From an uncultured Candidatus Saccharibacteria bacterium (GTDB lineage: Bacteria > Patescibacteriota > Saccharimonadia > CAILAD01 > BJGX01): a DNA stretch of 64,000 nucleotides. A model generated the notes under the pieces. It was not told the origin of the DNA. It searched no databases and worked only from the letters and a program-made list of their open reading frames with translations. This document shows positions 1 through 64,000 of the stretch, one piece after another. Within the stretch, counting starts at the first letter, position 1. The number at the start of each line of letters is the position of its first letter. A program made the position numbers and the translations under genes. The stretch spans positions 6,224 through 70,223 of the forward strand of contig CAZKFZ010000005.1 in NCBI GenBank assembly GCA_964552475.1. The letters run 5' to 3'.

Positions 1-34
1 AAAAAACCAACTCCATATGGGGTTGGTTTTTTAG
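1..34. terminator. Hairpin (aaccaac-tcc / ggg-gttggtt) flanked by an A-run and a T-run; intrinsic terminator downstream of rplA
   Basis: Sequence 1-34 aaaaaaccaactccatatggggttggtttttt forms a perfect 7-bp stem plus a GC extension, with poly-A/T flanks. It sits just 3' of the rplA stop on the minus strand. Confidence 0.5.
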
Positions 35-51
35 TGATTTATAGAAAGTGT

Positions 52-981
52 TTATTTTTTATATGCTTTAAAAGCCACTTCGGGGTCGAGTTTAATGCTT
101 GGGCTCATAGATGAAGTCACATAAATACTTTTTATATATGTACCTTTCACCCCACTGGGCTTGTTGGCTTTAATAGCACCTAAAATTGCCTGTAAATTAT
201 TTTCTAGGTCGGTCGTTTTAAAGCTTAGTTTACCAAATGGAACATGAACAATACCAGATGAGTCGTTTTTTATCTCGGCTCTGCCTTTCTTAATTTCTTC
301 TACTATAGCAGCAGGGTTATTGGTAACTGTACCACTTTTGGGCGACGGCATAAGCCCTTTTGGTCCTAAAACTTTGGCGTGACGACCAAGGTCGGCCATC
401 TTTTCTGGTGTAGCAATGAGAACATCAAAATCAAGTTTGCCTTTGCCGATTGCTGTCAATATATCTTGAGTATTGGTTAGATCAGCACCAGATTTTTTTG
501 CAGCTGCAGAATCTTTATCATTGGCAATTACAGCAATTTTAACAATCTTACCACTACCGGCTGGTAGACTAGCGCTTGTTCTTAGATTTTGATCTGCTTG
601 TTTGGTATCTAAGCTGAGTGCGACATGCACCTCAGCTGTAGCATCAAACTTAGTTTTAGATAGTTTGGGTAGTAACACTAAAGCTTCTTTAATCTCATAT
701 AGCTTAGTAGGCTCCACAAGTGCTCGGGCAGCTTTTTGATTCTTAGAATATTTAATAACTCGAGGTTTTTGGACTACTTTTGGTTTTGCTTCAGCTTCAG
801 TTTCTTTACTAGATTTTTTACGTTCTTGTTTTTGTGCTTTTGCTTCAGCTTCAGCAATTGCTTTTTTACTATGCTTGCCGGCCTTTGCTGTTGCGGGTGT
901 AGAACTCTCTTTACTCGATTCTTGTCTAAGAGCTTCTGCTAGAACTTCTTCTTGTTTTCTATTTGCTTTTTTATCGGCCAT
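52..981 (-). CDS. rplA: 50S ribosomal protein L1 with ~80-aa Lys/Glu/Ala-rich N-terminal extension
   Basis: The C-terminal 230 aa align in my memory to L1 (GPKGLMPSPKSGTVT, IKSIYVTSSMSPSIK). An AGGAGAG RBS lies immediately upstream of ATG 981, which supports the extended start. Confidence 0.9.
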   Translation of the reverse strand: MADKKANRKQEEVLAEALRQESSKESSTPATAKAGKHSKKAIAEAEAKAQKQERKKSSKETEAEAKPKVVQKPRVIKYSKNQKAARALVEPTKLYEIKEALVLLPKLSKTKFDATAEVHVALSLDTKQADQNLRTSASLPAGSGKIVKIAVIANDKDSAAAKKSGADLTNTQDILTAIGKGKLDFDVLIATPEKMADLGRHAKVLGPKGLMPSPKSGTVTNNPAAIVEEIKKGRAEIKNDSSGIVHVPFGKLSFKTTDLENNLQAILGAIKANKPSGVKGTYIKSIYVTSSMSPSIKLDPEVAFKAYKK

Positions 982-1063
982 AATTCTCTCCTATGTGGTA
1001 CAAGCGACTCGCGTCTCCCACTTATTAATTTTATTTGTTATCTTAACTATGAACGTATAAAAA

Positions 1064-1492
1064 CTACTCTACTTCAATCCCCATACTACGTGCCGTACCC
1101 GCCACAACTTTTTTAGCTGCTTCAACATCGTTAGCATTAAGATCGTTCATTTTTTCTTCAGCTATCTGGGAAAGTTGGGCCTGGGATAGTTTACCTACCT
1201 TGTCTTTATTGGGTACACCAGAGGCTTTTTTGAGTTTTAGTGCTTCTTTAATAAGGGTGGTGGTAGGAGTACCCTTGATAGTGAAGGTCATGCTTTTATC
1301 TTCATAGATTGTAACTAAGACTGGGGTTGGTTTGCCTTTTCGGTCGTTAGTTTGTTCGTTGAATGGGTTGATAAAATCCATCATATTAACCCCGTGTTGA
1401 CCTAGTGATGACCCAACTGGAGGAGCTGGAGTTGCACCACCTCCTGGTATTACCATTTTCACTTTTGCACTAATTTTTTTTGTTGCTGCCAT
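1064..1492 (-). CDS. rplK: 50S ribosomal protein L11
   Basis: Motifs MVIPGGGATPAPPVG and VTIYEDKSMTFTIKGTPTTTLIKEALKLKKASG are typical of L11. It sits at the conserved position before rplA. Confidence 0.93.
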   Translation of the reverse strand: MAATKKISAKVKMVIPGGGATPAPPVGSSLGQHGVNMMDFINPFNEQTNDRKGKPTPVLVTIYEDKSMTFTIKGTPTTTLIKEALKLKKASGVPNKDKVGKLSQAQLSQIAEEKMNDLNANDVEAAKKVVAGTARSMGIEVE

Positions 1493-1521
1493 AATAAATA
1501 CTCTTTTCGTTATCTAATAAT

Positions 1522-2061
1522 TTAAGTTTTCTTAACTTGTAAGCTGTCTAGCTCAACCGGCGTTTCGCGACCAAACATACTGACCAACACCTTAATCTTA
1601 CCTTTTTGCTCATCTATTTCGCTTACTGTGGCATCAAAGCCTTTAAAAGGACCGTCTGTAATAGCAACTAATTCACCGAGACTAAAGTCAATGTTGTATT
1701 TTGGCTCTTCTACACCCATACGTTTTTGAATAGCTTTAACCTCAGATTCATCAAGTGGTGATGGTGTGGTGCTAGTTCCAACAAAACCGGTTACGTTGGG
1801 TGTGTTTCTCACCACAAACCAACTGTCTTCGGTAACTATCATTTGTACCATTATATAGCCAGGGAAGATCTTTCGCTCTACTACTTTGCGCCGACCATTT
1901 TTTATTTCTATCTGATTTTCTTTAGGTACAATTACGTCAAAGATCTTGTCTTTCATTTCTAGTGATTCAATTCTTTGTCGTAGTTGGTCTGCCACTTGGT
2001 CTTCATATCCCGAATAGGTATGAATGACGTACCAAGCTTTTGTGCTGTCTTGTTGCTTCAT
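1522..2061 (-). CDS. nusG: Transcription antiterminator NusG
   Basis: WYVIHTYSGYE NGN motif and a C-terminal KOW motif (GELVAITDGPFKGFDATV); conserved secE-nusG-rplK synteny. Confidence 0.9.
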   Translation of the reverse strand: MKQQDSTKAWYVIHTYSGYEDQVADQLRQRIESLEMKDKIFDVIVPKENQIEIKNGRRKVVERKIFPGYIMVQMIVTEDSWFVVRNTPNVTGFVGTSTTPSPLDESEVKAIQKRMGVEEPKYNIDFSLGELVAITDGPFKGFDATVSEIDEQKGKIKVLVSMFGRETPVELDSLQVKKT

Positions 2062-2077
2062 TGAGCTTTTCCTTAAT

Positions 2078-2266
2078 TTAAGATTTAAAAATTAGTTTTT
2101 GCAATATAGTCTGAAAACCATAACCCAAAATTGTGAGGTAAATACCTACTGCTAAAGCACCAATAATAACGGTTGCTGTTAAAACTAAAGCTGTTTTGCG
2201 ACTTGGCCAAATAACTTTCTTGAGTTCTGCATAAGATGCAGAAAAATAGCTGGTAACTTTGTTCAT
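2078..2266 (-). CDS. secE: Preprotein translocase subunit SecE
   Basis: 62 aa with a single C-terminal TM; VIWPSRKTALVLTATVIIGALAVGIY is a SecE-like motif. Located upstream of nusG. Confidence 0.85.
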   Translation of the reverse strand: MNKVTSYFSASYAELKKVIWPSRKTALVLTATVIIGALAVGIYLTILGYGFQTILQKLIFKS

Positions 2267-2452
2267 CTATGAAATTATCTCACTTTAAGGTGGTATATTG
2301 GTTTATTCTAATGCCTTACACACTTTAGAATATCTCGTAATCTAAAAAAGCCCGAGGGCGGCTAACTGGTAACATTATACCTTTTTTAAATTACTTTTGT
2401 CAACACCTGGGTGTATCTGGTAATTTAATTATATTAAAATAGTAATTATTAC

Positions 2453-3934
2453 TTACTCTTTAACTGGTAGAGTAAAATTAATTTGGCTTGGTACTTCGGC
2501 ATGAAAATTTGCCAACACACCTTTAATTTGACCAGACTGCCAAATAACTATTATTGAATAAAGACCCACCATAAATCCGGCAAAGCCAATAGCTACAAAT
2601 AAAGGCCAAAGACTAGCGGGTTTCTCGCGTTCCATATAGAGTAGCTCTTGGTTGTTAGTGGCCTTTGAGGCGACAAAATAGTACTGTCTAGCCCAGGTAT
2701 TTTGTTGGTAATATTGCATGGTTGTTAGTATTACTACAGTAAGAATGGCAACAACAATTAACACCAATATAGTAGGGCTATTAACATGAGTAATAAAAAA
2801 ATCAGTAATTTGCCAATCTATAAATAAAATTGTACTGTAACCCAAGAAAATACCACTAATAGCTAAGAGACCAGTGGTAAAATTTCTTAAAGGACTTAGT
2901 TGTAGTAGCTTAAGACTCTGTAGTTGCAGATGACTAGTTTTACTACTACGCGCTAAAAGTCCAACCTGTAGCCAGTGCTTACTATAAAGCAAAACCAGAA
3001 CCACCAACCATATTACGGCTAAAAACACTATCAACTGGTATTTACTTGTAATTACCCAATGATTTTCCGAGTTAAATATTGTTATAGCAACCCACATAGT
3101 AAAAGCAGTGACTAAACAAATAATAACCAAGTGCAAAAGGTAGTTAATAGCTTGTCGTAGCATAGAATGAACTGCCGAGCGTAAAGCTGTGGTAAGTTGT
3201 AGAGTTCGATTATCTATCTGCCTAAGTCTTATTGCTATGCCAGCGTTTGATATTATTGATCGAAATATCACACCAATAAAGAATAGTGCTAGGGCCACTC
3301 CCGTAGACCACGCAAGAGCTGAAAAGTGGTCTGGACTAACCACGCCCTTAGCTTTTTGCAATACTTCATTTGTTGTAAAATTCTGTAATATCCTTAGTTG
3401 TAAAAGTATTACCGGCAAGCTAAGTAGAAGCCAGGTCTGCGGACTTACAATAGTTCTTATCAGACTCATTTGCCATAAACTAAATAGTGGCGAGGGCCAT
3501 ATTGACTTTATCAAAACAAACTCTAAATAATCTTGCGATAGAGACGATTTTGAGGTCTTTTTAACAGGAGTATTAGTAATTGATTTGGTGGTCGGAGCTA
3601 TTAGTGATTTTTTAATGCGCTTAGTGTGAACTTTTATTTTTTTCTTTAACTTTTCTTTCGTTGTCTTAAGTTTCTCTAATTTAGTGTACTCACTATCCTC
3701 ATAAAATTCCCGTTCGTTTTGAAGACTGGTAAGCGAAAGTTGGGTCTGTCTCTTACTTATGGCAGATTGCGATGGGCTTACAATGTTTTCTGGGGTGCGA
3801 AGGTCTAGCACCTCGGGATGTTTTTGTTTTGGCGATAACTGTGAATTACTTCTTGAACGACCAACAACTTCGCCAGTGTTGGAGTCATAAGCAATACCAT
3901 CAATAATTATGTGTTTCGGTGGGGGTTTTTTCAT
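2453..3934 (-). CDS. Polytopic membrane protein of unknown function (about 10 predicted TM helices, ~190-aa Lys/Ser-rich cytoplasmic N-terminus); last gene of the crtI-crtE-crtB minus-strand operon
   Basis: Long ORF with many hydrophobic segments; 44 nt downstream of crtB on the same strand. I recognise no motif. Confidence 0.55.
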   Translation of the reverse strand: MKKPPPKHIIIDGIAYDSNTGEVVGRSRSNSQLSPKQKHPEVLDLRTPENIVSPSQSAISKRQTQLSLTSLQNEREFYEDSEYTKLEKLKTTKEKLKKKIKVHTKRIKKSLIAPTTKSITNTPVKKTSKSSLSQDYLEFVLIKSIWPSPLFSLWQMSLIRTIVSPQTWLLLSLPVILLQLRILQNFTTNEVLQKAKGVVSPDHFSALAWSTGVALALFFIGVIFRSIISNAGIAIRLRQIDNRTLQLTTALRSAVHSMLRQAINYLLHLVIICLVTAFTMWVAITIFNSENHWVITSKYQLIVFLAVIWLVVLVLLYSKHWLQVGLLARSSKTSHLQLQSLKLLQLSPLRNFTTGLLAISGIFLGYSTILFIDWQITDFFITHVNSPTILVLIVVAILTVVILTTMQYYQQNTWARQYYFVASKATNNQELLYMEREKPASLWPLFVAIGFAGFMVGLYSIIVIWQSGQIKGVLANFHAEVPSQINFTLPVKE

Positions 3935-3978
3935 TGTACTAAAAAAGCATTTTATCTATTAATAGTATAGCCGAATTT

Positions 3979-4815
3979 CTATATATGAAGTAGTTTTTCA
4001 ACAAACACCACAAAATAAAGTAGTAACTTAGTGATATTAGTAACCCTTACTCGTTTCTCTCTTAATTCCTGAACACTAGTTTTTTGTATTTTCCTAAGTA
4101 GTAAACGATAGTACCAATAAGCCAGTAGAACTCCATATTTAGACGAATATGGGAGTTGGCTGATAGTGGACCTAGCAATCTTGAAATCATTGAGTATTTC
4201 TTGCTCAATTTGCTTTTTTTTATCATTTTGAAAATTATCTATATCGATATTCGGAAAGTAAACCCTACCCAATGCTTGGTTATCTTCATTTAGATCGCGT
4301 AAAAAGTTCACTTTTTGAAAAGCCGAACCCAAAGCTTTTGCACCATAGATAAGTTTTTTATATTTGGTCTTGCTACCCCCAAGAAAAACCATTAAACACA
4401 TCAGGCCAACAACTTCGGCAGAGCCATATATATAATCTTTATATTGTTTTTTTGTGTAAGAGTTTTTAGATATATCCATAGCCATACTACCTATGAAGGC
4501 CTGGATCAAACTAGAGTCTATTTGATATTTAATAACTGTTTGAGCGAAGGCGTGAATAACTGGATTTAAGCTAACACTCGACTTTACAGCCTGCGATGTC
4601 TCGGTGTTGAAATCTTTTAGCATGCGTAAACTATCTTTTGGCCGCAACGTATCCACTAACTCATCGGCAACCCTAACATAGCCGTATATGTTGTATATAT
4701 CTGTTCTTATAGGCTTGTCTAGCAACCTAATGGCCGCTGAAAATGATGTAGAATATTGCTTAGTGATAAAAGAGTTAATTACTTGCGAAACCTCGGTGTA
4801 TTGGTTTGGACTCAT
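3979..4815 (-). CDS. crtB: Phytoene synthase (squalene/phytoene synthase family)
   Basis: YSTSFSAAIRLL, YGYVRVADELVDT and YGSAEVVGLM correspond to conserved phytoene synthase motifs. Clustered with crtI and GGPP synthase. Confidence 0.85.
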   Translation of the reverse strand: MSPNQYTEVSQVINSFITKQYSTSFSAAIRLLDKPIRTDIYNIYGYVRVADELVDTLRPKDSLRMLKDFNTETSQAVKSSVSLNPVIHAFAQTVIKYQIDSSLIQAFIGSMAMDISKNSYTKKQYKDYIYGSAEVVGLMCLMVFLGGSKTKYKKLIYGAKALGSAFQKVNFLRDLNEDNQALGRVYFPNIDIDNFQNDKKKQIEQEILNDFKIARSTISQLPYSSKYGVLLAYWYYRLLLRKIQKTSVQELREKRVRVTNITKLLLYFVVFVEKLLHI

Positions 4816-4818
4816 TAG

Positions 4819-5895
4819 CTAACTACTCCTGGATACGCAATATTGCGCGAATTCGGCTAATATATGGGTTCTATTACTAGAGTTGGGTATCTTATTTGTT
4901 ATTTCGATAGCTGCATCCGCTAAATCTTGAGCCAACAATACAGTCTTCTGCCTGGCTCCAGATTCAATCAGTATATCTTGTACTTTTTTAACATCATTAG
5001 TGGTTAATTTAGGATTGTTAATGCAACTTTTCAAAAAATCTCTTTGAGATCCTTTTGTTAATTCAATACCATTATGTATAAGCACTGTTTGTTTTCCTTC
5101 TTTTATATCACTTCCTACAGGTTTACCAGTAAGCTTTGAGCTACCAAAGACTCCTAGATCATCATCGCTTAGTTGAAAAGCCACACCGGCATTGTTGCCA
5201 AAATTCGCGAATTGGGTATGCAATGTCGCTGGTCCATCTGCAAGTATCGCACCAAACTGTAAAGGCATTATTACTGTATAGTCTGCCGTTTTATATTGGT
5301 TTATCTTTTTAATATCACTTATAGTTAGGGATTTACTAACCGAACCAATTAGGTCAAGATGCTGACCAGCCGCTACGTCAAATGTTGCAGTGTTTAGCCT
5401 TGATATTGCCACTACTAATTGTTGAGGTTTCATACCCGACGCAATCAAAGATTCATAGCTTAAACCACAACAAATATCGCCTGCCAACATCGCTATAGAG
5501 TTCGCCACATGTTGAGCATCTATACTATTAAGTGTTTGGGAATACCTTTTTTTATAAACCCCAGTAACATTTAGCCCTCCGTGGCGCTTGTCGTCGTGAT
5601 CCATAATATCGTCATGCATAAGTAAATAATTGTGAAATATTTCTAATGATATTGCAGCTTTTAACATTTTATTTCTGTCGTTACCACCGGCAATTTCATA
5701 CCCCAACATTGCCAAGCATGGACGTAGTCGTTTGCCAGCACGCAAAGTTTGCTTTGCAATAACCTTAAGCAACTTTTGGTATTCGCCACCAATTTTAGAT
5801 GCATCAATAATTTTTTGATTCAAAAAATCGCTCAACAGAGCATCAATTTCTAGCTTCACCTTCGCAGCATATGATTTGAGATTTGTTTCAGTCAT
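4819..5895 (-). CDS. crtE: Polyprenyl (geranylgeranyl) diphosphate synthase
   Basis: First Asp-rich motif LLMHDDIMDHDDKRHG and second Asp-rich motif FQLSDDDLG are present. Sits between crtI and crtB with 3-nt gaps. Confidence 0.85.
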   Translation of the reverse strand: MTETNLKSYAAKVKLEIDALLSDFLNQKIIDASKIGGEYQKLLKVIAKQTLRAGKRLRPCLAMLGYEIAGGNDRNKMLKAAISLEIFHNYLLMHDDIMDHDDKRHGGLNVTGVYKKRYSQTLNSIDAQHVANSIAMLAGDICCGLSYESLIASGMKPQQLVVAISRLNTATFDVAAGQHLDLIGSVSKSLTISDIKKINQYKTADYTVIMPLQFGAILADGPATLHTQFANFGNNAGVAFQLSDDDLGVFGSSKLTGKPVGSDIKEGKQTVLIHNGIELTKGSQRDFLKSCINNPKLTTNDVKKVQDILIESGARQKTVLLAQDLADAAIEITNKIPNSSNRTHILAEFAQYCVSRSS

Positions 5896-5898
5896 AGG

Positions 5899-7404
5899 TT
5901 AATTTACTCCATTATCCTCGAGAATTCGCTCAACTACAAGTTTTGCAGATAATGTTACCATGGGAATACCGCCACCTGGATAAGTGCTGGCACCTACAAA
6001 GTATAGACCTTTTACGCTACGTTCAATATTGTGAGGCCTGAAATAACCAGACTGGAATAAGTGATGAGTTAGACCAAAAGCTGAGCCGGCAGTTAGGTTA
6101 AATTTAGTTTCAAAATCTTGGGGCGAAAATATCTTCTCTGTTTCAATATTTTTTTCTATGTCTTGGCCAAACTCACTATTTAGTCGCTTTATGACTTGGG
6201 TACGAATTTTTCCAATACCTTTGTCCCAGTTGTTTTCTCCTTGCAAGTTTGGAACAGGCACAAGTATATACATAACACTTCTGTTTTTTGGAGCAAGAGC
6301 AGGGTCGGTTTTGGTAGGAATGTAGGTGTAAAACGACGGATCACTAGGTAGTTTTTTGTTTTTTAATATTTCTTCGAGGTTGTTTTTAAAATCACTACAT
6401 AAATAAACGTTATGGTGCAACATACCGTCAAGCTGGTTATTAACGCCCCAATAGAATAAGAGCGCCGAACTGGCTTGTTTGAGATCTTCAGCTTTGCGAC
6501 CCAGGCTTTTTAGTTTTATAGGTGAGGATAGTAGATTTTTGTAAGCGTACACTAGGTCGGCATTGCAAACTACCAAATCCGCCTCTATAGCTTCTCCGCC
6601 CACAACAACCCCTTTGGCAATATTGTTTGTAATAGTAATTTGTGAGATAGGTGTATTGGTATATATTTTGCCACCCATACCTATTACGAGCTTCTCAAGC
6701 GCTTGACTTAAACTATACATACCACCTTTGGGGTACCAAATGCCGAGCCCAGTCTCCATATAGCTCAACACACTATAAACCGCCGGTGCCTCATATGGGC
6801 TCACGCCAAGATACATGCTCTGAAAACTAAATAGTTGGCGTAGTCTGTCGTCATTAAAATAACGACTCACAAACTTCCAAAGACTTATGAGCCCTCGTTT
6901 TTGTAGTAATTTAAGTCCAGAGCGAAAATTAATAAAATCTGTTAAACTGTCAAAGTTTTTATCTATAAAACCGCCGCGCGACAGCCTATATATCTCGGCC
7001 ACATCGGCAAAAAAACTATAAAATTGTTCAGGGGCCTTGGGGTCAAATTTGGCAAGCTCGCCTGTAAACTTTGGTAAGTTACTACTGACTGTAATACGTG
7101 ACCCATCGGCAAAGGCTACTTGATAATTGGGCTCGAGCTGAATAAGCTCAATATAGTCATTAAAGTCTTTACCACAATATGCAAAAGTGTCATAGAGTAC
7201 ATCGGTCATCATTAGTAGTGTTGGGCCGGTATCAAAAGTGTAGCCGTCTTGTTTTATTCGGTTGGCCCGCCCACCAACTAACGGCTCTTTCTCGTAAATA
7301 GATACTTGATAACCTTCTTTGAGTAGCCTGGCTGCCGTGCACATACCGCCTATGCCAGCACCTACTATTATTGCAGTTTTATTCTTTTTCATAGTGATTA
7401 TCAT
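5899..7404 (-). CDS. crtI: Phytoene desaturase, CrtI family FAD-dependent oxidoreductase
   Basis: N-terminal Rossmann motif AIIVGAGIGGMCTAARL...EKEPLVGGRA; ~500 aa; C-terminal GGGIPMV motif typical of CrtI. Confidence 0.85.
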   Translation of the reverse strand: MIITMKKNKTAIIVGAGIGGMCTAARLLKEGYQVSIYEKEPLVGGRANRIKQDGYTFDTGPTLLMMTDVLYDTFAYCGKDFNDYIELIQLEPNYQVAFADGSRITVSSNLPKFTGELAKFDPKAPEQFYSFFADVAEIYRLSRGGFIDKNFDSLTDFINFRSGLKLLQKRGLISLWKFVSRYFNDDRLRQLFSFQSMYLGVSPYEAPAVYSVLSYMETGLGIWYPKGGMYSLSQALEKLVIGMGGKIYTNTPISQITITNNIAKGVVVGGEAIEADLVVCNADLVYAYKNLLSSPIKLKSLGRKAEDLKQASSALLFYWGVNNQLDGMLHHNVYLCSDFKNNLEEILKNKKLPSDPSFYTYIPTKTDPALAPKNRSVMYILVPVPNLQGENNWDKGIGKIRTQVIKRLNSEFGQDIEKNIETEKIFSPQDFETKFNLTAGSAFGLTHHLFQSGYFRPHNIERSVKGLYFVGASTYPGGGIPMVTLSAKLVVERILEDNGVN

Positions 7405-7497
7405 ACCATATCAGCTCTATACTTATGGTAGACCTGTGTCTGGGTTGGGTGTACAATATTCACGTAAATTATTCGCACCCTTTGATTGGAGAGATTA

Positions 7498-8022
7498 ATG
7501 GAAACTTCAGTATCCGCTAGTGAGCTGATAGAAGAAGTGGAAGCACTGGTAATGAGTCATTGTAAAGCAGGTCAGACGAGAACTAAGCAGGGTCGAAAAG
7601 ATACCGTTGCCATTGCTAAGTTAATGTTAGAACAGACTGCCAAACCAGCTCGTCTGAGCAGGCAAGTACTATTCGGGCGATTAGATGATGTGCAAACTTT
7701 TTTGGGTTATTTGGTTTACTGGGCACCAGGGCTTGTTATATTCGAGCCGGCGCCTGAGTATATCGACTACTTTGGCATCGTCCGAGCTGAAAAAGTTGCA
7801 GGCAACACAATTGATGAAATACATATCGATAGCCTCTTTGATGAACCCGATCGAAGTCATAGCCACAAAATACTGATCAAATTCAGATATGATGGGTATG
7901 GTACTTATGCAGATATCTTCCCCACCATCGGAGGCGTCAATATGGGCGGCCATCGTATGTTTCCGCAGCACGCCTATACCATGCTTAACTGGCTAACAAT
8001 CATGCTTGGCCTCAATCTATAA
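7498..8022 (+). CDS. Hypothetical protein (~175 aa), first gene of the plus-strand carotenoid operon; locally higher GC (~47%) than its neighbours
   Basis: ORF with GGAGAG RBS 6 nt upstream of ATG 7498 (the ORF track starts at an upstream TTG at 7486). I recognise no motif and it has no Nudix box. Confidence 0.5.
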   Translation: METSVSASELIEEVEALVMSHCKAGQTRTKQGRKDTVAIAKLMLEQTAKPARLSRQVLFGRLDDVQTFLGYLVYWAPGLVIFEPAPEYIDYFGIVRAEKVAGNTIDEIHIDSLFDEPDRSHSHKILIKFRYDGYGTYADIFPTIGGVNMGGHRMFPQHAYTMLNWLTIMLGLNL

Positions 8023-8074
8023 CATATGCCCTCTCATATCATGAGAGGGTTTTTATTTGGAGTATAATAAAGAG

Positions 8075-8500
8075 ATGATTATGCGACTTATGTATACCCA
8101 CTACTTCTATGTTATTATTTTGATACTCAGTATTGGAGGTTTGCTTCTAGCCGACCGACGACTAAGACTGGCTTTTTGGCACAACAAAATTGCAAGTACA
8201 AAAGCAGTTGGCTATACCATGCTACTACTACTAATATTTGATGTTGCCGGGGTAATAAATAAAATATTCTCAACTAATCAAGATTATGTAGTGAGAATAA
8301 ATATTATTTCACCCAATATACCTATTGAAGAAATAATATTTTTGTTTATGCTATGCTATGTGACGCTGATTTTGTATCAATTAGTTGGAAGGCTAGAAGT
8401 ATTGAAACAAGTTGGGGCTAATAAGGGGCGAAAAAATGACAAGCTAGATCAGCCCCAAGCTACACTTAATGTGAGATCCAGGAAAAAAAATCATGACTAG
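8075..8500 (+). CDS. Lycopene cyclase domain protein, subunit 1 of a heterodimeric carotenoid cyclase (CrtYe/CrtYc-like)
   Basis: Small hydrophobic protein with the conserved hPhEE motif (NIPIEEIIFLF). The ORF track starts at 8057; ATG at 8075 is the more likely start. Adjacent to a second cyclase-domain gene and a UbiA elongase. Confidence 0.65.
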   Translation: MIMRLMYTHYFYVIILILSIGGLLLADRRLRLAFWHNKIASTKAVGYTMLLLLIFDVAGVINKIFSTNQDYVVRINIISPNIPIEEIIFLFMLCYVTLILYQLVGRLEVLKQVGANKGRKNDKLDQPQATLNVRSRKKNHD

Positions 8501-8786
8501 CTACTTAGTACTGGTAACTAGCTTGGTAGTAGTATCAGTCTTAATACTGGTGCGTTTGCGCATTACCCCACCAAAACCCAAAGTTTTGATGGTAGTAGGG
8601 CTAATTCTACTCATTGCTATGTTGGTATTTGACAACTACCTCACTACTCTGCCTATTGTGATGTATAATAATAGTTCTATATTAGGTTATAAAGTTGGCA
8701 ATATACCTATAGAAGATTTTGGCTACCTAGTTGCTGTAATACTACTGGTGCCCGCTTTGTTTGAATATTTTAAGAGCAATAAATAA
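8493..8786 (+). CDS. Lycopene cyclase domain protein, subunit 2 (CrtYf/CrtYd-like)
   Basis: 97 aa with 3 TM segments and motif NIPIEDFGYLV (the PxE(E/D) motif of lycopene cyclase domain proteins). Overlaps the upstream gene by 8 nt, which suggests translational coupling. Confidence 0.65.
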   Translation: MTSYLVLVTSLVVVSVLILVRLRITPPKPKVLMVVGLILLIAMLVFDNYLTTLPIVMYNNSSILGYKVGNIPIEDFGYLVAVILLVPALFEYFKSNK

Positions 8787-8787
8787 T

Positions 8788-10797
8788 ATGCCCAAAACAG
8801 ATAACAAACTCACTATCAAAGAAGTTTTGGCGACCAGTCGCCCAGTAAGTTGGATAAACACTGCTTTTCCTTTTTTGGTAGGATATTTGCTTGCTGCTCA
8901 AAGACTAAGTTTGCCTGGCTTAATAGGGTTTGGATATTTTCTGTTTTCTTACAATTTAATGCTTTATGGCGTAAACGATATATATGATTACGAATCAGAT
9001 ATTAAAAACCCTCGAAAGAATTCCATAGAAGGAGGTTTGCTTCTTAAGCAAAAGCACCGGAACCTATGGATAGCAATTGCAGTTATTAATTTACCTTTTG
9101 TGGTGTATTTTTTAGCTACCGGAACTACCACATCAAAGATACTATTTGTACTTATTATATTCTTTGCTTTCAGTTATAGCGCCAAGCCACTTCGTTTTAA
9201 AGAAGTTCCTTTTTTAGATTCAATAAACTCAGCATTACACTTTGTTTTGCCCTTTGTTTTCGGTCTTGCATATATGCAAAGTAATAACTACTATTGGCCA
9301 GCTGTAATTGCATTTTTAGCTTGGGGCATGGCGAGTCAAGCTTTTGGTGCAATACAAGATATTAAGCCAGATAGAGCCGCTAATATTAAATCAATTGCTA
9401 CAGTTATGGGTGCTAAGCGTACCAACATATTCGTCATTACACTCTACTTATTGTGTTGTGTACTGATTGCAGTGTTATACTTTCCGCTTGGCCTACTAGC
9501 TAGCGTGTTTTTGGGAATGTACGTCTTAAACGCTAGTTTTTTTATTAAATACAAATCCGATGCAAGATCATCACAATTTCATAGAGGTTGGCAAAATTTT
9601 ATGTGGCTTAATATGATAGTAGGGTTTTTTATTACCCAAATATTATTGTTTGCATTCGATCCGTTCGGTGTTAGGGAATATTTCATTGCATTAACTGGTT
9701 TTTTTCTATTAGTATTTTTCTTGATCCAACTTGGTTTAATAATATATAACCTAAGGGCTTTTGCTAGACCAAAGACAAAACGACTAAATGATTGGCCAAA
9801 AATTAGTATAATTATGCATGCTTATAATCAGGGTGATAATATATCTTCTACGCTCCTTTCACTTTTAGGTCAGCAATATCCTCAGTTCGAAATACTTTTT
9901 ACCGATCTAGGTTCGCAAGACAACACTCTAAGTATAGCCAAAGGATTTCAAGACCCAAGACTAAAGATAATAGAAACGAAACCACTTAAACCAAATTGGA
10001 CTCTTAACTCTTGGGTGTCTCAACAGTTGCTAGAAAAGTCGACAGGTGAAATAGTTTTGTTACTAAGTGCTGATACTATTCTATTGCCTAACGCTCTATC
10101 GGTAATGGCTAGTCTTATAGAGCAAGAAAAGTTAAGTTTAGTTTCGATATTACCATCAGACCAAAATAAAAGTTTTGCTCAACAAATTATACTGAGTCAA
10201 AACCATTACTTTATGCTTGGTCTATACCCTTCCGCTTATTTAGCAAAGGCTCACCCCAGGTCGGTTAATGCTAGTAGTAATATAACCGCCTTTGTGCGAT
10301 CGAGCGTATTAGCCCTTGGCGGTTTTGAACTTGTAAGAAAAAGTCCTTTGGAAGATTTCGACCTTGCGGCCGCCGCTAAGACAAGAGGTTTGAAAACTGG
10401 GTTCTATCTAGGATCAGACATGGCAATGAGCCAAAACCATGCTAGTTTAAGACTTATTGTGGCGCAAAACTTAAGACGTTTTTACCCAGCACTACACTTT
10501 TCTATGCCCTTAACAATCGCCTTAGTTTTATTTGGGTTGTTTGTCTTGGTCTTCCCAACTCTACTAATAAGCTACTTATTGCTATTTAATATTTACATAG
10601 GCTTATGGTTCTTAGCCTTGGCAATTGGACTTAGTTATATTAACCGATTAATTATTACTATAATTTCTCGTCAGAGTATTGTGTCTACGTTACTGTATCC
10701 TATTGGTTGCCTATGTTCATTTTATTTACTTGTTTACTCAATGATAAACTATGAAGTATTGAAGCCTAGGTGGCAAAATCGTAAAGAAGTGTTTTAG
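8788..10797 (+). CDS. Fusion protein. The N-terminal ~290 aa is a UbiA-family prenyltransferase (lycopene elongase CrtEb-like) and the C-terminal ~330 aa is a GT2 glycosyltransferase (CrtX/CrtQ-like) with a C-terminal TM anchor
   Basis: UbiA motifs NDIYDYESD (NDxxDxxxD) and QDIKPD (DxxxD) are present. The GT2 signature is ISIIMHAYNQGDNISSTLLSLLGQQYPQFEILFTDLGSQDNT, followed by hydrophobic C-terminal helices. The ORF track starts at 8761; ATG 8788 is the likely start. Confidence 0.7.
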   Translation: MPKTDNKLTIKEVLATSRPVSWINTAFPFLVGYLLAAQRLSLPGLIGFGYFLFSYNLMLYGVNDIYDYESDIKNPRKNSIEGGLLLKQKHRNLWIAIAVINLPFVVYFLATGTTTSKILFVLIIFFAFSYSAKPLRFKEVPFLDSINSALHFVLPFVFGLAYMQSNNYYWPAVIAFLAWGMASQAFGAIQDIKPDRAANIKSIATVMGAKRTNIFVITLYLLCCVLIAVLYFPLGLLASVFLGMYVLNASFFIKYKSDARSSQFHRGWQNFMWLNMIVGFFITQILLFAFDPFGVREYFIALTGFFLLVFFLIQLGLIIYNLRAFARPKTKRLNDWPKISIIMHAYNQGDNISSTLLSLLGQQYPQFEILFTDLGSQDNTLSIAKGFQDPRLKIIETKPLKPNWTLNSWVSQQLLEKSTGEIVLLLSADTILLPNALSVMASLIEQEKLSLVSILPSDQNKSFAQQIILSQNHYFMLGLYPSAYLAKAHPRSVNASSNITAFVRSSVLALGGFELVRKSPLEDFDLAAAAKTRGLKTGFYLGSDMAMSQNHASLRLIVAQNLRRFYPALHFSMPLTIALVLFGLFVLVFPTLLISYLLLFNIYIGLWFLALAIGLSYINRLIITIISRQSIVSTLLYPIGCLCSFYLLVYSMINYEVLKPRWQNRKEVF

Positions 10798-10821
10798 ATA
10801 TAAAAAAAATTTGTAACTTAT

Positions 10822-11577
10822 TTATTTAATTGATTCCTTCAGGGTAGTTTGAGCTTTCTGTATTGCAGAATTAAACTCTTCAATCATTTTAGATATCGTA
10901 CTTTGTCGCACATGTTGTGCAGTTTTAGTTGTAGAGACAATACTAGATTCTCCAAACGTGATAGATTGAATTATGTTTCGTGCATTTTGTAGATCGCTTT
11001 TTAACTCTTTACGTACGGCCGTGCCATTATTTCCTGCGTCACAACTTGATTGAGCCTTGACTAGTGAGGTAGAAACATAATTCTTATAAGCTGAAATAGC
11101 TAAGTCTATATTACTGTTGCGCTCAGAAATTATACCTATAACATCGTCATTGTAAGTATCGACAGCCTTGTCGACAGACGAGCGACGCTCGGCGATAGCC
11201 ATCTCTACACTGGTTTTAAAAACATTAATGGCTTGTTGTTGAGTATCTGTTTGAGACTTTTCGAGTAGTTTTGTATAGTGCTCCTGCCTATTACTGTCCC
11301 ACTTAGCTTGTATACTTGATATATCTTTGTCGCGTTTTGAAAAGATCTCGTTAAGTTCTTCTTTTTTAGCAACTCTGGTGTTATTTATACTAGTTATCTT
11401 TTGATCAATCTGACTATTTAGTCTTGAAGATATAGAGCTGAGTTGATTACAGAAAATATCATCAGTACCCTGTTGTGCCAAAGTAATTTGTGGACTAAAA
11501 ATACTGACAATAAATGTTAAAAATAACATAGTGGTAGATATAATAATTATAGGATTATGTTTATAGACTTGGGTCAT
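10822..11577 (-). CDS. Secreted or membrane-anchored coiled-coil protein of unknown function (signal peptide, cleavage near TLA-QQ)
   Basis: N-terminal hydrophobic segment followed by a Gln/Ser/Lys-rich helical region. Its start overlaps the stop of the upstream anti-sigma candidate by 17 nt. Confidence 0.5.
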   Translation of the reverse strand: MTQVYKHNPIIIISTTMLFLTFIVSIFSPQITLAQQGTDDIFCNQLSSISSRLNSQIDQKITSINNTRVAKKEELNEIFSKRDKDISSIQAKWDSNRQEHYTKLLEKSQTDTQQQAINVFKTSVEMAIAERRSSVDKAVDTYNDDVIGIISERNSNIDLAISAYKNYVSTSLVKAQSSCDAGNNGTAVRKELKSDLQNARNIIQSITFGESSIVSTTKTAQHVRQSTISKMIEEFNSAIQKAQTTLKESIK

Positions 11578-12034
11578 TGCTAATATCTCCTAATTGCTTG
11601 ATTTCGTTAGACACCTCTTGCACTACATTCTCTCCCTTAGTCATGGCTTGGTCGTTAATACTACTCTCATCGGCCAAGTCAGCACTAATGGAGTTGAAAG
11701 TATTCTCGATAGTACCATCTGGAGCAGATTGGCTTAGTTTGTTGGTGTTATTGTTATTGATATTGGAGTTATTATTCTTAAAGAAAAACACACCACCAAA
11801 TATCACTACCAACATAATAGTTGCAATAGGTATATATAACCTTAGTTGATTAAGTATTGGGTTATTTTTTGTTTCTGGTATTACACTTCTTGGGCTATTA
11901 TTTTCTTTATCTATTCTCTGAAGAGTATTATTAAGAAGGTGTCTCTTGTTAAATGAAAAGCCTTTCAACTCTTTTAGTTTCTTGGCATACTCTTCAGGAC
12001 TATTATTGCTCTTATTGTTATACATTTTATTCAT
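11561..12034 (-). CDS. Candidate anti-sigma factor. Single-pass membrane protein with a cytoplasmic N-terminus, one TM and an Asn-rich extracytoplasmic domain
   Basis: Immediately downstream of the ECF sigma gene and overlapping it. Topology is typical of ECF anti-sigma factors. The ORF track starts at 12100; MNKMYNN at 12034 is the likely start. Confidence 0.45.
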   Translation of the reverse strand: MNKMYNNKSNNSPEEYAKKLKELKGFSFNKRHLLNNTLQRIDKENNSPRSVIPETKNNPILNQLRLYIPIATIMLVVIFGGVFFFKNNNSNINNNNTNKLSQSAPDGTIENTFNSISADLADESSINDQAMTKGENVVQEVSNEIKQLGDISNDPSL

Positions 12035-12608
12035 TTTCTTGTTTAGAAACTTCTGATAGTGCCATTGTGGCTCTAGATAGTAACTTGCGGGTAGCAACAT
12101 CGCTTTTTCCGATTATCATAGCTATTTCTGCGCTAGATAAATTCTCCATATAACGAAGAATTAGGGCTTCTTGGTAGTTATTGGGTAATTTTTTTAAATT
12201 ACGATAAAGTTGTTTTATTTCTTCGGAATTTATAACGTCATCCTGAGGGTTTTGTGACTTATCTTCAAGAAGCAAAAGCACTTCTTCAGAGTTTTGTATT
12301 TTTGTTGCTTTTCTGCCTTTACTGCGATAAAAATCGACAATTACGCTTCGGGCAATACTAAATATATAGGCAGATGGCTGGTAGCCTTTATCTTGCCAAT
12401 TATGCAAATTTCTATAAAACTTAATAAAAACCTGCTGGGTAAGGTCGTCGGTCTCTTCGCTGTCACCCACCCTAATAAGAATATATCTATAAATAGGTGA
12501 AAAATACTCTTCATACAATTGTTCAAAAGCCGCCTCGTCACCACTTCTTGCTTTGGCAACTAGTGGTACAAAGTTATCGGGTTGTTCTTGGGGGTTTTGT
12601 GTAGTCAT
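12027..12608 (-). CDS. ECF-type (sigma-70 family group 4) RNA polymerase sigma factor
   Basis: A region 2 motif and a region 4 HTH-type segment (sequences in the ECF-module finding); 193 aa. Confidence 0.8.
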   Translation of the reverse strand: MTTQNPQEQPDNFVPLVAKARSGDEAAFEQLYEEYFSPIYRYILIRVGDSEETDDLTQQVFIKFYRNLHNWQDKGYQPSAYIFSIARSVIVDFYRSKGRKATKIQNSEEVLLLLEDKSQNPQDDVINSEEIKQLYRNLKKLPNNYQEALILRYMENLSSAEIAMIIGKSDVATRKLLSRATMALSEVSKQENE

Positions 12609-12701
12609 TATTTACTGCATTAGTATAGCATAATTAAAAAAATACATACTGAAACAACGTAAATGAACAATAAAAAGATTATTGGGTTCTACTATAAGAG
12701 T

Positions 12702-12956
12702 CTATAAACCCAAAATCTGAGCTTTTTTAGCTGAAAACTCTTCGTCAGTCAAGACACCATTGTCGTGTAGTTCACCAAGCTTTTCTAGTTGTTGAATTTG
12801 ATCATCACCACCTTGGACATTAGATTGTTGAGGAACCTGCTCGGCTTCTTCATTGGCCCATCTATTAGCTTGTCTACGACTAACGTTATTTGATACTGCA
12901 GTAGCTGTTCCGGCTATAACGGCAGTTCTAGCCATCCCTCTAAGTAATCCTGGCAT
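12702..12956 (-). CDS. SHOCT-domain protein
   Basis: C-terminal LEKLGELHDNGVLTDEEFSAKKAQILG matches the SHOCT short C-terminal domain pattern. Confidence 0.5.
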   Translation of the reverse strand: MPGLLRGMARTAVIAGTATAVSNNVSRRQANRWANEEAEQVPQQSNVQGGDDQIQQLEKLGELHDNGVLTDEEFSAKKAQILGL

Positions 12957-13381
12957 TATTTATCTCCTTTCTTATCTATCTCTTCGGCTGCGTCTGGATG
13001 TATGCGCCCTTCGACAATTAACTCGCCATTGGCATTAATAATAGCTTGTTTTAGACCTTTAGCCCAAAGTTGTTCAATTACAAGTAGGCCAACGGAACTA
13101 TTGTTATCTATAATGTCGCCTATTTCATCTATATCATCGGTAGTAATTAAGCCCGATTCAACCCTATTGGCCTTGGCAAAATTTACTATGCTAGTATCTT
13201 GCATATCGCTTAGCTCTATAGATGCTACCTCGCCGTTCTTATCTTTTGTCACCAAAGCAAGATCCAAAACTGCTATAGTTCCTTTTTTGACGACCTTAGA
13301 AAGTTCTTCTAATACTTCTCCGCTAAAGTTGTTATCTCTAAATTTAACAACAATATAATCAATAGGTCCGTGCATATTCAC
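12956..13381 (-). CDS. Hypothetical acidic protein (141 aa) whose stop overlaps the SHOCT gene start
   Basis: ORF only; stop/start overlap at 12956 with the SHOCT gene. I recognise no motif. Confidence 0.45.
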   Translation of the reverse strand: MNMHGPIDYIVVKFRDNNFSGEVLEELSKVVKKGTIAVLDLALVTKDKNGEVASIELSDMQDTSIVNFAKANRVESGLITTDDIDEIGDIIDNNSSVGLLVIEQLWAKGLKQAIINANGELIVEGRIHPDAAEEIDKKGDK

Positions 13382-13420
13382 TCCTTTTTCTTAGTTGTAT
13401 ATGTATTATATCATGCCAGT

Positions 13421-15034
13421 CTAACCAAGAGCTTTTGGTCCAGGCTTGTTGGCTGGTAACTTGATTGTGGCAAGCAAACCAAGACCACTTAGAACTGCTA
13501 GTAATATAAAGGTAGAGCTTAGGGCTTTTTGTCGTGCTTGAGCGTTAATATCTACCACTGCCTGAGACACCTCGGCCGGCTGATTGGCAGTAGCAGCTTC
13601 TATTTGAGTATTGCTAACTATCTGGGCTTGTGTAGAGTAAGCAGACTTAAGCTGATCTTTTTGAGCATTATTGAGCGTAGTGTTTTGGTTGATCGCGTTA
13701 GTGCTAGCAATTAGTAAAGTGCCTATCAACAAAACTCCACTAATAGCCGTACCAAAACTCATCCCCAGATTTTGGAAGGTAGCAAACAGGCCCGATGCCT
13801 CGGCCGAATCTTTAGTGGTTACTGCACTTTGCACTAGGTTTTGTAGTTGAGAAAATATTATACCAAGCCCAGAACCAATAAAAGCTAGTGATGGTACCAA
13901 TGCCCAGCCACTATTTGCAGAGTCAGCTCTTATGCCAAGCAGAATTGCGCCCAGCAGTACCAATACAAAACCTACTTGTACTATTTTTCTAGGAGCAAAC
14001 TTTGTAGACATTACCGACCCCCTACTAGCCAAAACTAGAATCATTAGAGATAGTGGCAACATGGTGACACCTGTTTTCATCGCATCGTAGCCTAATTCAA
14101 TCTGTAAAAATAGTGCTAAAGCATACATCGTTCCACCTAGCAAAAACTGTGTAGCAAATATAGAGCCGTTACCAGCATTAACTACACTATTTTTAAATAG
14201 CTCTAGGTGAATAAGCGGGAATAGTTTTTTGTTTTCACGATGTCTTTCCCATAGCACAAACAATCCAAGCGTGATTAATCCTATTAATATTAACCAAATA
14301 GTGGGAGAAATACCGCCGGCATTAATAATTACTTGCCCATTTATTGAAAAGTCTTGTCGGGCACGTAATAGCCCATAAGTGCTTGCATATAATATACCTT
14401 GCACAACCAAAGCCATGCCAGCCGCAATCAGCCCTACACCCAACCAATCTAGTTTTGGTTTAATCTTGTCGAGCTTAGAATCTACAATTATACCTTTTCT
14501 TAGTAAAATATACACCACAACTACCACTTCGGCGGCAAAAGCATAGCGCCAGCTAGCATAAGTGGTAAGAAAACCACCAATGAGTGGACCAATTCCAGCA
14601 CCAACTGCACCCATTGCGGCAACAGCACCATAGGCCTTCACTCTCCGGGTACCAGCTCCAAAGTTACTAGCAATAAGTGATATCATTGCAGGAATTATCA
14701 GAGCAGCACCCAAGCCCTCTAATAGCGACCAGCCAATCTTAAGAATGGTTATATTTGGCGCTAGAGCAGTTATTGCAGATCCGGTTCCATATATACAAAG
14801 ACCTATCACAAAAGCTTTTTTACGACCAATTATGTCACCTACTTTGGCTCCTGCAATCATAAAGGCGGCCATTACTAAGGTATAAAATGTAATTGCACTT
14901 TGCACACCGCTTATTGTGGTGTTTAAGTCTACCACTAACGTAGAAATAGATACATTCATTACGGTCGTATCTAGGGTTAGTATTAGCTGAGCCATTGCCA
15001 GCAATATGAGTATTTGTTTCTCTGTCTTTGTCAT
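13421..15034 (-). CDS. MFS transporter, DHA2 (14-TM drug:H+ antiporter, EmrB/QacA-like) family
   Basis: 537 aa with ~14 hydrophobic helices. MFS signatures GDIIGRKKAF and LEGLGAALIIPA. Confidence 0.8.
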   Translation of the reverse strand: MTKTEKQILILLAMAQLILTLDTTVMNVSISTLVVDLNTTISGVQSAITFYTLVMAAFMIAGAKVGDIIGRKKAFVIGLCIYGTGSAITALAPNITILKIGWSLLEGLGAALIIPAMISLIASNFGAGTRRVKAYGAVAAMGAVGAGIGPLIGGFLTTYASWRYAFAAEVVVVVYILLRKGIIVDSKLDKIKPKLDWLGVGLIAAGMALVVQGILYASTYGLLRARQDFSINGQVIINAGGISPTIWLILIGLITLGLFVLWERHRENKKLFPLIHLELFKNSVVNAGNGSIFATQFLLGGTMYALALFLQIELGYDAMKTGVTMLPLSLMILVLASRGSVMSTKFAPRKIVQVGFVLVLLGAILLGIRADSANSGWALVPSLAFIGSGLGIIFSQLQNLVQSAVTTKDSAEASGLFATFQNLGMSFGTAISGVLLIGTLLIASTNAINQNTTLNNAQKDQLKSAYSTQAQIVSNTQIEAATANQPAEVSQAVVDINAQARQKALSSTFILLAVLSGLGLLATIKLPANKPGPKALG

Positions 15035-15074
15035 TATCTGTTATTATAACCAACCTAAGTGGTTTATACAAAAA

Positions 15075-15440
15075 CTACTTGATGATTTTCTTTAGTTCTT
15101 TCTCGTGAGTTGCCATTTTTAAATTTAAATAACTCACTAGGGCGCTTACACCTGTAGCAAATAGTAGATAAAAAATAATTGCAAACAACGCACTTGCACT
15201 AAAATAGCCAGTTTCTCCTACTGGGTGGGTAGGAAAAATACCCCTAAATGGTTGTAAGAATTCATTGGCAATTTTATATACAAACTGCACAAACGGCGTA
15301 GTAGGATTAGCCGAAAACAAAAGGAAGAAAAACCCAAATGTTAAAGATACTATCGCAATCATCGTAAAACCATAAACAATATAGGTAATTACTCTACCTA
15401 TTTTAATAAATGTTAGTGTTGTATCGTTTTGTTGGGCCAT
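15075..15440 (-). CDS. Small membrane protein, YggT-like (2 TM)
   Basis: 121 aa, two TM segments, with a central LQPFRGIFP motif reminiscent of the YggT family. Confidence 0.4.
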   Translation of the reverse strand: MAQQNDTTLTFIKIGRVITYIVYGFTMIAIVSLTFGFFFLLFSANPTTPFVQFVYKIANEFLQPFRGIFPTHPVGETGYFSASALFAIIFYLLFATGVSALVSYLNLKMATHEKELKKIIK

Positions 15441-15456
15441 TTCATCTCCTTACTTA

Positions 15457-15792
15457 CTATTTATCTGAGTTTATTCTTCTTATTTCACGTTTTAAAACCG
15501 CTCGTCTAACAACTAAGTTTGCGAACGTAGCAATTATTCCAATACCTATTACTACGTAAAACATAATAAAAATCTTGCCTCCTGGCGTTGTTGGGGTGAT
15601 ATCTCCATAGCCTATAGTCGCGAGAGATATTGTACAAAAATAGAATGCGTCTAACCAACTTAGTTTTTGTACGTAATGAAAGAATATTGCGCCTACACTA
15701 AGTAAAGTAATTGCCGTGACACCAGCCATTCTGAACTGTTGAATAACGCCTTTGTATTCATCTAAGGTTTGTTGTTTGTAACTTTTGCTCAT
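15457..15792 (-). CDS. Minimal two-TM potassium channel (pore-only, KcsA-like)
   Basis: Carries the canonical K+ selectivity filter TIGYGD between two TM helices; 111 aa. Confidence 0.75.
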   Translation of the reverse strand: MSKSYKQQTLDEYKGVIQQFRMAGVTAITLLSVGAIFFHYVQKLSWLDAFYFCTISLATIGYGDITPTTPGGKIFIMFYVVIGIGIIATFANLVVRRAVLKREIRRINSDK

Positions 15793-15834
15793 TTTTTAAT
15801 ATTAACACTTATTTAGTTTTTTTATCAAAAACCT

Positions 15835-16533
15835 TTACTCACTATCTGGTGTTGATGCTACGCCGGCATCTTGTGCGTTAGGGCTCATAAATACCGAGTC
15901 GACTTGACCATTCTCATTAATAACAATTGCCACAATATAACCATCAGTTGACTGCCCCACAATAGCGTTGTCACCAAAGTACTGAGCATTATTCCCCTGT
16001 TGAAGTTGTTGAAGTTGATTAGCAGTTAGGTTCCAGTTCCATCCGCCAGTTGAGCTATTTAAATATCCAAGCGAGTCGAGCACTTGTTGCCTAGTTTGTT
16101 GCGATGTACTCGAGCCCGCTACTACCACTGTAGTGTTTTCACCAAGAAGCGATGTAATATCTTGATACTTCTTGCCATCAATAAGAGCTTGAATCTTTTT
16201 GCGCGTGTCTTCAGACACGGCACTGTCGGTAGAGCCAGGGTTCTTATTGTTTTTACCTATAAGATTGTTGTTCTTTTCTTCTGCTTGATTGAGCTTAGTT
16301 TGTAAATCTTTATTTTTACTATCGGCATCACTCAAACGTTTGTTGTAAATTGATGTCACAATAAAATAGGTTGCTATATTTGTTACCAAAACCACTATTA
16401 CTACTAAAATAACCCAATAAAGAGGTGGTATGTTAGGCAATACAGATGTGGTGTTTTTTCCACCTTTGCCTTTTAGAGAGTTATTTTTAGATTTGTCGTC
16501 TGTTCTGTTTGAGAGTGTGTAACGTTCTGGCAT
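15835..16533 (-). CDS. Single-pass membrane protein with extracellular coiled-coil and Gln-rich domain, unknown function
   Basis: ORF with one TM (WVILVVIVVLVTNIATYFIV) and a Lys/Asn-rich helical region. Confidence 0.5.
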   Translation of the reverse strand: MPERYTLSNRTDDKSKNNSLKGKGGKNTTSVLPNIPPLYWVILVVIVVLVTNIATYFIVTSIYNKRLSDADSKNKDLQTKLNQAEEKNNNLIGKNNKNPGSTDSAVSEDTRKKIQALIDGKKYQDITSLLGENTTVVVAGSSTSQQTRQQVLDSLGYLNSSTGGWNWNLTANQLQQLQQGNNAQYFGDNAIVGQSTDGYIVAIVINENGQVDSVFMSPNAQDAGVASTPDSE

Positions 16534-16574
16534 AAGTACTTTTGATTATGACAAAATATAGCTCAATAAGCAAC

Positions 16575-16599
16575 AAAAAGCCCCTCCTGGGGGCTTTTT
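16575..16599. terminator. Intrinsic terminator immediately 3' of the major pilin gene
   Basis: aaaaagcccctcctgggggcttttt: GC stem with a tetraloop, A-run and T-run flanks. Lies 24 nt after the pilin stop. Confidence 0.7.
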
Positions 16600-16622
16600 G
16601 AAGACCATTAGTCAGTTAATGA

Positions 16623-17081
16623 CTAACGAGTTACTGAAATTGTGGCGCCTTGTTCTGCATCTGGAGCAGAGACCACTAGTCTATTGTTAGCATCTTTTAC
16701 AATAGTATATTTGGTGTCGTTAGCTGTTGCAGTGCTAGGATCTTTTGGTATAGATACTAAGTATTTACCATTGGTAGTAAGTACAGCTAGGTCTGTAAGG
16801 CCAGTGCAAGTTCCGCCAGTTACACAGATATCGTTAGCTGGGGCTGTACCGGCTACTAGAATGCTTGCAGGTAAGTTACCATTGTTATCAATAGAGTACT
16901 GATAAGCAGCGTTAATAATAGTATTTACGTCGGCTCTACGCTGGGCATTACGTGTGTCAGCCAACTGCTTGGCAGGGTTAACCGCAAGTATAACAATACC
17001 AGCAAGAATTGCGATAATTGCAACTACTAGCAAAACTTCAATTAAGGTAAATCCTTTTTTACTTTTTAATAATTTGAACAT
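16623..17081 (-). CDS. pilA: Type IV major pilin (PilA-like)
   Basis: Class III signal MFKLLKSKKG/FTLIEVLLVVAIIAILAGIV with Gly-1, Phe+1 and Glu+5. 152 aa with a C-terminal Cys pair (CVTGGTCTG). Has its own terminator. Confidence 0.85.
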   Translation of the reverse strand: MFKLLKSKKGFTLIEVLLVVAIIAILAGIVILAVNPAKQLADTRNAQRRADVNTIINAAYQYSIDNNGNLPASILVAGTAPANDICVTGGTCTGLTDLAVLTTNGKYLVSIPKDPSTATANDTKYTIVKDANNRLVVSAPDAEQGATISVTR

Positions 17082-17174
17082 CTTTTTTTAACCTCTTTCT
17101 TTAGTAATTTTTACTTACTATCATATTAAAGTACTTATGCTTATTTTGCAATAGGCTTTTTTTATTTTTTTCAA

Positions 17175-17600
17175 TTAAGGAATTTCTTGCCAACTGTAGA
17201 TATTTAGAGTAGGTCCTACCCTGTTTAATGTGATATTTACACGCTTTTTAATATTTTTACCACTACCGTCTGCAACACCCACAGCATCGATCACATAATT
17301 GGGGCTAGTTCCGGTAATAGTATAATTGCATGTAGTCTTGTTTGTAGCGTCTATTGTATAGTTAGCACTAGATGGCGTAGTAAGCACAATATTTGCCTGT
17401 ATTGCAGCAAGGGCCAGTTCGGCGCAACCATCGGCGCCAGCCTTTGCTTGAGCAGATTGCTGAATGCTTAGGCTAGTTTTACTGGATGTGACGCCGGAAA
17501 AAAGTAGCAGCAAGCCCACAAGTGAGCCTATTGCTGCTATGGCAATTACAGTTATTAAAGTAATATAGCCCGATTGTTGATTGATATTTGGTGTATTCAT
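17175..17600 (-). CDS. Minor pilin-like protein (PilX-like; prepilin-like N-terminus lacking Glu+5)
   Basis: N-terminus QQSG/YITLITVIAIAAIGSLVG is hydrophobic and pilin-like, but has T at +5. Confidence 0.5.
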   Translation of the reverse strand: MNTPNINQQSGYITLITVIAIAAIGSLVGLLLLFSGVTSSKTSLSIQQSAQAKAGADGCAELALAAIQANIVLTTPSSANYTIDATNKTTCNYTITGTSPNYVIDAVGVADGSGKNIKKRVNITLNRVGPTLNIYSWQEIP

Positions 17601-18124
17601 CTTAATGTTGAGACTCCATAAAAGTTCTTCTGATACTGCAAAGTAGATTTATTACTAGGGTTGTAGTAAGTGAGAGTAAAGCTTATATCTATTGAGTCTC
17701 TACCACCACTAATCGCCTTGTTGGTAAAACTCAAGTTACTAACGCTTACTCTAGAGCTAGTTAAGTATTCGGGGCTTGCACTACCAACTTTCATACGCAT
17801 CTTATTTACATTTTGGTCGATTGCGGTGTCGAATATCGTTGGGTTATTTGTAGCAGTAGTTGTATTAAGTGATAAGCTAGATGACGAATTGCCTACCGAA
17901 GGATTATTTATGGTGCTAGCATTGCGAAGGCTCTGGGTGATACTCGATATTATCAACCGTCCCTGAGCATCAACCTCTTGGTTTATTTGGTTTTGAATAC
18001 GTTGATTGGTAATCGAGACCGCCACAGCAAGTATTGATCCAATAATAAGTGAAAATACCGTAATATAAAGTAGCATTTCAATTATTGTGTAGCCTTTTTG
18101 ATTGTCTTTATCAATGTGTTTCAT
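17597..18124 (-). CDS. Type IV minor pilin / pseudopilin
   Basis: Prepilin motif NQKG/YTIIEMLLYITVFSLIIG. Confidence 0.7.
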   Translation of the reverse strand: MKHIDKDNQKGYTIIEMLLYITVFSLIIGSILAVAVSITNQRIQNQINQEVDAQGRLIISSITQSLRNASTINNPSVGNSSSSLSLNTTTATNNPTIFDTAIDQNVNKMRMKVGSASPEYLTSSRVSVSNLSFTNKAISGGRDSIDISFTLTYYNPSNKSTLQYQKNFYGVSTLR

Positions 18125-18137
18125 GCTTTAATCATCC

Positions 18138-19925
18138 TTAGTTATCCCACGCAAAATCAAACCATACGGCATCGTTGGTTGGCCCACTGGACAGGTGATT
18201 AGTCCATGCCTTACCCGATGGAGTAGTAAATAGAGCGTTGGTAGTACCGTCTAAAACAACTGAGTATAGATTACGGAAAGCATCTGATACCATCACCATC
18301 GTTTCGTCAGCATTTGGTCTTCCCACTATTCGTGTTTTTCCAATATTATCACTGGCGTTTGGAAGAGCGATAGCACTATTCGCCCATGAGTTAATACTAC
18401 TATTGTATATTTTTAACTTACCGCTTCTAGTATTATCAGAGTACGCGATAACCCCATCGTTAGAATTAACGTATTTATAAGCAACATCAAAGGTTATTTG
18501 ACCTCCATAGTCGGTATTGTTGGTAATTAAGTTATTTGTAGGCGTAACAAAACCAACTCCAACAGGATTAATTTCATAGCAAAATATTGAACCAGGATTG
18601 ATATCGCTTTTAGCGCATGCAATAAGTTCATTTGCGGTGTTGGGTCTAGAAATTTGACGTATAGAAATAATTGATTGTCCAGATGGAATATTGCTACTAG
18701 TAATAACCGAGCCCCAACTACCCGACCCGCTACCATCAATAGTGAATGTTTGAGCGCGCAATGCACGATCATTGGCGGATGTGGTATATATTACAGTTCC
18801 TTGGCTGGTATTAACATTACTCCAGTCAAAATCTACAAGTAGCGAACCATTACCGGCTGAGCTATTAGTGTGTTGAGTGTATGTTGACCATACACTATTA
18901 GAATAGAAACTAGTGTTTACTTTATAATCATTTGTTAAAAAAACCGTCATCATATCATTAGATGCAGGTCTAGCTTTTATCATCATTGCGGTAATGTAAT
19001 TATTGCTAGAACCAATCTGACCCAAACCAACCTCCGGACCCCATGTAGCACCATTAAATGATCTCGATTTGGGATTATTACTCCCATCAGAATAGACAGC
19101 CACAAACGAACCGTCGGCCAAGAAATCTCCTCCGTAATTACCTGAGTTTAGTGCGCTACTAGACGTCCACTGAGCTAGTAATTGTGGAGTTGCCCAACTA
19201 GAGCCGTTCCAAGCTGTAGCATACATATACTGCTTAGTGCCATCATAGTGGCGAGAAACCATCATTTTTGCCGAACCAGTTTGAGCAGAATAGAGTTTTA
19301 GAGAACGCGGTACTCTATTATTTGTGGTAGTACTCACATCTGGTATTACAGTCTGGGCCGTCCACGACCCAGTGGTTAACAACTGCCTAAACTCCATTCT
19401 GTCAGTTGTGGTACCGCCATCGGCATAGACAAAAAGTCCACTCTTAATGGGGGCTGAGGTTGGTTGTCTCCAGTTAGCGAAATACATTACAACACTGAGT
19501 GAAGAACTGACTACCAGAGTGCGTTGCCAGCTCACTGTGACTGTAACTTTTCGTGAGCCATTTGGTCCATCACTAAAATTAACTATTCTAGTATATTTAC
19601 TATCTACTAGCTGAGGAATTGTAGTTAGCTGCCACTGGTTGTTGATAGAACTAATATAATAATTAGTACCGTTTGAATAGCTAGATAAATTGGAGTAGTT
19701 GGGATTGGCAATATTACGTACCACCTCCAGACCAGCACTAGATAGCTCAGTAGCCCTTGTACGCTCTCCGGCTTGTCTTACCCCATCTCGGCCGTATATA
19801 AAAGAACTCAACATTACCGTACCAAAGAGTGCAAATATTGCTACGGCCAATAAAATCTCTATCAAACTAAATCCCATTGGCATCGATGTAGCTGTAAGAT
19901 TTTTTGATGTCATGCTAATACTCAA
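18138..19925 (-). CDS. Giant prepilin-type protein (595 aa), candidate tip-associated minor pilin or adhesin
   Basis: N-terminal MPMG/FSLIEILLAVAIFALFG class III signal, followed by a ~560-aa Ser/Thr/Asn-rich beta-type domain. Confidence 0.7.
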   Translation of the reverse strand: MSISMTSKNLTATSMPMGFSLIEILLAVAIFALFGTVMLSSFIYGRDGVRQAGERTRATELSSAGLEVVRNIANPNYSNLSSYSNGTNYYISSINNQWQLTTIPQLVDSKYTRIVNFSDGPNGSRKVTVTVSWQRTLVVSSSLSVVMYFANWRQPTSAPIKSGLFVYADGGTTTDRMEFRQLLTTGSWTAQTVIPDVSTTTNNRVPRSLKLYSAQTGSAKMMVSRHYDGTKQYMYATAWNGSSWATPQLLAQWTSSSALNSGNYGGDFLADGSFVAVYSDGSNNPKSRSFNGATWGPEVGLGQIGSSNNYITAMMIKARPASNDMMTVFLTNDYKVNTSFYSNSVWSTYTQHTNSSAGNGSLLVDFDWSNVNTSQGTVIYTTSANDRALRAQTFTIDGSGSGSWGSVITSSNIPSGQSIISIRQISRPNTANELIACAKSDINPGSIFCYEINPVGVGFVTPTNNLITNNTDYGGQITFDVAYKYVNSNDGVIAYSDNTRSGKLKIYNSSINSWANSAIALPNASDNIGKTRIVGRPNADETMVMVSDAFRNLYSVVLDGTTNALFTTPSGKAWTNHLSSGPTNDAVWFDFAWDN

Positions 19926-20370
19926 TTACTCCTTTTGAGCTAATTGTGATGGTTTTGTTGTCACCCTTGTTTACAACGGTAACAGCACCTGGTACAGATA
20001 ACTTTCCACTAAATTTATCAAAAACAAATTCAGTTTGACCAGAAAAAGTAATAGATGAGGTAAAAGGATAAACCTCATCCTTGCTTTGATTTCTACTTGC
20101 ATAGCTATTTCCCTGGAATATTGTAATGCTGCCATTTTGCACGCGCACACCCCAGTTGCCATCATTCTCACCCGCGCGTGCTAAGCTTTGAGCACGATAC
20201 ATATCTTGAACAATAATACTACTAATTACTTCTAAATCGTTTCGCAACACATAACGCTGAAGTACTGGTGCTGTTACCATTAGAATTATAGAAATTATTC
20301 CAATAGAAAGCATTAGCTCAATTAAGGTGAAGCCGTATTTATGTCTAAGAAGGTATTTTTTAAAAACCAT
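19915..20370 (-). CDS. GspH/FimT-like pseudopilin
   Basis: Prepilin motif HKYG/FTLIELMLSIGIISIIL; 151 aa. Confidence 0.7.
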   Translation of the reverse strand: MVFKKYLLRHKYGFTLIELMLSIGIISIILMVTAPVLQRYVLRNDLEVISSIIVQDMYRAQSLARAGENDGNWGVRVQNGSITIFQGNSYASRNQSKDEVYPFTSSITFSGQTEFVFDKFSGKLSVPGAVTVVNKGDNKTITISSKGVIEY

Positions 20371-20375
20371 ATCAA

Positions 20376-21563
20376 TTATTTTATCCCTCCAAGCAAACCA
20401 TATATCGGCAATATTACCGATAATGCAATAAACAATACACCTACCGCAATAGCAATTAGGATAATAGGCTCTAACACAGTTTCTAAGTTCTCGGCCGTTA
20501 TCTCTACCTTCTCTTCATAAGTACTGCTAATTTTGAGCAAAGTATCGGAAAGGTTGCCCGACTGTTCAGAGCTAACAATAAGTTGTCTTATTGGTCCAGG
20601 CAGAGCTTTTCTATCTGGAATCTTCTCTAGAGTAGTAGCCAGAGACTGACCTTCTTCTACATTGATTCTAATAATTTTTGCAATATTGCTATACCTTTCT
20701 GTAGCAAAAGAATCTACTAAAGAGTCGAGCACATCTACAATTGGTAGGCCGGCCTCTAATAGTGAGCCCATGATAAAGCCAAACCTAGAAATTTCGGATT
20801 GATAAATAAGAGTTTTTACGCCAGGAATAACATAGAGTACTTTCTCGGCTAAAGTTCTGATAGGTTTTACATAAGCAATACCCATACCAATAATAAAAAC
20901 TACCACCACAAAAAGACCCGACAATAGTAATCCCCAGTGCGACCAAAACAGCCCAAAGCCAATCATTACTTTTGTAAGTAAGTTTAGTTCTACATCTAAA
21001 CCTTCAAATATTTCTGCTAATCTTGGCAATAGAAATAAGCTTATACCACTACCAACTATTAGCATAAGCACCACAAGAAATGTAGGATAAATAAGTGCTG
21101 AACGCACTTTAGAGTTAATCATGTTAATTCTGTGGGTTTGCTCAGAAACAACTTTTAAGTTCTCAGATAGTCGTCCAGACTCTTCACCGGCCCTAATTAA
21201 TGCGACCGAAGAGGCGTTTAACATACCCGACTCACCTATGGCCCGCCATAACGTGCCACCCTCGTCTACTTTATCGCGCATAGCAAGGATTGCTGCCTTA
21301 ACTTTTTTTGTAGGTGCTTCCTTACTAAGTATTTCAAGTGAGAGACCTACAGTTACTCCTGTAGATATTAGCATGCTCAAAGTCTCGGTAAAATACTCTC
21401 GGGCATCTCTGCTAACGGCGTGCTTGGTAAGTGGTTTAGATTTAGTTTTTTTCTCTACAACTTCGCCCGATTTTTTTTCTACAGTAATTTTGGACTCGTC
21501 TTTAGATGGCCCATCATTACTTACACCGTCCACTTTTATAGGATTATTTTGGTTCGGCGACAC
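20376..21563 (-). CDS. pilC: Type IV pilus inner-membrane platform protein PilC (GspF family)
   Basis: GspF-domain repeats (sequences in the pilus-locus finding); 3 TM; sits downstream of pilB. Carries a Lys-rich N-terminal extension. Confidence 0.85.
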   Translation of the reverse strand: MSPNQNNPIKVDGVSNDGPSKDESKITVEKKSGEVVEKKTKSKPLTKHAVSRDAREYFTETLSMLISTGVTVGLSLEILSKEAPTKKVKAAILAMRDKVDEGGTLWRAIGESGMLNASSVALIRAGEESGRLSENLKVVSEQTHRINMINSKVRSALIYPTFLVVLMLIVGSGISLFLLPRLAEIFEGLDVELNLLTKVMIGFGLFWSHWGLLLSGLFVVVVFIIGMGIAYVKPIRTLAEKVLYVIPGVKTLIYQSEISRFGFIMGSLLEAGLPIVDVLDSLVDSFATERYSNIAKIIRINVEEGQSLATTLEKIPDRKALPGPIRQLIVSSEQSGNLSDTLLKISSTYEEKVEITAENLETVLEPIILIAIAVGVLFIALSVILPIYGLLGGIK

Positions 21564-23316
21564 GCATTAACTCCTCTAGGGTTGATCTACCATTTTGTAC
21601 TTTTATTATCCCGTCTTCAAACAACGTACGGGCGCCTTCTTTTCTAGCTTGATCCCATATTAGTTTGCTAGATGGATTTTTGACTATCAACTCTTTAATT
21701 GCTGGCGACACTACTAGTATTTCGTATAAAGCTACCCTGCCTTTGTAGCCTGAGTAATTACAAGACTCACAACCCTCACCATAATAAAGTGTCACTTGAG
21801 GTCTTTTGAAATACATTTCGGCATGAGGAATCTTTTTTTGTATGTCACTAAGATTTACCAAGTAACTTTTTCTACAAGTAACACAAATGGTTCGCATTAA
21901 TCGTTGGGCAATTACGGCGTTTAGAGTGGATGAAAGTAAGAATGGCTCTACTCCCATATCTATAAAACGAGGTATTGCCGTTGCAGAGTCGTTGGCGTGA
22001 AAAGTTGAGAATAGTAAGTGTCCGGTTAACGCTGCATTTACGGCCATTTTGGCTGTCTCTTTGTCGCGAATTTCACCAACTAAAATTATGTCGGGGTCTT
22101 GTCGAACAATAGTTCTTAAACCCTCGGCAAAAGTAAGGTTTGTAGCACGGTTTACCTGTATTTGATTCACGCCAAAGAGTTTGTACTCTACAGGGTCTTC
22201 TATGGTGGTGATATTTATATCTGAGCTGTTTAGTTGTTTGAGCATAGCATAAAGCGTAGTCGTCTTACCCGAGCCAGTTGGCCCGGTAGTCACTATCATA
22301 CCAAATGGTCTGTGCATTTGAGTTTCAATCAGTTTAAGATCAAAGACATTAAAACCAAGGTTTTTGAAGTTGAGGTTTTTGGAGTTACCTGCGAGCAATC
22401 TAAGAGCAACCTTCTCTCCATTGAGTGTAGGAACAATAGAAATACGAATATCTACAGATTCTTCATCTACACTATAGCGTATAGCACCATCTTGGCTAGC
22501 GCCGTGTTCGTCTATTCGCATTCTAGCCTGCACCTTCAATCTATTTAAGACATTTTCGTAATACTGAATAGGTATTTGACCAGCTTCACGCAATACACCA
22601 TCAATACGAAACCTTATTAAAACGACTTTTTCTTCTGGCTCAAAATGAATATCACTCACATCAAACACAATAGCATCTTTAATAATTTCGTCTATTATTT
22701 CTGGCGCAACACGTTCTTGCTCTTGAATTATTTGGTTAAATCGCGTAGCTAGTGGCTTACGGTAATGCGCCAAAATCACGTCAATATCGTCACTTAGTGA
22801 GTATGCAATAGATACCGGTAGGCCATTGGTGTAGGTAGCTAGCTTTTCTTTTAGGCCTACTTGGCCGGGCTCGTCGGTAACAAAAACGGCTCTAGTTTTG
22901 TCTACATAATAAAATATTACTCGGTTTTCAGTTGTGACATTTTTAGGTATTTTAAGTACCAAATCCTTGGGGGGTTGATTGTTTTCTAAATCTATATAGG
23001 AGGTGTTGTAATAGTTGGCTAGAGTTTGGCCAATAAAATCTTTATTGACGATATTTTGAGATATCAAATAATCTATAAAGTTAATGTTGTGTAGCTTGGT
23101 AATGTGCTCAATAGTATCTAGCTGTTTTTGAGAAATCTTATTTTGGCTAAGCATAGCCTCTTTAATACGCTTGGCCGTATTAATTCTAGAGTTCTGGGCT
23201 TCTTCAATAGTTACGCCTTGAGCAGCAGTAACTTTTGGCTTCTGACTGCTCTCGTCTTTTGTAGCATTTTGATCAACTACATCTGAAGATTTGGGGGATT
23301 GATTTGTTTTATCCAT
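21544..23316 (-). CDS. pilB: Type IV pilus assembly ATPase PilB (GspE family)
   Basis: Walker A GPTGSGKTT; Asp and His boxes; C-terminal tetracysteine CVTCRKS...CESCNYSGYKGR; 590 aa. Confidence 0.9.
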   Translation of the reverse strand: MDKTNQSPKSSDVVDQNATKDESSQKPKVTAAQGVTIEEAQNSRINTAKRIKEAMLSQNKISQKQLDTIEHITKLHNINFIDYLISQNIVNKDFIGQTLANYYNTSYIDLENNQPPKDLVLKIPKNVTTENRVIFYYVDKTRAVFVTDEPGQVGLKEKLATYTNGLPVSIAYSLSDDIDVILAHYRKPLATRFNQIIQEQERVAPEIIDEIIKDAIVFDVSDIHFEPEEKVVLIRFRIDGVLREAGQIPIQYYENVLNRLKVQARMRIDEHGASQDGAIRYSVDEESVDIRISIVPTLNGEKVALRLLAGNSKNLNFKNLGFNVFDLKLIETQMHRPFGMIVTTGPTGSGKTTTLYAMLKQLNSSDINITTIEDPVEYKLFGVNQIQVNRATNLTFAEGLRTIVRQDPDIILVGEIRDKETAKMAVNAALTGHLLFSTFHANDSATAIPRFIDMGVEPFLLSSTLNAVIAQRLMRTICVTCRKSYLVNLSDIQKKIPHAEMYFKRPQVTLYYGEGCESCNYSGYKGRVALYEILVVSPAIKELIVKNPSSKLIWDQARKEGARTLFEDGIIKVQNGRSTLEELMRVAEPK

Positions 23317-23348
23317 ATATAAAGCTAAATAACCTCAATTCCGGTTAT

Positions 23349-23381
23349 GTTAATTATACCCCATGGCGGGGCATAATTAAC
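23349..23381. promoter_or_regulatory. 14-bp inverted repeat with one mismatch (gttaattatacccc atggc ggggcataattaac) lying between the membrane-protein gene and the pilB start
   Basis: Read directly from the sequence. Stable stem-loop or operator-like palindrome in the pilB upstream region. Confidence 0.45.
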
Positions 23382-23415
23382 CAATAAAACACAATTTTTT
23401 TACTTCAACATTTTG

Positions 23416-24273
23416 TTATAAATGGTGTTTGTTAGTAGCAACTCTTGCTAAAGCCAAAAGCGCAATCGTGCCAAGACCAAATAGCGCAATAAGCGACATT
23501 GGCTCGGTAATAGTAGTAGGCTTTGCAGTTAGTAAAGGACTTAAGACTACAGATACTACAGGTATTATAAACAACACAATTGGCTCTGTTAGAAACCTTC
23601 GGCTTGGCAGTGCACTTAGGTTGGGTGATTTAGTAATATAGCCAAGTATTAGCGATATGATTAAAAACAATACTACAGTCTCCCCTAACCAACCAGTAAA
23701 GTTCTGGTATGGCACACCAAAAAATATTCCACCTTGGGTCCATATATATATCTTATCGACAGTTGAGTTAATGGGGTCATTGGCCAGATCGGATAGTGTC
23801 ATAAGCATACCGCTTAGCAAGCTTAGTATTACTATTTCTAAGCCCTTTACCAACTTGAGCCACCCCAATATTATTCTAATTACTAGATAACTACTATAGG
23901 CTAAACTAAAGTATGTGAGCATTAAAAGAACCGGTACGCCACCTAGCAAAGGACCATTGCCTATTAGATTGTAGTAGTACGAACCAAAAATGTGGCCGGT
24001 ATTGACACCCAAGTACTCGGCTATAAAAGTAACAATGTAAGTAACCACAAAAAATATGAGTATATTTTTACCCCCCAAATACCTAGCGCCATGCAAGAAC
24101 ACAAAGATTGCCGGCAACAAGTAGATTATTAGGGCAAGTGGGCCAGCAATAGTTGGTAGCAGAGCGGTAATTAATAGTGTTACTAATATTACCCAGCGCA
24201 GTGGCGCAAATTTATCGTGCTGCTTAGGGCGCTTTGATGTCGCTTGTGCTTTCATTTGTTTAAATTGTAGCAC
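23416..24273 (-). CDS. 8-TM integral membrane protein of unknown function
   Basis: 285 aa, many hydrophobic helices; no CxxC pairs, so it is not a PilD prepilin peptidase. Confidence 0.5.
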   Translation of the reverse strand: MLQFKQMKAQATSKRPKQHDKFAPLRWVILVTLLITALLPTIAGPLALIIYLLPAIFVFLHGARYLGGKNILIFFVVTYIVTFIAEYLGVNTGHIFGSYYYNLIGNGPLLGGVPVLLMLTYFSLAYSSYLVIRIILGWLKLVKGLEIVILSLLSGMLMTLSDLANDPINSTVDKIYIWTQGGIFFGVPYQNFTGWLGETVVLFLIISLILGYITKSPNLSALPSRRFLTEPIVLFIIPVVSVVLSPLLTAKPTTITEPMSLIALFGLGTIALLALARVATNKHHL

Positions 24274-24338
24274 AAGTTAATATTTTAACTTAGTACACTT
24301 TAAAAAAACACATTCGTGTCTTTTTAAAAATAATTTCT

Positions 24339-24414
24339 GGCAGGGGTGGCAGGAGTCGAACCCGCGGCCTTTGGTTTTGGAGACCAACGCTCTAGCCAAC
24401 TGAGCTACACCCCT
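24339..24414 (-). tRNA. tRNA-Trp (anticodon CCA), CCA end encoded
   Basis: The reverse complement gives AGGGGTG TA GCTC AGTTGGCTA GAGC G TTGGT CTCCAAA ACCAA ... GCGGG TTCGACT CCTGC CACCCCT G CCA. This is a full cloverleaf with the anticodon loop CT-CCA-AA. Confidence 0.85.
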
Positions 24415-24481
24415 CTATTTATAGTGTTACTGATTTATTCTACCAGAAAAAAATAAAAAAATCTGCTTAAAACTATAGGTT

Positions 24482-24490
24482 TGGTATAAT
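24482..24490 (+). promoter_or_regulatory. Extended -10 promoter element (TGgTATAAT) positioned to give a leaderless mRNA for the 24497 orf
   Basis: tTGgTATAAT at 24482-24490 lies only 6 nt upstream of ATG 24497, with no RBS in between. Confidence 0.45.
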
Positions 24491-24496
24491 TATCCT

Positions 24497-25090
24497 ATGG
24501 AAAAATCACCAGAAAAAACAAAGCATTGGGAGGCGCTAAGCGAACACTATAAGAATGAGGTTGGTGACAAACTAGGTAGGGGTATCGACCCTTTGGCAGT
24601 TGAAGCTGTGGTTGGGTTAAATGCTCTAGGCTATACTACAAGCGGCTCGTGTGAAGGTCACCTAGACAGAGGCACCCGAGGACCCTACCTAGATGTTCAT
24701 TCAAGAGAAGCTGAGTTATTTATGCAGAAGTTTCAGAGATTTTGGGAAGAATTAGGTATAGTAGACATAGAATCTCAACTTGTTCAAAAATTAACACCCG
24801 ATCAAAAAGAAAAGTATAATCAGTTACAAGAAGAAAAAGATAGGATAGTATCCAAGTTAATTGAACCTATTCAAACTTTACTAGATGAATTTAATATTGG
24901 TTACCCATATAAAGAAGGTACTCAGTTTACTTATGAATTGGGCCCTGAATGGTTACGAATACAGCCGGCCGATATAGAAACCCAATATCAAAGAACCCCA
25001 GAAGAACAGGCTAAATATTTAGCTACATATCAAGATACTCTCAATGCATTTGGTGAGTTTCTTAAGAACAAATATTACCACCAAGCATAA
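24497..25090 (+). CDS. Hypothetical protein (197 aa), lone plus-strand gene
   Basis: ORF with a strong promoter-like element upstream. I recognise no motif. Confidence 0.5.
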   Translation: MEKSPEKTKHWEALSEHYKNEVGDKLGRGIDPLAVEAVVGLNALGYTTSGSCEGHLDRGTRGPYLDVHSREAELFMQKFQRFWEELGIVDIESQLVQKLTPDQKEKYNQLQEEKDRIVSKLIEPIQTLLDEFNIGYPYKEGTQFTYELGPEWLRIQPADIETQYQRTPEEQAKYLATYQDTLNAFGEFLKNKYYHQA

Positions 25091-25095
25091 ATTTA

Positions 25096-26379
25096 TTACT
25101 TTATGAGAGGTGGTCGCTTACCAATATCGGTACGATATTGCATGCCTTTGAAGTGAATCTTTTTTACTGCTTTATAAGCTTTGGTAAGGGCTACCTCAAG
25201 AGTGTTACCAGTTGCCGTTACATTGAGTACTCTGCCACCGTTAGTAACTAATTTATCGCCGTCTAATCGGGTACCAGCATGGAATATTACTACCTCTTCA
25301 AGTTCTTCGGCCTCAGCTATTCCTGTTATAACTTCGCCTTTGTTATAGTCACCTGGGTATCCACCAGATGCCAATACAATACAACAAGCAAACTCGTCGG
25401 CCCACTCAATATTTTGTGAGGCTAGATCACCCTTAGCGCAGGCTATCAATATTTCTAGTAGATCACTTTTTAGTAGGCGCATATAGCTTTGGGTTTCGGG
25501 GTCGCCAAAACGAGCGTTATACTCTATAACATTATAACTTTGTTTAGTTAACATTAAGCCAGGGTAAAGCAAACCACTAAACTTACTATTTTTTGTTTTG
25601 AGTTCTTTAAGTATTGGGCCAACTAGTTGCTCACCTAGTTGTTCGGTTCGTTCATGGCTCAGCCATGGTACCGGAGCAATTGTACCCATACCGCCGGTAT
25701 TTAAGCCAGTATCTCCTTCACCAATAGGCTTATGATCTTGCGAACTAGGAAACATTACATAGTTGTTACCATCACTAATTGCGTGCAAACTCACCTCTTG
25801 ACCGTGCAAAAACTCTTCAATAATTACTACGTCACCAGACTTACCAAAAACCTTGTCTTTCATTATAGAACCAAGAGCTTTTTGGGCTTCTTTTTTGTTC
25901 TTACATATAACTACGCCTTTACCTAGGGCCAAGCCGTCGGCTTTTATTACAATAGGAAACTTAATATTATCTAAATACTCAACTGCTTTTTTGTGGTTAG
26001 TAAACTCTCTGTATCTTGCGGTATGTACACCCGCACTTTTCATGATATTCTTTGCAAACGACTTAGACGACTCAATTTGAGTGGCTTTTTTTGTTGGTCC
26101 AAAGACTAAAATATTATTCTCTATTAGGTCGTCGGCTAGCCCAGAGGCCAAAATATCATCGGGCCCGATTACTACAAGGTCTATTTTGTTTTGCTTGCAA
26201 ATGTCTATTATTTGTTTATGATCGGCTAAATTCAAACTTAAGTTTTTAGCCAACTCGCTGGTTCCGCCATTGCCTGGCGCTACAAATAAGCTATTTAGTT
26301 TGGACGATTGTTTTATTTTCCAGGCGATAGAGTGTTCTCTACCACCCGATCCTATTACCAATACATTGAGTTTCTTCAC
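25096..26379 (-). CDS. purD: Phosphoribosylamine--glycine ligase (GAR synthetase)
   Basis: N-terminal VLVIGSGGREHSIAWKI and an ATP-grasp core; 427 aa. Confidence 0.9.
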   Translation of the reverse strand: MKKLNVLVIGSGGREHSIAWKIKQSSKLNSLFVAPGNGGTSELAKNLSLNLADHKQIIDICKQNKIDLVVIGPDDILASGLADDLIENNILVFGPTKKATQIESSKSFAKNIMKSAGVHTARYREFTNHKKAVEYLDNIKFPIVIKADGLALGKGVVICKNKKEAQKALGSIMKDKVFGKSGDVVIIEEFLHGQEVSLHAISDGNNYVMFPSSQDHKPIGEGDTGLNTGGMGTIAPVPWLSHERTEQLGEQLVGPILKELKTKNSKFSGLLYPGLMLTKQSYNVIEYNARFGDPETQSYMRLLKSDLLEILIACAKGDLASQNIEWADEFACCIVLASGGYPGDYNKGEVITGIAEAEELEEVVIFHAGTRLDGDKLVTNGGRVLNVTATGNTLEVALTKAYKAVKKIHFKGMQYRTDIGKRPPLIK

Positions 26380-26606
26380 TTGGTTTTCTTACCCTCGCTA
26401 GTTTTTTTCATAAGCAAATAGAAAACCGAATAAATTAGTAAGCCAGGAACAATACCTGTAAGAATAATCAAGACTACAGCCCCCACTCTCACCCAGGCAG
26501 GATCTTGTTTGTAATATTCGGCTATACCACCGGTGACCCCTGTAAATTTAACGTCTTTTTTAGATAGTTTAATTTCTGTTCTTTGTTTTTTAGATTTGTG
26601 TGTCAT
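26376..26606 (-). CDS. PspC-domain membrane protein
   Basis: Motif GVTGGIAEYYKQDPAWVRVGAVVL matches the PspC domain. One TM. Four-nt overlap with the purD start. Confidence 0.6.
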   Translation of the reverse strand: MTHKSKKQRTEIKLSKKDVKFTGVTGGIAEYYKQDPAWVRVGAVVLIILTGIVPGLLIYSVFYLLMKKTSEGKKTK

Positions 26607-26726
26607 ATTGTCCTACTCGTTCTATAGCCGAATCAAAATTGTATTTTGATTCGAAAAGGAGATTTATTGCATAAGTTGTAGCAGAATTGTCTGACAATTT
26701 TGCGAAAACTCGAGCAATAAATCGAC

Positions 26727-26813
26727 GTGGTGCCGGGTGAGAGATTCGAACTCCCGAAGGCACAAGGCCGTCAGATTTACAGTCTGATGCGTTTAACCAC
26801 TTCGCTAACCCGG
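26727..26813 (-). tRNA. tRNA-Tyr (anticodon GTA), class II with a long variable arm, CCA encoded
   Basis: The reverse complement gives GCCGGGT TA GCGA AGTGGTTAAA CGC A TCAGA CTGTAAA TCTGA CGGCCTTGTGCCTTCG GGGAG TTCGAAT CTCTC ACCCGGC A CCA. Confidence 0.85.
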
Positions 26814-26831
26814 CATAAAATATAAAGTTAC

Positions 26832-26906
26832 TGGAGCCTCGAGCGAGGATTGAACTCGCGACCTCTTCCTTACCATGGAAGCGCTCTACCACTGAGCTAT
26901 CGAGGC
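26832..26906 (-). tRNA. tRNA-Thr (anticodon GGT)
   Basis: The reverse complement gives GCCTCGA TA GCTC AGTGGTA GAGC G CTTCC ATGGTAA GGAAG AGGTC GCGAG TTCAATC CTCGC TCGAGGC T CCA. Confidence 0.8.
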
Positions 26907-26907
26907 C

Positions 26908-26984
26908 TGGAGCCGATGGAGGGATTCGAACCCACGACCTGCTGTTTACAAAACAGCTGCTCTAACCAACTGAGCTACATCGGC
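26908..26984 (-). tRNA. tRNA-Thr (anticodon TGT)
   Basis: The reverse complement gives GCCGATG TA GCTC AGTTGGTTA GAGC A GCTGT TTTGTAA ACAGC AGGTC GTGGG TTCGAAT CCCTC CATCGGC T CCA. Confidence 0.8.
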
Positions 26985-27103
26985 GCATTCAACCGCTACT
27001 ACTTCTCCATTCGTTTTGTTAAAACAAAAGATATTTTTTCATTAACAAAACGATAAGAAAAACATGACAGATAAGACGAAAATTCAAACTTTAGTTTATC
27101 ATT

Positions 27104-27793
27104 TTAGGTTACTTTTTTCAATTGCTTAGCAGGCTTCAGTGCAGAGTGTGCGCGAATATTTTTGGGGTCGAGCTTAAGAATTTGTCTAAACAAGGCTTGG
27201 GCAGATTTTTCATCCTTCTCGTGTATGAAGGCCTCTGCTAAAAGTTGCATAATTTCTATATTATTTGGTTCAAGATTATGAGCTTTTTTAAGTGCCGATA
27301 GTTGCATATCAAATTTATTCATTATTCTATATATTCTAGCCAAGCTGACCAATCTGTTTACATGCATTTCCATACTCAACGACTTTTCTAATGCTGTGGC
27401 AGAACTTGGAAAGTCTCGGGTCTTAAAATACATCATTGCAAGGTTGTGGTAACTAGCAGCATTGGGATAGGTATCGGCAACAATTTTAAAACACTCAATA
27501 GCATCTTCGTTTTTGCCAAGCCCTGAGTAAACAAAACCCAGCCTGCTATAGGCTAGGCTATTTTTGTGATCAACGCGCAAAACTTTTAAATAGGCTTTTT
27601 CTGCTGCAAGATAATTTTTTTCCGCATAGTAGCGACCAGCAACATCAAGTAATGTGTCGAGGGCTTCATCTTGGCTGGGAAGATTAGTTGATAGGTTGTT
27701 TATTAAATAATCTGCAATAGTACTTCGCTTATTAATTATTGCCGAAACCACCACGCAAAACACAAAAATCATTAATAAATATTCAAAAGTCAT
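27104..27793 (-). CDS. Tetratricopeptide-repeat protein with N-terminal TM anchor
   Basis: Repeated AEKAYLKVLRVD...AYSRLGFVYS-type 34-residue repeats after one TM. Confidence 0.7.
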   Translation of the reverse strand: MTFEYLLMIFVFCVVVSAIINKRSTIADYLINNLSTNLPSQDEALDTLLDVAGRYYAEKNYLAAEKAYLKVLRVDHKNSLAYSRLGFVYSGLGKNEDAIECFKIVADTYPNAASYHNLAMMYFKTRDFPSSATALEKSLSMEMHVNRLVSLARIYRIMNKFDMQLSALKKAHNLEPNNIEIMQLLAEAFIHEKDEKSAQALFRQILKLDPKNIRAHSALKPAKQLKKVT

Positions 27794-27800
27794 ACCAGTT

Positions 27801-28664
27801 CTATTCCTGCACTACATTAAGCTGCAGCCCTAGATTCTCTAATACTGTCCTGTTATTAACATTAGATTGTAACTGCTCTACGGCTTTCATTATTATCTCC
27901 AGACTATTTACACCACCTAGTATAGTAGATTTATCTCTAATTTCATAGGTGAGCTCATCAAGAAAGTCTTTGGTAGAATCGTCGGTGTATATACTTTTGG
28001 CAATAAAAAATCGCTTAGTAATATCACCTTTTATGAAATCCTTGGCATTCTTATGAACTTTAAGTATAAGTTCTTTTTTTTCTAAATCTATTAACTCTAT
28101 TGCTCTTCCTAAAGAGCCATGGGCAAGTTTTATTAGGTTCTTGGCGTCTTCTTTACTAATATTTGCGTGCTTATTTAAGAATTCCGTTGCCATATCTATC
28201 GGTGTAGGTTCAAAAAAAACTAGTTGCGATCTTGAGCGTATGGTTGGTAATACCTGGGACAACATATTAGTAATAAGAAAAAAAACGGTATTCTTGGGAC
28301 ATTCTTCTAGGTTTTTTAGTAAGGCATTAGCGGCTTCTATTGTTAGTTTATTTGCGCCAACAATTATTATAACTTTGTATGCATTTTCTCCACTAGCTGT
28401 TCGCCACATGTTGTCATTTAATTCTCTTATTTGTGCAATAGTGATAGTATTTTTTTTAGGTAACGGCCTTATAACAAATAGGTTGGGGTGAGCAAAATTA
28501 TCTATGTTTATTATTTTTTCGTCACCAATTATTCTTGCTGCCAAGTCTAGAGAGGCAAGATATTTGCCCGATCCCTTAGATCCATGTAGTAGGTAAGCAT
28601 GTTGTGGGTCCGCTCCAATACTATTAAGATAATGGAGAGTTTTCTTGGTATATATAAATCTCAT
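27801..28664 (-). CDS. holB: DNA polymerase III delta-prime subunit
   Basis: Clamp-loader motifs GSKGSGKYLAS (degenerate P-loop), LLKNLEECPKNTVFFLIT (LLKtLEEPP box) and TIRSRSQ (SRC motif). Confidence 0.75.
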   Translation of the reverse strand: MRFIYTKKTLHYLNSIGADPQHAYLLHGSKGSGKYLASLDLAARIIGDEKIINIDNFAHPNLFVIRPLPKKNTITIAQIRELNDNMWRTASGENAYKVIIIVGANKLTIEAANALLKNLEECPKNTVFFLITNMLSQVLPTIRSRSQLVFFEPTPIDMATEFLNKHANISKEDAKNLIKLAHGSLGRAIELIDLEKKELILKVHKNAKDFIKGDITKRFFIAKSIYTDDSTKDFLDELTYEIRDKSTILGGVNSLEIIMKAVEQLQSNVNNRTVLENLGLQLNVVQE

Positions 28665-29554
28665 GACAGTTTAGTTAAAATATTTTTTAACTCAGTAGGT
28701 AGGCTAGCCCTAAAAACTTTTAGAGTTTTTGAGGGTAGTTCTAAACTTATTGAGCTAGCATGCAAAAATTGTCGAGTAAATAGACTATCAACTTTTTTGT
28801 TTCCGTATTGTTTGTCGCCTGCAACCGGGTGCCCAATATGTGCAAATTGTACCCTAATTTGGTGTGTACGACCAGTCAAGATTGAAACATCTAGTAAGCT
28901 ATAGCCGTTATATTCCTTAATAAGTTGGTACTCACTTATTGCAGACTTTCCAGAGCTGTGTATGCTCATCTTCTGAGGATTTTTTATACCACGTTTGATT
29001 GGTAACTCAAGTCTAGCACTATCACTATTGGGTCTCCCTACTACTAAAGCTGTATAATGTTTTTTAACTCTTCGCTGTTTAAAAGCTGACAATAAAAATT
29101 CCTTGGCGTGATCGTTTCTTGCCAAAATCATTACTCCAGAAGTGTCTTTATCTAAACGATGTACAATGCCTGGTCTTACTGGGTCATTGTCGTTAATTAA
29201 GTCTTTAAATGCTCCTGCAACTGATGACTGTGGATTATTTGCTGTAGTATAAACTACTAATCCAGCAGGCTTGTTTATAACTAACACATCTTCGTCTTTG
29301 TAAATAATTTTTGGCACTACATCGGGACTAATAAGTAAGCTTAGGGCGTTTATAGTTGGAAGTTCACCATATATTAAAGAGCCATTTTTTAATTTTTCCG
29401 ATGCCTTTACTACCCTTTCATCTACCTTTACGCTACCCGATTGTATTTGTTCTCTCCATCTAGCACGACTAAACTTAGGGTAAACTTCAGCCAATACAAA
29501 ATCTACTCGCTTACCCTCCTGCGCTTCTTGAGCAGTAAAAGAAAAATTTTTCAT
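28661..29554 (-). CDS. RluA-family (RluD-like) 23S rRNA pseudouridine synthase with N-terminal S4 domain
   Basis: Catalytic motif HRLDKDTSGVMILAR and an S4-like N-terminus; 297 aa. Confidence 0.85.
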   Translation of the reverse strand: MKNFSFTAQEAQEGKRVDFVLAEVYPKFSRARWREQIQSGSVKVDERVVKASEKLKNGSLIYGELPTINALSLLISPDVVPKIIYKDEDVLVINKPAGLVVYTTANNPQSSVAGAFKDLINDNDPVRPGIVHRLDKDTSGVMILARNDHAKEFLLSAFKQRRVKKHYTALVVGRPNSDSARLELPIKRGIKNPQKMSIHSSGKSAISEYQLIKEYNGYSLLDVSILTGRTHQIRVQFAHIGHPVAGDKQYGNKKVDSLFTRQFLHASSISLELPSKTLKVFRASLPTELKNILTKLS

Positions 29555-29563
29555 AAGAATATT

Positions 29564-30550
29564 TTATATATAGCGACCCAATTGATCTAACTGTTCGCGA
29601 GTACCCATCATTATTAGTCTATCACCAGCATAAAGTATTTCCTGACCACTTGGGTTAACCTTACTTGATCCCTCATGACTATTGAGTGCTAAAACGGTTG
29701 TGCCTGTATTACTAGCTTGCATGAAATGCCCAAGCCTAGTACCAACTAGCTTAGACCCTTTGGCAACAACCATCTCTTCTACTTGTAACTCCGCACTAGA
29801 CTTATTACTTAGTACCTCAAAAAAATCTAGCACTCCTGGTCTTATTAGCATTGTGGCCATATGGAAACCACCAATTTGATTAGGCATTGCCACCTTGTCG
29901 GCGCCAGCCTTCTCTATTCTATCAACATTCTCCTCTCTATTTGCTCTGGCTACAATATACAAAGATGGGTTGAGTTGTCTTGAAGTAAGTGTGATAAATA
30001 GGTTGCATGAGTCGTCACCAAGTGCAGCAACTATGCCGTGGGCTTTTTCTACTTTTGCTTTTTTTAAAACATCTTCTTTAGTGCTATCTCCAACAAATGC
30101 TGTGTAGCCCTTAGCGACGGCTTTTTTTACCGCCTCCTCGTCTCTGTCTATACCGACAAATTTTATATTCTCATTAGCTAACTCGTCGGCTATATGGCTA
30201 CCTACCCGACCTAGTCCGCAAACTACATAATGATCTTTAGTATTTACAAGTTTTGCTTTCACTTTATTGCGTTTTAATCCGTCTCCTAGATTCATCATAT
30301 AATCTGCGAGGATCTTTAGCAAATATGCAATCACTAATAAACTAGCTGCTATAAGAACTATGGTAGTAATTTTAGAACCCCACTGCTCAGCATGAAAATT
30401 ATCGTGATGAGTTAATGCTATATATATTGTTCTGTATAAACTTTCTTGAACGCTTATATGTTCAAAGTAGCCCAGTAGCGCACTAGAAATAGCTATAATT
30501 ATTACTGTAATAGCAGAAAGTTTTAGTAGTGTCTTAATTGTGGGTGACAT
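29564..30550 (-). CDS. Membrane protein with 2 N-terminal TM helices and tandem RCK (TrkA-N / TrkA-C) domains; no canonical K+ selectivity filter
   Basis: VVCGLGRVGSHIADEL Rossmann GxGxxG motif of TrkA-N, then a TrkA-C-like C-terminus. The N-terminal TM region lacks T[VI]GYG. Confidence 0.65.
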   Translation of the reverse strand: MSPTIKTLLKLSAITVIIIAISSALLGYFEHISVQESLYRTIYIALTHHDNFHAEQWGSKITTIVLIAASLLVIAYLLKILADYMMNLGDGLKRNKVKAKLVNTKDHYVVCGLGRVGSHIADELANENIKFVGIDRDEEAVKKAVAKGYTAFVGDSTKEDVLKKAKVEKAHGIVAALGDDSCNLFITLTSRQLNPSLYIVARANREENVDRIEKAGADKVAMPNQIGGFHMATMLIRPGVLDFFEVLSNKSSAELQVEEMVVAKGSKLVGTRLGHFMQASNTGTTVLALNSHEGSSKVNPSGQEILYAGDRLIMMGTREQLDQLGRYI

Positions 30551-30633
30551 AAGTACTATTATAGTGTGAATTTAGTGTACAGGCTAGCAGAGAATTAGTT
30601 TAGATACAAAAATGAGTAGTTTTATAATACATA

Positions 30634-30663
30634 AAACAAGACCTTTTGAATATGGTCTTGTTT
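30634..30663. terminator. Intrinsic terminator 3' of rpsI (end of the ribosomal mega-cluster)
   Basis: aaacaagacc ttttgaatat ggtcttgttt: 10-bp perfect stem, 6 nt after the rpsI stop. Confidence 0.6.
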
Positions 30664-30668
30664 GATGA

Positions 30669-31091
30669 TTATCGCTTAGAGAACTGTGGTGCTTTACGAG
30701 CTTTCTTAAGTCCGGGCTTTTTACGCTCTTTAACGCGAGCATCTCTGGTAAGATAGCCTTCTCGGCGCAAACTCACCTTAAAATCTTCGCTCATACCTAA
30801 TAGAGCGCGGGCTATACCTAATCTAATAGCTTCGGCTTGTCCCTTCAAACCACCTCCAGAGACTCGAGCATTAATATCTACAGTCTTGTCTTTTGCTAAC
30901 AGCACAAGCGGAGATCTCAGTAGTTCGTCATAGGTATCGGTACCAAAGTATTCTTGTGGTGTTTTATCGTTAACTGTAATAACGCCTTTGCCAATAGTTA
31001 GCCTGATAGTTGCAATGGAACGTTTACGACGTCCTACTCCAGGATAATACTGCTGCTTTTTTGCGGGTGACTTGGTTGTACTTTCGGCCAC
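30669..31091 (-). CDS. rpsI: 30S ribosomal protein S9
   Basis: GGGLKGQAEAIRLGIARALL and C-terminal KKARKAPQFSKR. Confidence 0.93.
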   Translation of the reverse strand: MAESTTKSPAKKQQYYPGVGRRKRSIATIRLTIGKGVITVNDKTPQEYFGTDTYDELLRSPLVLLAKDKTVDINARVSGGGLKGQAEAIRLGIARALLGMSEDFKVSLRREGYLTRDARVKERKKPGLKKARKAPQFSKR

Positions 31092-31528
31092 TATTTTTTC
31101 TCCGTTTCAATTAATGTAGGGTTTTGAGAGGCATGAGGATGTTCGGCGGTAGCATAAACTTTAAGGTTTTTAAGCATTTGTGCCTGCAATTTATTCTTGG
31201 GCAACATACCTGCAACAGCGTGCTCAATAACAGTATTAGGTTCTTTTACCAACTGGTCACGCAAGCTTATTTCACGTATACCACCTGGATATCCTGTGTG
31301 ATGATAGTATATTTTATCAGTTAATTTTTGACCAGTTACTTCTATCTTGGATGAATTAATCACAATCACTACATCGCCACCCACAACGTGGGGGGTATAG
31401 CTTGGTTTGTTTTTACCCATTAGTAATCTTGCAATTTGAGTAGCTACCCTACCTAAAGTTTGGCCCTTAGCATCAATAATATACCAATCTTGAGTAGCCT
31501 CAGCGGTTTTTAGACTATATGTTTTCAT
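31091..31528 (-). CDS. rplM: 50S ribosomal protein L13
   Basis: WYIIDAKGQTLGRVATQIARLLMGK. Confidence 0.93.
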   Translation of the reverse strand: MKTYSLKTAEATQDWYIIDAKGQTLGRVATQIARLLMGKNKPSYTPHVVGGDVVIVINSSKIEVTGQKLTDKIYYHHTGYPGGIREISLRDQLVKEPNTVIEHAVAGMLPKNKLQAQMLKNLKVYATAEHPHASQNPTLIETEKK

Positions 31529-32067
31529 TTTGCCACCCTTCTAGCCGACTTTGGCTTTTGTGCGGTGGAGTTTTTAACTCCGGTAATCTTGGTTTTTACG
31601 ATATCTCCCTTTTTTGCAGATTTATTAACTTTTGATTCATCCGTAGATTTAGTAGATTTTTCTGGTTTTTTTGAATCTTTTGATTTTGTTTGTTCAGAAG
31701 TATAGTTTTCATCTAGCACTAGTTCAATAACTGCCATAGCTGCGCCATCACCCAGTCTATTGCCGGTCTTAATAATTCGAGTATAGCCTCCTTGTCGAGA
31801 CGAGAAGCCATTTACTAGATCGTAATTGAGTTTCTGGGCGGCAACAGGATTAATGGTTTCGGCAAGGATCATTCTATATGCGGGAAGGGTTTGTTTTTTT
31901 GCCAAAGTAACTTGACGTTCAAAATATGGAGCAAGTTCTTTAGCTTTGGCTTGAGTAGTCTCGAGTCTCTCATACAGAATTAAACTGTCAAGAAGGCCAC
32001 GCAAAAGAGCCCGGCGTGGGCCGGCTGCGCGAGAAAGTTTTCGTCCTGCGTATGCGTGGCGATGCAT
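31525..32067 (-). CDS. rplQ: 50S ribosomal protein L17 with ~60-aa Lys/Ser-rich C-terminal extension
   Basis: N-terminal 120 aa are L17-like (RKLSRAAGPRRALLRGL...GGYTRIIKTGNRLGDGA); followed by a tail rich in K/S/T. Confidence 0.9.
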   Translation of the reverse strand: MHRHAYAGRKLSRAAGPRRALLRGLLDSLILYERLETTQAKAKELAPYFERQVTLAKKQTLPAYRMILAETINPVAAQKLNYDLVNGFSSRQGGYTRIIKTGNRLGDGAAMAVIELVLDENYTSEQTKSKDSKKPEKSTKSTDESKVNKSAKKGDIVKTKITGVKNSTAQKPKSARRVAK

Positions 32068-32073
32068 TTTATT

Positions 32074-33024
32074 CTACTCCGTTTCCTTTACGACGTTGTT
32101 CACACCTAGCTCTTCTAGTTTCTCAACTACCTCTTCGTAGGCCTTTTGTCCAAAACCTTTTAGCTCTTTTAGATCACTAGCCTTGAGTTCCATTATTTCT
32201 TTTATAGTTTTAATATCATTATTCATTAATGCATTGGTTGTGCGTGGGCTAAAATTGACTTCATCTATAGATATTTGCGCCATGTCAGCTTCTTGTTTTT
32301 CTGCAGCCGTCACAATACCACCCGTTCCAACACTCACAACATCATGACCAGCTAATACCTGGAAGTGACCTACTAGAATCTCGGCAGCTTGTGCTACAGC
32401 CTCTGAAGGGGCCATAGTGCCGTCTGTTTCTACATCTAAAATTAATTTGTCAAAGTTGGTCATTTGTCCTACGCGAGTGTTTTCTATATTGTATCTCACC
32501 CTTTTTATTGGTGTATATATGGCATCTACAGCTATCATACCCACTGGTAGCTTTTCGCTAGCCCGACTTTCTACTGCAACGTATCCTCTGCCTTTTTCTA
32601 TCTGTAGTTCCATCTCTAACTTACTCTTGCTATTATCTAGGTTGGCAATTACTTGATCTGGATTGGCAACTTCTACTCCAGATACCGTCTTAATATCAGC
32701 AGCAGTAACCTCGCCTTTTCCAGTTTTTTTGAGACTCACTATAACTTTGTCTTCATTAACATTAGCAAATCTAACCTGTTTAAGGTTTAAAATAATTTCT
32801 ATAACATCTTCGCGCACTCCAGCAACAGCGGTAAATTCGTGATTAGCTCCTTCTATTTTTACTCCAGTAATGGCGCTGCCGGCTAAGCTAGAAAGTAAAA
32901 CACGGCGCATTGAGTTGCCAAGAGTCATACCGTAGCCAGGGTAAAGTGGCTCAACTTCAAAGGTTGAGTTGTTTTGGCTGGTACTTACTTCTTTTATTTC
33001 TGGTAGATTGATATCGTATAACAC
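32074..33024 (-). CDS. rpoA: DNA-directed RNA polymerase alpha subunit
   Basis: 316 aa with an alpha-NTD (PLYPGYGMTLGNSMRRVLLSS) and an alpha-CTD (helix-hairpin-helix) at the C-terminus; conserved position. Confidence 0.93.
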   Translation of the reverse strand: MLYDINLPEIKEVSTSQNNSTFEVEPLYPGYGMTLGNSMRRVLLSSLAGSAITGVKIEGANHEFTAVAGVREDVIEIILNLKQVRFANVNEDKVIVSLKKTGKGEVTAADIKTVSGVEVANPDQVIANLDNSKSKLEMELQIEKGRGYVAVESRASEKLPVGMIAVDAIYTPIKRVRYNIENTRVGQMTNFDKLILDVETDGTMAPSEAVAQAAEILVGHFQVLAGHDVVSVGTGGIVTAAEKQEADMAQISIDEVNFSPRTTNALMNNDIKTIKEIMELKASDLKELKGFGQKAYEEVVEKLEELGVNNVVKETE

Positions 33025-33054
33025 TTGGTATCTCCTTATAAAGATATTAATTAA

Positions 33055-33669
33055 TTAACGTGAATAATACTCAATGATAAGCTGTTCTTCTATAACTTCT
33101 GGTATTTCTTCTCTTAGTGGCACTCCTGTAACAGTAGCGGTCATTTTCTTGGTGTCAAAACTCAACCAACTTGTTGAATTACTGTTTGCGTTCAGGCTTT
33201 CTGAGATAGATTTGAAATATTCATTTTTTAAGCTGGCTGCTCTTACAGATATAACATCTTTTGGGTTAACTTGAATTGAAGGAATATCGACTTTTTTGCC
33301 ATTTAGAGTGATGTGGGCGTGAGTAACTAGCTGTCTAGCTGATTGACGGGATGGAGCGAGTCCTACGCGATAAACTACATTATCTAGTCTTTGTTCTAGC
33401 AATACTAATAGATTCTCGCCACTCACTCCGGGCATTCTCTCAGCGGAATGAACATAATTTCTAAATTGACGCTCCAATATACCATAGGTTCTTTTTACTT
33501 TTTGTTTCTCACGTAGCTGTAATGAATAATCACTTGGTTTACTACGCCTACTTTGGCCGTGTTGACCAGGTCCATAACTTCGCTTAGTCATAACCTTCAC
33601 GGCCTTTGGGTGTAATTCTATACCTTCTCGACGTGATAATTTAACAATAGGGGTAAGATTTCGTGCCAT
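33055..33669 (-). CDS. rpsD: 30S ribosomal protein S4
   Basis: MARNLTPIVKLSRREG... and S4-domain VVYRVGLAPSRQSARQLVTHAHITLNGKKVDIPS. Confidence 0.93.
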   Translation of the reverse strand: MARNLTPIVKLSRREGIELHPKAVKVMTKRSYGPGQHGQSRRSKPSDYSLQLREKQKVKRTYGILERQFRNYVHSAERMPGVSGENLLVLLEQRLDNVVYRVGLAPSRQSARQLVTHAHITLNGKKVDIPSIQVNPKDVISVRAASLKNEYFKSISESLNANSNSTSWLSFDTKKMTATVTGVPLREEIPEVIEEQLIIEYYSR

Positions 33670-33671
33670 CG

Positions 33672-34064
33672 CTAAACCCTACGTGCCTTTCTAGGTCGAC
33701 AACCATTATGTGGAATACCGGTAACATCTTTTATGCCCACAATAGTAATACCTGAGGCCATTAGTGCTCTTACTGCCGATTCTCTACCAGATCCAATCCC
33801 TTTAATAATCACATTAACTTTGGCTAGACCAAACTCTTTGGCTTTTTCAATAGCTTTTTCGGCGGCAATTTGTGCAGCGTAAGGTGTACTCTTACGACTA
33901 CCTTTAAACCCAGCTGAGCCAGATGATTTCCAGGCAACTACGTTACCGCCGTCGTCGGTAATACTCACGATAGTGTTATTGAAAGTCGCTTGTACATGAA
34001 CAGTACCTTTAGGTAGGTTGCGCTTCGTCTTTTTTCGTCTGGTTTTTTTCTTTAATTCTGCCAT
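33672..34064 (-). CDS. rpsK: 30S ribosomal protein S11
   Basis: [18 protein letters not shown]...[11 protein letters not shown]. Confidence 0.93.
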
Positions 34065-34089
34065 ATTATTCTCTATATTGGGTTAAATT

Positions 34090-34476
34090 TTAAGTTTTTG
34101 CAGCAGCCTTTTTGCGTCCTGAGCCAACCGTTACCTTCTTGCCACGCTTGGTTCGGGCATTTGTTTTGGTTCTTTGTCCGCGAACCGGTAAACTAGCACT
34201 ATGTCTTAGCCCACGGTAGGCTTTAATATCTTTAAGTCGTTTAATATTACCGCTCACTTCTCTTGCTAGGTCAGCTTCAACTTTTAAGTTTTTGTCTATG
34301 TACTCCCTAATGCTTGATAAGTCTTTTTCATTCAGTTCTTTCACTCTGGTGTTAGGGTCTATCTTAACACTGCTGAGCAATGCGCGAGAAGCAGACAAAC
34401 CAATACCGTAAATATAAGTCAGTGCAACCTCTACTCTTTTCTCATTAGGTATATTTGTGCCAGCTATTCTAGCCAC
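34090..34476 (-). CDS. rpsM: 30S ribosomal protein S13
   Basis: [26 protein letters not shown]. Confidence 0.93.
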
Positions 34477-34478
34477 CG

Positions 34479-34592
34479 CTAACCTTGCCTCTGTTTATGT
34501 TTAGGATTTTCACAAATAACCGACACTCTACCACGTCGTTTAACGATCTTGCATTTCACACACATTTTTTTTACTCCTGCTCGTACTTTCAT
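34479..34592 (-). CDS. rpmJ: 50S ribosomal protein L36 (not listed in the ORF track; 37 aa)
   Basis: Manual translation of the minus strand gives [37 protein letters not shown]. Its stop lies 3 nt before the rpsM start. Confidence 0.85.
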
Positions 34593-34610
34593 TTGTATGA
34601 ATCCTTTAAT

Positions 34611-34832
34611 TTATCTATGCCGATATGTTATGCGACCTTTATCTAGGTCGTAGGGGGTCATTTCGATGGTAACTTTATCTCCAGGTAAAATCTTGATGTA
34701 GTGCATACGCATTTTACCAGATATATGCGCCAATATTTCGTGGCCGTTCTCTAGCTGCACTCTAAAATTAGCATTCGGCAATGCCTCTAGTATAGTGCCT
34801 TCAACTTCAATTACTTCCTTTGTTTGTGTCAT
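34611..34832 (-). CDS. infA: Translation initiation factor IF-1
   Basis: S1-like 73-aa protein: [43 protein letters not shown]. Confidence 0.9.
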
Positions 34833-34919
34833 GAGAAAAATCGTATCAGGTTAGTATTATAGACGTTACAGGTTGAAATGTAAAGACCTTTTTTCATCTT
34901 TTTTAGTAAAACCTTCAAC

Positions 34920-36236
34920 TTAATATTGCTCGTAGGTAGCCATTAATGCTCTAGATTCTATTTGTTTAATCGTCTCTATAATAACAGCCACAATAATAAG
35001 TAGTCCGGTACCACCAATACTTAAGAAATTGGATGTTTTAAAGATACTTTCTACGATAAACGGAAAAACTGCCAATAGTCCAAGAGCAAGGGCACCAAAT
35101 AAAGTCAGTCGATTAATAATTTTCTTCAAATACTTACTAGTCTCTACACCTGGTCTAACCCCAGGAATAAAACCACCTTGTTTTTGGAGATTTTCGGCAA
35201 TTTCGTTAGGTTTAAATACAATCGCTGTATAAAAATAAGTAAAGGCCACAACCAATACGAAATATGTAATCGTATATACTGGTTTATTAGGCTGAAAAGC
35301 AGTTTGCATCCACTGGGCCATATGCGCAAGCCAAGCCGATTTAGCATTCGAGAAAAGTTGTCCTATAAAACCTGGAATTGAAAGGAAGGCAAGGGCAAAT
35401 ATAATTGGTATTACCCCCGCCGTGATGAGTCGAATAGGTAAATGCGTATCTACCCCGCCATAGCGTGAATCCCCAGCAATACGCCTGGCGTAAGATATGG
35501 GGATGTTGCGTTGACCTTCATTGAGTAAAACTACAAACAATACCACCGCAACGATTATTACCGCAAAAAATATTAATGTAAAAATTTTAGCACTGTCTGC
35601 CTGTGCCAAACTAAATTGTTGGGCTAATTGAGTAGGTAGATGTGAGACTATGCCGGCTAGAATAAGAATAGATATACCGTTTCCAATACCACGGTCAGTA
35701 ATAATCTCACCAAGCCACATTAGAAGCATTGATCCCCCAGTAATTGCTGCGATCATTAACACCCACTGCGCAATAGTTGGTTGACCAATCAAATCAACGC
35801 CAGCAATCTGTTGAGACAAAGTTCGGGTTAGGGTGATCATAGCAACAGATTGTATTATTGCGAGAGGTAGAGTTAGGAGCCTAGTGTAATAATTAAGCTT
35901 ATTCCTGCCAGCCTCACCTTCTTTTTGTAAAGCTTCTAGCTGTGGTACCACCTGGCTAAGTAGCTGAATAATAATTGAGGCATTAATATATGGGCCAAGC
36001 CCCATTAGTAATATAGAAAAATTACTAAGTGCACCGCCCGTAAATAGATTGGCAAAACCTAATAATGGGTTACTCTGAAAAAGTCTCAATAAAAAACTTT
36101 GGAGCTTAGCAGTATCGGGTACAGGCACTGGAACATGGGAAAGCAGACTATAAACAGCCAAAATCGCCAATACAATAATGATCCGCCTGCGCAAATCTTT
36201 ATTTTTATACATCTGCCTAAACAGTGCGCTATTCAC
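34920..36236 (-). CDS. secY: Preprotein translocase subunit SecY
   Basis: 438 aa, 10 TM, conserved GGTGLLI and GIFLG-type segments; conserved position after rplO. Confidence 0.93.
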   Translation of the reverse strand: MNSALFRQMYKNKDLRRRIIIVLAILAVYSLLSHVPVPVPDTAKLQSFLLRLFQSNPLLGFANLFTGGALSNFSILLMGLGPYINASIIIQLLSQVVPQLEALQKEGEAGRNKLNYYTRLLTLPLAIIQSVAMITLTRTLSQQIAGVDLIGQPTIAQWVLMIAAITGGSMLLMWLGEIITDRGIGNGISILILAGIVSHLPTQLAQQFSLAQADSAKIFTLIFFAVIIVAVVLFVVLLNEGQRNIPISYARRIAGDSRYGGVDTHLPIRLITAGVIPIIFALAFLSIPGFIGQLFSNAKSAWLAHMAQWMQTAFQPNKPVYTITYFVLVVAFTYFYTAIVFKPNEIAENLQKQGGFIPGVRPGVETSKYLKKIINRLTLFGALALGLLAVFPFIVESIFKTSNFLSIGGTGLLIIVAVIIETIKQIESRALMATYEQY

Positions 36237-36249
36237 CCGTCAACCCTCC

Positions 36250-36780
36250 TTATTTTTTAACTTTATTAGATTTTTCTTTGGGCTTGTTTATATTTTTATC
36301 AGTAGTTTCGGGATTAGGCTGGTGACTAGGCTTGTTTGGTCTACTATCTAGTAAAATAACCTCGCCGCCAGCATCCTGCACGAGTTTAAGAGCGCTCTTG
36401 CTAGATGCATCAATAGTAAGTTTGATTTTTTTGGTTATCTTACCCGAGCCAAGCAGTAGTTTTGCCGGTAACTTCGAATTGATTAGACCAGCTTTTTGTA
36501 GGGTGTCTTTGTCTATACTAGCAGATCCAATTTTTTCTAGCTGGTCTAGTGTAACAACTTGGTAGGTGGTGTGGTTTCTAGCTTTAAAACCACGGTTTTT
36601 TGGCAAACGCATACTTAGCTTGGTTTGGCCGCCTTCAAAGCCAATTTTTACTCCACCGCCGGTACGTGAGTTCTGTCCTTTTGTGCCTCTACCAGAAGTC
36701 TTTCCGCTACCACTACCTATACCGCGACCTAATCTTTTGGTGTCGGGATATTTAACTGCTTTTATCTCATGAAGCTTCAT
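36250..36780 (-). CDS. rplO: 50S ribosomal protein L15 with Lys-rich C-terminal tail
   Basis: MKLHEIKAV...GRGIGSGSGKTSGRG. Confidence 0.9.
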   Translation of the reverse strand: MKLHEIKAVKYPDTKRLGRGIGSGSGKTSGRGTKGQNSRTGGGVKIGFEGGQTKLSMRLPKNRGFKARNHTTYQVVTLDQLEKIGSASIDKDTLQKAGLINSKLPAKLLLGSGKITKKIKLTIDASSKSALKLVQDAGGEVILLDSRPNKPSHQPNPETTDKNINKPKEKSNKVKK

Positions 36781-37271
36781 TATTTTTTCACCTCTTTAGC
36801 GGTCTTGCCTATCTTAGCACTGTCGGCCTGAAGAGATTGAAGTGCCATAATAGTTGCATAGGCATTGTTTATCTTATTACTAGAACCAAGCGACTTAGTT
36901 AGAATATCTTTTACGCCTGCTACCTCTAGTATAGAGCGTACTGTACCGCCAGCTATCACACCAGTACCGGGAGCTGCTGGCTTTAAAAATACCACTGCGC
37001 CATCAGACCGTACCTGAACTTGGTGTGGAATAGTATTATTTACTAGAGGGAAGGAAATTAGAGCTTTTTTGGCGGTCGCAACTGCTTTTACTATTGAGGT
37101 TGGGGCATCTCCGCCTTTTCCTACGCCAACACCTACACTACCCTTACCGTTACCTACAACCACTGTTGCGCGAAAACGAAATCGGCGTCCACCCTTAACA
37201 ACTCTAGTTACTCTATCTAAAGCAATAATCTTTTCTTCATATTCACTTGGTGTATCTTGAAAATCTCTCAT
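36780..37271 (-). CDS. rpsE: 30S ribosomal protein S5. It directly abuts rplO, so no L30 gene lies between them
   Basis: [31 protein letters not shown]. Confidence 0.93.
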
Positions 37272-37281
37272 ATTTATTCCT

Positions 37282-37638
37282 TTAAAATTTTAACCCACCT
37301 TTGCGTGCAGCCTCAGCAAGCTTCTTTACTCGCCCATGATAAGTTCGCCAACCCCGGTCAAAAACTACCGAGCTTACTTTTTTACTATTGGCCTGTTTGG
37401 CTAGCTCTGTACCTACCCACCCAGCTTTATCTGACATAGATTTTTTAGCAATAGTCTTATTGCCTACGGTTGAAACATACAACAAACTCTTGCTAGATTC
37501 ATCATCGATAAGTTGGGCGGTGACATTAATGTTTGTTATGCTTACACTTAATCGTGGTCGCAAAGCAGTGCCACTTATTCTTGATCTTACACGATTTTTA
37601 GTTAATTTTCTTCTGTTAGATAATATTGATTTCTTCAT
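37282..37638 (-). CDS. rplR: 50S ribosomal protein L18
   Basis: RPRLSVSITNINVTAQLIDD... C-terminal YHGRVKKLAEAARKGGLKF. Confidence 0.93.
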   Translation of the reverse strand: MKKSILSNRRKLTKNRVRSRISGTALRPRLSVSITNINVTAQLIDDESSKSLLYVSTVGNKTIAKKSMSDKAGWVGTELAKQANSKKVSSVVFDRGWRTYHGRVKKLAEAARKGGLKF

Positions 37639-37643
37639 AATGT

Positions 37644-38189
37644 TTATCCTGCCGTCTTAGCTGCTGTTTTACCAGCTTTTCTACGAACTACTTCGTCTTG
37701 ATATCTTATGCCCTTACCCTTGTATGGTTCTGGCTTCTTAAATTCTCGAATAGCTGCAGCCACTGAGCCTACTTTTTGCTTATCTACTCCACTAACCGTA
37801 ATAGTGGTCTGCTCTACCTTGAGATCAATGCCTTCTGGGGTAATGTATTCTACAGGGTGAGAAAAACCAAGGTTCAGAACTAATTTATTACCCTGCAATG
37901 AAACTCTAAATCCAACCCCATTCACCTCAAGAGTCTTACTAAATCCTTCTGAAACTCCTTTAATTGTATTGCCAATTAAAGTTCTCTGTAGACCCCAAAA
38001 CTGTGCTAGCTCTTTACTGTCGTCTTTTGGTGTAATTTCAATTCTATTCTCTTTTTGGACTACATTAAAGCCATCCATTATTTGAACTGCTAGCTCGCCT
38101 TTAGGCCCTTTTGCTACAAAACTCTGGTCTTCTATTTCGATATTTGTACCATTCGGTACTTCTACTGGTAATTTTCCAATTCTACTCAT
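37644..38189 (-). CDS. rplF: 50S ribosomal protein L6
   Basis: MSRIGKLPVEVPNGTNIEI and a two-domain L6 fold signature. Confidence 0.93.
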   Translation of the reverse strand: MSRIGKLPVEVPNGTNIEIEDQSFVAKGPKGELAVQIMDGFNVVQKENRIEITPKDDSKELAQFWGLQRTLIGNTIKGVSEGFSKTLEVNGVGFRVSLQGNKLVLNLGFSHPVEYITPEGIDLKVEQTTITVSGVDKQKVGSVAAAIREFKKPEPYKGKGIRYQDEVVRRKAGKTAAKTAG

Positions 38190-38196
38190 GATACAC

Positions 38197-38586
38197 CTAA
38201 TAAACCGTACATATTAATTCGCCACCGATACCTTTGTTGCGTGCTTCTTTGTCGGTCATAATACCTGACGGAGTTGATATAATAACAATTCCACGGCCAC
38301 CTAGTACATAAGGGATGTCGGTCTTTGGAGCATACATACGTCGTCCTGGTTTACTTACCCGAGTAATTGTATTGATCTTGCGGTTAGATCCGCTAATCTG
38401 TAGCTCTAAAGATGCAAAAGCACCATTCTTCTGTTCTTTTACTCCAGCAATAAAGCCTTGGTCTTTAAGGATTTGTGCAATTGCAAGTTTGATTTTTGAG
38501 TAGGGAACAGTAACGGTTGATTTATTTGCACTCAAACCGTTGCGTATTCTTGTTAGCATGTCTGCGATTGGATCTGTTGTCATCAT
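38197..38586 (-). CDS. rpsH: 30S ribosomal protein S8
   Basis: DPIADMLTRIRNG; C-terminal GGELICTVY. Confidence 0.93.
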   Translation of the reverse strand: MMTTDPIADMLTRIRNGLSANKSTVTVPYSKIKLAIAQILKDQGFIAGVKEQKNGAFASLELQISGSNRKINTITRVSKPGRRMYAPKTDIPYVLGGRGIVIISTPSGIMTDKEARNKGIGGELICTVY

Positions 38587-38600
38587 ATATTCCTTAATTA

Positions 38601-38870
38601 TTACCAGCTAGATTTTGTTACACCAGGAATTCTTCCTTTGGAGGCCTGCTCTCGAAAAGTGATTCTGCTTAGGCCAAAATCCCGAATAAAAGCTCTGGGC
38701 CTACCGGTAATCTCGCATCTATTATGCAATCTTACTGGGTTGGCGTTTCTAGGAAGCTTAGCCAAACCTTCAATATCGCCGGCAGCCTTTAGCTGAGCTC
38801 TCTTGCTTGCATACTTAGCAGCAAGTTTTTGTCTTTTCAATTCACGTTGTACAAGTGCTTTTCTGGCCAT
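38601..38870 (-). CDS. rpsN: 30S ribosomal protein S14 (long, non-zinc type)
   Basis: [20 protein letters not shown]...[21 protein letters not shown]. The true start is at MARKAL; the ORF track extends upstream to 38900. Confidence 0.9.
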
Positions 38871-38871
38871 A

Positions 38872-39417
38872 TTACTTTCCTTTCTCCAATGGTAATCCAA
38901 GTTTTCTTAATAATGCTTGGGCATGATCTTTATTATTTGTTGAGGTAACTATAGTTGCCTGTAGTCCATGGGTAGCGCTTGCATCTTCAAAGTTAATTTC
39001 TGGAAACACGGTTTGGTCACTAAAGCCAATACTATAGTTGCCCTGAGGATCAAAGGCTTTTAGTGGTAGTCCGCGAAAATCGCGCATTCTAGGTATTACC
39101 ACCGCCACCATTCTGTCTAAAAAATCCCACATCCTCTCTCCTCGCAAAGTCACTTTCACGCCAATAGGGTTGCCTTCTCTAAGCTTGTAAGCTGCAATAC
39201 TATGACGAGCTTTAGTAACAACTGGTTTTTGACCACTAACTTTTGTTAGAGTTGAGGTTGCCGCTTCTAGGTGTTTACTGTCTTGAGTAGCTCTACCTAC
39301 TCCAGCGTTTATAACAATCTTAGTAATTGCTGGCACCTGATGAATATTGTCTAATTCAAGCTCAGACTTTAGCTCACTCTTGATATTCTTTTGGTATTTT
39401 TCTTGTAATCGATTCAT
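38872..39417 (-). CDS. rplE: 50S ribosomal protein L5
   Basis: [20 protein letters not shown]...[15 protein letters not shown]. Confidence 0.93.
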
Positions 39418-39785
39418 TTTTTAACCTCTTTTGGCGACTTTTTACTGTCGTTCTTGGTGGTTTTTGACTTGGTAGTATTCTTAAACTTAGAGACTTTATA
39501 TACCCGTTCTTTTTTGTTATTTTTACCTACTTTATAACCAATTCTTGCAGGGCGTCCCGATGAAGGATCTATAACCATTAACTTACTAGCGATTATAGGT
39601 TTCGTTAACTCTACAATACCGCCTTTAGGGTTTTTCTGAGATGGTTTGGTGTGTCGCTTTACAACATTCACGCCCTCTACTACCACCTGGGAAGTCTTAG
39701 GTAAAACAGCTAAAACTTCGCCCTTCTTGCCACGGTCTTTGCCCTGAATAACCATTACTTGGTCTTTCTTTTTCAGTTTCATACT
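39414..39785 (-). CDS. rplX: 50S ribosomal protein L24 with Lys-rich C-terminal extension
   Basis: MKLKKKDQVMVIQGKDRGKKGEVLAV (KOW). The ORF track starts at 39803. Confidence 0.9.
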   Translation of the reverse strand, partial: SMKLKKKDQVMVIQGKDRGKKGEVLAVLPKTSQVVVEGVNVVKRHTKPSQKNPKGGIVELTKPIIASKLMVIDPSSGRPARIGYKVGKNNKKERVYKVSKFKNTTKSKTTKNDSKKSPKEVKK

Positions 39786-40152
39786 AGAGCACCTCCGGAG
39801 CAAGAGAGATAATCTTCATGTAGCCGTGCTCTCTTAGTTCTCTTGTTACAGGACCAAAAATTCGTGTTCCAATTGGCAGTTTTGCTTTATCAATAATAAC
39901 TGCAGCGTTTTCATCAAAGCAGATTGCCGAACCGTCGGCTCTATTAATAGTTTTTTTAGTTCTAACTATAACAGCTCGAACAACCTCTTTTTTCTTAACC
40001 GCTCCGTTTGGTGTAGCAGTTTTTACAGAAGCAACAATAATATCACCAACTCTTGCGTAGCGTCGTTTACTGCCACCAAGTACCTTGATGCAGTAAATTT
40101 CTTTTGCTCCTGTGTTGTCAGCAACCCTTAGTCGGGTTTCGGCTTGTATCAT
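39784..40152 (-). CDS. rplN: 50S ribosomal protein L14
   Basis: [39 protein letters not shown]. Confidence 0.93.
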
Positions 40153-40400
40153 TTTTTCTCCTTACGCTCCTGCAATAGTTTGCTCACCTCAAAGTGTTTA
40201 TCGCGACTAATTGGTCGGGTTTCGATAATTTCAACCATATCACCTGGTTTATACTGGTTTTTTTCATCATGTGCTTTAAAAGTATTAGTAACCTTGTATC
40301 GCTTCTTATAAATTGGGTGTGTTTTATAACGTTCTACAGAAACCACAACGGTTTTATCCATTTTATTACTTACGACTTTACCGGTAATTGTGCGGCTCAT
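40149..40400 (-). CDS. rpsQ: 30S ribosomal protein S17
   Basis: [33 protein letters not shown]. Confidence 0.93.
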
Positions 40401-40597
40401 TTGGATTCTCCTTTAGTGTTTTCACCCAAAACAGTTAAAATTCTAGCTATATCCTTTTTTATAGCTGCTATCTGCTTAACATTCTTTACTTCCTTTGTTC
40501 GATATTCTACGGATACAGCTGTGAGCTGGCTTCTCAGCTCGTCAAGGTTTTTTGTAAGTTCTTTTTCTGATTTTGCTCGCATATCTTTAGCCTTCAT
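40397..40597 (-). CDS. rpmC: 50S ribosomal protein L29
   Basis: [25 protein letters not shown]. An alternative start is at 40612. Confidence 0.88.
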
Positions 40598-41018
40598 GAC
40601 TTTCTCCTGCATGACCTTTAACTAAAAACTTTGTGCGTACAGGTAACTTCATAGCACCCAAACGCATAGCTTCTTTTGCGGTTGCTTCATCTACGCCATC
40701 CATTTCAAATAAGATTTTGCCAGCCTGTACTCTAGCCACGTAGTGATCTAGGGCGCCTTTACCAGAACCCATCCTAACTTCAGCGGGCTTACGAGTTACA
40801 GGAGTGTGCGGGAATATTCGTATCCATATTTTACCACCACGCTTTACATAACGAGTCATTGCACGTCTAGCGGCTTCTATCTGTCGAGATGTTACTCTTT
40901 CATTATCCATGCTTTTTAAGCCGTATCGACCAAAGTTAATATCAGAACCTCTAGACGAGACTCCTCTATTTCGACCCTTCATTGCCTTTCTGTACTTGGT
41001 TTTTCTTGGTAACAACAT
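40587..41018 (-). CDS. rplP: 50S ribosomal protein L16
   Basis: [19 protein letters not shown]...[22 protein letters not shown]. Confidence 0.93.
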
Positions 41019-41020
41019 AA

Positions 41021-41638
41021 CTATCCTTTATAAATCCAGACTTTTACACCGATAATTCCATAGGTAGTTTGAGCACTAGCTGTACCATAATCAATATTAG
41101 CCTTAATAGTATGAAGAGGAATACTACCTTGAGATGTGCTCTCGCGTCGAGCCATTTCTGCGCCATTGAGTCTACCAGATACTGTAATCTTTGCTCCTAG
41201 CATACCAGCCTTCATAGCGTTCTCACACGCCCCCTTAATGACACGTCTAAAGGCCATTCTACGCTCTAGTTGGGATGCGACATTTTCAGCAATCAGTTGA
41301 GCGTGAGTTTCGGGATTTTTCATCTCCTCAATATTAAGCTTCAACTCTTCTTTGGTGAGCTTAGTTAATTCCTTTTTCAAACCTTCTACACCAACTCCAC
41401 CACGCCCAATTACTACACCTGGCTTACTAGTAAATATAGTTACAACTAGTTGACCTGTAGATCTTTCTATCTCTACTTTACCAACACCAGCTCTAAATCC
41501 TAGCTTTTTAGAAATAGTGTCACGTATTTTAATATCAGCAATTAATTTATCGCGGAATTGTTTACCACCAAACCACTTACTTTCCCAGTCCTTGGTTGCC
41601 GGTAGTCTTAGGCTAATTGGATTTACTTTTTGTCCCAT
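41021..41638 (-). CDS. rpsC: 30S ribosomal protein S3
   Basis: [12 protein letters not shown]...KH domain...[23 protein letters not shown]. Confidence 0.93.
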
Positions 41639-42042
41639 TATTTTTTCACCTCAGTTTTACTTGCTGATTTATTATTAGTGTTGTTTTTATCAAGCTTAGT
41701 CTTAGAATTTGGTTGGTCGCTAACTACAATAGTAAGATGTGCTCTTTGATGCTCAATCGGTGCTGTCATTCCACGTGATCTTGGTCGCCAACGCTTAAGC
41801 TTGGTAGCCTGATCTACTCTTATTTCATCTATAACTAGCTGGGTGATATTTGCACTATTGTTATTTGTAGCATTTGCAGAGGCGCTCTTTAGTACATCAA
41901 AAGCCATGGTTGCACCTTTTTGAGGCTTTGCCGCTAACTGCTGTAAGGCAACGTTAACCGACTGACCAGACATACCATCTATAGAAACTCGTAGTTTTTG
42001 AGCTGATATTTTTAAATTTCGTCCAATAGCATGAACTCTCAT
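41638..42042 (-). CDS. rplV: 50S ribosomal protein L22 with short Lys/Asn-rich C-terminal tail
   Basis: RVHAIGRNLKISAQKLRVSIDGMSGQSVNVA. Confidence 0.9.
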   Translation of the reverse strand: MRVHAIGRNLKISAQKLRVSIDGMSGQSVNVALQQLAAKPQKGATMAFDVLKSASANATNNNSANITQLVIDEIRVDQATKLKRWRPRSRGMTAPIEHQRAHLTIVVSDQPNSKTKLDKNNTNNKSASKTEVKK

Positions 42043-42323
42043 TACTTGCCTCCCTCAGCCTTAGCGAGTTTGCCGCCGTGGCCTTTGAATTTACGAGTTG
42101 GAGAAAATTCTCCAAGCTTATGACCTACCATATTTTCAGTTATCAAGACTGGCACAAAAGTCTTACCGTTGTGTACAGCGATAGTTCTACCAACCATTTC
42201 TGGAGAAATAGTACTAGAGCGAGCCCAGGTTTTTATAATAGTTTTGTCTGTAGGGCTAAGCGCTACTACTTTTTTCAGTAGTTTTGCATCAATAAATAAA
42301 CCTTTTTTGGCTGATCGACTCAT
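42042..42323 (-). CDS. rpsS: 30S ribosomal protein S19
   Basis: [19 protein letters not shown]...[39 protein letters not shown]. Confidence 0.93.
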
Positions 42324-43153
42324 CGTTTACCTTTCTTTCTTGTTCGTACTATCATAGCGTTAGAGTATTTACGGCGTCTGGTTTTTAGACCAAGAGCAGG
42401 TTTACCCCAGGGTGTTTTAGGGTGTTTTAGACCAATTGGGCTACCACCTTCACCACCACCGTGTGGGTGATCTACTGGATTCATAGCCTTACCACGTACT
42501 TGCGGTCTACGACCCATATTACGCTTTCTACCAGCACTTCCAATCTTGATATTTTGGTGGTCTATGTTACCAACCTGACCTAGTGTAGCATGACAATCTC
42601 GGTGCACCAAACGAACTTCACCCGAAGGCAGTTTAACCTGTACAAATTCACCTTCTTTAGCAGCCAGTTGAGCTCTAGCACCTGCCGAACGAGCCATTTG
42701 TGCACCACCGCCAAGTTTTAGCTCAATATTACATATCACTGAACCAACCGGTATGTTACGTAGCGGCAGTCTATTGCCGGCTTTTACTTCCACATCTTTA
42801 CCAGAATTAATTTTTTTACCTACTCGCATAGTTGTGGTTGCTAATATATAAACCTTACTACCATCGGCTAGCTTAAGTAATGCAAGGTTAGCACTTCTGT
42901 TGGGATCGTATTCGATTGCAACTATTTCGGCGCCAGTGGTGTTGTCGAGCTTAAAGTCAACCATACGAATATGGCGTTTTACTCCACCACCTCTGTGTCG
43001 AATAGTGATCTTGCCTTGATTATTTCGGCCAGATTTCTGTTTTCGCTTAACAAGTAATGACTTTTCTGGGCGCTTTTTAGTAAGTATTGAAAAGTCAGCA
43101 ACACTCATGTTGCGTCTTGCTGAAGTATTTTGCTTTAATACTCTAGTTGCCAT
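42320..43153 (-). CDS. rplB: 50S ribosomal protein L2
   Basis: [19 protein letters not shown]...[13 protein letters not shown]. Confidence 0.95.
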
Positions 43154-43434
43154 TATTTACTTTCCTCAAACACGGCTATTTTCTGGCCTTTTTTAATTGT
43201 TACGTAAGCTCTTTTTTTATCTGTTCGCTTACCAGTAACACCCTTAAATTTCTTAATCTTACCTTTTAATACAGAAATTCTAACTTTTTCAACTTCTACC
43301 TTGAAGTTTTTGGCCACACTATCTGCTACCATAAGCTTGTTGGCATTTTTAGGTACTTCAAACATATAAGTTTTAGTAGATGCCAGGTGCATGCTTTTTT
43401 CTGTAATTATGGGTTTTAACACGATTTGACTCAT
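43153..43434 (-). CDS. rplW: 50S ribosomal protein L23
   Basis: ILKPIITEKSMHLASTKTYMFEVPKNANK. Confidence 0.9.
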   Translation of the reverse strand: MSQIVLKPIITEKSMHLASTKTYMFEVPKNANKLMVADSVAKNFKVEVEKVRISVLKGKIKKFKGVTGKRTDKKRAYVTIKKGQKIAVFEESK

Positions 43435-44060
43435 GATTTTTTACCCCCCAGCCACTTATCGAGCTCGTCTAAAGCAGGTTTTTCAAAAATAATACAATCA
43501 GCCTGCAAGATATCGTAGCTTCTTAGTTGGTTGTATTTTACCAACAACACCCCTGGTATATTTGCGACGCTTTTAATAAAATTGTCATCTACGCCAGCGT
43601 GCACTAATAACACATTGCCGTTTGCATCTAGCTTATCGAGTAGTTGATCGGCCAATTTAGTTTTGGGTTCTGACACCACAAATTTCTCAATCACCTTAGT
43701 GATAGAGCTCTGAGAAGACAAGGCCATTTTAATACTTGTACGAATCATGCCTTTTGGCATATCTTTTTGATAATTTTGTAAACCGGTTGGCCCGTGAGCT
43801 ACGCCACCATGTCGCCAAATATTTACTCTAGTTGAACCAAATCTTGCTCGACCAGTACCTTTTTGTCGCCATGGCTTTCTACCGCCGCCACGAACCTCAC
43901 CCCTGGTAAGTGTTTTGGCGTTGCTTTGTCGCAAGTTAGCTTGTGCTCTTACTACAGCTTGTTTTAGTAGATCCTGACTTATCTTAACCTCAAAGATAGC
44001 CTTTGATAGTGCGGTTTCACTAGATTTGTTTCCGGTGCGTGTATAGGTGATGGCTTTCAT
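43431..44060 (-). CDS. rplD: 50S ribosomal protein L4
   Basis: RQSNAKTLTRGEVRGGGRKPWRQKGTGRARFGS. Confidence 0.93.
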   Translation of the reverse strand: MKAITYTRTGNKSSETALSKAIFEVKISQDLLKQAVVRAQANLRQSNAKTLTRGEVRGGGRKPWRQKGTGRARFGSTRVNIWRHGGVAHGPTGLQNYQKDMPKGMIRTSIKMALSSQSSITKVIEKFVVSEPKTKLADQLLDKLDANGNVLLVHAGVDDNFIKSVANIPGVLLVKYNQLRSYDILQADCIIFEKPALDELDKWLGGKKS

Positions 44061-44689
44061 TTTACTATCCCCTGCACGCGTACCAGACCCTTTTTTGGTC
44101 CAGGCACAGCGCCTTTAATACCTAGAATGCTATTTTTGCTATCTATAAATACTACTTTTAGATTCTTAACTGTCACAGTATCGCGGCCCATACGTCCTGA
44201 CATTTTTTGACCTTTAAATACATGTTGTGGATAACCAGCACCAATAGAACCTGGTGCTCTATAATTGTGTGATCCGTGTGTTTTTGGCCCTCTAGAAAAG
44301 TTATGACGCTTGATAGTGCCGGCAAAGCCCTTACCTTTGCTAACTGCCTGTACAGTCACAGAGTCGCCTACTTCAAAGACATCGGTTTTTATAGAGTCAC
44401 CAACCGAGGGAAAATCTGATGTTTCACTAGTACCTTCTGCCAGATTAATACGAAATTCTGAGATATACTTGCTTGATGCTTTAGCCTTTTTTAGGTGACC
44501 AGCTTGTGGCTTGGCTATTTTTTTGGTTTCGCCCAGGCCCAATTGAACAGCGTTGTATCCGTCGGTGGTGTGGTCTTTTATTTGTGTAACAACACATTTC
44601 TCGGCTTCTAATAGCGTAACCGAACTCACCCGTCCTTTTTCGTCGAACAGTTGGGTCATTCCTAATTTTGTTGCTAGCAAAGCTTTCAT
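44057..44689 (-). CDS. rplC: 50S ribosomal protein L3
   Basis: MKALLATKLGMTQLFDEKG... The true start is at MKALLA (44689); the ORF track runs upstream to 44770. Confidence 0.9.
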   Translation of the reverse strand: MKALLATKLGMTQLFDEKGRVSSVTLLEAEKCVVTQIKDHTTDGYNAVQLGLGETKKIAKPQAGHLKKAKASSKYISEFRINLAEGTSETSDFPSVGDSIKTDVFEVGDSVTVQAVSKGKGFAGTIKRHNFSRGPKTHGSHNYRAPGSIGAGYPQHVFKGQKMSGRMGRDTVTVKNLKVVFIDSKNSILGIKGAVPGPKKGLVRVQGIVK

Positions 44690-44802
44690 AAAATATATCT
44701 TTTTAAAAAATAATAGCTGCGAAACAATTGGTTTCCAACACCTGTTGGACCTTAATGTTTTGCAGTTCACTCAGACCAAGAGCATTTTTATTAGTCGCGT
44801 AT

Positions 44803-44833
44803 AAGTGTATCAGATTACTATACCTGGTGTCAA
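44803..44833 (-). promoter_or_regulatory. Candidate sigma-70 promoter for rplC and downstream genes: -35 TTGACA, 19-nt spacer, -10 TACACT (minus strand)
   Basis: Plus strand carries tgtcaa at 44828-44833 and agtgta at 44803-44808. The same TTGACA/TACACT pair is found upstream of rpoB. Confidence 0.4.
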
Positions 44834-44906
44834 CACCCTGGTACTAGGGTTTGATATGTGATGATGTATTTTAGAAAATTTGCTATAAATTTACGTAACA
44901 AAAAGA

Positions 44907-44932
44907 AATACACCTCAAAAACAAGGTGTATT
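44907..44932. terminator. Intrinsic terminator 3' of the DUF4870 gene
   Basis: aatacacct caaaaacaa aggtgtatt: 9-bp stem. On the minus strand it is followed by a T-rich tract (ttctttttgtt). Confidence 0.5.
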
Positions 44933-44985
44933 ATCTAGATATATCACGCCTGAAATCTGTTTTTTATCAACTTTTAGCTAAAAAC

Positions 44986-45369
44986 TTACTTAATTAAGTG
45001 AATTCCACCAATAATAGGTAGTGGGGTTTTCTTCTTACCTACAGCGTTAACTATACCTATAATAGCTAGTACAAGTACGCCTAGGTAAACGAGCCACATT
45101 AACATCGAGATAATGCTATACAGTCCAAAGCCACCGTATCCTACTGAAGCAATAAAGATCATACCAAGAACAAAATTGACTACCCATAGCACTATCTCTA
45201 ATGCAAAGAGGGTAAGACCTTGTTTGGCGTGGAACTGGGCAAATTCTGAATCTTTTGCTGCTAGTAGAGGTATTAGGCAGAGTATACCTAGGTATGATAG
45301 CACTCCCATTAATACGTCGTTGTCACCACTTGATTTGGTTTTAGTTGCTGGTTGCTTTTCTTCGGGCAT
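44986..45369 (-). CDS. DUF4870-like small membrane protein inserted between rpsJ and rplC
   Basis: LMGVLSYLGILCLIPLLAAKDSEFAQFHAKQGLTLF resembles the DUF4870 signature; 3 TM. Confidence 0.55.
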   Translation of the reverse strand: MPEEKQPATKTKSSGDNDVLMGVLSYLGILCLIPLLAAKDSEFAQFHAKQGLTLFALEIVLWVVNFVLGMIFIASVGYGGFGLYSIISMLMWLVYLGVLVLAIIGIVNAVGKKKTPLPIIGGIHLIK

Positions 45370-45466
45370 GATTACTCCTTATTTATTGAATTGTTTACTT
45401 ATGGCTATTGTAAACCATTGGCTACTCTCACTGCAAGTACTTATGGTTATTTTTATGGTCTGTATC

Positions 45467-45494
45467 AAAAAAGCCCCTTTACTGGGGCTTTTTT
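45467..45494. terminator. Intrinsic terminator immediately 3' of rpsJ
   Basis: aaaaaagcccc tttact ggggctttttt: GC stem with poly-A/T flanks, 4 nt after the rpsJ stop. Confidence 0.7.
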
Positions 45495-45497
45495 GAT

Positions 45498-45836
45498 TTA
45501 CATTTTTATTTCAATATCTACACCAGCCGGCAAACTAAGATTCATGAGGTTATCAATTGTCTTAGGCGTAGGCTCGGTAATATCTATAAGACGCTTGTGA
45601 GTACGCATTTCAAATTGCTCACGTGAGGTTTTATACACATGGGGGCTTTTTACTACGGTGTATTTGCGCTTGTTGGTCGGTAGCGGAATAGGGCCGGCTA
45701 CATTGGCGTTGGTACGCACAGCTACATCTATTATTTGCTTAGTAGACTGGTCTATCACTTTATTGTCATAGGCTTTTAGTTTAATGCGTATGCGTTGCTT
45801 AGTCGATACTTCTGCTTCTGGTGTTGTAGGTGCCAT
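45498..45836 (-). CDS. rpsJ: 30S ribosomal protein S10
   Basis: [41 protein letters not shown]. Confidence 0.93.
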
Positions 45837-45856
45837 AGTTTATTTATTACTTTGAA

Positions 45857-47041
45857 TTACTTGGTAATTTTAGTTACTACTCCGGCGCCAACAGTCTTAC
45901 CACCTTCACGAATTGCGAATCGCAGACCTTCGTCCATTGCGATTGGGGCAAGTAGTTTTACCTTGATACTAATATTATCTCCAGGCATAACCATCTCGGT
46001 ACCTTCTGGTAGTTCTACTTCGCCAGTAACGTCGGTAGTTCGGAAGTAGAATTGTGGTTTGTAACCCTTAAAGAATGGGGTGTGACGTCCACCTTCGTCT
46101 TTTTTAAGCACGTATATTTCGGCATCAAATTCAGTATGTGGTTTTACACTACCTGGTTTGGCTAGAACCTGACCACGTTCAATATCGTCGCGTTCTACTC
46201 CACGTAGTAATACACCAACATTGTCGCCTGCTTGACCTTCGTCGAGCATCTTTTTAAACATCTCTACGCCAGTTACGACTGTTTTGGTAGTATCTTTAAT
46301 ACCAACAATTTCAACTTCTTCGTTAACATTTACCTTACCTTGCTCAATACGACCAGTTGCTACTGTACCACGGCCTTTAATAGAGAAAACGTCTTCTATT
46401 GGCATAAGGAATGGTTTGTCTAGCTCACGCTTTGGTTCCGGAATATAGTCATCCATAGCTTTTACAAGCTCCATAATAGCTTCTTCGTTAGGACCGTCAC
46501 CCTCTAGTGCCTTAAGAGCAGAACCTTTTACAATAGGGGCATCTTTGTCGTATTCGTATTTTTCTAAGAGTTCGCGAATTTCAACTTCTACAAGCTCAGC
46601 AAGTTCTGGGTCGGCTTGATCCATTTTGTTCATAAATACGATAATTTTTGGTACACCAACCTGTTTGGCCAAGAGTACGTGCTCGCGAGTTTGAGGCATT
46701 GGGCCGTCAGCAGCACTTACTACCAATATTGCTCCGTCAATCTGAGCTGCACCAGTAATCATGTTCTTTACGTAGTCAGCGTGACCAGGCATATCTACGT
46801 GAGCGTAGTGGCGTTTTTCACTTTCGTATTCTTCGTGTGAGGTTGCAATAGTAATACCACGCTCTCGCTCTTCTGGAGCGTTGTCGATAGTAGCATAGTC
46901 AACTGGTTTGTTAATATCGCTAGGAAGTTTTTTTGATAGTACAGTTGTAATTGCTGCAGTTAGGGTAGTTTTACCATGGTCTACGTGACCCATAGTTCCT
47001 ACGTTTACGTGTGGTTTATCGCGCTTATATGATTCGGCCAT
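45857..47041 (-). CDS. tuf: Elongation factor Tu
   Basis: [36 protein letters not shown]; 394 aa. Confidence 0.97.
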
Positions 47042-47127
47042 TGTTTCTCCTTATAGAAAATGATTATTTTAACTTTAGATTATTTTTTTAGACAATCAAA
47101 AAATCGCCTCAAAAATAGCTTGCTTAT

Positions 47128-47156
47128 AGTATAGTCAATATTGTCTGTTTTGTAAA
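47128..47156 (-). promoter_or_regulatory. Candidate tuf promoter: -35 TTTACA, 17-nt spacer, -10 TATACT (minus strand)
   Basis: Plus strand carries tgtaaa at 47151-47156 and agtata at 47128-47133, with an exact 17-nt spacing. Confidence 0.45.
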
Positions 47157-47179
47157 GAGGTAATTATATTGAGTTTTTT

Positions 47180-49300
47180 CTACCTCGTACTGGCTTCGCC
47201 AGCCTCACGAGCTGCACTATACTTGGTGCTCAACTCTTCAGCCACGTTGTGAGGCACCTCTGCGTAGTGGTCAAACTCCATAGCATAGCTAGCCCGTCCT
47301 TGGGTCATAGATCGCAAACTTGTGGCATAACCAAACATTTCAGCTAGTGGCACAAACGAGTGAATAATCTTTACACCTGAACGATCTTCCATATTATCTA
47401 CACGGCCACGCTTAGCGTTGATATCACCAATTACATCACCCATAAAATCTTCTGGGGTAGTAATTTCTACCTTCATGAGTGGCTCTAAGATTACTGGCTG
47501 GGCTTTTTTTACACCATCTTGCAAGGCCATAGACCCAGCGATTTTAAAAGCTAGCTCAGATGAGTCAACATCGTGATAACTACCGTCATAAAGTTTGGCG
47601 TGAATATCTACTACGGGGTATCCGGCAAGTACGCCGTTTTGCATGGCTTCAATTATGCCAGCCTCTACGGGCTTAATAAACTCCTTGGGAATGGCTCCAC
47701 CGACAATGGCGTTTTCAAACTCAAATATTTTAGTTTTGTCGTCTTCTTCGGTTTTGACTAGCGGACTAAGCTCTAGATAAACATGACCATACTGACCACG
47801 ACCACCAGATTGACGTACAAATTTACTTTCTACCTGGGCTGTGCCTTTAATGGTTTCGCGATAAGCTACTTGTGGACGACCAACGTTGGCCTCTACCTTA
47901 AACTCGCGCTTCATTCTATCAACAATAACCTCTAAGTGTAGCTCGCCCATCCCATCTATAATAGTCTGGCCCGAGTCTTCGTCGGTGTGAACACGAAATG
48001 TTGGGTCTTCTTCGGCCAAGCGGCTAAGCGCAATACTCATCTTCTCTTGGTCGGCTTTGGTTTTGGGTTCAATAGCAATACTAATAACTGGCTCTGGGAA
48101 GGTAATACTTTCTAAAACTACCGGCTTAGCCACATCGCTTAGGGTGTGCCCGGTAATAGTGGCTTTAAGGCCTACTGCGGCGGCAATTTCGCCAGCGTAT
48201 ACCTCATTTACTTCTTCGCGGTTATTGGCGTGCATACGCACTATACGGCCAATGCGTTCTTTTTCGCCAGTACTAGCATTTAACACATAGCTACCAGACT
48301 TAATTGTGCCCGAATATACTCTAAAGAAAGCTAGTTTACCCACAAATGGGTCGGTGGCTATCTTAAAAGCTAGAGCAGCAAATGGCGCGTCGTCGCTTAC
48401 CTCTAGCACTTTTTCTTCGCCAGTTTTATTATCGATCGCTAGAGGTGGCGTTACATCTAGAGGGCTAGGTAGATATTCGGTCACAATATCAAGTAGTTTT
48501 TCAACAATTACGCCTCGACCGTCACCACCAGATACTATAAAGAAGTCGCCCTTAAGTACACTTTTGCGTATGCAAGTTTTAATCTCTTCGTTGGTTAACT
48601 CGGTACCTTCAAGGTATTTTTCCATTATCGTGTCGTCAGACTCTACCGCAGCCTCTATAAGGTGTTGGCGGTAATTGGTGGCTTTTTCTACCATATCTTC
48701 AGGAATCTCAGACTCTACTAGCTCTTTGTCGGTGTAGTCTTTGTAGGTGTAGGCTTTCATAGCTATTAGATCTACTACGCCATTAATAGCTTGTTCATAA
48801 CCAATTGGTAAATGTATGGGGTAAGCTCGCTTGGTAAGGCGACCGTGAATACTCTCTAAGCTTTTGTAAAAATCGCCGCCGGTTTGGTTAATTTTATTTA
48901 TAAAACAAATGCGTGGAACGCCATATTTGTCGGCCTGACGCCAAACTGTTTCTGATTGTGGCTCTACACCCATTTTACCGTCAAAAACAGTTACAGCACC
49001 GTCAAGTACGCGAAGTGATCGCTCTACCTCTACGGTAAAGTCGATGTGACCAGGAGTATCGATTATATTAATGCGTTTTTTGTTCCAGAAACATGTAGTA
49101 GCCGCGCTAGTAATGGTAATGCCGCGTTCTTGCTCTTGCTCCATCCAGTCCATAGTGGCTTCACCTTGATGAACCTCGCCTATTTTGTGCACTTTACCGG
49201 TACGATAAAGAACTCCTTCAGTTACTGTTGTTTTACCAGCATCAATATGGGCAATAATACCAATATTACGGGTATCTTCTAAGCTATAGTCTCGTGCCAT
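47180..49300 (-). CDS. fusA: Elongation factor G
   Basis: [29 protein letters not shown]; 706 aa. Confidence 0.97.
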
Positions 49301-49478
49301 GGGATTTTAAATTGTCTCCTTTAAATGTTTACTAGAATAATTATTCCAAAATGAAAAAAGCGCCAGTTTTGGCTATTTCTGATTAATTGTAACAATTTGT
49401 CGACTTTTTTACAAGTTGAATATAATATAGCAAATTTTTTAACGATATTAATTTAAAAAAAACAAGTCGTTATGGCTA

Positions 49479-49507
49479 TTGACAGGTTAAAATGCTTATG
49501 CTATTGT
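49479..49507 (+). promoter_or_regulatory. Candidate promoter: -35 TTGACA (49479-84), 17-nt spacer, -10 TATTGT (49502-07), plus strand, reading into the structured RNA region
   Basis: Perfect -35 hexamer with exact 17-nt spacing. There is no ORF downstream for ~400 nt. Confidence 0.4.
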
Positions 49508-49644
49508 TAAATTGAACAGTGTCAACAACAAAAGAGACACAATAGCACCAAAAAAGTTCTGTACATAAATAATTCTCGACAGCACTTTTACTAATTGATA
49601 CAAACATTAAAATCAACACCAAAACATATTTAATGTTTGTGTCA

Positions 49645-49861
49645 TAACAATTGTGCTCTCAGGTGAGAGTTTTTTTATAATCTGGGTTCTTGTTGGTTAT
49701 TATGTGGCAACAGAGTGCAACGAGGGTTCTTAACACAGCCACTAAAGCAAAGATGAGAACCAGAATGCCGTGGACCGGAAGAAGCACTAACACAATGTGG
49801 TGTTTGCTTCTTCCGGCCTCGGCTAACCACATCTCTAAGGTACGCTTTAGAGATTTTTTTG
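49645..49861 (+). ncRNA. Candidate structured small RNA or cis-regulatory leader, GC-rich (~50%) in an AT-rich intergenic region. It contains a 12-bp perfect hairpin (49765-49806) and ends in a strong intrinsic terminator
   Basis: Hairpin 1 (ctctc aggt gagag plus T7) at 49645-49667 overlaps a TATAAT box. Hairpin 2 (ccggaagaagca ...18 nt... tgcttcttccgg) at 49765-49806 is a perfect 12-bp stem. A long-range pairing joins ctgggttct (49671-79) with agaaccag (49746-53). Hairpin 3 (atctctaagg tacg cctttagagat, 10-bp stem with a tetraloop) is followed by T7 at 49855-61. Its class is unknown. Confidence 0.45.
49831..49861 (+). terminator. Strong intrinsic terminator (10-bp stem, UACG loop, T7 run) closing the structured RNA, located 70 nt upstream of the first island gene
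   Basis: atctctaagg tacg ct ttagagat ttttttt, read directly from the sequence. Confidence 0.7.
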
Positions 49862-49932
49862 TACAAAATTAGTTTGACCCAATTCAAAGACTGTGTTAGT
49901 TTAAAACCTACTTCCAAAAGGAGTAGAACCTT

Positions 49933-50380
49933 GTTGAATCGCAAAAAAATACTTATCGGTATAGTTGCTGTCGTATTACTAGCGTTGCCATTTGGAATTC
50001 ATTGGTACGTTGGCTATGAAGCTCGTCATTTTGGTAGAGAAGCTGCTGATGAAGCGGTATCAAGAGCTAATCGCGCCAACTTTGCAGAGAACGAATGGAA
50101 TAAGCTTCTAAGGCTGGCCAGGGATGAAGATTTTAGAACTCTTATTGAGCAACAACTTGCCGAACAGTGTATAGATGCTAACTACATTGTTAGCCTTATG
50201 ATTCAAAGTCAATATGGCGAAACAGATAGTGAGCTTGCTGACATACTAACAGAATTACTACCGGAGCCTGCTTCACCAGAAGAATGTGCTGCCTCTAGTG
50301 GGGATAATCAAGAAGCTCAACCAGATAGTAGCGAGCAAGACACGACCACTACAACTGTCGCCATCTTGCCAGATGACTAA
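49933..50380 (+). CDS. Small membrane-anchored protein with an acidic, low-complexity C-terminus (island gene 1)
   Basis: AAGGAG RBS 7 nt before TTG 49933. One N-terminal TM (ILIGIVAVVLLALPFGIHWYV). The ORF track begins at 49859, inside the terminator, which is unlikely to be the true start. Confidence 0.5.
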
Positions 50381-50386
50381 CCTTAG

Positions 50387-50414
50387 CCCGATCAATCAAG
50401 ATCGGGTTTTTATT
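50387..50414 (+). terminator. Intrinsic terminator after island gene 1
   Basis: cccgatc aatcaa gatcggg followed by tttttatt. Confidence 0.6.
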
Positions 50415-50419
50415 GCTAA

Positions 50420-50839
50420 TTGACTCACTTTGTGCTATTATCGTCGCATTATTGTACCCTGTCAGAAAGTGAGTACTTGTTACACCCAGAGCCAGAAAAA
50501 AAACCTGAAGTTGCAAACAGACCCATATCGCCTAAAGATATCGAATTGTTCCAGCTTGAGTTAAGGTCTGAACAGCTGCTGGCAGAAAGTAAAAATTTGT
50601 TTCAAGATAATTTGGATTCTTTTAAAAGAGTAGGTTATGGTATATTAGCCAATTGGGTGCTTTTTTGTGTAGTCTTTGGTGTTGTCTTGCAAGATATTGG
50701 AGTGATTATTTTTATTACAGCACTGTGTATTGCTATTTATCTCATTATGCATATCGATCATTATCATTTCTATAAACATATCGCCAAGCCAGTTCTTGAT
50801 CTACCAAGCATCTTTGAACTACCTCATGAAAAATCATGA
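50420..50839 (+). CDS. Small membrane protein with a 2-TM C-terminus (island gene 2); start uncertain, possibly TTG near 50468
   Basis: ORF with hydrophobic segments LANWVLFCVVFGVVL and VIIFITALCIAIYLIM. A possible promoter is TTGCTA-17-TATTAT at 50413-50441. Confidence 0.4.
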   Translation: MTHFVLLSSHYCTLSESEYLLHPEPEKKPEVANRPISPKDIELFQLELRSEQLLAESKNLFQDNLDSFKRVGYGILANWVLFCVVFGVVLQDIGVIIFITALCIAIYLIMHIDHYHFYKHIAKPVLDLPSIFELPHEKS

Positions 50840-50844
50840 GGTTT

Positions 50845-51528
50845 TTACTTATATACAAGCTCTACAAAAAACCGTTCTTTTGAGCTCTCTACTAAGTTTG
50901 CTAGCTCAGGCATGCTAGCCATAAAGGGGCTATGGTTAAATTCTTCTCGCCAAGCCCAACTAGCTATACCCGGCTTTTGGGTTTTCTTGATTTCACCGTA
51001 GGGGTTTTTACCATAAAACAAATGAAACATTATCTGACTAACCAGCTCGGTGTTTTCATAGATAGTTATATAACCATCACCACGATGCGAAAGCTCGCAC
51101 TGTAGTCCAGTTTTTTCTTTTAGTTCTCGGTGAGCAGCCTGAGATACCGTTTCGCCCATATGTAGTTTGCCATACACAAACCCAACTTGCTCTATCAAGG
51201 GCTGGCGTTTACGTCTGTAGACTAGCCATTGTCCTTTTTCGTTTTGACAGGTTATAAGAGTCACTATACTTGGTTGTTTACGTGGAGTGTAGTCTTGCAG
51301 ACTCAAGCTATCAGCAAAAACCTTGCCTTCTGGGCTAAGTAAGTACAGTCCGTCTTCATTTTTTACCACCAAACCATCCTTGATAAGCGCATTTAGATGA
51401 TACATGAAGTGATTGCCTTCTACGTCCGAGGGTTTGAGTTTACTGTAACGCAAATAAGGATTGGTAATGAGTTTTGATAGAATGTCTTTTTGGATTCTAT
51501 GAGGCATATACATATGATATATCCACAT
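50845..51528 (-). CDS. Winged-HTH-like N-terminal domain fused to a Nudix hydrolase domain (island gene 3); candidate nucleotide-sensing regulator or enzyme
   Basis: Nudix box GKLHMGETVSQAAHRELKEKTGL (Gx5Ex7REUxEKxGU, one E-to-K substitution). The N-terminal ~75 aa have a wHTH-like pattern (ILSKLITNPYLRYSKLKP...GNHFMYHLNALIKDGLV). Confidence 0.6.
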   Translation of the reverse strand: MWIYHMYMPHRIQKDILSKLITNPYLRYSKLKPSDVEGNHFMYHLNALIKDGLVVKNEDGLYLLSPEGKVFADSLSLQDYTPRKQPSIVTLITCQNEKGQWLVYRRKRQPLIEQVGFVYGKLHMGETVSQAAHRELKEKTGLQCELSHRGDGYITIYENTELVSQIMFHLFYGKNPYGEIKKTQKPGIASWAWREEFNHSPFMASMPELANLVESSKERFFVELVYK

Positions 51529-51704
51529 ACTTCTTTAGTCAATAAACATATTGTATATTCAAATTTGAGTCATTTCAAATAGTAACCATTTATTTTTAGT
51601 TAATCTTTTTGTGTATAAGTACTGTTATTTATTATATTATTGCCAATTTAGAATTAAAATGATATTATAGCTTTCAGTTTTGCACCTACTGTTAGGAGAA
51701 AAGA

Positions 51705-52733
51705 TTGAAAGAGTCACAGTATTATCGTGGCTACAGCCACTTTAAAAATTGTGTATCAGCTTGGTTTGCAGTTCTATTCTTTGTCGGACTAGCTGTTGTA
51801 TCGGGACTTATCTGGAACAACAACAGACTCTGGGGTGATGAGAACAAAGACATTCGAATTGCACAAGCTAATAATGATTTTTGGGCGATGGTTTCGGGGC
51901 AGTTGTCAATTCAAGATAATGTCTATGGGAACTTTGCGAGTGATCTGTATGAATTCACTCAAAAAGACGCTCCAAGCGATGGATTAGTAGAAGTAACTAC
52001 CGACACCATCAATACTCAACAAACCACTCCGGGTTACAACCCTTTGGTGGTAGATTCGCTAGATGAGTTTGTTGCACCGATCGATTTGTATGACGGGTTT
52101 GAAGAAGCAACTGGCATTAATGCCTTTGCCGGAGTGGATGTTTCTGAAGACTCCATAAGAGACGCTGGAAGACTAAAGAGTAGCTTTGTCGACAATGTTA
52201 ATCAGGTAGTCTCTGGAGATAGTACTGGGCTGTTAGAGCAATCAACTAGCCACAAATACACATATTACAGCTGGAATATCTGGCGAGAGTTAGCTGGACT
52301 ATACCTTTTAGTGGGCGTAATAGCTCTACTGCTAGGTGGGGTGCACTTTAGGTGCGATGACTACTACTGTAATAAACCACACTACACTATGTATGGGTGG
52401 TCAAAACCAGCTCATCATACGGGTGCGAAGATCTGGCTAGCAATTCTTTGCCCCATAATGTTTGTACTGTGGCTAGCACTACGGCTGGTTAGTTGGCCGT
52501 TTAGGGTGTTGATAAACTGGATCAACAATCAATACGATATCATTCAAGGTAGAGTTAAAATTAAGAAACAGGGTGATAGCCTTCAAATTTCTACAACAAA
52601 GTTGATTGACGACTTAAGCCTGTACCGAGACAATATAGTTCAGCTTCAACCTCAAAGTGAACAAGAAATTTATCTCGAAGAGATTAACAGACTTATTGAG
52701 ACACTAAAAGCCAACCAACCTCAATCTCTATAA
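51705..52733 (+). CDS. 3-TM membrane protein with a ~190-aa extracytoplasmic domain and a C-terminal coiled coil (island gene 4), GC ~45%
   Basis: AGGAGA RBS 5 nt before TTG 51705; hydrophobic segments at residues ~20-38, ~200-220 and ~250-270. I recognise no motif. Confidence 0.55.
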   Translation: MKESQYYRGYSHFKNCVSAWFAVLFFVGLAVVSGLIWNNNRLWGDENKDIRIAQANNDFWAMVSGQLSIQDNVYGNFASDLYEFTQKDAPSDGLVEVTTDTINTQQTTPGYNPLVVDSLDEFVAPIDLYDGFEEATGINAFAGVDVSEDSIRDAGRLKSSFVDNVNQVVSGDSTGLLEQSTSHKYTYYSWNIWRELAGLYLLVGVIALLLGGVHFRCDDYYCNKPHYTMYGWSKPAHHTGAKIWLAILCPIMFVLWLALRLVSWPFRVLINWINNQYDIIQGRVKIKKQGDSLQISTTKLIDDLSLYRDNIVQLQPQSEQEIYLEEINRLIETLKANQPQSL

Positions 52734-52764
52734 AATGCATTGTAAGCAAAAACCCCGATTAATA

Positions 52765-52793
52765 CTCGGGGTTTTTAACTATCAAAAAACCAC
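52765..52793. terminator. Bidirectional intrinsic terminator
   Basis: aaaaa ccccg attaatact cgggg ttttt. Confidence 0.7.
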
Positions 52794-52800
52794 CGATACT

Positions 52801-52828
52801 GGTGGTTTTTTGATAGTTTATACAGAAT
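52801..52828. terminator. Second bidirectional intrinsic terminator, 3 nt after the rpsG stop
   Basis: aaaaaa ccacc gatact ggtgg tttttt. Confidence 0.7.
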
Positions 52829-52830
52829 GT

Positions 52831-53307
52831 TTAATATCTGGCAAAGTGGGCAAAGGCTTTATTGGCTTCAGCCATCTGGTGAGCATCTTGACGCTTCTTA
52901 ATAGCATCACCTTCGTTGTTGTAGGCATTAATTAGCTCGTTGGCCAATCGCTTATCGAAGCTTTTACCTGATTTATTGCGGGCACTGTCTAGTATCCATA
53001 TGAGTGCATAGTGAGTCTTACGATCACCCTTCACTTCCATGGGCACCTGGTAGTTAGCACCACCAATTCTTTTACTTTTTACCATAACATTAGGACTAAC
53101 GTTTTTTACCGCCGTTTCTAGTACCTCGGCTGGTTCTACCTTGGTTTTTACAGCTGCTTGTTCAATGGCCGAATACACCAATCGTTCTGCGATTTGCTTC
53201 TTACCGTGGTTCATTACCTTGTTAATGGTCTTCGAAACCAAAACACTTTTATAGACGCGGTCTGGTGGTATTACTCTTTTTAGTGATTTTGTAACTTTTC
53301 TTGGCAT
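52831..53307 (-). CDS. rpsG: 30S ribosomal protein S7
   Basis: [21 protein letters not shown]...[36 protein letters not shown]. Confidence 0.95.
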   Translation of the reverse strand: [158 protein letters not shown]

Positions 53308-53316
53308 AACAAACTC

Positions 53317-53739
53317 TTAAGCTTTCTTGGCGCCTTCGCGCTTTGTGCCGTATTTACTTCTACCCTGTTTACGATCTGAAACACCTGCGGTATCTAGTGC
53401 TCCACGCACCACATGATAACGCACACCAGGTAAGTCTTTCACTCTTCCACCACGAATAAGCACTACAGAGTGCTCTTGTAAATTGTGTCCTTCGCCACCA
53501 ATATAAGCAGTAACTTCCATACCGTTAGTAAGGCGCACACGGGCCACCTTACGAAGCGCTGAGTTTGGCTTTTTGGGCGTTTGAGTAAAAACCTTGGTGC
53601 ACACACCACGCTTTAAGGGTGAGTTTAGATTGCTTGAGCGTACTTTTAGAGCATTAAAACTACGAGCCAAAGCTGGTGCTTTGTTCTTTTTGCCTTTGCT
53701 AGCTCTAGGCTTTCTAATTAGTTGATTTATAGTCGGCAT
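53317..53739 (-). CDS. rpsL: 30S ribosomal protein S12
   Basis: [12 protein letters not shown]...[19 protein letters not shown]... Confidence 0.95.
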
Positions 53740-53801
53740 AATATAGTATCTTTTTTAAACTAAATTTAACTTCATTAGCTTATCAGATAGACCCCTTCTG
53801 G

Positions 53802-56800
53802 TCAAGCTTCTTCTCTTTCACTAAAACCTGTACCTACTGGAATGAGTCTACCAATAATCACATTCTCTTTAAGACCTCGTAGCTTGTCTTGTTTACCACG
53901 CATGGCTGCAGATATTAGCACTTTAGTGGTTTCTTGGAAACTTGCTGCAGAAAGCCAACTATCTGAACTTGTTGATATCTTAGTAATTGGCATTAGAAGA
54001 TTTTCAAAGCTAGCTGGTTTACCCTTACCCTCTTTGGCTTTGGTATTTTCTTCTATTAGCGCTGCTCGAGAAACAATATCTCCAGATATAAACTCGGTGT
54101 CCGCAGGTTCTTCAATCCGAACTCTTGAGAACATCTGTCTTATTATCACTTCAATATGTTTAGCAGCGATAGTCTGACCTTGACTTAAGTAGATTGCTTG
54201 AACTTCGTCAATAATATATCTTTGAACAGATTCTTCACCTTGAAGCTTGAGCATATCTTGAAGATTTACCGAGCCTTCGGTTAGACGCTGGCCAATCTCT
54301 ACTCGATCACCATTTTTTACTTCTACAGAGGTGTACTCGCTTGTAGTATATTGGCGAGTGTTACCGCTATCGTGAGTAAGCACTATTTCATCCTTTTCAA
54401 CCGTTACTGTGCCTATTCCACCTGCTTTAACAGTCTTTTTACCATCGGCAGAAATAGCCAATACCTGCGAGCGCGTTACCTGCACACCTGTTTTCACTTT
54501 TGGTTTCATATCTTTTAGCGGATAACGAGTTATCTTTTGATCATCAGGAACAATACTAATAACTTGTTTGGTGTCTTTTTTGGTAATCTTTGCTGTACCT
54601 GCTATTTCTGAGAGTATTGCCTGTCCTTTAGGAGCTCGGGCTTCGAATATTTCCTCTACTCGAGGTAGACCCTGAGTAATATCTCCGCCAATACCAGTTT
54701 GGTGCTTTGTGTCCATGGTTAGCTGCGTTCCTGGCTCACCAATACTCTGGGCAGCCATAATACCTACCGCCTCACCCAACACAACAGGATCACCCTTGGC
54801 TAAGTCAATACCATAACACTTCTGACAAAGTCCCCACGCACTTCTACATTTTAGAATTGAGCGAATTCTAATACTTTCTAGCTCTAAATCTTCAATACGA
54901 CGAGCTGCAGTATCTGAAATTAACTGACCTTTTTTTACAATTACTTCAGATGTCTTAGGATCGATAACTTTCTCCATAGAAGTCCTACCAACTATCCAGG
55001 CTGATAAGCCCTCTTCTCCGGTTGCAATTGCTTCTGCTCGACTCATTACATAACCTTCTTTGTCACCACAATCGTTTTCAGAAATAACAATGTCTTGAGC
55101 GACATCGACAAGACGTCTAGTAAGATATCCAGATTCCGAAGTACGTAGTGCAGTATCGGTTAAACCTTTTCGAGCACCGTGAGTAGATATAAAGTACTCA
55201 AGTACACCCAGCCCATCTTTGTAATTAGATCGAACAGGTAGTTCAATAACTCGCCCAGCAGGACTAAGCATTAAGCCAAGCATACCACTCATCTTGTTTA
55301 TTTGTCCCAAGCTCGCACGAGAACCAGATTCTAAATCGTCCTGCAAAGTTGAACTTGAATTTGCCAAGGTTTCGCCAAGTAGAGCTTCAATGTCTTCACC
55401 GACCTTTTTCCAGGTTTCCACGGTACGTGCGTATCTTTCATTGTTGGTAATAAGACCCTGTTGATATTGTCCAACATACTCCAAGACCTTAGATTCACCC
55501 TCTTTGATTAGTCGACCCCGATCTTCTGGCACTACTAAATCATCCATGCCAATTGATATACCAGACTGGGTAGCATACTTAAAACCAAGATCTTTGATGT
55601 CGTCTACTAAATTAGCTGTGGCTTCTTGGCCGTGCTCTGTAAATACTTCAGCCATAATCTTCTGTAGACTAGATTTTACTAATGTGTCGTTTACATAGCT
55701 CATATTTTCTGGCAAAATTTCATTAAAGAACACTCTACCTACGGTAGTATCTTCAATTTTATCCTTAACTCTTACCTTTACCATAGCTCGTAGATCTATA
55801 TGGCCTTCTTGATAGGCCATAATAGCTTCAGCGGTATCACTAAATACCTTACCCTCACCGTTTAAGCCTGGTTTAGTGCCAGTCAAGAAAAAGCAACCTA
55901 ATACAACGTCCTGACTAGGCTTAACTACCGGCTCACCGCTAGACGGTTTTAGCAAGTTGTGCTTAGACAACATTATTTCTCTTGCTTCTTTTTGAGCAGC
56001 TTCAGAGAGAGGTACATGTACGGCCATTTGATCACCATCAAAGTCGGCGTTAAAGGCAGTACATACCATTGGGTGTAATTGAATAGCCTTACCTTCTATA
56101 AGGATAGGTTTAAAAGCTTGTATACCAAGTCTGTGTAGGGTTGGCGCTCTATTGAGTAATACGTATTTGTCAGCAATGACCTCATCAAGGGTGTCCCAAA
56201 CTTCACTACGTGCTCGTTCAATCATGCGAGTAGTTGATTTTACATTGTGTGCAATACCTTTTTCTATTAGCTTACCTATTACAAATGGCTTAAACAGCTC
56301 AAGGGCCATCATTTTTGGCAATCCACATTGGTCGAGTTTTAGGTGGGGTCCAATAACAATTACCGATCTACCAGAGTAGTCTACACGTTTACCAAGTAGG
56401 TTTTGACGAAATCTACCTTGCTTACCTTTTAGTAGGTCGGTAAGGCTCTTAAGTTTTTTACGGCTACCGGCTGCAGAAACCGCTCTATCGCGACGAGCAT
56501 TATTATCTATTAACGCATCAACAGCTTCTTGAAGCATACGTTTTTCGTTTCTACAAATAACTTCTGGAGCTTCTAGAGCAAAAAGTTTCTTAAGTCGGTT
56601 GTTTCGATTGATTACACGGCGATATAGATCATTAAGATCAGAGGCGGCAAAACGCCCACCGTCTAGCTGAACCATTGGTCGAAGATCTGGTGGTATCACA
56701 GGCAGGTTGGTGGTTATCATCCAATCGGCTTTGATGCCAGATTGTACCATGCCCTCAATAAGCTTGAGTCTTTTAAGGGCTTTTTTCTTCTTCTGACCTA

Positions 56801-57590
56801 CCGACTCATCAGCTTCTATGCGTAATTTTTTAGCGAGTTCAGCCAAGTCGATATTCTCTAGTAATTGTTGTAATGCTTCTGCGCCAATACCTGCTCTAAA
56901 AACTTGACCAAATTTCATGTTTAGCTCACGATAACGACTTTCTGGTAAGAGTTGGTGTGGAGCTAGGTTTGTAAGATCTGTCTTTGCGCTTGTGTAATTT
57001 GCATCTAGCTCTTCAAGCTCTTGAGCGGCTTCGTCTGGTATAATGTCTGCCTTAGAGCCCTTAAGATTATATTTTTTCAAGATATCTTTATGTTTGCTTT
57101 CGAAATCATTCTTTAAATCTTTCAAGGCAGCAGCTTTTGCATCCTCATCTACGTCGGTTACGATAAAATTAGCAAAATAAACCACTCTTTCTAAATCTCT
57201 AATACCAACGTTTAGAACGAGACTAATAGGACTAGGTGTACCTCTTAAGAACCATATGTGAGCAACCGGAACCGAAAGGGCAATATGTGCCATACGTTCT
57301 CGTCTTACAATGCTGCGAGTCACTAATACACCACATTTATCACATTCTATACCTTTGTAGCGAATACCCTTGTACTTACCACAGTAACATTGCCAGTCTT
57401 TGGTGGGTCCAAATATCTTTTCGCAAAACAATCCGTCTTTTTCAGGTTTTTGTGTTCGATAATTAATGGTTTCTGGTTTTGTAACTTCACCATGCGACCA
57501 ATCTAATATGTGCTCAGGACTAGCTACTGATAGCTTAATGGCATCAAAGTCGATTATTTGGGGTTCGTGTATCATGTTTTCGTTATTCAT
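53802..57590 (-). CDS. rpoC: DNA-directed RNA polymerase beta-prime subunit
   Basis: [16 protein letters not shown] catalytic motif and Zn-finger [21 protein letters not shown]; 1262 aa. Confidence 0.97.
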
Positions 57591-57592
57591 CT

Positions 57593-60500
57593 CTATACCT
57601 CTTCCGATTCTATTTCATTTTTTAGTTCTGCCTCTGCCAATGTTGCAAAGTCATCCTCCGACTTTGAATCCCCTAAGTCAACCACAGCTTCATTTTCAAC
57701 GGGTGTTTGACCAGACAAAAGTTCGTCGTTACCAAGATCAACTGCTTCTTCTTCTGTAGCACTAGATATGAGTGATTCTGCATCTATCGAGATAGACTGA
57801 GAACTTCTTTCCAGGTCTACAACCAAGGTAAGGCTTTGTAGTTCTTTTACTAATACATTAAACGATTCAGGTACGCGAGGGCCTTTTATATCTTCGCCCT
57901 TTATGATAGATTCATAGGCTTTTGATCGGCCAATAACGTCGTCTGATTTAATGGTTAGAATTTCTTGCAGGGTATTAGATGCCCCATAGGCCTCGAGAGC
58001 CCAAACTTCCATTTCTCCAAAGCGTTGTCCGCCCATTTGAGCCTTACCACCGAGTGGCTGTTGAGTAACCATCGCGTATGGGCCAGTAGACCGTGCGTGA
58101 ATCTTGTCGTCTACCATATGTTGAAGTTTCAACATGTATTTTACACCAACTGTAGTGCGGTTGGCATATGGTTCGCCAGTATAGCCCGAGTAAAGCTGGG
58201 CTTTCCCATCCTCTGGCAATCCAGCTTTTTTAAGTTCGGCTTTAATTTCGTCTATCTTAACACCATCAAACACCGGGCTAGCAATTTTATAACCGATAGC
58301 GCTAGCTGCCCAACCTAGGTGGGTTTCGAGGATCTGACCCAAGTTCATTCTAGAACCAACACCCAAAGTGTTTAAGATAATATCTACCGGGGTACCATCT
58401 TCTAGATGTGGCATATCTTCTACCGGCATTATCTTAGAAATAACCCCTTTGTCACCATGTCGTCCGGCCATTTTGTCACCTACTTGTATCTTACGCAGTT
58501 CCGCAACAGCAACATATATCTGAAGAGATACGCCAGCTGGTAAGTCGTCGTCATTTTCGCGTGATAATATTTTTACATCTACAACTTTACCCGTTGCGCC
58601 GTTAGGCATTCTTAAGCTAGTGTCTTTTACATCGCGGGCTTTTTCACCAAATATTGCGCGTAACAAACGTTCTTCACTAGACAATTCAGTCTCACCTTTA
58701 GGAGTAATTTTACCCACCAAAATATCTCCGGCTCCCACCTCGGCTCCAATTCTTACAATCCCTTCTTCATCTAGATCTTTTAAGCTTTCTTCGGAAACAT
58801 TAGGTATATCACGTGTTACAACTTCTGGACCAAGTTTGGTGTCGCGAACGTCTATTTGGTGTGTTTCGATGTGTATGCTAGTATATCTGTCGTCTTGCAC
58901 TAAGCTTTGGGAAACGATAATTGCATCTTCAAAGTTTAGCCCTTCAAAAGGCATGAAAGCTACAAGAACATTTTGTCCTAGAGCTAATTCGCCTGCCTGA
59001 GTACTCATACCATCTGCCAGTACATCACCTTTTTTAACTTTTTGACCGGATGATGCTACGGCTTTCTGATGAATACAGCTACCTTGGTTAGATCTCACAA
59101 AATTTGATAATTCGTATGTTTTTAGCCCAAGCTTGTTGTATTTCACACTAACAGCCTCAGCAGTTGAAGAAACTACCTGACCATCGGCTTCGGCCAAAAT
59201 AACCTGTCCGGAGTCTACAGCAACGGTACCTTCAATGCCTGTACCAACTACAGGTGAGTCTGGGCGTACCAGAGCCACTGCTTGACGTTGCATATTTGCA
59301 CCCATCAAAGCTCGTTTTGCATCATCACTTTCTAAGAAAGGAATTAGGCTAGCTGACACCCCTACAGTCTGCTTGCTAGTAACATCCATATACTCAACGT
59401 TGTCGGCATCTTCTTCATCGGCTTCACCGCCAATTCCTCTTACTGCTATACGTTTTTCTACAAAATAACCTTCTTTGTCGGTAGAAGTATTAGCTTGAGC
59501 AATTACGGCCTTTTCTTCGTCGCTGGCATCGAGATAGATGACTGTAGATGTTACGCGAGCCTTCACGGGTACGGCTTCAATGCCTGATGATTTTAGTTGT
59601 TTAGCTAGTGTAGTCGTAATTTTATCGCCAGCCTTAACTATTACTTTGCCTTTTTTGTCTTTTACTTGAGTTCTTGCTATTTCACCTACAGATTTTTCCG
59701 GAGCGACGGAGTTAATAACTTTTAGATAAGGACTTTCTAAAAATCCATACTCATTTACCTGCGCATAAGTTGCAAGTGTACTCACTAAACCAATATTTGG
59801 TCCTTCTGGAGTTTCGATAGGGCAAATTCGACCATAGTGAGTACGATGGACATCACGTACTTCAAAACCAGCACGTTCACGGTTGAGCCCACCAGGTCCC
59901 ATAGCGTTGAGTCGTCTTTTGTGTACTATCTCGGCGAGCGGATTGATTTGATCCATAAACTGACTAAGTTGGTGTGAGGCAAAAAATTCCTTAACACTTG
60001 CTACAATGGGCCTAACATTCACTAGCTGGGCCGGCTGAATAGTGTCGGGATCAGCAAGACTCATGCGGTCTTTAACAATACGCTCCATTCGCAAAATACC
60101 TACTCTAAATCTCGACTGTATAAGTTCACCAACCATTTTGAGTCTGCGATTACCAAGGTGGTCTATATCCTCAGTAGGAGCATTTTCATTACTCATTCGA
60201 ATAACTTCTTTTACTATGGCTACAAAATCTTCACGTCTTAAAATTCTATTTTCTGGAGTGTTTTTAACATTTAGTCCAAGACGTTTATTCACCTTGTATC
60301 GTCCGACTTTTGAAAAATCATACCGTTTATAATCAAAAAACATACCGTCTATTAAACTTTTGGAGTTTTCTACAGTAGCTAGATCGCCCGGTCGAATACG
60401 TCTATAAACTTCCATTAAGGCTTCGGCGGTCGTACTACTAGGGTCTTTAGCTATTGTTTCATCTATAAACTTAACCTCGCCTGTATCAACGTCGGCAAAC

Positions 60501-61117
60501 AGTTCTTTAATTTCTTTATCACTTCCGTATCCAAAAGCTCGTAAAAGTGCGGTTACAGCAATCTTACGTTTTCTATCAATCTTCACACTCATTACACCAT
60601 TTTGGCCAGTTTCTAACTCCAACCACGCCCCACGATTAGGAATAATTTTGGCACCAAAATAACTAGCATTATTATCGCGCGTAAAAAATACGCCCGGAGA
60701 GCGCACCAACTGACTAACTACTACTCTTTCTACACCATTAATAATAAAGGTACCGCGATCGGTCATAATTGGATAATCACCCATGAATATCTCCTGGGTT
60801 TTAACCTCGCCGGTTTCTTTATTAACGAGTTCTGCACTAACTTTGAGCGATGCTTCGTAGCTAATGTTTTTGTCTTTCGTTTGTGCTTTGGTAAATTTAG
60901 GTTTTTCAAAGTGGTAGTCTTTGAAACTAAGAGCATATTTTTTGCCAGTGAAGTCCTCTATTGGAGAAAGTTCGGCAAACAGTTCTTTAAGACCTTCGTC
61001 TACAAACCAATCGTAGGCGTCAGTTTGAATTTTTATTAAATTAGGAAGTTCAAGTAGTTCTTTGTTTTGGTGTAAAAAAATACGCGTGTTCGCGGGGGCT
61101 TTTTGCATGTTTCCCAT
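57593..61117 (-). CDS. rpoB: DNA-directed RNA polymerase beta subunit
   Basis: Conserved [13 protein letters not shown] and RFGEMEV segments; 1174 aa; abuts rpoC with a 2-nt gap. Confidence 0.97.
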
Positions 61118-61248
61118 TTTCTCCTATTAATTTGTTGCTGCACTGCTTAATTTAGGAGGTTTTTCTAAACCGACAAAAAACCGGTACACCAAATATTTTT
61201 GGATATACAAACCGGTTGAAATAGTTTAAGCGTCCTCTTATATGTTCA

Positions 61249-61278
61249 AGTGTATCTTAATATGAGGTGTACTGTCAA
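61249..61278 (-). promoter_or_regulatory. Candidate rpoB promoter: -35 TTGACA, 18-nt spacer, -10 TACACT (minus strand), overlapping the stop codon of the upstream MFS gene. The leader carries AACCGGT ... ACCGGTT repeats plus a T-run, a possible attenuator
   Basis: Plus strand carries tgtcaa at 61273-78 and agtgta at 61249-54. The leader sequence ...aaccggtttgtatatccaaaaatatttggtgtaccggttttttgtc... lies downstream. Confidence 0.45.
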
Positions 61279-62519
61279 GCACTTTTTATCTGTATTTTTG
61301 TAAATGAGTAATGCTGATAAACACCAAATATTCCTATTAATACCCCGGAAATAGTTAAAACGCTTAGTGGGCTCACTAAATCAGCCGTTATTCCAGCCAG
61401 AAAGACCGGTACAATGGCTGCTAAATTCATCATCATATTTAGAGTGCCAAATATTTTACCTCTAGCCTCATCGGTAGAATTGAGCTGCACGAGGGTTTGG
61501 GCTGATACACTCACTAAGCCGTTGGTTACACCTAAAAACAACGAGATAGTAGCAACTATTAGTCCGAAAAACTTTAGGCCGTTCAGGGCAGGTACAAAAC
61601 TCAAACCAATTAATAATGCCGCGGCAGATAGTATACCAATATCGATTACTCTAGATTTATTGACATTTTTAAATACTCTACCCACCATAATAGCGCCCAA
61701 TATCATACCTACCGCAGCAGGCACAATGAGCTTATAGCTAACATTGGCTAGGCTCTGGTTAAACACCAAAAACGCGATTGCAGGTGCAAGCACCGATATT
61801 ACTCCTAGCATTGCTTGAGAAATGGTCAGGTTTAGTATTGGAAAAATCAATTTTGGATTTGTAACAATTTGTTTGAAGTTTGAACGAATTGTTGAAAATA
61901 CTTCTGCATTGACTGCGCTAAGTTTCTTAGGTAACGCCTCGGCTCGCAAACTAGGTAGGCCAAAACAAAGTATGGCGGCTATTGCAAAGGCTATAGATGC
62001 CACCCAGTAGACACTGTCTGGTCCGCCAACTGCCACTAGTGGCCCAGCTAAACTGTAGCCGACCACAAAACTACCGTATAGCGTAAACAAAAATAGGGAG
62101 TTGGCGCCCAAGAATTCAGGCTTTTTAACTAACTTTGGTAGGGCAGCTCCTTCAGCAGGCGTGAAGAATTGCGAAAATATCGAGATCGCAAAAACTGTCA
62201 GGTAGATAAATATTAAATTGCTACTTGTAAATAAAAAACTTAGTACCAAAATAGCACGAGCAATATTGGTAATTATCAAGACTTTCTTCCTATCCCAATG
62301 ATCTACGTAGGCACCAGCGAGTACCGCAAATATAATCGAAGGTATACCAAAGGCCAAAATAAGTAAACTTACGGCGATGTTGGCATACGAAGTGTGTGCC
62401 GCTAAATCATAGACTCTAATTATTAAGGCAAAGTTAAGTAGGTTAGCCGCTAATTGGCTAGTAAGTTGAGCTATCCAAATCTTTAAAAAATTGGGGTTCT
62501 TTAGCAGTTCTGAATACAC
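61275..62519 (-). CDS. MFS transporter (12 TM)
   Basis: 414 aa with 12 hydrophobic helices; MFS-like motif GAYVDHWDRKKVL. Confidence 0.75.
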   Translation of the reverse strand: MYSELLKNPNFLKIWIAQLTSQLAANLLNFALIIRVYDLAAHTSYANIAVSLLILAFGIPSIIFAVLAGAYVDHWDRKKVLIITNIARAILVLSFLFTSSNLIFIYLTVFAISIFSQFFTPAEGAALPKLVKKPEFLGANSLFLFTLYGSFVVGYSLAGPLVAVGGPDSVYWVASIAFAIAAILCFGLPSLRAEALPKKLSAVNAEVFSTIRSNFKQIVTNPKLIFPILNLTISQAMLGVISVLAPAIAFLVFNQSLANVSYKLIVPAAVGMILGAIMVGRVFKNVNKSRVIDIGILSAAALLIGLSFVPALNGLKFFGLIVATISLFLGVTNGLVSVSAQTLVQLNSTDEARGKIFGTLNMMMNLAAIVPVFLAGITADLVSPLSVLTISGVLIGIFGVYQHYSFTKIQIKSA

Positions 62520-62536
62520 AACTTTCGTTTATTCCA

Positions 62537-63166
62537 CTACTTATTCTTTTTATATACTGGTTTTTTCTCGACTACAGCATCGACCAATCCATACTTTTTT
62601 GCTTCATCGGCAGATAGCCAAAAATCTCTATCGCTATCAGCAGTGATTTTGGTAACCGATTGACCAGTTTTTTGGGCTAATATTTCATTTAGGCGATGAC
62701 GTATCTTTATAATTTCGTTAGCCGTAATTTCAATATCTGCAGCAGTTCCAGAAAATCCACCAGAAGGTTGATGAATCATTACTCTAGAATTTGGTAATGA
62801 ATAACGCTTTCCTTTTTGGCCGCAAGCCAATAAAAAAGCTCCCATGCTAGCAGCCATGCCGACACATATCGTACTCACATCGGGGCTGATATGTTGCATA
62901 GTGTCATAAATTGCTAGCCCAGCAGTTACGCTTCCGCCTGGACTATTAATATAAAGACTAATATCAGAGCTAGGGTCTTCACTTTGTAAAAAAAGTAACT
63001 GGGCAATCACTAAATTTGCTACCGTGTCGTCAATCTGTGTACCTAAAAATATAATTCTTTCATTGAGTAGACGTGAGTAGATATCATAGGCTCGTTCACC
63101 TGCTTGAGTTTTTTCAATTACGGTTGGTATAAGTATGGAGTTATTCGAAAAGTCATTGTTGTTCAT
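62537..63166 (-). CDS. clpP: ATP-dependent Clp protease proteolytic subunit
   Basis: Active-site Ser and His contexts [20 protein letters not shown] and [14 protein letters not shown], and MIHQPSGG. Confidence 0.93.
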
Positions 63167-63232
63167 AGTGATATTTTAACACAATAGGCAATATATTATT
63201 TGTCGGTTACTTTACTCTCAAATAGAGTTAGG

Positions 63233-64000
63233 CTACTTTGTGGCTGCGGTTGTTAATGTAGTGACTGCTTTTTGTGTTAATAAATGATTCTTAAGATCTT
63301 CTCTGAAGTGGTTGTGCGAGAGTTCTTCTTGCATCTTCGGGTCGGTATATTGAGTTTTCATACGATCCAACTCAGACTCAATTTCTTGTTCACTAATTTG
63401 TATATTTTCACTTTCTATTACTGACCGCAAAATAATGCCAAGTTTTACTCTTTTCTCGGCTTCGGTTTTAAGTTGCAACTCAAAGTCTTGGGGTTTTTGA
63501 CCTTGTAGTTGTAGGTACTTTTCTAGATCTAAGCCACTATTTTTCAAATTGTCTTCTGTTTCTTGTCGTAGTTTATTGGCTTGTTCACCTACCAGACTCT
63601 CGGGAGCGTCAATTTTAGCTTGCTTAATTGCTAACTCAAGCACTTCGTTTTCAAACTGCTTATCGGCTTCAGTCTGCTTATTTTGCACTAGGCTTTTTTC
63701 AATTTCTGTTCTTAGTTCACTTAAGTTATTAACAGGCCCAACAGTTTTTGCCCAAGCGTCATCTACTTTGGGCTTCTCTACAGTTTTTACATCTACAATA
63801 TTAATACTAAACTCTACTTTTTTATCAGCTAAGTCTTTAGCGTGATATTCTTTAGGAAACCTAATAGTAAAGGTTTTTTTATCACCTTTTTTAAGACCAA
63901 TCATTTCTTCTTCAAAACCAGGTATAAAACTTCCTTCGCCAATAATCATTATATGATTTTTTGCCGAAGCACCTTCAACTGGCTTACCTTCTCTTACCCC
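63233..64000 (-). CDS. tig: Trigger factor, C-terminal portion (gene continues beyond the window end)
   Basis: FKBP-type PPIase segment GEGSFIPGFEEEMIGLKKGDKKTFTIRFPKEY plus a C-terminal helical arm domain; canonical tig-clpP synteny. Confidence 0.8.
   Translation of the reverse strand, partial: GVREGKPVEGASAKNHIMIIGEGSFIPGFEEEMIGLKKGDKKTFTIRFPKEYHAKDLADKKVEFSINIVDVKTVEKPKVDDAWAKTVGPVNNLSELRTEIEKSLVQNKQTEADKQFENEVLELAIKQAKIDAPESLVGEQANKLRQETEDNLKNSGLDLEKYLQLQGQKPQDFELQLKTEAEKRVKLGIILRSVIESENIQISEQEIESELDRMKTQYTDPKMQEELSHNHFREDLKNHLLTQKAVTTLTTAATK

What the first reader, a model, noticed from the sequence alone, without database searches (positions are those of the whole stretch)
49479..49861. 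Promoter-driven, highly structured GC-rich RNA upstream of the island: unclassified sRNA or riboswitch-like leader
The sequence shows a near-consensus promoter, TTGACA-17-TATTGT, at 49479-49507. Downstream there is no ORF with an RBS for ~400 nt. A weak hairpin plus T7 at 49645-49667 overlaps a TATAAT box. A GC-rich ~180-nt segment follows, containing a perfect 12-bp hairpin (49765-49806), a long-range helix (49671-79 with 49746-53) and a terminal 10-bp stem with a UACG tetraloop and a T7 run (49831-49861). The first island gene starts 70 nt later. The promoter-aptamer-like-terminator-gene layout is the classic riboswitch or attenuator arrangement. Alternatively it is a stand-alone sRNA. Short stretches resemble motifs I recall from SRP RNA (CCGGAAG-AAGCA) and from the RNase P J11/12 region (GCAACAGAGnGCAA). 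The overall architecture fits neither, so the class is open.
Basis: seen in the sequence. Interest (0 to 1): 0.65.

Follow-up and report, generated by a model that had tools for sequence, protein, structure and literature searches.

The report
Unclassified two-part small RNA gene in Saccharibacteria
The flagged stretch is a real, conserved gene for a non-coding RNA with its own promoter and two terminators; it occurs in only some members of one Saccharibacteria clade, matches no known RNA family and is not a riboswitch for the gene that follows it.

Summary
The features are real: a near-consensus promoter (49479-49507), no conserved ORF, two terminators on the + strand, and a very stable fold. 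Three sets of coordinates are about 10 nt off.

The window is from a Saccharibacteria (CPR) genome. The element lies in a hypervariable island inserted between rpsG and fusA. I found it in five lineages (EF-G 93-100% identical). There, neutral sites in fusA are near saturation, but the RNA keeps its promoter, helices and loop motifs. It has compensatory changes, and 26 G-U pairs against 1 A-C, which fixes the + strand.

It has two modules that always occur together. The 5' module is a hairpin, a single-stranded UAGCACC stretch and a ~110-nt rod ending in terminator T1. The 3' module (P1, a 23-25 bp P2, terminator T2) is GC-richer.

Rfam gives no hit, so SRP RNA, RNase P RNA and 6S RNA are excluded. 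The riboswitch or leader reading is not supported. Three unrelated genes follow the RNA, each with its own promoter-like site. One of them sits beside fusA without the RNA in a sister lineage. Four lineages at 93-95% EF-G identity lack the RNA.

Best reading: an accessory stand-alone sRNA gene of a new family, partner unknown. Transcription is not shown.

The parts
49479..49507 (+). Promoter of the RNA: -35 TTGACA (49479-49484), 17-nt spacer, TGc extension (49499-49501), -10 TATTGT (49502-49507). Predicted start about 49514-49516.
   Evidence: scores it 10 of 12 with TG. The -35, the spacer AAAATGCTTATGC and TA(T/A)TGT are conserved in all five lineages. In L085, L102 and L110 the -10 is TAATGT, only 3 of 6 to consensus, but the TG extension is kept. 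That is why one search does not list it.
49519..49540 (+). 5' hairpin Ha: GUGUC (49519-49523) pairs with GACAC (49536-49540).
   Evidence: MFE folds. The equivalent hairpin in L110 and L102 is GGGUCA/UGACUU, and in L081 it is GCG..AGUG/CGCU..CGC. Its 5' arm overlaps a - strand TTGACA (see the last part), so its conservation has two possible causes.
49543..49570 (+). Single-stranded linker with the conserved UAGCACC (49543-49549). Candidate interaction site.
   Evidence: It is unpaired or weakly paired in all folds. TAG(C/T)ACC is conserved in four of the five lineages (L081 reads TCGCACC; GYACC is shared by all five). The role as a seed is inference.
49565..49678 (+). Long rod hairpin of the 5' module. 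S1 is AAUUCUC (49571-49577) with GAGAGUU (49665-49671). S2 is AGCAC (49581-49585) with GUGCU (49653-49657). The tip is hairpin H0, 49596-49611 with 49629-49644. The rod contains the local terminator hairpin T1 (49655-49670) and ends in U7 (49671-49677).
   Evidence: I2; T1. S2 and S3 are built from different sequences in different lineages: AGCAC/GUGCU against UCGAGA/UCUCGA, and UUGCUA/UAGCGA against AGUCA/UGACU. The H0 stem AUACAAACAU/AUGUUUGUAU is invariant. T1 is predicted in L085 and L110 as well.
49681..49764 (+). P1 domain. The outer helix is 49681-49694 with 49752-49764. The inner helix is GUGGC (49704-49708) with GCCAC (49738-49742). The apical hairpin carries the conserved GUGCAACGRRG (49715-49725).
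   Evidence: Of 11 outer-helix pairs, 7 are invariant and 3 change on one side through G-U. The inner helix has 3 pairs with compensatory changes. GTGCAACG is invariant in five lineages.
49767..49823 (+). P2: a long, nearly regular hairpin of 23-25 bp that includes the perfect 12-bp arms 49775-49786 and 49805-49816. The loop is AAYGNS-like.
   Evidence: (I7). Helix 4 has 24 pairs and 98.3% of cells paired. A-U to G-U and C-G to U-A changes keep the pairing.
49831..49860 (+). Terminator T2: a 10-bp stem with UACG loop (49831-49854) followed by U6 (49855-49860).
   Evidence: Three of its 9 modelled pairs show compensatory changes (CUCUAAGG/CUUUAGAG against CUCCAAUA/UAUUGGAG), and 100% of cells are paired. 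It is predicted in L085 and L110.
49874..49902 (+). Separate promoter-like site for island gene 1: TTGACC (49874-49879), 17 nt, TGt-TAGTTT (49897-49902). It is not part of the RNA, but it bounds it.
   Evidence: My reading. GTTTGAC is conserved after T2 in window, L081, L110 and L085. In L085 the scan tool calls TTGACA-17-TAGAAT with 11 of 12. L102 has TTGCTA-17-TATAAT instead. The window site is below the scan tool's threshold, so this is inference.
49498..49525 (-). Promoter-like site on the fusA strand that overlaps the RNA promoter: TTGACA-16-TAGCAT. It may explain the very conserved spacer of the RNA promoter.
   Evidence: window. The same element, TTGACC-16-TAGCAT, is found in L085 and L110. 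Function not tested.

Best explanation
This is an accessory, stand-alone non-coding RNA gene of a new family, restricted so far to one clade of Saccharibacteria.

A single sigma-70-type promoter (49479-49507) would start transcription near 49514. The transcript has two modules that are always found together.
- Module A (about 49514-49677, ~165 nt) is a 5' hairpin, a conserved single-stranded UAGCACC stretch, and a ~110-nt rod hairpin. The base of the rod is the weak terminator T1.
- Module B (about 49681-49860, ~180 nt) is the branched P1 domain with a conserved GUGCAACGRRG apical hairpin, the 23-25 bp P2 helix, and the strong terminator T2.

Three lineages have no promoter-like site between T1 and P1. 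Module B is therefore most likely made by read-through of T1, which would give a short (~165 nt) and a long (~350 nt) isoform.

I infer that the RNA acts in trans, by base pairing through its conserved unpaired motifs or by binding a protein through the invariant H0 stem and the long P2 helix. It does not control the gene after it.

Shown: the sequence features, their conservation, the strand, the lack of coding potential, and independence from the downstream gene.
Inferred: transcription, the two isoforms, and action in trans. The partner is unknown.
For: - Anatomy: the promoter and two + strand terminators are present, with 2 terminator-like sites against 0.2 expected. Fold z-scores are -6.1 for module B and -3.5 for module A.
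- Homologues: a covariance model finds the RNA only in window, L081 (=L082, L083), L084/L110, L085 (=L086, L096) and L102.
- Selection: between these lineages, fusA 4-fold degenerate sites are 39-52% identical. Module A is 47-79% identical and module B 59-75% in the same comparisons, and the promoter is 84-100% identical.
- Structure: 95.4% of 261 cells are paired, against 36-49% when partners are slid. 7 pairs have compensatory changes.
- Strand: 26 G-U cells against 1 A-C cell, so 95.4% of cells pair on the + strand and 85.8% on the - strand. Module A folds well only on the + strand.
- Module A rod: it is rebuilt from different sequences in different lineages.
- Not coding: the 57-aa - strand ORF has no homologue among 1.84 billion representatives. 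No frame is conserved on either strand.
- Not a leader: three unrelated downstream genes follow it, each with its own promoter-like site. The homologue of the L102 downstream gene lies 167 nt from fusA without the RNA in L087.
- One unit: the H0 pattern and the module B model co-occur in every RNA-positive locus and in no other of the 113 loci then held. No promoter-like site lies between T1 and P1 in L085 or L110.
Against: - There is no expression data, so transcription, the start site and T1 read-through are predictions.
- Only five lineages are available, and they fall into about three sequence groups. The covariation is real but thin, and the shuffle control can be inflated by relatedness.
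- The H0 stem and most P2 pairs never vary, so they say nothing about pairing. They could be conserved for another reason.
- No target or protein partner was found. A scan of start regions in the window gave nothing beyond what 103 trials would produce.
- In the window and in L081 a TATAAT or TATTAT sits between T1 and P1, so module B could have its own weak promoter there.
- In three lineages the -10 of the main promoter matches the consensus at only 3 of 6 positions.
Confidence: 0.6

Rival explanations
1. It is a cis-regulatory leader (riboswitch or attenuator) of the first island gene. A ligand or protein decides between termination at T1 or T2 and read-through into 49931.
For: The layout promoter, structured RNA, terminator, gene is the classic one. 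The T1 region has two mutually exclusive foldings, a local hairpin or a long rod with the conserved UUCUCGA segment.
Against: - The downstream gene differs: the gene-1 family in window, L081 and L110; an unrelated 110-aa protein in L085; an unrelated 81-aa protein in L102.
- Each downstream gene has its own promoter-like site after T2.
- The homologue of the L102 gene is present without the RNA in L087.
- On inspection, nothing competes with the T2 stem, which is 100% paired with compensatory changes.
- Both foldings of T1 leave a stem directly before the U-tract.
- There is no Rfam riboswitch or leader hit.
Confidence: 0.07
2. It is mainly a transcriptional insulator. A block of hairpins and U-tracts stops transcription from the island and from fusA from running into each other, and any RNA made has no function of its own.
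For: It lies between divergent units in an island inserted into the highly expressed str operon. It holds two terminators, and the rod has an A-rich 5' flank and a U-tract, as bidirectional terminators do. A fusA-strand promoter-like site overlaps its promoter.
Against: - A dedicated, conserved near-consensus promoter drives it.
- Unpaired motifs (UAGCACC, GUGCAACGRRG) are conserved while neutral sites are near saturation.
- G-U pairs make the helices good on the + strand only.
- Sister lineages with the same divergent layout manage without it.
Confidence: 0.1
3. It is the RNA part of a toxin-antitoxin or defence module in the variable island: a type I antisense pair with the 57-aa hydrophobic ORF, or a type III-like RNA antitoxin for the following small protein.
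For: - It sits in a hypervariable island of small orphan genes.
- The promoter, RNA, terminator, small gene order resembles type III systems.
- A hydrophobic 57-aa ORF lies antisense in the window.
- Its presence is patchy among close relatives.
Against: - The 57-aa ORF is not conserved in frame, start or hydrophobicity, and it has no homologue.
- The RNA contains no tandem repeats.
- The downstream proteins vary and have their own promoter-like sites.
- No PADLOC hit was found apart from a weak Nudix match.
- No gene is shared by all RNA-positive islands and absent from RNA-negative ones.
Confidence: 0.08
4. It is a divergent housekeeping RNA (SRP RNA, RNase P RNA, 6S RNA or tmRNA) that standard models miss in CPR bacteria.
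For: Short stretches recall SRP RNA (GGACCGGAAGAAGCA) and RNase P RNA (GUGCAAC). Models built on other phyla can perform poorly on CPR RNAs.
Against: - No Rfam match was found even at E<=10, and ARAGORN finds no tmRNA.
- CCGGAAGAAGCA is an arm of a regular helix supported by covariation, not a GNRA-capped helix with SRP loops.
- On reading the sequence I did not see the conserved RNase P core motif GGAAAGUCC; I ran no search for it.
- The three-hairpin layout is not the 6S rod.
- The RNA is absent at this locus from lineages with 93-95% identical EF-G, and from 80 more distant fusA loci.
Confidence: 0.03

Closest known systems
Generic bacterial trans-acting sRNA genes with their own promoter and an intrinsic terminator (for example RsaE/RoxS-type sRNAs of Firmicutes)
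   Same: It has its own sigma-70-type promoter, a 5' hairpin, conserved unpaired motifs, a terminal stem-loop with a U-tract and no ORF. It lies between protein genes and is restricted to one lineage.
   Different: No sequence or structure match to any Rfam family. The transcript is bipartite with an internal terminator. P2 is unusually long and regular. No target is known. Whether CPR bacteria have an sRNA chaperone was not examined here.
sRNAs made as short and long isoforms by a regulated internal terminator (Enterococcus EutX, Listeria Rli55, SreA-type riboswitch sRNAs); comparison from my own knowledge
   Same: One promoter, an internal terminator (T1), then a further structured RNA with its own terminator (T2). 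The T1 region has two alternative foldings.
   Different: No recognisable aptamer precedes T1. Both foldings still place a stem before the U-tract. Read-through is inferred and not shown.
Bacterial small SRP RNA (RF00169)
   Same: The string GGACCGGAAGAAGCA resembles GGUCCGGAAGGAAGCAGC of E. coli 4.5S RNA (the latter recalled from memory).
   Different: Here GGAA is inside a perfect helix rather than a tetraloop. There are no symmetric or asymmetric loops, no covariance-model hit, and the RNA is not universal among close relatives.
Type III toxin-antitoxin loci (ToxIN-like)
   Same: The order is promoter, structured RNA, terminator, small gene.
   Different: There is no repeat array. The downstream gene varies and has its own promoter-like site. 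There is no endoribonuclease-like toxin.

Membership tests
Riboswitch / transcription-attenuation leader | An aptamer or leader of a described class | tested here: not met
   Rfam 15 gave nothing at gathering score. At E<=10 there were only weak miRNA, snoRNA and leader noise hits, all far below their cut-offs.
Riboswitch / transcription-attenuation leader | Constant association with one downstream gene or pathway | tested here: not met
   Three unrelated downstream genes follow it in five lineages. The L102-type gene occurs without the RNA in L087.
Riboswitch / transcription-attenuation leader | A terminator that competes with an alternative (antiterminator) pairing, with the downstream gene depending on read-through | tested here: inconclusive
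   On inspection T2 has no competing sequence, and the downstream genes have their own promoter-like sites. T1 does have an alternative pairing (rod against local hairpin), but what lies beyond T1 is RNA and not a gene.
Bacterial SRP RNA (RF00169 / RF01854) | A match to the covariance model | tested here: not met
   No hit at gathering score or at E<=10.
Bacterial SRP RNA (RF00169 / RF01854) | Helix 8 capped by a GNRA tetraloop, with conserved symmetric and asymmetric internal loops | tested here: not met
   CCGGAAGAAGCA pairs perfectly with UGCUUCUUCCGG, and the pairing is kept through changes in other lineages. The apical loop is a 6-nt AAYGNS.
RNase P RNA | A match to the covariance model, and the conserved core motifs | tested here: not met
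   No Rfam hit. Only GUGCAAC is shared, and I did not see the core motif GGAAAGUCC when reading the sequence; no motif search was run.
6S RNA | A single long rod with a central bubble whose 5' and 3' ends pair; a match to the covariance model | tested here: not met
   No Rfam hit. The fold is a series of separate hairpins, with no conserved pairing between the two ends.
Stand-alone bacterial sRNA gene (generic class) | Its own promoter and its own intrinsic terminator, conserved in relatives | tested here: met
Stand-alone bacterial sRNA gene (generic class) | Conserved structure with compensatory changes, and no conserved ORF | tested here: met
   for structure and strand. for coding.
Stand-alone bacterial sRNA gene (generic class) | A detectable transcript of defined ends | not testable with these tools
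   No transcriptome data are available here.
Stand-alone bacterial sRNA gene (generic class) | An identified target or protein partner | tested here: inconclusive
   The complement of the conserved loop is not enriched in the window: 6 matches against 9.2 expected. The best duplex with a start region is -18.2 kcal/mol among 103 tried, and it could not be checked in relatives.
Type I toxin-antitoxin | A conserved small hydrophobic toxin ORF overlapping or next to the RNA | tested here: not met
   The 57-aa ORF at 49659-49832 (-) is not conserved in frame or start, and it has no homologue.
Type III toxin-antitoxin | A tandem array of RNA repeats before a toxin gene | tested here: not met
   There are no tandem direct repeats in 49300-53000. 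The downstream genes vary.

The most novel reading that the evidence does not exclude
The locus is a regulated isoform switch. The 5' module is a sensor for a protein or small molecule. Its invariant H0 hairpin and conserved UUCUCGA segment choose between the local T1 hairpin and the long rod. That choice sets how much polymerase reads on to make the structured P1-P2 RNA. This would be a new kind of attenuator-controlled sRNA in the reduced genomes of CPR bacteria. It might be coupled to fusA expression through the overlapping divergent promoters.
Probability: 0.12. Interest if true: 0.6.

Novelty: new member of a known kind. Interest (0 to 1): 0.4.

Why it matters
Saccharibacteria and other CPR bacteria have very small genomes and few recognisable regulators. 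My literature searches found no described sRNA for them.

A conserved, promoter-driven, structured RNA that comes and goes among close relatives would be a concrete entry point for studying RNA-based regulation in these epibionts. It sits in a hypervariable island inside the str operon, next to fusA, so it also bears on how such islands evolve.

It gives a defined candidate for a new Rfam family: about 350 nt, five lineages, and a model in hand.

The claim is modest. It is a new family of an ordinary kind of gene, its function is unknown, and its range is narrow so far.

Tried and rejected
- Rfam at gathering score on the whole window, and at E<=10 on 49300-49950: only tRNAs elsewhere and noise here.
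- Coding on the - strand: the 57-aa hydrophobic ORF has no homologue in 1.84 billion representatives, and its frame and start are not conserved. The + strand 60-aa ORF is broken in relatives.
- Sequence search (nhmmer) and covariance-model search of 80 fusA loci from the genome collection: nothing. The best EF-G there is only 70% identical.
- Exact look-up of the window's own EF-G: not on record.
- Metagenome scan with CCGGAAG-N20-32-CTTCTTCCGGNCTCGG: 7 stretches. Only one was a true match, on a contig I already held.
- Viral contigs: the P2 pattern gave 0 hits. The H0 pattern gave 43 hits, and all 22 I read lie in unrelated sequence, 11 of them one conserved repetitive stretch that looks coding. 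None of the 43 matches the model. I found no link to phages.
- Local target search: neither the complement of the conserved loop nor a duplex scan against 103 start regions gave a convincing result.
- Pairing of H0 with the fusA leader: I considered this from the sequence. The complementary 7-mer is not kept in L085, so I dropped it (inspection).
- Long-range pairing between the two modules: alifold found only 3 pairs.
- MAFFT plus alifold on the 5' module misaligns its variable helices. I used per-lineage folds instead.
- Pfam, NCBIfam and PADLOC on the island proteins: only the Nudix domain matched.
- Literature: nothing on sRNAs of Saccharibacteria.

Full report
**Where the finding lies.** The window carries, on the - strand, rpoB/rpoC (53802-61117), rpsL (53317-53739), rpsG (52831-53307), fusA (47180-49300), tuf (45857-47041) and the S10 operon. 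Between rpsG and fusA there is a 3.5-kb island with four genes:
- a 149-aa protein whose N-terminal stretch looks hydrophobic (gene 1, 49931-50380, +);
- a 139-aa protein (+);
- a Nudix-domain protein with a roughly 85-residue N-terminal extension that matches no family (50845-51528, -);
- a 342-aa protein (+).

Only the Nudix domain matches any family. The finding occupies the 630-nt spacer between the start of fusA and gene 1. The closest EF-G sequences that carry a name are from Candidatus Saccharibacteria, at 88-89% identity. In the species-level genome collection the best match is only 70%.

**Check of the observation.** All the described features exist.
- The promoter TTGACA-17-TATTGT is at 49479-49507, and a TG precedes the -10.
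- Two terminator-like sites lie on the + strand, at 49655-49670 (plus T7) and 49831-49854 (plus T6). Shuffled sequence gives 0.2 on average.
- The perfect 12-bp inverted repeat is at 49775-49786 and 49805-49816.
- The long-range helix is 49681-49694 with 49752-49764.

The segment 49671-49861 folds at -71.5 kcal/mol, z = -6.1. The reverse strand also folds well (z = -5.9), so energy alone does not give the strand for this part. The 5' half (49513-49678) has z = -3.5 on the + strand and -0.9 on the - strand.

**Known families.** Rfam 15 finds only four tRNAs elsewhere in the window at gathering score. At E<=10 in 49300-49950 it finds only weak matches far below their cut-offs. ARAGORN finds no tmRNA. 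The recalled SRP RNA and RNase P RNA motifs therefore do not hold up. CCGGAAGAAGCA is simply one arm of the long P2 helix.

**Relatives.** Homologues of gene 1 and close EF-G relatives led to contigs with the same neighbourhood. I built covariance model R1 from three sequences and searched every locus fetched.

| EF-G identity to window | Loci | RNA found by R1 |
|---|---|---|
| 100% | window 49678-49866 | yes |
| 98% | L081 (=L082, L083) | yes |
| 95% | L101 | no |
| 94% | L085 (=L086, L096) | yes |
| 94% | L102 | yes |
| 93% | L084/L110 | yes |
| 93% | L087-L090 | no |
| 93% | L103-L105 | no |
| 93% | L112-L113 | no |
| 90% | L106-L109 (no island at all) | no |
| 89% | L091-L093 | no |
| 58-70% | 80 more distant fusA loci | no |

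A metagenome scan returned only the L085 contig again. Viral contigs gave nothing related.

**Selection.** Between the RNA-positive lineages, 4-fold degenerate sites of fusA are only 39-52% identical, which is close to saturation. In the same comparisons module A is 47-79% identical, module B is 59-75%, and the promoter is 84-100%. The -35, the spacer, the TG extension and TA(T/A)TGT are kept in all five lineages.

**Structure and strand of the 3' module.** On the five-sequence alignment, 95.4% of 261 pair cells are standard pairs. With the partners slid by 1-3 columns, the figure is 36-49%. Seven pairs show compensatory changes; two of 500 shuffles reached that count and none reached the covariation score. 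The sample amounts to only about three sequence groups, so this is supportive rather than conclusive. Twenty-six cells are G-U and one is A-C. The helices therefore pair at 95.4% on the + strand and 85.8% on the - strand. Together with the U-tracts, this fixes the + strand.

**Structure of the 5' module.** Per-lineage folds agree on three elements:
- a 5' hairpin (Ha);
- a weakly paired linker holding UAGCACC;
- a long rod.

The base of the rod pairs (A)AUUCUCG with UGAGAGUU(U). The invariant H0 hairpin (AUACAAACAU/AUGUUUGUAU) forms its tip. The middle helices of the rod are made of different sequences in different lineages: AGCAC/GUGCU against UCGAGA/UCUCGA, and UUGCUA/UAGCGA against AGUCA/UGACU. 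That is covariation, although MAFFT could not align it. The rod and the local T1 hairpin exclude each other, but either one leaves a stem directly before the U-tract.

**One unit.** H0 and the 3' module always occur together and never apart in the 113 loci then held. In L085 and L110 the scan predicts both terminators but no promoter-like site between T1 and P1. Module B is therefore most simply explained by read-through of the weak T1. The window and L081 do have TATAAT or TATTAT in that gap, so a secondary promoter there cannot be excluded.

**Not coding.** ORFs of 57 aa (-), 89 aa (-) and 60 aa (+) overlap the region. The hydrophobic 57-aa ORF looked like a possible type I toxin. It has no homologue among 1.84 billion representative proteins. 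In L081 and L084 its start, its C-terminal half and its hydrophobicity are lost, because indels shift the frame.

**Not a leader of gene 1.**
- In L085 the RNA is followed by an unrelated 110-aa gene, and in L102 by an unrelated 81-aa gene.
- The homologue of that 81-aa gene lies 167 nt from fusA in L087, with no RNA.
- After T2, four lineages keep GTTTGAC, then 17 nt, then a TAGnnT or TAATTT box. L085 scores 11 of 12 there. L102 has TTGCTA-17-TATAAT.
- The T2 stem is 100% paired with three compensatory pairs, and on inspection nothing competes with it.

**What it most likely is.** It is an accessory sRNA gene of a new family. The conserved unpaired motifs (UAGCACC; GUGCAACGRRG in a hairpin loop), the invariant H0 stem and the 23-25 bp P2 helix are the candidate contact sites for a target RNA or a protein. 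I could not identify the partner. No island gene is present only where the RNA is present.

One further observation may matter. A promoter-like site on the fusA strand (window 49525-49498, TTGACA-16-TAGCAT) overlaps the RNA promoter and is kept in L085 and L110. This could explain the very conserved spacer, and it could link the two transcription units by competition. I did not test this.

**Verdict.** The element is a new member of an ordinary kind of gene. It is of moderate interest because of the organisms it comes from and because of its two-module build. Transcription and function remain to be shown.

Noticed in passing
window 49931-52733, with L081, L085-L093, L101-L113: The rpsG-fusA junction is a hypervariable island in this Saccharibacteria clade. 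A Nudix gene with an N-terminal extension of unknown family is always present. Around it are changing sets of small orphan genes and sometimes an AAA_28 ATPase. A relative with 90% identical EF-G (L106-L109) has rpsG directly followed by fusA.
   Followed up: partly
window 49301-49414 (- strand): The fusA promoter (TTGTAA-17-TGtTACAAT, 49414-49386) and its roughly 80-nt leader are almost invariant across lineages whose synonymous sites are near saturation. The leader is not unusually structured (z = -0.4). It contains GCCAAAACUGGC followed by GCUUUUUU. It may be a regulatory leader of fusA.
   Followed up: partly
window 49498-49525 (- strand); L085 3844-3871; L110 3815-3842: A promoter-like site on the fusA strand (TTGACA/C-16-TAGCAT) overlaps the -10 and spacer of the sRNA promoter and is conserved. 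The two promoters could compete with each other.
   Followed up: no
window 28688-28759 (+): ARAGORN calls a 'tRNA-Stop' with anticodon tta. Rfam gives no tRNA match here even at E<=1, and the site overlaps the junction of two - strand ORFs. It is probably a false positive.
   Followed up: yes
window 52748-52818: Two hairpins lie back to back, a 14-nt one (93% complementary) and a perfect 18-nt one, between rpsG and the 342-aa island gene. The T-runs beside them make them look like terminators for the converging genes.
   Followed up: no
window 44986-45369 (-); L081 5042-5425: A small gene of the MamF_MmsF membrane-protein family is inserted between rpsJ and rplC in the S10 operon. It is conserved in relatives, and in some of them other extra genes (an ABC ATPase, an FMN-dependent dehydrogenase) sit in the same gap.
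   Followed up: no
L117, L119, L120, L122-L124, L126, L128, L132, L140, L153 (viral contigs): ATACAAACAT-N42-ATGTTTGTGT recurs at a fixed 62-nt span inside a conserved, repetitive stretch that looks protein-coding, in many IMG/VR contigs (19 hits share the span; I read 11). It is unrelated to the sRNA. It is a reminder that the H0 pattern alone is not specific.
   Followed up: yes

What the first reader, a model, noticed from the sequence alone, without database searches (positions are those of the whole stretch)
50845..51528. Winged-HTH plus Nudix fusion protein, divergently paired with a membrane protein
The protein has a recognisable Nudix box with one substitution (GKLHMGETVSQAAHRELKEKTGL) after an N-terminal ~75-aa wHTH-like domain. 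From established knowledge, Nudix-related transcriptional regulators (NrtR) carry Nudix then wHTH and sense ADP-ribose. Here the order appears reversed (wHTH then Nudix). The gene is divergent from the 51705 membrane-protein gene, and a 10-bp perfect palindrome TCAAATTTGA lies in the shared 176-nt intergenic region near 51570. This could be a nucleotide-sensing regulator of the island, or a catalytically active Nudix with a DNA-binding tether.
Basis: partly seen in the sequence, partly recalled or inferred. Interest (0 to 1): 0.55.

Follow-up and report, generated by a model that had tools for sequence, protein, structure and literature searches.

The report
Self-regulating DNA-binding Nudix protein of Saccharibacteria

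Summary
The ORF at 50845-51528 (-) is real; its likely start is M8 at 51507. It encodes an N-terminal winged helix-turn-helix (wHTH) and a C-terminal Nudix domain (Pfam E=2e-11). AlphaFold2 and Foldseek support both folds.

The Nudix box has one change: the second Glu of the "EE" pair is Lys139. This Lys is present in all 79 aligned homologues from species genomes, so it is a family trait.

The family has about 300 clusters at 50% identity. Named members are almost all Saccharibacteria or other Patescibacteria. In about 35 of 83 loci the gene sits between rpsG and fusA, as it does here.

The exact 9-bp palindrome TTGA[C/G]TCAA lies within 250 nt upstream of the gene in 68 of 82 species-genome loci. 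That is 4.3/kb against 0.013/kb elsewhere. Copies are usually 31 or 15 bp apart and overlap the promoter.

The window carries two one-mismatch copies 31 bp apart (51534-51542 and 51565-51573). The first is the -35 element.

The membrane-protein partner recurs only in the closest relative.

Best reading: an autoregulated one-component regulator with a sensor Nudix domain. It works like NrtR but is not an NrtR. The ligand is unknown.

The parts
50845..51507 (-). wHTH-Nudix gene. Likely start is M8 at 51507 (220 aa). The maximal ORF extends to 51528. Stop codon at 50845-50847.
   Evidence: ORF listing. Homologues start MHxxQ. The DNA upstream of M8 is conserved as promoter sequence, and in relatives it carries stop codons in that frame.
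51289..51507 (-). N-terminal winged helix-turn-helix domain (residues 8-80). The recognition helix alpha3 (38-50) carries the motif E37-G-N39-x-F41-M-Y43-H44-L, conserved across the family.
   Evidence: AlphaFold2 topology a1-b-a2-a3-b-b-a4. Foldseek gives MarR/AspA/PcaV at TM 0.77-0.79. Sub-threshold Pfam hits are nearly all to winged-helix families, with DUF7347 hit by 25 of 25 members. N39, Y43, H44, Y62 and G68 are 93-100% conserved in 141 cluster representatives.
50848..51279 (-). C-terminal Nudix domain (residues 84-227), MutT/MTH1-like.
   Evidence: Pfam PF00293 E=2.2e-11. Foldseek against the PDB puts MTH1 and MutT on top at E about 1e-9. The PDB sequence search agrees.
51103..51171 (-). 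Nudix box GKLHMGETVSQAAHRELKEKTGL. K139 (codon 51112-51114) replaces the second Glu of the EE pair.
   Evidence: Read directly from the sequence. K139 is in 79 of 79 aligned genome homologues and in 109 of 141 50%-cluster representatives, with E in only 3.
51534..51542 (-). Proximal operator box TTGACTAAA (one mismatch to TTGACTCAA). Its first six bases are the -35 hexamer TTGACT (51537-51542).
   Evidence: It is the family-wide box seen.
51565..51573 (-). Second operator box ATGACTCAA (one mismatch), 31 bp upstream of the proximal box.
   Evidence: This is the only pair of boxes with at most one mismatch at 31-bp spacing in the whole 64-kb window.
51595..51603 (-). Possible third box TTAACTAAA (two mismatches), 30 bp further upstream. 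Weak in this genome.
   Evidence: Sequence. It aligns with exact boxes at the same position in relatives L010 and L013.
51514..51519 (-). -10 hexamer TATCAT, 17 nt from the -35. Only 6 nt lie between it and the M8 ATG, so the mRNA is predicted to be leaderless or nearly so.
   Evidence: Promoter scan, 10 of 12 matches. In relatives, 6-8 nt separate the -10 from the ATG in the aligned close relatives except L006 (12 nt). Transcription has not been tested.
51518..51527 (-). TGTGGATATA element in the promoter spacer. It is invariant in relatives of at least 73% identity. Its role is unknown.
   Evidence: It is the only exact copy in the window. It sits at -20 to -26 in all 13 loci of the close clade.
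51610..51618 (+). Degenerate inverted partner (TGTGTATAA) of the TGTGGATAT element, facing the divergent gene.
   Evidence: Relatives carry an exact ATATCCACA about 92 nt upstream of the proximal copy.
51705..52733 (+). Divergent membrane-protein gene (342 aa, three predicted transmembrane segments, AGGAG ribosome-binding site). It is a lineage-specific partner.
   Evidence: It has no Pfam family. A homologue is found only in L022. A promoter-like site lies at 51640-51668 (+).

Best explanation
The gene encodes a one-component transcription factor.

DNA binding. The N-terminal wHTH binds the short palindrome (A/T)TTGA(C/G)TCAA(A/T). This box occurs in two or three copies on a lattice of about 15.5 or 31 bp, over and just upstream of the gene's own promoter, which is probably leaderless. 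The protein therefore controls its own synthesis, most likely by repression, because the boxes overlap the -35 element or the transcription start.

The divergent gene. A divergently transcribed gene usually shares the control region and may be co-regulated. Here it is a membrane protein. In nine other loci it is an AAA_28 P-loop protein with a weak, sub-threshold resemblance to nucleotide kinases.

The Nudix domain. The C-terminal MutT/MTH1-like Nudix domain acts as the effector-binding module, not as a housekeeping hydrolase. A metal-ligand glutamate of the Nudix box is replaced by lysine across the family. Binding of a phosphorylated nucleotide-type ligand, not yet identified, would change DNA affinity.

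Shown: the domain folds, the Nudix box state, conservation within the family, and the operator motif with its enrichment, spacing and overlap with the promoter.

Inferred: that this protein is what binds the boxes, the direction of regulation, loss of catalysis, and the nature of the ligand.
For: Folds. Pfam NUDIX E=2e-11. Both domain folds are modelled with confidence and match MarR-type wHTH and MTH1/MutT structures.

Operator.
- The exact box TTGA[CG]TCAA lies within 250 nt upstream of the gene in 68 of 82 species-genome loci. That is 89 copies in 20.7 kb against 12 copies in 889 kb elsewhere, about 320-fold, and the background count is close to my composition-based estimate of about 9.
- Allowing one mismatch, 79 of 82 loci have a box.
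- This holds for homologues down to 33% identity that sit in unrelated genomic contexts.
- Box-to-box spacings peak sharply at 31 bp (23 pairs) and 15 bp (13 pairs).
- The boxes overlap the -35 or lie between the -10 and the ATG.
- In the window, the only pair at 31-bp spacing in 64 kb is at this promoter.

Conservation pattern. The most conserved stretch of the protein is the predicted recognition helix (EGNxFMYHL), matching the invariance of the box. In distant members the wHTH residues stay 93-100% conserved, while the Nudix-box residues fall to 71-78%. That is the pattern expected of a regulator with a sensor domain.

Loss of catalysis. K139 replaces the residue equivalent to MutT E57 and MTH1 E56 (alignment) in all 79 aligned genome homologues.

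Precedent. In NrtR proteins a perturbed Nudix signature goes with loss of hydrolase activity and with effector binding (PMC2330246).
Against: - No experiment exists. That this protein binds the box is inferred only from co-occurrence.
- The box contains TTGAC, so part of its conservation could reflect -35 function.
- A 9-bp palindrome is unusually short for a wHTH dimer, so the binding stoichiometry is unclear.
- In this window both boxes carry a mismatch and the third carries two. The same is true of the nearest relatives, so regulation may be weakened in this lineage.
- E126, R134, E135 and E138 remain conserved in the core clade, so residual or altered catalysis is not excluded.
- No further target sites were found, and no ligand can be named.
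- A metagenome scan for the double box was swamped by unrelated hits. It gave no independent support.
Confidence: 0.6

Rival explanations
1. It is a bifunctional enzyme-repressor: a catalytically active Nudix hydrolase that also binds DNA, so that substrate turnover and repression are coupled. BirA and NadR work this way, as do the NrtR members that keep an intact signature.
For: G120, E126, R134, E135 and E138 of the Nudix box are 72-79 of 79 conserved in the core family. The fold is closest to real hydrolases, MTH1 and MutT. NrtR members with an intact signature are active ADP-ribose pyrophosphatases (PMC2330246).
Against: The position equivalent to MutT E57, a metal ligand whose mutation strongly reduces kcat (established knowledge, recalled and not tested here), is Lys in every core member and Glu in only 3 of 141 representatives. 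About a quarter of the distant members have lost further box residues while keeping the wHTH. Scores are far below every NCBIfam enzyme equivalog cut-off.
Confidence: 0.2
2. The TTGAsTCAA boxes are simply promoter elements (-35-like TTGAC) or sites for some other factor. The wHTH would then serve another purpose, such as dimerisation, protein docking, or binding elsewhere in the genome.
For: The proximal box coincides with the -35 hexamer. Because the box is palindromic it could serve as a -35 in both directions of a bidirectional promoter. Binding has not been shown.
Against: The other promoters in 889 kb of the same genomes do not carry the 9-bp palindrome; 12 copies is about chance. The TCAA half, the A/T flanks and the strict 31/15-bp phasing are not promoter features. 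The box follows the gene into unrelated genomic contexts. In one clade a box lies downstream of the -10.
Confidence: 0.1
3. This is the first reader's version: an ADP-ribose- or NAD-sensing regulator dedicated to the divergent membrane-protein gene and the surrounding island, acting through the TCAAATTTGA palindrome.
For: A divergent upstream gene is present in 67 of 81 loci, so co-regulation of a divergent partner is plausible. ADP-ribose pyrophosphatases are among the weaker PDB hits (E about 0.002-0.003).
Against: The palindrome is at chance level and is not conserved. The membrane protein is found only in the closest relative. The + strand promoter-like site (51640-51668) lies beyond the boxes. 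There are no extra boxes in the island. The Nudix domain is closer to MutT/MTH1 than to ADP-ribose pyrophosphatases.
Confidence: 0.07

Closest known systems
NrtR (Nudix-related transcriptional regulators; Rodionov et al. 2008, PMC2330246)
   Same: [quoted passage not shown] The Nudix signature is perturbed. The regulator is predicted from palindromic sites upstream of its own or adjacent genes. Some NrtR proteins are auto-repressors (MsNrtR, PMC6800001 abstract).
   Different: The domain order is reversed: wHTH at the N-terminus and Nudix at the C-terminus. The Nudix domain is closest to MutT/MTH1 rather than to ADP-ribose pyrophosphatases. The wHTH matches MarR/AspA-type domains, and no NrtR chain appeared in the PDB sequence or fold searches. 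The operator is a 9-bp box in phased copies. No NAD genes are linked to it in this window. This looks like an independent fusion, so it is an analogue and not a member.
MutT / MTH1 (NUDT1) nucleoside-triphosphate pyrophosphohydrolases
   Same: They give the best sequence and fold matches for residues 84-227. The Nudix box aligns residue for residue: GKVQTGETIEQAARRELLEESGL in zebrafish MTH1 against GKLHMGETVSQAAHRELKEKTGL here.
   Different: The second Glu of EE is Lys. There is an extra N-terminal DNA-binding domain. The score is 29 bits against the 97.9-bit equivalog cut-off. It is not an orthologue.
MarR-type and AspA-type winged-helix DNA-binding proteins
   Same: The core wHTH fold superposes at rmsd 1.6-2.0 A over about 70 residues.
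   Different: It lacks the N- and C-terminal dimerisation helices of MarR (target TM only 0.4-0.5). No Pfam wHTH family reaches its threshold. The operator box is much shorter than typical MarR palindromes.
Non-catalytic Nudix modules such as CFIm25/NUDT21 and the NUDT9-H domain of TRPM2 (recalled from knowledge, not tested here)
   Same: They have a Nudix fold with glutamates of the box substituted, used to bind a ligand rather than to hydrolyse it.
   Different: They are eukaryotic proteins with different partners and ligands. They are cited only as precedent that such substitutions go with a sensor role.

Membership tests
Nudix superfamily (PF00293) | Nudix fold and a match to the family profile above the gathering score | tested here: met
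   44.4 bits against a cut-off of 21.1, E=2.2e-11. Foldseek to MTH1 and MutT gives E about 1e-9 and target TM 0.70-0.78.
Nudix superfamily (catalytic hydrolases) | Complete Nudix box GX5EX7REUXEEXGU, with all metal-binding glutamates | tested here: not met
   The second E of EE is K139. It is K in 79 of 79 aligned genome homologues and in 109 of 141 cluster representatives, with E in only 3. All other box positions are present.
NrtR | N-terminal Nudix-like domain followed by a C-terminal wHTH (PMC2330246) | tested here: not met
   The order here is wHTH (residues 8-80) then Nudix (84-227).
NrtR | Nudix domain homologous to ADP-ribose pyrophosphatases | tested here: inconclusive
   The best hits are MTH1 and MutT (E=4e-4 in the PDB sequence search; 7e-7 to the TIGR00586 mutT model). 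ADP-ribose pyrophosphatases are weaker (E=0.002-0.003).
NrtR | Perturbed Nudix signature, with the domain used as an effector-binding module | tested here: inconclusive
   The signature is perturbed at one position in all core members and erodes further in distant members. Effector binding could not be tested.
NrtR | Operator sites upstream of NAD-metabolism genes, with ADP-ribose releasing the protein from DNA | not testable with these tools
   No NAD genes lie next to the gene in the window. Sites were found only at the gene's own promoter. The recurring AAA_28 partner (PF13521) belongs to a Pfam family that, from my own recollection, includes the NadR kinase domain. Its best PDB hit is a weak match to thymidylate kinase.
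MutT / 8-oxo-dGTP diphosphatase (TIGR00586, NF008044) | Score above the equivalog cut-off | tested here: not met
   29.3 bits against 97.9, and 22.4 against 148.
MarR family | wHTH core plus flanking dimerisation helices, and a Pfam MarR or HTH_27 match above threshold | tested here: not met
   Only the core wHTH superposes (query TM 0.78, target TM 0.4-0.5). HTH_27 hits are sub-threshold, best E=0.004.

The most novel reading that the evidence does not exclude
The family is an independently evolved class of nucleotide-sensing regulators specific to Patescibacteria. A family-wide Lys in place of a metal-binding Glu would let the Nudix pocket bind a polyphosphate ligand without hydrolysing it; candidates include a host-derived nucleotide, GTP/(p)ppGpp or an NAD metabolite. 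Anchored between rpsG and fusA, next to a fast-turning-over slot for membrane and nucleotide-handling genes, it would couple the nucleotide supply of these obligate epibionts to expression of variable host-interaction or salvage genes.
Probability: 0.12. Interest if true: 0.75.

Novelty: new variant of a known kind. Interest (0 to 1): 0.5.

Why it matters
To my knowledge, few transcription factors of Saccharibacteria or other Patescibacteria have been characterised. My literature searches found nothing on this family.

Here a whole family comes with a precise, testable operator: TTGA[C/G]TCAA in 31/15-bp phased copies. It also has a conserved genomic anchor inside the rpsL-rpsG-fusA region and a defined sensor-domain signature, GKxHxGE-x7-REL-x-EK-x-G.

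It also appears to be a second, independent way of building a Nudix-plus-wHTH regulator. That bears on how small-molecule sensing evolves from housekeeping enzymes. Finding the ligand could show which nucleotide signal these reduced, host-dependent bacteria monitor.

Tried and rejected
1. Rejected: it is at chance frequency and is not conserved.

2. A conserved pairing with the membrane protein. Rejected: a homologue is found only in L022.

3. A scan of metagenome contigs for TTGASTCAA-N22-TTGASTCAA, to find other regulon members. Of 120 loci, only 3 were next to a family gene. The rest were low-GC repeats, 31-bp tandem arrays or chance hits in a very large collection. The scan was uninformative.

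4. A search for further boxes in the 64-kb window and within +/-6 kb in 82 loci. Frequencies were at background.

5. Anti-phage defence membership. PADLOC gave only a generic Nudix hit, PDC-S07.

6. Rfam and tRNA scans of 49000-53500 and 47000-54000. Nothing reached threshold.

8. Literature searches for wHTH-then-Nudix regulators or Saccharibacteria Nudix proteins found only NrtR-type work.

Full report
OBSERVATION

The ORF at 50845..51528 (-) exists as described and encodes 227 aa. Homologues begin MHxxQ, which corresponds to M8 of this ORF. The DNA between M1 and M8 is conserved in relatives as non-coding promoter sequence, with stop codons in that frame. The real start is therefore most likely 51507, giving 220 aa.

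Pfam NUDIX matches residues 89-193 at E=2.2e-11, 44.4 bits against a gathering score of 21.1. The Nudix box is GKLHMGETVSQAAHRELKEKTGL, residues 120-142. Against GX5EX7REUXEEXGU it has one deviation: the second Glu of EE is Lys139.

An AlphaFold2 model built on 40 homologues has a mean pLDDT of 89.5. It shows the order a1-b-a2-a3-b-b-a4 for residues 11-73, followed by a Nudix fold. The Nudix half matches MTH1 and MutT structures at Foldseek E about 1e-9. The N-terminal domain modelled alone (pLDDT 88) superposes on the wHTH cores of MarR proteins, AspA and PcaV at TM 0.77-0.79 and rmsd 1.6-2.0 A. Every family member also gives sub-threshold Pfam hits, nearly all to winged-helix families.

The N-terminus does fold as a wHTH, and the Nudix box is supported by profile search.

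The palindrome TCAAATTTGA is at 51559-51568, but it carries no statistical weight. The window has 72 perfect 10-bp palindromes, and 41% of simulated regions with the same 23% GC content contain one.

THE FAMILY

A search of 5.8 billion proteins returned 137 homologues, nearly all full-length proteins of about 220 aa (a few truncated). Most are unnamed, or are labelled NUDIX domain-containing protein from Saccharibacteria or Saccharimonadales. A profile search of 1.84 billion 50%-identity representatives found 302 proteins at E<=1e-30. The best 150 listed are nearly all about 220 aa, and most cover both domains.

In 79 homologues taken from species genomes, at 33-91% identity, K139 is invariant. 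So are N39, Y43, Y62, L64, G68, G120 and H123. E126, R134, E135 and E138 are conserved in 72-78 of 79.

In 141 more diverse representatives, the wHTH residues remain 93-100% conserved while the Nudix-box residues drop to 71-78%. Position 139 is K in 109, R in 7, Q in 6 and E in only 3. The DNA-binding half is thus under tighter constraint than the Nudix signature.

GENOMIC CONTEXT

The window is the rpoB-rpoC-rpsL-rpsG ... fusA-tuf-S10 region of a Saccharibacterium, all on the minus strand. Between rpsG (52831) and fusA (49300) there is a 3.5-kb insert. It holds the regulator on the operon strand and three membrane-protein ORFs on the other strand.

In 83 loci from GTDB species genomes, plus 5 from assemblies, about 35 keep the order rpsG - variable - regulator - variable - fusA, with the regulator on the operon strand. 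These include nearly all relatives at 50% identity or more. The more distant homologues lie elsewhere.

The gene immediately upstream is divergent in 67 of 81 loci, but its identity varies. The largest group, nine loci whose members are only 30-59% identical to each other, is an AAA_28 P-loop protein that is always directly divergent. Others are dNK-like kinases or canonical Nudix hydrolases, and many are ORFans. The window's 342-aa membrane protein recurs only in the 91%-identical relative L022.

THE OPERATOR

Aligning the upstream regions of close relatives showed a conserved module of about 125 bp, even though the flanking genes differ. More distant clades share one element of it, the palindrome TTGA[C/G]TCAA.

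Quantitatively, the exact 9-mer occurs within 250 nt upstream of the start in 68 of 82 species-genome loci. That is 89 copies in 20.7 kb, or 4.3/kb. There are 12 copies in the remaining 889 kb, or 0.013/kb. I estimate about 9 would be expected there from base composition. With one mismatch allowed, 79 of 82 loci have a box.

Flanking positions prefer A/T, and the central base is C or G equally often. Distances between boxes peak at 31 bp (23 pairs) and 15 bp (13 pairs). This is a lattice of about 1.5 helical turns.

The boxes overlap the -35, or in another clade lie between the -10 and the ATG.

In the window the boxes are slightly degenerate, as they are in its nearest relatives:
- TTGACTAAA at 51534-51542, whose TTGACT is the -35 of a promoter scoring 10 of 12 matches, with TATCAT at 51514-51519.
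- ATGACTCAA at 51565-51573, exactly 31 bp away.
- A two-mismatch copy at 51595-51603.

This is the only 31-bp pair in the 64-kb window. Only 6 nt separate the -10 from the M8 ATG, and 6-8 nt in most of the aligned close relatives. That suggests a leaderless mRNA, which is an inference.

Its other half is not conserved.

MECHANISM

A motif that travels with a wHTH gene into unrelated contexts, is absent elsewhere, is phased, and sits on the promoter is the classical signature of an autoregulatory operator. The invariance of the predicted recognition helix (EGNxFMYHL) parallels the invariance of the box.

I therefore conclude, with about 0.8 confidence for this step, that the protein binds these boxes and autoregulates, probably as a repressor.

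For the Nudix domain, the family-wide Lys sits at the position of MutT E57 and MTH1 E56 (alignment). That residue is a metal ligand that matters for catalysis; this is established knowledge that I recall and did not test. In addition, the signature erodes further in distant members. NrtR proteins provide a precedent for a perturbed signature going with loss of activity and effector binding (PMC2330246). Together these favour a ligand-sensing, non-hydrolytic role, at about 0.6 confidence.

Retention of E126, R134, E135 and E138 keeps a bifunctional enzyme-repressor possible.

The ligand is unknown. The MutT/MTH1-like fold, a conserved basic stretch (RRKRQP) and the recurrent kinase-like or Nudix partners point loosely to a phosphorylated nucleotide.

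How a 9-bp palindrome on a 15.5-bp lattice is read by a wHTH is also unresolved. One wHTH per box, bridged by Nudix dimers, is one possibility.

COMPARISON WITH KNOWN SYSTEMS

The protein works like NrtR: Nudix-type effector domain, wHTH, and sites at its own or adjacent promoters. It fails the defining architecture, because NrtR has Nudix at the N-terminus and wHTH at the C-terminus.

Its Nudix domain is nearer to MutT/MTH1 than to ADP-ribose pyrophosphatases. No NrtR structure appeared in the sequence or fold searches. It is therefore an independent fusion of the same two folds.

It is not a MutT orthologue, at 29 bits against a 97.9-bit cut-off. It is not a MarR-family member either, since only the core wHTH matches.

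NOVELTY AND VERDICT

Literature searches found no description of a wHTH-then-Nudix regulator, nor any study of Saccharibacteria Nudix proteins.

I rate this a new variant of a known kind, of moderate interest. The domain-level observation is correct. The regulator idea is right in spirit and now has a concrete, testable operator. The specific palindrome, the dedicated membrane-protein partnership and the ADP-ribose link are not supported.

LIMITS

- The regulon beyond the gene's own promoter could not be defined, because only +/-6 kb per genome was available.
- The metagenome scan for the double box was uninformative.
- Two fold libraries were unavailable.
- Nothing about binding, the ligand or catalysis has been tested.

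Noticed in passing
window 49301-52830; loci L001-L048: The gap between rpsG and fusA, normally adjacent genes of the str operon, is a variable slot in a large Saccharibacteria clade. Distances from rpsG to the regulator run from about 0.7 to 4.7 kb, and from the regulator to fusA from about 0.05 to 5.5 kb. The slot is filled with unrelated small ORFs, mostly on the opposite strand, and the regulator is the only constant resident.
   Followed up: partly
window 51518-51527 (-) and 51610-51618 (+); L001-L014: In relatives of at least 73% identity, an invariant TGTGGATAT sits in the promoter spacer. Its inverted copy ATATCCACA lies about 92 nt upstream, facing the divergent gene. Together with the boxes this gives a two-fold symmetric cassette of about 125 bp (ATATCCACA-N6-TTGAGTCAA ... 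TTGACTCAA-N6-TGTGGATAT) that is kept while the divergent gene is swapped. It is the only exact copy in the window. Its function is unknown.
   Followed up: partly
window 49672-49862 (+): A GC-richer stretch of about 190 nt lies inside the AT-rich 558-nt non-coding region upstream of fusA. It folds strongly (-71.5 kcal/mol, z=-6.2) and ends in a hairpin followed by a U-run. A second terminator-like hairpin sits just upstream at 49655-49670. It may be a small RNA. It has no Rfam match and is conserved only in the closest relative, L022.
   Followed up: partly
window 52748-52818: Two adjacent perfect hairpins with flanking U/A runs lie between the convergent membrane-protein gene and rpsG (-42 kcal/mol, z=-8.6). 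They explain the sub-threshold Rfam hits there and are most likely bidirectional terminators.
   Followed up: yes
L009, L010, L013, L016, L017, L025, L036, L040, L048 (about 100-190 nt upstream of the regulator, opposite strand): An AAA_28 (PF13521) P-loop protein is the directly divergent partner in nine loci from different clades, at only 30-59% identity to each other. L036 carries an extra N-terminal extension of about 180 aa. This may be the ancestral co-regulated gene. It is absent from the window.
   Followed up: partly
L018, L021, L023, L024, L025, L046 (directly downstream of the regulator, same strand): In one clade a protein of about 552 aa follows the regulator, before fusA. It looks like an ABC-F-type ATPase by its N-terminal sequence only; it was not profiled.
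   Followed up: no
L086, L097, L113, L200 (metagenome contigs): Unrelated contigs carry tandem arrays of a 31-bp unit containing TTGAGTCAA. They were picked up by the double-box scan and have no family gene nearby. They are probably unrelated satellite repeats.
   Followed up: no
window 49859-50380 (+) and 50420-50839 (+): Two small predicted membrane proteins (173 aa with one hydrophobic segment; 139 aa with a 46-residue hydrophobic stretch) lie downstream of the regulator, convergent with it. Neither has a family assignment. The 173-aa protein recurs in L022 (89%) and in L001/L006 (55%). Each gene ends in a terminator-like hairpin (50385-50408 and 50821-50842).
   Followed up: partly
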